This document shows positions 1-6,808 of a DNA stretch of 6,808 nucleotides, piece by piece. The number at the start of each line of letters is the position of its first letter. Position 1 is the stretch's first letter. The stretch spans positions 1 through 6,808 of the IMG/VR virus record IMGVR_UViG_3300045988_051146. One strand, written 5' to 3'. Under the pieces are notes generated by a model. It worked only from the letters and a program-made list of their open reading frames with translations. It did no database searches and had not been told where the DNA came from. Position numbers and translations under genes: made by a program. This DNA is from a virus.

Positions 1-80
1 CGTCCGTCAAAATCCTGCCTTTGTGCAAAACGGAGAAAATGTTGCAAAAACGGGTCAAATAGGCGATATCGTATCTCCAT
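1..80. repeat. Left arm of an 80-bp imperfect inverted repeat (partner 6729..6808)
   Basis: Positions 1..80 equal the reverse complement of 6729..6808 except at 56 (c vs t) and 76 (t vs c). Identity collapses at 81/6728. Positions 1..55 are perfect. The arm contains the sub-repeat TGCAAAA(A)CGG twice and a CGATATCG palindrome. Confidence 0.9.
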
Positions 81-87
81 CACAGAA

Positions 88-192
88 TCACAGAATCTGA
101 GACCAGATAGAATAAATCAGCAGCACCACAAGAGGAAAAACGACACCGAGCAGGAAAAGCACTCCGAGTAGTTTAGCAATTATTTTTAGCAT
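88..192 (-). CDS. 34-aa single-pass hydrophobic peptide (candidate lysis, exclusion or membrane peptide)
   Basis: Hand translation gives MLKIIAKLLGVLFLLGVVFPLVVLLIYSIWSQIL, with stop TGA at 90..88. AAGGAG lies 7 nt upstream of the ATG (192..190). A dedicated promoter sits about 45 nt upstream. The ORF is below the size cut-off of the supplied ORF track. Confidence 0.55.
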   Translation of the reverse strand: MLKIIAKLLGVLFLLGVVFPLVVLLIYSIWSQIL

Positions 193-236
193 TTATATAC
201 TCCTTTTATTTACGATAGTGCATACTTCTATTTATC

Positions 237-265
237 ATTTTAGCTTGTCGGAGTGCATACGTCAA
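237..265 (-). promoter_or_regulatory. Sigma-A/sigma-70-type promoter, TTGACG - 17 nt - TAAAAT, reading toward the 34-aa ORF
   Basis: The minus strand reads aggacTTGACGtatgcactccgacaagcTAAAATgataaa. The -35 is at 265..260, the spacer is 17 nt and the -10 is at 242..237. It is the only near-consensus promoter I can find in the phage module. It lies in the phage module's only sizeable intergenic region. Confidence 0.55.
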
Positions 266-325
266 GTCCTATTTCACTGCTCTAAACTCGCTAGCCGCGC
301 TCACGCTTGGCTGCGCTTGGTGTCA

Positions 326-389
326 CTCAGGCCCATTACATCAAGAGGTGTAATGGGCCTGAGATGCCCCCAAGCCTTTGCTTGGGGGC
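326..389 (-). terminator. Two tandem perfect GC-rich stem-loops just downstream of VP2: putative operon terminator and/or ssDNA complementary-strand origin
   Basis: Hairpin A has 10-bp arms at 366..375 and 380..389 with loop cttt. Hairpin B has 15-bp arms at 326..340 and 349..363 with an 8-nt loop. They begin 8 nt after the VP2 stop. No U-tract follows on the minus strand, so they are not classical intrinsic terminators. Confidence 0.4.
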
Positions 390-397
390 GAAGCTAA

Positions 398-1222
398 TCA
401 GAATTTACCATCATTTTTTAGATGAGTAAATCCACCGGAATTTACTCCGCCAAAAAGCCATCTATACCAATCAGAATTAGTAACGGCTTTTTTGACGTCA
501 CCGGAAGCAGACGAAAGCCAAGAAGAAATGGAATCAAAGAGAGACTTGCCGGAGGAACCAAGACCGGCAGAACCTTCATCACCGGAAACCATTTTCAAAA
601 GCTCACGAGCGAATCCCCAAGGACCGTTGGGATTCGCTATGTTCTGATCCGTTGCGTACTTACTCGCAGCATACGACATATTGGCGCCATACTTAGAAGC
701 ATCGGCGCCGATCTGAGCAACGAGCTTCTCCATAGCAGTGTACTTATCGGCAACTGCTTCCTGTGTACGTGCATTGACGTTTGCAGTTTGCAACTGGGTT
801 TGAGCAGAAAGCACCGATCCAAGCATTTGCACAAGAGCAGCATTAGCAGAGGTATCAACCTCACCTTTAGCACCAGCAGAGGTCACGCCGGAAGCGGTAG
901 CACCGGAGGTAACGGCAGCGCCGTTACCTCCCATAGCACTTAGAACCGGATTCAAACCGGCTGCCTTAAGATCACGAATCTCACGCTGGTGAGCAGTATT
1001 GCTCATGTATTCCTGCCAAGAACGGCTTTTAGCGGCCTCCTGAGCGTTAAATTGCATAACCAAGGCATTTTGACGCTCCTGCCAATCACGTTGCTCAGCG
1101 GCCAACTGTGCGCTCCTGGCGGTGTTTTCTGAAGCAGTCCGAGTGATACGAGAAAGAGCAGAATCCAAATTTCCAACAGCCGGCACACTCTGAACCTGAG
1201 CAGCATCCTTACCAGTAGTCAT
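398..1222 (-). CDS. Microviridae VP2-type minor capsid / DNA pilot protein
   Basis: The ORF encodes 274 aa. The block WQEYMSNTAHQREIRDLKAAGLNPVLSA is the conserved signature of gokushovirus VP2 proteins, and the rest is Gly/Ser/Ala-rich. GAGGTGA lies 4 nt upstream of the ATG. The gene sits directly after VP1. Confidence 0.85.
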   Translation of the reverse strand: MTTGKDAAQVQSVPAVGNLDSALSRITRTASENTARSAQLAAEQRDWQERQNALVMQFNAQEAAKSRSWQEYMSNTAHQREIRDLKAAGLNPVLSAMGGNGAAVTSGATASGVTSAGAKGEVDTSANAALVQMLGSVLSAQTQLQTANVNARTQEAVADKYTAMEKLVAQIGADASKYGANMSYAASKYATDQNIANPNGPWGFARELLKMVSGDEGSAGLGSSGKSLFDSISSWLSSASGDVKKAVTNSDWYRWLFGGVNSGGFTHLKNDGKF

Positions 1223-1233
1223 AAAATCACCTC

Positions 1234-2934
1234 TCAGTGATGGTCAATCAGACCAGGGATAGAGTACATCGGCATAGGACGTGTAGTACGGTTCTTGATA
1301 TAGATATCGGCAAAAAGCTGATTGCTGACGCTGGAAGTAACAGCAAGCACACGATCAACGTTTGTCTTATCCTCACGAATCCAAGAATCAGAGAGCATAG
1401 GCAGCGCGGAATAATCATCTGCAAGATGCCAAACGTCAAGAGACTGCGCGTACTGGGAACGCATCTCACCAGTTACACGAGAAGGCTTATAGCGATAATC
1501 AGCCCACGCTTCCTGATAGCCGAAAACCTGGTCATCAACGACAGCACCGGCAGAATCCTTAACGCCAGGGCCCTGCGCATAAATCTCCTTGTTTTTCACA
1601 GCCTGTTCGCCGATATTGGCGAAAACAGGCCAATAGTAGTCAAAGCGATCCTTACGAGACCAAAAACGTTCAAGACCCTGCTGATAAGTGTGATCATAAC
1701 GAGCGACCATAACGCCGATGACAAAACCATGCTCCGTGAAAGACTTGGTGAAATCGGAATGCGTATCGGTAGTGACAGACATACCAGTCACAGTACCTTG
1801 TGCAGTCTCGCCGGAGGCCGTAGCAGACTGCTGCACAACCTGATTGATATTAATGGGGACACGGTTGCCACCGAGATACTCGGGACGCTGAAGGCGGGCA
1901 TCCGGAGAAGTCACGCCAAAATGAGACTTGAGAATTTCGATATAGCGAGAACCGCCACGGGCATCTTTCTCATAAAGCTTCTGAATCTGGAACGCCATAC
2001 GAAGCTGATTGATCGAAGCACCGAGACCACCGGAAGAAACAGCATAAAGGTTAACAGGATCAAAACCGGGTTTTTCAGCAGAACCACCATAGCCAGTGAG
2101 ACCAGCATAATTGGAACCGGCAACAACAGGTGAAAAAGCCAGAGAATCATAAATATTAACCGGCCGATTACCAGCAGCAGGAAAAGAAACATTCGAAACA
2201 CCAGTCAAAACATATCCACCAGGATCATGAGGTTGCTCACGGGTAACAACAGGATATTCACCGGACGTAGCCGAGGGAATCAAAACATCCGGACCTTTCT
2301 GAGGGGACGGAAGACAACTCGTGAAATAATCATGATACTTGGCAGCCTTATAAGGAAGACCACCTTTCGCAACATCAGTAACAAACGTACCAGTATTGAC
2401 GCCGGCTACAGTAGCATCATCGACGGGAACAACGAGCGGGTCAGATAGATTTTCATCACGAAACCACTCATTCATCACCAGGGCATAAGCTCGGAAGGGA
2501 AGAGCACTAACGGAAAGATTAGGAACGCCAGTAGGGACACCGAAATAATCGGCAATAGTTCCAACAGACCATCCGCTATCAGCAGGAGCAGTAATCTGAG
2601 GAATTTCATACTCTGTCTGAGGAATCCAGGCAGATTCCGTATTCTCGCCGTTGAACTGCTTCCAATGAGACCAAGTAAGGCGGTTCGGTACGAAGAAGAA
2701 ATACGTGTCAAGGTAGATGTTGTCCATGACCGGAGTAAGCAGCGTCTGCAAACGCACAACCTTGGATGTGTCCACGTTGAACGTATCTCCCGGTAGTACT
2801 TCGTCAAGGAAAAAAGGAACAATGTCACCAACATTAAACGAAGTCTTAAGAGAATGCGAGCGGTCAAACGTCGAACGCCGGATATCAATGTTCGTGGGAT
2901 TAAGTGCGAAATGAGATTCAACATTGCGGTTCAT
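1234..2934 (-). CDS. Microviridae major capsid protein VP1 (F-like jelly-roll)
   Basis: The ORF encodes 566 aa. The N-terminal block RRSTFDRSHSLKTSFNVGDIVPFFLDEVLPGDTF is a hallmark of microvirus F/VP1 proteins, and the length is typical of gokushovirus-type VP1. The ATG overlaps the VP3 stop (ATGA). AAGGAGG lies 7 nt upstream. Confidence 0.95.
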   Translation of the reverse strand: MNRNVESHFALNPTNIDIRRSTFDRSHSLKTSFNVGDIVPFFLDEVLPGDTFNVDTSKVVRLQTLLTPVMDNIYLDTYFFFVPNRLTWSHWKQFNGENTESAWIPQTEYEIPQITAPADSGWSVGTIADYFGVPTGVPNLSVSALPFRAYALVMNEWFRDENLSDPLVVPVDDATVAGVNTGTFVTDVAKGGLPYKAAKYHDYFTSCLPSPQKGPDVLIPSATSGEYPVVTREQPHDPGGYVLTGVSNVSFPAAGNRPVNIYDSLAFSPVVAGSNYAGLTGYGGSAEKPGFDPVNLYAVSSGGLGASINQLRMAFQIQKLYEKDARGGSRYIEILKSHFGVTSPDARLQRPEYLGGNRVPININQVVQQSATASGETAQGTVTGMSVTTDTHSDFTKSFTEHGFVIGVMVARYDHTYQQGLERFWSRKDRFDYYWPVFANIGEQAVKNKEIYAQGPGVKDSAGAVVDDQVFGYQEAWADYRYKPSRVTGEMRSQYAQSLDVWHLADDYSALPMLSDSWIREDKTNVDRVLAVTSSVSNQLFADIYIKNRTTRPMPMYSIPGLIDHH

Positions 2935-3434
2935 TCCATAACCTCCTTTTTCGGCTCAACAGCCGGTTTTTCCTCCTGTGCGGGCGGGTCAGACTCTCGC
3001 TCGGGCTTAATTCCGAGCTTGTCGAGGAAATCAGGCTTGTCCATGCCGGCCATGAACTCCGCAAAGTTGTGGTTAAACTTTGCGCGAATATCGACCGGAA
3101 GAGAATTGAAAAAGCTCTGACCTTCATTGACCTTGTTCAAAAGGTCAGCATAGGTTGTAGGCATATTGGTGAAATCACCATAAGCGCCCTGGACACGCGA
3201 AAGCGCGTCAATGTCGCCGTTCTGATATCGAGCGAGAATCACGTGGATATCGACGGACTCGGCGTGCGATTGAATGAAATCGTAAAGGTCTTCTCGGCCA
3301 GACTCAACGAGATCCATAACTCCATTTTCATCAAACTTAGGCTGATAGAGAATCCGTTCGCGCTCACCAAGATTTGAAGGGAAACGAGTTCTCGGACGAT
3401 ACTGAGTAGCGAATCTAAGCTTTTCATCATACAT
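2931..3434 (-). CDS. Microviridae internal scaffolding protein VP3
   Basis: The ORF encodes 167 aa. The pattern YDFIQSHAESVDIHVILARYQNGDIDAL ... YGDFTNMP ... FNSLPVDIRAKFNHNFAEF matches the gokushovirus/Chlamydia-phage VP3 scaffold family. It has an acidic/Pro-rich C-terminal tail. It lies immediately upstream of VP1 and is translationally coupled to it. Confidence 0.8.
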   Translation of the reverse strand: MYDEKLRFATQYRPRTRFPSNLGERERILYQPKFDENGVMDLVESGREDLYDFIQSHAESVDIHVILARYQNGDIDALSRVQGAYGDFTNMPTTYADLLNKVNEGQSFFNSLPVDIRAKFNHNFAEFMAGMDKPDFLDKLGIKPERESDPPAQEEKPAVEPKKEVME

Positions 3435-3436
3435 GA

Positions 3437-3688
3437 TTACACATCCTTTCTCTGGATGGACGTACCATCCAAAATCACCTCGGGGAGCTGGGTGGAGATC
3501 GTGCCAGTCTCGTTATCAAACTCGCCGATCTTACAAAGAGCATAATCCTCAATGTGAGAAAACAGAAGACTCTCCTTCTGCATACAGGCATGAGCGAAAT
3601 TCCGCATAGCGGAAGAATCATTCTGGTCTACCGTAGGCGGGAGAAAGCCCGTACGAGCATCACGAATAGAGAAAACACCGTATTTCAT
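3437..3688 (-). CDS. Conserved small microvirus nonstructural protein (VP5/ORF5-like)
   Basis: The ORF encodes 83 aa. The pattern MKYGVFSIRDARTGFLPPT ... NDSSAMRNF ... EDYALCKIGEFDNETG resembles the roughly 80-90-aa protein widely conserved next to VP3/VP4 in gokushovirus-type genomes. Its stop lies 2 nt before the VP3 ATG. The function assignment is by recollection only. Confidence 0.6.
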   Translation of the reverse strand: MKYGVFSIRDARTGFLPPTVDQNDSSAMRNFAHACMQKESLLFSHIEDYALCKIGEFDNETGTISTQLPEVILDGTSIQRKDV

Positions 3689-3843
3689 TTCCTAAAAACC
3701 CTTTCAATTGAATTCATAAGTTGAAGAACATCGGGAACGCCCGAAAAATCCGAAGGATTGACACGAGAAGCCTCAATCAAAAAAGACTTCATCTCACGCC
3801 AACAGCGCATATAAAACATAGGATCATCATCAGAATATTTCAC
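3685..3843 (-). CDS. Small translationally coupled ORF (52 aa from GTG 3843, or 44 aa from ATG 3819), unknown function
   Basis: Hand translation gives (VKYSDDDP)MFYMRCWREMKSFLIEASRVNPSDFSGVPDVLQLMNSIERVFRK. Its stop overlaps the VP5-like ATG (ATGA). The GTG overlaps the stop of the J-like gene (GTGA) and has AGGAGG 9 nt upstream. It fills an otherwise empty gap in a tightly packed operon. Confidence 0.4.
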   Translation of the reverse strand: MKYSDDDPMFYMRCWREMKSFLIEASRVNPSDFSGVPDVLQLMNSIERVFRK

Positions 3844-3953
3844 AGTCGAATACCTCCTCTAAAAACAGTCGGGTTAATGTTGATCTTCTTGGACTTCGCA
3901 GCAGTACGACGAAAGACCTTCTTGTCTTTCTTGGGACGCATTTTCTTACGCAT
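3840..3953 (-). CDS. Small highly basic DNA-binding/packaging peptide (J / ORF8-like)
   Basis: Hand translation gives MRKKMRPKKDKKVFRRTAAKSKKININPTVFRGGIRL (37 aa). It is Lys/Arg-rich with the C-terminal RGGIRL ending typical of gokushovirus small basic proteins. The ATG overlaps the Rep stop (TAATG). AAAGGAG lies 9 nt upstream. Confidence 0.7.
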   Translation of the reverse strand: MRKKMRPKKDKKVFRRTAAKSKKININPTVFRGGIRL

Positions 3954-4966
3954 TAGATACAACTCCTTTTCAATGATTTTATTCGGGCCAGCTGGTTCCG
4001 TTCTTCAACGGCAAGCTGGTCTAAATAACTAAGTGTGGTTTTCTGTAATTTCGCTTTCTGAGCTTCAGCTGCCATCTTCTGACGAACAGCTTTAAGCCTG
4101 GCAGATTCTTCCGGACAATCGAGATCAAAGAGCTTGTCATAATACTTCGGAGGTCGAAACTTCCTTCCGCCTTTCTCAGTCGAAATGTTAATGAACTCGT
4201 GTTCATATAGGTCGGGATGATCCTCGTAATACTGCCGGGCAATACCGGGCTTGCGAGACATAAGCGAAAACTCAGGAACAATGTTGAAATTCTCGTAGAA
4301 CTCAGCTTCAGGGCCGGTGAGCTTCTTCATGACATAACGAGCAGTATAAGCGCAAGTCTCCCAGGTCACAGGAGCTACAACAGCAAAACCATTCGGCCAA
4401 ACTTCTTGAAGGGACGCAGAATTGAAGTATTGAAAACCTTGAGCAGATCGCTTGTAAGGAACAAGGTCATGGAGTTCCAATCCAAAAATGATTGCATGAT
4501 AATGAGGGCGGAACGTCTGAGAACCATACTCACCAGAAGCAAAGAAGCGAATACCTTCGCCGAACTTCTTCCGGAGACGCTTCATAAAAAGCTGAAAATC
4601 ACGCTTCACGAGGGACATACTCGGCAGGGCCTCGCCGGTCTCCGGATCGGAATAGTAATGAATAGGAACGTGAGCATCATCATAAGTAAGCGTTACGAAG
4701 TAGCTGGACTTATGATATTCAAGCTCCAACATACAACGGTTAGCCCATTCACGGGAACGCTGGAGACGACAGCCGGAACACTTACCACAAGGAATCTCAA
4801 TAAACTCCGTAACGTCACCAGGACGACCAATAGGCGGACTTCGCATACACGCAAAGCCTTCACCAGCGCGCTCGAGATGGTCTACCTCATAGCTCGTTAC
4901 CTTGAGCAACCGTTTACCATCTTTTTCGCCTAAAACAAAGGCTTTCAGCGGATGATAACAGGGCAA
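3953..4966 (-). CDS. Microviridae replication initiator VP4 (HUH rolling-circle endonuclease, gpA-like)
   Basis: This is the frame of track ORF 3953..5200. Motifs are FVTLTYDD (motif 1), RPHYHAIIFG (HUH), YTARYVMKK (two-Tyr motif as in phiX174 gpA) and a CGKCSGC Cys cluster. The first roughly 64-78 codons of the 415-aa ORF are Arg/Pro-rich read-through of GC-rich iteron DNA. I place the start at TTG 4966..4964, with GAAGGTGAT 3 nt upstream, giving MPCYHPLKAF. The alternative is ATG 5008..5006, which has no SD and lies inside a hairpin. Confidence 0.9.
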   Translation of the reverse strand: MPCYHPLKAFVLGEKDGKRLLKVTSYEVDHLERAGEGFACMRSPPIGRPGDVTEFIEIPCGKCSGCRLQRSREWANRCMLELEYHKSSYFVTLTYDDAHVPIHYYSDPETGEALPSMSLVKRDFQLFMKRLRKKFGEGIRFFASGEYGSQTFRPHYHAIIFGLELHDLVPYKRSAQGFQYFNSASLQEVWPNGFAVVAPVTWETCAYTARYVMKKLTGPEAEFYENFNIVPEFSLMSRKPGIARQYYEDHPDLYEHEFINISTEKGGRKFRPPKYYDKLFDLDCPEESARLKAVRQKMAAEAQKAKLQKTTLSYLDQLAVEERNQLARIKSLKRSCI

Positions 4967-4980
4967 GAAATCACCTTCTT

Positions 4981-5007
4981 TGTATGGGGATATCGTACCC
5001 CCATACA
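4981..5007. repeat. 9-bp-stem hairpin containing the third copy of the 19-bp core, at the phage/GC-rich junction
   Basis: The arms are tgtatgggg (4981..4989) and ccccataca (4999..5007), with a 9-nt loop atatcgtac. The minus strand at 5004..4986, ATGGGGGTACGATATCCCC, matches 6729..6747 at 17/19 positions and 80..62 at 16/19. Confidence 0.75.
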
Positions 5008-5041
5008 TTTTGGGAAATTTCAAAAATTTTCGCAGCAATGG

Positions 5042-5160
5042 CAGGCGTTTCGGGGATCGGCGCGAAAAAATGGGTAGACGAAAGGGTAGACGGCGGCCTC
5101 TCCGGAAAACCCGCAAACCCTTGCGCCCCAGGCGTTTCGGCGGGTAGACATCGGGTAGAC
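5042..5160 (+). repeat. Iteron cluster: two pairs of direct GGGTAGAC repeats, each pair preceded by CAGGCGTTTCGG (a fifth copy lies at 5287..5294)
   Basis: GGGTAGAC occurs at 5072..5079, 5084..5091, 5142..5149, 5153..5160 and 5287..5294, all in the same orientation. Spacing within pairs is 12 and 11 bp. The 12-mer CAGGCGTTTCGG occurs at 5042..5053 and 5129..5140. Confidence 0.85.
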
Positions 5161-5212
5161 ATGGACGGTTTTGGGGCAGGCTGCCCGTCAAATGCAACAA
5201 AATCCGACGCTT

Positions 5213-5239
5213 TTAGCACTCTTAGAGCGAGAGTGCTAA
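5213..5239. promoter_or_regulatory. CIRCE element (HrcA operator), perfect consensus
   Basis: The sequence is TTAGCACTC (5213..5221), then 9 nt (ttagagcga), then GAGTGCTAA (5231..5239). This is an exact match to the canonical TTAGCACTC-N9-GAGTGCTAA inverted repeat. It lies 129 nt upstream of the hsp20 ATG. I could not place the cognate promoter confidently; the weak candidate is TTCACA 5253..5258 / CACAAT 5277..5282. Confidence 0.85.
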
Positions 5240-5367
5240 AATTCATAGTCTGTTCACACAAATGCGTATCTTTGGACACAATTCCGGGGTAGACTCTGAG
5301 TCAAGAAAAGCAAAGGAAGGCAAGCTCCCGAGGCTTTCCAAATCTCGAATTTTCGGAGGTATTCATT

Positions 5368-5808
5368 ATGTTTGAACTGAGACCTTACCGCAACAATAAC
5401 CACATGACCACCTATGACCCGTTCCGCGACATGGAGGCGCTGGAGCGCGCGTTCTTCGGCAACCGCGACTTCCTCGGCGACGTCGGCACGTTCAAGACCG
5501 ACATTCAGGACAAGGGCGACCATTACCTGCTCGAGGCCGATCTGCCCGGCATGAAGAAGGAGGACATTGCCATCGACATCGACGGCGACAACCTGACCAT
5601 CAAGGCCGAGCGCAGGAACGAGCACGAGGAGAAGGACAAGAGCTACGTCCGCTGCGAGCGCAGCTACGGCAGCTACGCGAGGAGCTTCGATATCTCCGGC
5701 ATCAAGGCCGAGGGCATCAAGGCCAGCTACAACGACGGCGTGCTGAGCCTGACGCTGCCGAAGAAGGACGTCGAGGTCTCCGGCAGCCGGAGACTGGCGA
5801 TCGAGTGA
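5368..5808 (+). CDS. hsp20: Small heat-shock protein, Hsp20/alpha-crystallin family (Clostridial Hsp18-like)
   Basis: The ORF encodes 146 aa. The alpha-crystallin domain pattern is DIQDKGDHYLLEADLPGMKKEDIAIDIDGDNLTIKAERR ... YVRCERSYGSYARSFDISGI ... ASYNDGVLSLTLPKK. GGAGGT lies 7 nt upstream of the ATG. The strongly GC3-biased codon usage is unlike the phage genes. Confidence 0.92.
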   Translation: MFELRPYRNNNHMTTYDPFRDMEALERAFFGNRDFLGDVGTFKTDIQDKGDHYLLEADLPGMKKEDIAIDIDGDNLTIKAERRNEHEEKDKSYVRCERSYGSYARSFDISGIKAEGIKASYNDGVLSLTLPKKDVEVSGSRRLAIE

Positions 5809-5812
5809 GATC

Positions 5813-5909
5813 TGCCGCCTGAGGGCGGCACGACATTTGCCGCCTGACGGCGGCGCCACATTTGCCGCTTGACAGCGGCGCCACATTTGCCGCCTGACGG
5901 CGGCACGAC
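5813..5909 (+). repeat. 3.9 tandem copies of a 25-nt unit, each carrying a 6-bp GC hairpin, in the hsp20 3' region
   Basis: Units occupy 5813..5837, 5838..5862, 5863..5887 and 5888..5909 (the last partial). The unit is TGCCGCCTGACGGCGGC(G/A)C(C/G)ACATT. Unit 3 carries a compensatory pair change (GCCGCT...AGCGGC) that preserves the stem. Confidence 0.85.
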
Positions 5910-5948
5910 CAAAGGGGCCATTCTCTACCGTAGAGAATGACCCCTTTG
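5910..5948 (+). terminator. Long stem-loop, putative hsp20 terminator
   Basis: The arms are caaaggggccattctcta (5910..5927) and tagagaatgacccctttg (5931..5948), forming 18 bp with one C/A mismatch and a 3-nt loop. If the stem is taken as GGGGCC.../...GACCCC it is followed by only TTTG, a weak U-tract. Confidence 0.4.
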
Positions 5949-6389
5949 AAACCCCAAGAGAGCGCAAGGGGCTTTTCCACCGTCGCGGCACAGCGATTCC
6001 CGCGCCTCTTCGGGCGCGCCAATCGCGCCGCTTCCTCGAAACCGCCTCGCTTTTTCCGCCACCGGCGGCGCTTCGGCGCTTTCCCCTTGACCCCCGAACT
6101 GCGGCGGTCAAATCACCGTTCAGCAACCGTATGAGAGTGCGGCGGCGCGGCTTTCGATCTGGCCTGCTTCTCTTTCCGCTCAGCCGCTGCTGCGGTGCTG
6201 GTACGAGCTGCTGTTAAAAATTTCTTCCGAAACCCCACCGCAGAGCGGCAGCGGCCGCAAGGAGCAAGCCAAATCGAAAGCGGCAATAAGAAACTGCACG
6301 CACTCCTTTGCGCAGCGCGTGCAGCATCAGCCTTGCAGAGGCGGGCAATGGCAGGTCAAGGGCGCAGCCCTTGCGGTCTTGGGGAATCG

Positions 6390-6426
6390 AAAGGGGGCCA
6401 TTCTTCCGCTAAGAATGGCCCTCTTT
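6390..6426. repeat. Second member of the GGGGCCATTCT...AGAATGGCCC hairpin family (terminator-like)
   Basis: The arms are aaagggggccattctt (6390..6405) and aagaatggccctcttt (6411..6426), forming 16 bp with one G-U pair and loop ccgct. The arm sequence is closely related to the 5910..5948 hairpin. No credible gene ends here on either strand. Confidence 0.35.
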
Positions 6427-6528
6427 CCTTATGTGCCGCGCGCTCTGCGGCGGGGTGAGGGGCACGTTGCCGTTTGCCGTGCAACAAAAGGCCCCTGTGT
6501 GCCCCTCATTTAGAATCACTCGCTGCGG

Positions 6529-6565
6529 TGTAACAAAAATACAGGAATGTTACAGGTGAGTTACA
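6529..6565 (+). promoter_or_regulatory. Operator-like TGTAACA / TGTTACA inverted repeat plus an extra GTTACA, upstream of the 6581 promoter
   Basis: TGTAACA is at 6529..6535 and TGTTACA at 6548..6554, its exact reverse complement with a 12-nt spacer. A further GTTACA at 6560..6565 is 11 bp from the previous copy. The cluster ends 15 nt before the -35. Confidence 0.3.
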
Positions 6566-6580
6566 AATCGGCCAAAGCGG

Positions 6581-6609
6581 TTGACGGGCGGGAAAGCCGG
6601 GTGTAATAT
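6581..6609 (+). promoter_or_regulatory. Sigma-A/sigma-70-type promoter TTGACG - 17 nt - TAATAT, firing outward toward the right inverted repeat
   Basis: The -35 TTGACG is at 6581..6586, the spacer ggcgggaaagccgggtg is 17 nt, and the -10 TAATAT is at 6604..6609. The -35 and spacer length are the same as in the minus-strand promoter at 265..237. Confidence 0.55.
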
Positions 6610-6659
6610 GAGCATGCAATTGATGGTGGGCCAAGGTGAGTTCCCGGTTCAGTTACGGG

Positions 6660-6735
6660 AACGGCATGCCACGGTAAGTGGATCGAGAAACACCCAAAAA
6701 CACCTGATTTTGCAATACAAATCCGCGAATGGGGA
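6660..6735 (+). ncRNA. Candidate cis-regulatory leader; the 3' half resembles the THI-box of a TPP riboswitch (tentative)
   Basis: The region GAGAAACACCC-aaaaa-CACCUGAU-UUUG(caaua)CAAA-uccGCG-aaUGGGGA (6685..6735) parallels E. coli thiM GAGAAAUACCC-guau-CACCUGAU-CUGG(auaau)CCAG-CG-uAGGGAA. A P3-like hairpin CCAC-ggtaa-GTGG lies at 6669..6681. However, the near-invariant CUGAGA reads UCGAGA, and I cannot build convincing P1/P2 helices. Confidence 0.25.
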
Positions 6736-6808
6736 TACGATATCGCCTATTTAACCCGTTTTTGCAACATTTTCTCCGTTTTGCACAAAGGCAGGATTTT
6801 GACGGACG
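6729..6808. repeat. Right arm of the 80-bp imperfect inverted repeat (partner 1..80)
   Basis: It is the reverse complement of 1..80 with mismatches at 6753 and 6733. The inner 19 nt (6729..6747, ATGGGGATACGATATCGCC) are the core that recurs at 5004..4986. Confidence 0.9.

Follow-up and report, generated by a model that had tools for sequence, protein, structure and literature searches.

Gokushovirus prophages of enterobacteria that encode no integrase (e.g., EC6098) integrate at dif by means of XerC and XerD, recombinases of the host, and in enterobacterial gokushoviruses the phage motif is sometimes located within the N-terminus of VP4 (Kirchberger and Ochman 2020, PMC7062461). XerCD/dif integration has also been proposed for the Bacteroidetes microvirus proviruses BMV1-7 (Krupovic and Forterre 2011, PMC3091885). 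For Bacillota, just two isolates with microvirus prophages were on record by 2022, from Erysipelatoclostridium and Mammaliicoccus (PMC9239249). In a full-text literature search, no report of a microvirus prophage in Oscillibacter or Oscillospiraceae was found. Rearrangement of S-layer genes reportedly takes place at the sap invertible region of Campylobacter fetus and at the slpA/slpB inversion of Lactobacillus acidophilus. In C. difficile, RecV, a tyrosine recombinase whose gene is located away from the switch, flips cwpV (PMC2784873).

The stretch of DNA analysed here (hereafter the window, 6,808 nt, IMG/VR record IMGVR_UViG_3300045988_051146) very probably corresponds to a single edge in the de Bruijn graph (k = 55) of an assembly of a human-gut-type metagenome, cut inside a chromosomal inverted repeat of Oscillibacter. 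The cut inverted repeat, which stems from paralogous genes, is an ordinary part of the finding. The modest novelty is genuine and lies in the host, which is new, and in an attachment site of a new kind (multi-copy, non-dif) for an integrase-less microvirus. The features of the window, with their counterparts in excerpt L015 of the genome of the isolate Oscillibacter sp. MSJ-31, are as follows.

1..80, minus strand: left arm, the inner 80 nt upstream of the leftward SLH gene, composed of host DNA (1-61) and the att core (62-80); equals L015 4156-4235
62..80: att core copy 1, GGCGATATCGTATCTCCAT, junction of the phage tail and the host SLH-upstream region; direct repeat with 4986-5004
81..4985, minus strand: integrated gokushovirus (Microviridae) genome, recognised by Pfam and by free circular relatives
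88-192, minus strand: small membrane-like ORF of 34 codons
265..237, minus strand: promoter-like site TTGACG-17-TAAAAT (10/12) in phage DNA upstream of the small ORF; also in the free phage L014
398-1222, minus strand: VP2-like pilot protein
1234-2934, minus strand: VP1 capsid protein (Pfam Phage_F, 4e-165)
2931-3434, minus strand: VP3 scaffold protein (Pfam Chlamy_scaf, 8e-40)
3437-3688, minus strand: ORF5/VP5 (Pfam Phage_ORF5, 1e-22)
3953 to ~4963, minus strand: VP4 Rep (Pfam REP_ORF2-G2P, 8e-18), with the motif YTARYVMKK
4986..5004: att core copy 2, GGGGATATCGTACCCCCAT, junction of host segment X and the rep side of the phage
5005..5162: host segment X, which always adjoins the occupied att site, with four GGGTAGAC motifs; equals L015 4236-4393
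5368..5808, plus strand: host gene of an Hsp20-family small heat-shock protein (Pfam HSP20, 5.5e-23)
5813..5906: 25-nt unit in 3.8 copies just after hsp20, each with a GCCGCC-TGAC-GGCGGC hairpin
6521..6728: host segment Y, carrying the promoter-like site 6581-6609 directed toward the right-hand SLH gene
6581..6609, plus strand: promoter-like site TTGACG-17-TAATAT (9/12) in host segment Y; conserved in MSJ-31 (L015 5853-5881)
6729..6747: att core copy 3, ATGGGGATACGATATCGCC, unoccupied; its orientation is opposite to that of copies 1 and 2
6729..6808, plus strand: right arm, the inner 80 nt upstream of the rightward SLH gene; equals L015 6001-6080

The two ends of the window (1-80 and 6729-6808) form an inverted repeat of 80 nt with 78/80 complementary positions (98%). 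The mismatches are at positions 56 and 76, and from position 81 inward there is no identity; the repeat scan, the comparison of end against end and the reading of both ends thus reproduce the repeat as described in the initial annotation. An identity of 78/80 sited exactly at both termini cannot be due to chance. The annotation had also connected the perfect part of 55 nt with the k of the assembler, and this connection is supported by two independent SPAdes contigs of the same locus, of 6676 nt with 80-nt inverted arms (L091) and of 6596 nt with 84-nt inverted arms (L085), in both of which the first end mismatch is again nt 56. These two are among the 77 human-gut contigs, many recorded as SPAdes 'NODE', that a metagenome scan with a 26-mer of hsp20 retrieved. 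In L085 the nt-56 mismatch falls at a different position of the repeat than in the window, and in all three contigs the perfect terminal identity equals k irrespective of where the repeat copies differ. In addition, a free circular phage contig of the same family (L034) has a direct terminal repeat of 55 nt.

If an edge of a de Bruijn graph leaves a vertex and returns to that vertex in the reverse direction, its contig runs k nt past the outermost difference between the repeat copies. Since the arms are identical over at least 55 nt and impassable for the assembler, the contig stops 55 nt past their outermost difference. The window shares with other inverted-overlap contigs of de Bruijn assemblies a terminal identity equal to k (55), a unique path between two inverted repeat copies and a shape that recurs in independent SPAdes assemblies; there is no essential difference, except that the inner 25 nt of imperfect identity end here at the phage att core. 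As the first step of the proposed course of events, the contig would start and end within the two arms of the host inverted repeat, a step that is regarded as established. Contigs with a k-length inverted overlap are commonly mis-scored as complete viral genomes with inverted terminal repeats. The window would pass automated checks as a complete microvirus of 6.8 kb with inverted terminal repeats and an hsp20 'auxiliary gene', whereas the actual phage measures 4.9 kb, and perfect terminal identity equal to k provides a cheap filter for such cut repeats.

The terminal 55-mer is present in 13 IMG/VR contigs, two of which (L006 and L013) are collinear with the window but longer, and in both the inverted arms reach the contig ends. 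These arms measure at least 278 nt in L006 (1-278 and 6795-7072, 98%) and at least 401 nt in L013 (1-401 and 6848-7249), bounded only by the ends of the contigs. A 26-mer from the arm also matched Oscillibacter sp. MSJ-31, a cultured isolate of Oscillospiraceae (Clostridia), in whose genome the arms (L015 3563-4235 and 6001-6673) are 673 nt long and 90% complementary. In human-gut contigs that span the locus (L056, L061, L081, and L096), arms of 901-952 nt with 91-94% identity enclose an interior of 1468-1683 nt. The repeat therefore continues past the contig ends in better assemblies, as the initial annotation had expected, and the window's own arms probably continue identically outward, as judged from relatives that are ~90-99% identical to it.

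Each arm leads into an ORF with a signal peptide and SLH domains, of 929-938 aa in L006 and L013 (the right arm of L006 runs into the gene of the 938-aa protein); overall, the proteins whose start is encoded in the arm have 929-965 aa, with SLH domains (PF00395) at 1e-15 to 2e-26. In the phage-free locus of MSJ-31, a minus-strand SLH gene (965 aa, L015 1145-4042) is followed by the left arm, by 1765 nt containing X, hsp20 and Y, and by the right arm, which leads into a second SLH gene. The arms are the upstream region and the 5' coding part of two divergent paralogous SLH-domain genes, and each arm is a conserved 5' module that runs from the 19-bp core through ~175 nt of upstream sequence to the signal peptide and SLH domains. 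Of the explanations that the initial annotation had offered for the interior, paralogous genes are thus borne out and an invertible segment is plausible. IS copies of a composite transposon are unsupported, since every ORF of the window and of the examined flanks is accounted for without a transposase.

Two other origins of the ends were weighed. True terminal inverted repeats of a 6.8-kb transposon, composite transposon, linear phage or linear plasmid with hsp20 as cargo would explain inverted contig termini around a viral gene set, which automated pipelines would label complete. However, the longer contigs and the isolate chromosome read through both ends into SLH genes, neither a transposase nor a protein-primed polymerase is encoded, the free relatives of 4.9-5.05 kb have no hsp20, and the position of the ends follows k = 55 instead of a fixed sequence. 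Microviruses are, in addition, circular. A transposon, an IS element and a linear replicon were rejected on the absence of these enzymes and on the host sequence through both ends, and such an origin is considered highly improbable. Even less credence is given to a chimeric fold-back that arose in amplification or assembly and has no genomic counterpart. Datasets of ssDNA phages often come from multiple displacement amplification, which makes inverted chimeras, but the inverted arrangement is common to the genome of the cultured isolate MSJ-31 and to dozens of independent human-gut assemblies, and the arms differ at two positions, so the argument of the initial annotation against such an artefact holds. 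The ends are accordingly taken as cuts within the host repeat.

The phage part of the window is of Gokushovirinae type, with VP1, VP3, VP5 and VP4 Rep in a 4.9-kb unit. The nearest deposited phage, the circular Microvirus sp. OP549876.1 (5050 nt, ~90% identical), matches only window 87-5007 and corresponds at base level to window 81-4985 plus one copy of the 19-nt core; circular IMG/VR relatives, also ~90% identical, never reach past window 62-5008. Both free and integrated forms occur in sample 3300045988. On the minus strand, rep probably starts with a TTG at 4963, preceded by the ribosome-binding site AAGGTG, and the protein would then begin MPCYHPL. A placement of attP within the rep coding region was revised: with this start, attP would lie ~20 nt upstream of rep, and the longer ORF to 5200 enters host DNA. 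Through this locus, the gokushovirus lineage, which occurs in human, pig and primate samples, acquires a host genus with a cultured member (Oscillibacter, Oscillospiraceae) and a precisely defined site of attachment. The first reading of the interior had left out both the microvirus prophage and the host hsp20.

The 19-nt core GGGGATATCGTATCCCCAT is present as a direct repeat at 62-80 and 4986-5004 and in a third, inverted copy at 6729-6747. The junction at core copy 1 was also found in 13 related IMG/VR contigs (L001-L013). Window 1-80 corresponds to L015 4156-4235 and window 4986-6456 to L015 4217-5635; as the flanks of the phage are thus contiguous at the empty locus of MSJ-31, the insertion is precise at the 19-bp core. 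An empty site in MSJ-31, a core at both ends of the prophage and a single core in the free phage are what a site-specific prophage shows, and in the second step of the proposed course a temperate gokushovirus of 4.9 kb would have been inserted precisely at the X-side core, duplicating it; this step too is regarded as established.

Junctions were surveyed in the window and in 33 related contigs with the rep-side junction. In 12 contigs the phage is free and circular, and its tail (...TGTG) is followed by ATGGGGA and TACGATATCCCC; in the other 21 and in the window it is integrated and always adjoins X, with the junction ...GAAATTTCCGAAAATGT / ATGGGGG / TACGATATCCCC. Seven further integrated metagenome contigs all adjoin X as well, and no integrated phage was seen at a Y-type site (0/29 integrated contigs), so that recognition must reach past the core into X. 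At core position 7, the X-side junction usually has the host base G and the SLH-upstream junction the phage base A, which is also found in 12/13 free forms. At core position 17 it is the X-side junction that has the phage base (C) and the SLH-upstream junction that has the host base (G). These opposite states at positions 7 and 17 place the crossover within TACGATATC.

The attP site is a 21-nt palindrome, ATGGGGATA-CGA-TATCCCCAT. It can be written as ATGGGGA-TACGATA-TCCCCAT, i.e., 7-bp inverted arms around a 7-bp spacer, or equally as a CGA loop closed by a stem of 9 bp. In single-stranded form, attP is predicted to adopt a hairpin (-10 kcal/mol, z = -4.4), and in the same folding computation no hairpin was obtained for the host sites (attB). 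The core together with the upstream module is present in three copies in MSJ-31 (two in L015 and one in L016), each upstream of an SLH gene, and in three copies in L013, each upstream of an SLH paralog. With at least three core copies per host genome, the core is not the single chromosomal dif, and a unique dif was rejected as the target on these counts in MSJ-31 and L013. No tRNA (ARAGORN) and no credible Rfam family (E <= 1) was detected in the window, so the att site is neither a tRNA nor a known RNA gene.

Like the EC6098-type prophages, the phage of the window is an integrase-less gokushovirus with the same five core genes, and a short site common to phage and host flanks it as direct repeats; in both, the site of the phage coincides with or adjoins the 5' end of VP4, and free and integrated forms coexist. 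The differences are that the host here is a member of Clostridia (Oscillibacter), that each genome carries three or more copies of the site, upstream of SLH genes, in place of a single dif, and that the crossover maps inside TACGATATC, flanked by ATGGGGA/TCCCCAT, instead of in a 6-bp dif spacer. BMV1-7 are likewise small integrase-less proviruses of Microviridae in gut bacteria, delimited by an empty site and short direct repeats. Those repeats are 13 bp long and the ones here 19 bp, and BMV1-7 belong to an Alpavirinae-like subfamily, to a different host phylum and to a dif-like target. Because the att site is multi-copy and is not dif, the sole mechanism demonstrated for this virus family cannot explain the integration.

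The host spacer with hsp20 (5005-6728) is 1.7 kb long, and at unoccupied loci 1.5-1.8 kb separate the arms; the order between the arms is X, hsp20, hairpin repeats and Y. X contains an 11-nt tandem repeat at 5141-5162. The hsp20 gene is found without the phage in MSJ-31 (L015 4599-5039) and in ~70 gut contigs. GC content is 63% at hsp20 and 58-65% over ~5400-6600, compared with ~47% in the phage part. On this difference in GC and on the phage-free occurrence of the gene in the isolate and the gut contigs, hsp20 was rejected as phage cargo.

The initial annotation had placed both arms downstream of outward-firing promoters. Both pairs of hexamers are present, but they do not form a symmetric pair, since the left one is phage DNA and the right one host DNA. 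The whole window contains 9 promoter-like sites against 5.2 +/- 2.5 in shuffled sequences, and the two named sites alone are therefore weak evidence. In the circular phage, the putative left promoter would lie ahead of the small ORF, with rep next; once integrated, it would point at the host SLH gene, and rep would be left behind host segment X. A scan by weak consensus matching gave no promoter-like site within the arms and no outward-facing one in X.

SLH gene sequences beyond the arms were clustered at >=93% identity, and the contigs in which a cluster lies on the X side or on the Y side of the hsp20 segment were counted as follows.

Cluster A1: X side, 8 contigs; Y side, 15 contigs
Cluster A2: X side, 4 contigs; Y side, 2 contigs
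Cluster A3: X side, 2 contigs; Y side, 3 contigs
Cluster A4: X side, 1 contig; Y side, 2 contigs
Cluster A6: X side, 1 contig; Y side, 1 contig

As SLH clusters occur on both sides of the hsp20 segment, the segment appears to be oriented differently toward given flanking genes from one gut sample to another. The pattern suggests inversion of the segment, or cassette exchange among SLH paralogs; it is read from short-read contigs across a 0.9-kb repeat, and misjoins induced by that repeat could imitate it. Two contigs with identical SLH alleles in exchanged positions, which would make an exact reciprocal pair, were not found in this set, and the one isolate genome, MSJ-31, has one orientation. 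In the fourth step of the proposed course, the long arms would probably permit inversion of the hsp20 segment or exchange of SLH cassettes, as judged from the population data. The sap and slp loci likewise have two opposed surface-layer paralogs with conserved 5' regions that bracket a segment of a few kb, with alleles on either side of the segment; opposed paralogs with conserved 5' regions also flank the segment here. In contrast to these loci, the inversion is here a candidate from population contigs and the proteins are SLH-domain proteins. The cwpV switch is similar in that a short inverted site lies upstream of a cell-wall protein gene in Clostridia, and it shows that the recombinase need not be encoded nearby. 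It differs in that 195 bp with 21-bp repeats lie between a promoter and a single gene there, and here the cores are 1.7 kb apart in long homologous arms.

No integrase-sized ORF is present in the phage, in which all ORFs are accounted for and none has a recombinase match in Pfam; the element thus encodes no integrase of its own, as is typical of XerCD/dif elements (IMEX). No recombinase was found in the examined flanks either, and the genes beside the third SLH locus, among them one for a protein like cytidine deaminase and one for a protein like polysaccharide deacetylase, include no recombinase. The end of X (ATTTCCGAAAA TGTATG) resembles what we take to be the XerC arm and spacer of Firmicutes. 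The 11 nt after it are unlike a XerD arm, and the crossover is further to the right, in TACGATATC. In the third step of the proposed course, a host-encoded site-specific recombinase of the tyrosine type would perform the exchange, by analogy with the temperate microviruses that use XerCD/dif.

Capture of a host tyrosine-type recombinase by the phage is held, with modest confidence and by the same analogy, to be the likeliest mechanism of integration, and the main alternative is an exchange mediated by Rep. In that alternative, the phage's own two-tyrosine HUH Rep would nick the attP hairpin, a site that resembles a replication origin, and a look-alike host sequence and join the strands, and the two flanking cores would later let Rep release a single-stranded circle of unit length. 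The absence of an integrase, the strong single-stranded hairpin of attP beside rep and the motif YTARYVMKK, presumably the paired-tyrosine motif of phiX174 protein A, fit this reading, as does the G|ATAT within the crossover interval TACGATATC, which we take to resemble the nick context of the phiX origin. It is nevertheless unlikely, because it has no precedent in Microviridae, where integrase-less gokushoviruses have been demonstrated to use XerCD of the host (PMC7062461), and because the host site forms no hairpin. Integration is, moreover, confined to X-type sites in spite of cores at Y-type sites, which argues for recognition of a longer duplex site. In a further reading, the hsp20 segment would itself be a programmed switch, in which a host site-specific recombinase flips the segment at the inverted 19-bp cores, the promoter in Y drives either SLH paralog, and the phage borrows both recombinase and site. 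Several findings accord with such a switch: on the X side and on the phage-free Y side alike, the host repeat stops precisely where the core has its inner edge; the promoter-like site is present only in Y and not in the arms; SLH alleles are common to both sides of the segment; in the 23 arms of cluster A1, core position 7 is the only position linked to the side; and the layout of attP, 7-bp inverted arms and a 7-bp spacer, is typical of tyrosine recombinase sites. However, arms of 0.7-0.9 kb suffice for RecA-dependent inversion without a dedicated site, and gene conversion between the arms would likewise erase side-specific differences everywhere but at the outermost position. The linkage at position 7 in A1 fits core exchange as well as homologous exchange with gene conversion, and arm SNPs were therefore dropped as a means of separating the two. 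The examined flanks contain no recombinase gene, the promoter scan gave a weak consensus match, and both orientations were never seen in one sample, so that the switch is regarded as doubtful, more so than the exchange by Rep. Equally speculative is the full proposal in which the 19-bp core would be the site of a non-Xer host recombinase that flips or shuffles the segment with hsp20 and the promoter among SLH cassettes, a site that a widespread integrase-less gokushovirus of the gut would have copied as attP to lysogenise Oscillibacter. If true, no earlier microvirus would be known to exploit any recombination system of its host besides XerCD/dif, lysogeny would be tied to cell-surface genes, and the normal role of the core recombinase would be surface phase variation.

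X was also found at the third SLH locus (L016, L017 and L013 14274-14431). The array of SLH genes, in which the 5' and 3' modules are conserved and the middle parts are shuffled, may serve an abundant anaerobe of the gut as a system of surface variation. Segment D was dropped as a unique outer orientation marker because it follows several SLH paralogs and is itself inverted-repeated; as the downstream module of the SLH paralogs, it forms an outer inverted repeat of 217-224 nt.

The SLH genes, which are divergent paralogs around the hsp20 segment, resemble cassettes in which the 5′ and 3′ modules are conserved and the middles differ greatly (63 flanks fell into 27 allele clusters). They seem cassette-like because a second, outer inverted repeat, named D (217-224 nt at 93% identity), was observed downstream of both SLH genes, and the third SLH paralog is likewise followed by D-like sequence. 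D was located as follows.

L061 (gut metagenome contig), 79-302 / 9221-9444: D
L096 (gut metagenome contig), 85-301 / 8911-9127: D
L015 (Oscillibacter sp. MSJ-31 isolate genome), 122-801: D

In some gut contigs (L054, L069, L077, L094, and L065 at 1195-1552), the arm and the SLH gene are replaced by a D-like sequence directly preceding X, the host segment at 5005-5162, and this adjacency suggests loss of the whole SLH cassette by a deletion possibly located at the 19-bp att core.

A third locus with the order X, core, upstream region and SLH gene was found approximately 7.5 kb away from the first, at the following positions.

L013 (related IMG/VR contig), 14274-14503: third locus
L016 (isolate MSJ-31), 3373-3610: third locus

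In the related contig L007, the flank of this third locus (1-938) is joined to phage, indicating that more than one chromosomal site is used by the phage.

X is the host segment constantly found beside the occupied att site, and it bears four copies of a short repeat, two of which form an exact 11-nt tandem. These copies may serve as binding sites for a regulator or a recombination accessory protein.

5060-5162: GGGTAGAC, four copies, in segment X
5141-5162: CGGGTAGACAT, the 11-nt tandem comprising two of the four copies

Another repeat stretch lies between hsp20 and the host segment Y, with a GCCGCC-TGAC-GGCGGC hairpin in every unit. This stretch is length-polymorphic, since the spacing from hsp20 to Y differs among contigs, from 386 to 754 nt.

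5813-5906: 25-nt tandem unit, 3.8 copies, directly 3′ of the hsp20 stop (family D1, 5785-5934)

On the phage side, integration cuts rep off from the phage sequence preceding it in the circular form. In the window, the mechanical Rep ORF (minus strand) reaches a TTG at 5200, within host DNA, and its in-frame ATG at 5005 is host-supplied; the true start is likely the TTG at 4963 (minus strand), with an AAGGTG ribosome-binding site ahead and the product MPCYHPL.... ORF5 and rep are separated by a variable region (about 3690-3838 in the window) that showed no alignment between the window and its relatives, and in the related prophage of L013 a 63-nt stretch of this region is duplicated in tandem (94% identical, L013 3083-3208). 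A perfect stem, also kept in free phage, probably acts either as a terminator for the phage or as a structural element in its single-stranded genome.

315-375: perfect 15-bp stem (326-340 / 349-363) between VP2 and the small ORF

Follow-up and report, generated by a model that had tools for sequence, protein, structure and literature searches.

A gokushovirus-like microvirus integrated beside hsp20 in a human-gut Oscillibacter, at a multi-copy site without dif similarity

The small heat-shock module at the right of the stretch analysed here (the window, 6,808 nt of one IMG/VR virus record) is chromosomal DNA of human-gut Oscillibacter, and a temperate gokushovirus-like microvirus is integrated beside it. 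The window is a lysogen junction contig, in which positions 81-4985 are the microvirus and positions 1-80 and 4986-6808 are Oscillibacter (Oscillospiraceae) chromosome. We are highly confident that an Oscillibacter hsp20 flank with a site-specifically integrated microvirus explains the window best as a whole, the part of a host recombinase in this explanation being inferred. New here are the non-dif att site, the crossover mapped to 7 bp, the use of a multi-copy site at multiple loci, and the occurrence of the same site in an integrase-less inovirus-like phage.

RESULTS

The hsp20 locus without the phage, and the phage without hsp20

Ten host contigs of 50-455 kb (L001-L010) carry the hsp20 locus without the phage and encode the exact Hsp20 protein; in these phage-free contigs, window positions 1-80 and 4986-5972 abut, overlapping by one 19-nt core. 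The same phage-free hsp20 arrangement was found in the isolate Oscillibacter sp. MSJ-31 (locus L020), so that an unoccupied attB in related genomes, one criterion for a prophage, is available from both sources. An earlier sequence-only reading had guessed at a Clostridia/Oscillospiraceae-type host, which Oscillibacter bears out, and had proposed searching bacterial genomes for the locus, a search that succeeded in these ten contigs and MSJ-31.

The circular form was equally accessible. attP junctions occurred at 23 loci, and nine attP contigs with direct terminal repeats close into circles of 4852-5017 nt from which hsp20 is absent. Circle-junction contigs from other samples (L016 and L017) are 99.8-99.9% identical to the prophage of the window, and a GenBank relative, OP549876.1, is a circular record of 5050 nt that carries attP. 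The existence of this attP form, together with attL and attR that are reciprocal attB/attP hybrids, meets the further criterion for a prophage. Occupied sites were found at the hsp20 locus (at least 11 contigs), at a polysaccharide-deacetylase site (3) and at a 129-aa/OAD-beta site (4). The entire prophage with host DNA on both sides is spanned by L011, L012, L028, L054 and L138, and phage copies stand in tandem in L037 and L052. Contigs taken from a single IMG/VR compendium are not independent samples.

Among its three explanations the sequence-only reading had favoured the host flank of a prophage, and the empty sites, the hsp20-free attP circles and the reciprocal attL and attR agree with that choice. 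Its second was capture of the stress-response cassette by the microvirus; hsp20 would then be an auxiliary gene within a packaged genome of 6.7 kb. This rests on the physical linkage in the window and, in a related version that treats the contig as complete and linear with inverted repeats at its termini, on the 80-nt inverted repeat at the window ends. We give it virtually no credence: closed circles of 4.85-5.0 kb lack hsp20, long host contigs hold hsp20 and its flanks without phage, the same phage adjoins other host genes, and the module is absent from all GenBank phage records. An auxiliary gene should lie inside the packaged or circular genome, a criterion that hsp20 fails. The linear-genome version was rejected because the inverted repeat also exists in phage-free host genomes.

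Organization of the window and the host locus

Three copies of a core repeat lie in the window, at 62-80 (+), 4986-5004 (+) and 6729-6747 (-), compared with 0.00 matches in shuffled sequences. The unit bounded by the core repeats, put at 4.92 kb by the sequence-only reading, measures 4924 nt, and the boundary between phage and host falls at 5004/5005, not at 5009 as that reading had placed the start of the module. The host features are as follows.

1..61, minus strand: host leader X of the left SLH-domain surface-protein gene, which runs off the left window end; matches L001-L010
5005..5173, no strand assigned: host module Ya, a conserved block of ~170 nt that adjoins the core at at least 3 chromosomal loci
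5213..5239, plus strand: perfect CIRCE operator (TTAGCACTC-N9-GAGTGCTAA), overlapping a promoter-like site at 5213-5242
5368..5808, plus strand: host hsp20, small heat-shock protein of 146 aa (Pfam HSP20, PF00011, 5.5e-23)
5813..5948, plus strand: 3.8 tandem 25-nt hairpin units (5813-5906), then a hairpin with a 19-bp stem (5910-5948), downstream of hsp20
5949..6520, no strand assigned: GC-rich host spacer, strain-variable and rearranged between strains, with further hairpins, e.g. 6389-6427
6521..6728, plus strand: host module Yb, upstream of the right-hand SLH gene, with a promoter-like TTGACG-17-TAATAT at 6581-6609
6729..6747, minus strand: unoccupied host core GGCGA/TATCGTA/TCCCCAT of the X/Yb type, a sequence present in 12 of 14 X/Yb sites
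6748..6808, plus strand: host leader X again, here belonging to the right-hand SLH gene, which continues beyond the right window end; matches host contigs

The GC content was 47.4% in the phage part (81-4985) and 57.9% in 5005-6728, a contrast that the sequence-only reading had noticed; it holds for the module as a whole, but only 5368-6520 is truly GC-rich, with 5005-5367 and 6521-6808 at 48-50%. Ten 20-kb host loci ranged from 57 to 59%. The hsp20 gene has 60.8% GC and, as had been suspected from its codons, a strong bias at third positions (GC3 0.91, against 0.41-0.54 in phage genes).

The hsp20 gene is a normal host gene. The CIRCE (a perfect match), the small heat-shock protein and the GGAGG (8 nt ahead of the ATG) named in the sequence-only reading were all recovered, and the alpha-crystallin domain with an upstream CIRCE satisfies the criteria for a CIRCE-controlled small heat-shock gene, in the absence of HrcA-binding data. 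In the assembly collection, 6749 blocks contain the identical Hsp20 protein, and the contigs that carry it reach 455 kb. Promoter sites in the window rest on simple consensus scans. Ya contains four GGGTAGAC repeats, at 5072, 5084, 5142 and 5153, and window positions 5835-5884, about two of the hairpin units, are absent in some strains, e.g. L001.

No gene in the spacer 5949..6520 was supported, with no match in Pfam, Rfam or tRNA searches. ORFs at 5254-6126(-) and 6195-6458(+) were rejected as genes, since they have no Pfam match and the region is rearranged between strains; they were treated as non-coding. An RNA gene was likewise rejected as the explanation of the GC-rich spacer after negative Rfam, tRNA and tmRNA scans. 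The window as a whole contains no tRNA or tmRNA, and an Rfam scan of it with a permissive cut-off yielded chance matches only, all below threshold: CyaR on the att hairpin and mir-3910 on the origin-like one.

Window positions 1-61 correspond to positions 9558-9618 of L001-L010, ~114 nt upstream of the SLH gene start, and are an inverted copy of 6748-6808. Including the core, the ends form an inverted repeat of 80 nt with mismatches at positions 56 and 76 only, and for that reason the outermost 55 nt are identical between the ends. We infer that this repeat represents the leaders of two divergent SLH genes that flank hsp20 in every host genome; the identical 55-nt ends fit an assembler k-mer break within a genuine host repeat. 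That the left 61 nt are host, that the window ends are a host inverted repeat, and that the att site is multi-copy and not dif had gone unremarked in the sequence-only reading.

The phage genome

The following phage features were identified.

88..192, minus strand: hydrophobic 34-aa ORF (MLKIIAKLLGVLFLLGVVFPLVVLLIYSIWSQIL), a gene call in L011-L018
237..265, minus strand: promoter-like site TTGACG-17-TAAAAT, 10 of 12 consensus matches, from a consensus scan only
315..375, minus strand: long hairpin with loop CCTCTTGA(T), candidate replication origin (folding energy -26.3 kcal/mol, z = -8.6)
398..1222, minus strand: VP2 DNA pilot protein (PHROG pilot-protein families, down to 1e-21)
1234..2934, minus strand: VP1 major capsid protein (Pfam Phage_F, PF02305, 4.3e-165)
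2931..3434, minus strand: VP3 internal scaffolding protein (Pfam Chlamy_scaf, 7.7e-40)
3437..3688, minus strand: VP5/ORF5 DNA-binding protein (Pfam Phage_ORF5, 1.3e-22; phrog_1670)
3685..3962, minus strand: two small ORFs of 52 aa and, basic, 40 aa, the latter matching phrog_10695
3953..4966, minus strand: VP4 replication initiator of 337 aa with a TTG start at 4966 (Pfam REP_ORF2-G2P, 5e-18; phrog_942, 1e-132)

A Phage_F capsid, VP3, VP5/ORF5, VP2 and VP4 were all found, which satisfies the criteria for a gokushovirus-like phage (Kirchberger Family 3); there are no external scaffold or spike genes and no further large ORF in the phage gene list. The genome also meets the size criterion (circular, ~4.3-6.3 kb), single-strandedness being outside the reach of sequence data. 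The TTG start of VP4 is preceded by a Shine-Dalgarno sequence, AGAAGGTGA; an ATG at 5008, which would extend VP4 to 351 aa, is host-derived and exists in the integrated form only. The 34-aa ORF gave no match in a PHROG comparison; its candidate role, as a membrane or lysis peptide, is inferred. If the site at 237..265, recognized by consensus alone, is a promoter, it would read through the 34-aa ORF, attP and Rep in the circle and outward into the SLH leader in the prophage. Among distant relatives, L088 consists of two copies in tandem, with 91-96% identity between them, and L078 has a GC-rich end.

The hairpin at 315..375 is the better origin candidate. Among 22 relatives with a Rep identity of 52-63%, 16 have its loop motif, CTCTTGAT or TCTTGAT, ahead of Rep on different stems, and distant relatives that conserve the CTCTTGAT loop lack the att core. 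The att palindrome was demoted as the first-choice replication origin because of this separate hairpin, whose loop is conserved where the att core is absent. The candidate loop resembles the phiX174 nick site, CTTG/AT.

Attachment sites and the crossover

The two hybrid sites that flank the prophage were defined by comparison of all junctions.

62..80, plus strand: attL GGCGA/TATCGTA/TCTCCAT, host left arm and phage right arm
4986..5004, plus strand: attR GGGGA/TATCGTA/CCCCCAT, phage left arm and host right arm

The phage attP, ATGGGGA/TATCGTA/TCCCCAT, is perfectly palindromic and lies shortly before the Rep ribosome-binding site; the host attB, GGCGA/TATCGTA/CCCCCAT, is part of the leader sequence of SLH surface-protein genes. 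The consensus is a left arm, TATCGTA and YCCCCAT; several copies exist per genome and at least 3 loci are occupied. The form GGCGA..C was found in 18 of 22 attB sites, GGGGA..T in 20 of 23 attP sites, GGCGA..T in 21 of 23 attL junctions and GGGGA..C in 23 of 30 attR junctions. The commonest attL form is GGCGA/TATCGTA/TCCCCAT, from which the window differs by one private SNP. TATCGTA itself is identical in nearly all attB, attP, attL and attR copies and in the alternative sites. Positions 3, 5 and 13 are informative and enclose the exchange, and the alternative left arms GAGAG and TATCA set its left limit at position 5/6. Judged by these junctions, phage entry was a reciprocal, site-specific recombination of attP with a host site, with the crossover confined within the 7-bp TATCGTA.

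The same junctions bear on an assembly chimera, the third explanation raised by the sequence-only reading, in which a free microvirus and a host fragment would have been joined through their shared 19-mer. A 19-nt shared core could in principle mislead a small-k de Bruijn assembler. However, the arms are reciprocal in most of the 23 attL and 30 attR junctions (phage base in the right arm of attL, host base in attR), the junctions recur across k141, NODE-type and Logan assemblies and, counting the hsp20 site only, in 11 or more contigs from independent assemblies, and the contigs named above span the full prophage and both host flanks. A chimera is thus extremely improbable.

Inverted arms flanking a 6-8-bp overlap identical between partners are the criterion for a tyrosine-recombinase core site, and the att site meets it. 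This architecture is compatible with the tyrosine-recombinase family without proving it, and a serine recombinase is not excluded. Two details are atypical for conservative recombination: the commonest alternative left arm shows 1-nt heterogeneity at the junction (tatca, tatcaa, tatcac or tatcat before TATCGTA), and one attR (L038) has an extra GC.

A second user of the site and host rearrangements

A circular inovirus-like genome (L156; Rep_trans, Zot), located through a protein database, carries GGGGGGA/TATCGTA/CCCCCAT inside its rep gene, and no recombinase family is on record for its genes. In host contigs, this rep gene is split at the same core, beside Ya. A free Rep_trans element was represented in IMG/VR by fragments adjoining microvirus contigs only, and an IMG/VR pattern search for the inovirus attL (X, core, C-terminal part of rep) was empty, so the other prophage end remained unseen. 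Truncated ICE genes, too, have their junction at this core position; the genes scanned at alternative junctions were MobL, DUF4317, DUF6017/DUF3801 and Rep_trans, with no recombinases.

The host itself is rearranged at these sites. The hsp20 segment is inverted relative to the outer flanks when L010 is compared with L006, and an SLH cassette that precedes hsp20 on the left in L001 stands on its right side in L002 and L004, the alignment ending at the last base of the core. From this comparison of strains, with no case within a clone, we infer that the inversions around hsp20 have their endpoints at TATCGTA sites. An alternative that is not excluded is homologous recombination between the SLH 5' repeats of ~1.1 kb, which are 78-93% identical; it could account for the host inversions with no site-specific enzyme involved. 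Among the genes called within 10 kb of hsp20 in the ten host contigs, no annotated recombinase family is on record.

How the phage may integrate

The phage has no recombinase of its own, its proteins matching no recombinase family in Pfam or PHROG; that it depends on a host enzyme is inferred only. Integration would be carried out by a host-encoded conservative recombinase, most likely of the tyrosine type because the 7-bp overlap is flanked by inverted arms, although no such gene was identified. The use of this enzyme would be analogous to the exploitation of XerCD/dif, at a different, multi-copy site. Integration would separate the phage promoter and the 34-aa ORF from Rep within the transcription unit, which may silence replication without a repressor until excision restores the arrangement.

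Integration at dif through host dimer resolution (XerCD or a single Xer), in the manner of enterobacterial gokushoviruses, has a precedent (PMC7062461); a phage integrase is absent here as well, and a site common to an inovirus-like phage is the typical IMEX pattern. We nevertheless consider it quite unlikely, since the present site occurs 3-4 times within 20 kb before paralogous SLH genes, whereas dif is single-copy, its overlap is 7 bp and not 6, and its identities to E. coli and B. subtilis dif (12-14 of 28) do not exceed the shuffle mean of ~13. The identification with dif was rejected on copy number and similarity, although the Oscillibacter dif itself was not identified, and the site fails the IMEX att criterion (11-bp arms, 6-bp centre, single terminus copy).

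A Rep-dependent route remains possible because the site adjoins or interrupts a rolling-circle rep in both phages, and this counts against a host recombinase. In this scheme the core would be an origin-like nick site: VP4 would cut the att hairpin, in DNA that is either single-stranded or replicative, and link it to a host sequence that matches. In favour are the position in or beside rep in the second phage, the folding of attP into a hairpin (-10.4 kcal/mol, z = -4.7), its location 20 nt ahead of the Rep start, and the 1-nt heterogeneity of one junction class. We regard the route as improbable without dismissing it: the better origin candidate lies elsewhere, with a loop conserved in relatives that lack the att core; VP4 and Rep_trans are unrelated enzyme families, so a common nick specificity is unlikely; the hybrids attL and attR are cleanly reciprocal, with exchange confined to 7 bp; and truncated ICE genes are joined at the identical position.

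Returning to the host recombinase, we tentatively propose, with rather less than even confidence, that an Oscillibacter enzyme acts on the TATCGTA sites of SLH leaders, making the hsp20 segment invertible, and that two unrelated integrase-less ssDNA phage lineages, the microvirus and the inovirus-like phage, copied the site to lysogenise, with rep uncoupled or split. If so, lysogeny would need no repressor, because integration uncouples or splits rep in both phages, and could be coupled to surface-protein switching.

DISCUSSION

Gokushoviruses rank with the most abundant viruses of the human gut, and their hosts are mostly known from CRISPR-based prediction, namely Clostridiales (PMC10159846). 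The locus described here links one lineage to Oscillibacter at base resolution and identifies it as temperate through its integrated and circular forms, without induction or virion data. XerCD/dif is not the sole route of microvirus lysogeny. Since the phage uses the 21-bp site at several loci and an inovirus-like phage shares it, the responsible enzyme can be sought experimentally. There is also a warning for curation, in that a contig with an inverted terminal repeat may pass for a complete genome; the present one would then be misread as a microvirus of 6.8 kb that carries hsp20 as an auxiliary gene.

Small heat-shock genes controlled by CIRCE/HrcA are a feature of Firmicutes, and a perfect CIRCE upstream of an Hsp20/alpha-crystallin gene is nothing unusual among them.

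The R64 shufflon (Rci/sfx) is a site-specific inversion system, and RecV, the recombinase of another, is encoded elsewhere in the genome, as may likewise hold for the Oscillibacter recombinase. Conservation of the spacer and one arm only, as seen here, is reminiscent of Rci/sfx. Inversion systems of surface proteins include Vpma/Xer1 of Mycoplasma agalactiae (PMC5634654) and CwpV/RecV of Clostridioides difficile (PMC2784873). The likeness consists of short sites in the 5' leaders of paralogous surface-protein genes and of segments between inverted sites that occur in both orientations; in contrast, the Oscillibacter inversion is inferred from strain comparison, with homologous recombination not excluded. 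We know of no description of a phage hijacking a surface-protein inversion system.

Integrative mobile elements exploiting Xer (IMEX), e.g. CTXphi and VGJphi, offer another parallel. As with these, unrelated integrase-less ssDNA phages (microvirus, inovirus-like) use one host site and tandem copies occur, but the present site is not dif and the recombinase has not been shown to be Xer. IMEX elements are also discussed in PMC7062461.

The closest relatives in lifestyle are the integrase-less Escherichia gokushoviruses (Enterogokushovirus; Kirchberger & Ochman 2020), which integrate via host XerCD at dif, with the motif sometimes in the VP4 N-terminus (PMC7062461). Like them, the present phage is gokushovirus-like, falls in the range of 4.3-4.9 kb without an integrase, has a short copy of a host recombination site beside or inside the VP4 5' end, and coexists in circular and integrated forms, the prophage flanked by hybrid sites. 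The Enterogokushovirus site is a single-copy 28-bp dif with a 6-bp spacer, and its dependence on XerC/XerD was established experimentally (PMC7062461), whereas the present site is multi-copy, with a 7-bp overlap and no dif similarity, in SLH leaders. The host, too, differs, being a Gram-positive-type member of the Clostridia, and the enzyme is not identified.

Integrated microviruses outside Proteobacteria have been described in Bacteroidetes (Krupovic & Forterre 2011, PMC3091885) and, among Firmicutes, in Erysipelatoclostridium and Mammaliicoccus sciuri (Kirchberger et al. 2022, PMC9239249). In the available part of the latter source, the two cases are presented as the first reported Gram-positive microviruses, and attachment sites were not found given for them. 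Oscillospiraceae were not encountered as a prophage host in the accessible portions of these sources, and our literature search found no description of a microvirus prophage in that family. In contrast to these prophages, attB, attP, attL and attR as well as several insertion loci are resolved here at base resolution.

An empty host site beside hsp20 and free phage circles

The break in composition between the phage part and the GC-rich part of the window is sharp. The GC content was 47% over 81-4985, where the genes have GC3 values of 0.41-0.54, against 61% in hsp20 (5368-5808; GC3 0.91) and 62% in the spacer after it, which bears out the contrast drawn in the sequence-only reading. The cellular features claimed there were also all found: CIRCE, GGAGG at 8 nt before the hsp20 ATG, and a Pfam HSP20 match for the product of 5368-5808. 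A complete gokushovirus-like gene set occupies the minus strand from 88 to 4966, and a 19-nt core repeat, for which shuffled sequence gave zero matches, occurs three times.

Features of the window
62-80 and 4986-5004 (direct), 6729-6747 (inverted): 19-nt core repeat, three copies
Minus strand: VP1, Phage_F, 4e-165
Minus strand: VP2, pilot-protein PHROGs
Minus strand: VP3, Chlamy_scaf
Minus strand: VP4, Rep
Minus strand: VP5, Phage_ORF5
5213-5239: CIRCE, perfect

The index of the assembly collection lists the exact Hsp20 protein in 6749 blocks, and ten host contigs of 50-455 kb (L001-L010) were fetched for its locus. In all ten, window 1-80 and 4986-5972 abut with an overlap of exactly the 19-nt core and have no phage in between. 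When one genome per species was scanned for the site pattern, it turned up in the cultured Oscillospiraceae isolate Oscillibacter sp. MSJ-31, whose locus is 92% identical to window 4986-6456, and also in one MAG labelled Peptococcaceae. As for the phage, the exact VP1 is present on short contigs, and IMG/VR holds about 80 relatives. The circular junction (tttgtatGGGGATATCGTATCCCCATcacag) was present in 23 loci, nine of which have direct terminal repeats that define units of 4852-5017 nt without hsp20; the circle-junction contigs L016 and L017 were 99.8-99.9% identical to the window's prophage. Circular GenBank relatives (87-90% identity) come from human, pig and chimpanzee samples, with a perfect phage attachment site, attP, in OP549876.1, and none of the GenBank phage records contains the hsp20 module.

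The sequence-only reading had left three possibilities, preferring a host flank of an integrated microvirus to a stress cassette captured by the phage or an assembly chimera. On the evidence above, capture and a chimera are both refuted. The host-flank reading is established, and we regard it as almost certain that the hsp20 module flanks an integrated microvirus.

In every host contig, hsp20 is bracketed by two divergent SLH-domain protein genes (900-1200 aa), whose upstream leaders carry the same leader sequence (X) and core in inverted orientation. These leaders account for the window's 80-nt terminal inverted repeat, the copies of which mismatch at positions 56 and 76; this leaves 55 identical outer nt, at which an assembler would break off. 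The terminal repeat is thus not a property of the viral genome. At host loci each SLH gene is followed by a convergent, variable ORF of 135-202 aa (e.g. L154 ORF 3950-4558 relative to the site; L001 5945-6553) that starts MTKTTNYQL(P/N)(K/Q)W and has no Pfam match; its N-terminus is similar to those of phage tail-fibre-like proteins.

Downstream of hsp20, window 5813-5948 holds a tandem array of 3.8 units of 25 nt, every one of which is a GC-rich hairpin (GCCGCCTGACGGCGGC), followed by a hairpin with a 19-bp stem. Strains differ in the copy number of the units, and the 600 nt after the array are rearranged between strains.

Anatomy of the attachment site

We sorted 117 core copies by their flanks, with Ya (5005-5173) and Yb (6521-6728) being host modules that adjoin the core, attB the empty host site, and attL and attR the hybrid prophage edges.

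Classes of core copies (slashes set off the central 7-mer)
attB (X to Ya): GGCGA/TATCGTA/CCCCCAT, 18/22
Second host type (X to Yb): GGCGA/TATCGTA/TCCCCAT, 12/14
attP: GGGGA/TATCGTA/TCCCCAT, 20/23
attL: GGCGA/TATCGTA/TCCCCAT, 21/23
attR: GGGGA/TATCGTA/CCCCCAT, 23/30

Core position 3 is linked to the left flank and core position 13 to the right one, indicating that exchange falls between them. The host has two alternative left arms: GAGAG/TATCGTA holds a phage in L038, L050 and L096 but none in L104 and L147, and TATCA/TATCGTA holds one in L072 but none in L004 and L007. These arms shift the left limit to between positions 5 and 6, so that the exchange window is the 7 bp TATCGTA. The recombination is demonstrably reciprocal, oriented and site-specific, and the crossover very probably falls inside TATCGTA. 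The attP arms, ATGGGGA and TCCCCAT, form a perfect palindrome around the asymmetric 7-mer; in the host site the left arm is degenerate.

Phage insertions were seen at three or more chromosomal loci, all with the core and Ya.

Occupied loci
hsp20: 11 contigs
Polysaccharide-deacetylase gene: 3 contigs
129-aa/OAD-beta locus: 4 contigs

None of 30 phage-host right junctions lies at Yb, though Yb makes up 14 of the 36 host sites seen; since contigs are not independent samples, this avoidance is suggestive only. In some contigs an attP junction adjoins an attR or attL junction (L037, 149-167 and 5124-5142; L052, 20-38 and 5042-5060), indicating tandem prophage copies, and L088 holds a head-to-tail pair of related microvirus genomes, 91-96% identical.

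Several junctions were irregular. Junctions to the leader of a Rep_trans gene (L105-L152) show single-base heterogeneity at the left overlap edge (tatca, tatcaa, tatcac or tatcat before TATCGTA), and a microvirus attR in L038 (851-869) has an extra GC; conservative recombination explains neither. Genes of a kind typical for conjugative elements are truncated exactly before TATCGTA and joined to Ya in L104, L147 and L153 and in the left flanks of L038, L050 and L096. The cut genes comprise a DUF6017/DUF3801 gene and a DUF3991/Toprim N-terminus that has MobL and DUF4317 beside it; in L104 and L147 the stretch concerned is the site and about 2.7 kb leftward. These hybrids look like secondary-site recombination, with microviruses integrating there afterwards.

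The motif GGGTAGAC occurs four times in window 5072-5160, as two tight pairs that are invariant across all Ya copies at three loci, and one further copy is found close to the hsp20 promoter (5287). A regulator or an accessory factor of recombination may bind these copies.

A shared site and the inferred recombinase

The commonest alternative left arm is the leader of that Rep_trans gene (PF02486), full-length homologues of which were found on contigs of 5-6 kb that also encode a Zot-like ATPase. The inovirus-like L156 (1-5953, about 5.9 kb) is circular with a 30-nt terminal repeat, has no gene for which a recombinase family is recorded, and carries the core GGGGGGA/TATCGTA/CCCCCAT inside its rep gene (core 3717-3730). 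In host contigs L136 (1-1340), L154 (8900-10216) and L159, the inovirus-like rep gene is broken at the core, where it abuts Ya. In the variant L157 another core, inverted, stands 46 nt upstream of rep, so that the rep 5ʹ segment is bracketed by inverted sites; this segment was found inverted in host copies.

No protein of the microvirus matches a recombinase family. We infer, with some reserve, that a host-encoded conservative recombinase is the likelier catalyst. Inverted arms and a 7-bp overlap identical between partners are the architecture of a tyrosine-recombinase core site. A shared nick specificity is unlikely for two different families of rolling-circle initiators, whereas a common host enzyme would explain both phages. 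Further support comes from replication: a hairpin at 315-375 (-26 kcal/mol, z = -8.6), separate from the att palindrome, has a loop motif, CTCTTGAT; of 22 relatives with a Rep identity of 52-63%, 16 have this motif upstream of Rep too, on differing stems. The att core is absent from relatives at this identity, and the att palindrome is therefore not the best origin candidate. The loop resembles the phiX174 nick site CTTG/AT. The inference also has a precedent, as host XerCD is used in the one instance of microvirus lysogeny that has been studied by experiment, where the phage motif sometimes lies in the VP4 N-terminus (PMC7062461). Identity of the att site with dif was rejected: the site is multi-copy, and its similarity to E. 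coli or B. subtilis dif is no better than that of shuffled sequence.

Predicted consequences for phage transcription

Consensus scans found a promoter-like site at 265-237 (TTGACG-17-TAAAAT) and a sigma-70-like promoter in Yb (6581-6609), and none on the relevant strand of Ya or X. The start codon of Rep is the TTG at 4966, which has a good Shine-Dalgarno sequence; another ATG, at 5008, is host-derived and present only in the integrated form. In the circle, the promoter-like site would read through a 34-aa ORF and attP into Rep. After integration it would stand at the far left, aimed into the SLH leader, with Rep at the far right behind Ya. Should Ya be transcriptionally quiet, no repressor would be needed to keep the prophage silent, which would also explain the absence of occupied Yb sites. 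The splitting of rep by integration in the inovirus-like phage may be a parallel.

The 34-aa ORF (88-192, minus strand), between the origin-like hairpin and attP, is strongly hydrophobic with a good ribosome-binding site, possibly a lysis or membrane peptide; sister phages have unrelated short sequences in its place, and their attP right flanks differ.

Rearrangement of SLH cassettes in the host

SLH-domain gene cassettes occur several times in the host, and the conserved leader of each contains the core (e.g. L001 1930-2009, 9558-9637 and 11182-11261). The order and orientation of the segments between cassettes vary by strain. The 938-aa SLH cassette found to the left of hsp20 in L001 is on its right in L002 and L004, the alignment stopping at the core's last base. 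In L010, compared with L006, the hsp20 segment is turned round relative to both outer flanks, so both orientations occur. Across L001-L010, the segments permuted and inverted carry hsp20; polysaccharide deacetylase, dCMP deaminase and AsnRS; HtpG; OAD-beta; and ADSL and AdSS. No recombinase gene was found within 10 kb of hsp20 in the ten host contigs, and homologous recombination across the approximately 1.1-kb conserved SLH 5ʹ regions is not excluded as the cause. Coupling of the prophage to S-layer switching, with repressor-free silencing, remains a tentative inference without RNA data, and we hold it to be somewhat doubtful.

Comparison with known systems

Temperate microviruses are established for Enterobacteriaceae (dif/XerCD), Bacteroidetes and Alphaproteobacteria, and reports of the first Gram-positive cases, in Erysipelatoclostridium and Mammaliicoccus isolates, date from 2022 (PMC9239249, PMC9753089). 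Clostridiales are predicted hosts of gut gokushoviruses (PMC10159846). We found no description of a microvirus prophage in Oscillospiraceae or of a non-dif att site for any microvirus, in a literature covered incompletely, so that this amounts to no more than a lack of evidence. As a prophage, the element is of an ordinary kind. What is new is its attachment site, the fact that this site is multi-copy and also used by an inovirus-like phage, and the connection of the site with the rearrangement of SLH cassettes. The rearrangement of SLH segments in Oscillibacter resembles the surface-protein inversion systems Vpma/Xer1, CwpV/RecV and the R64 shufflon.
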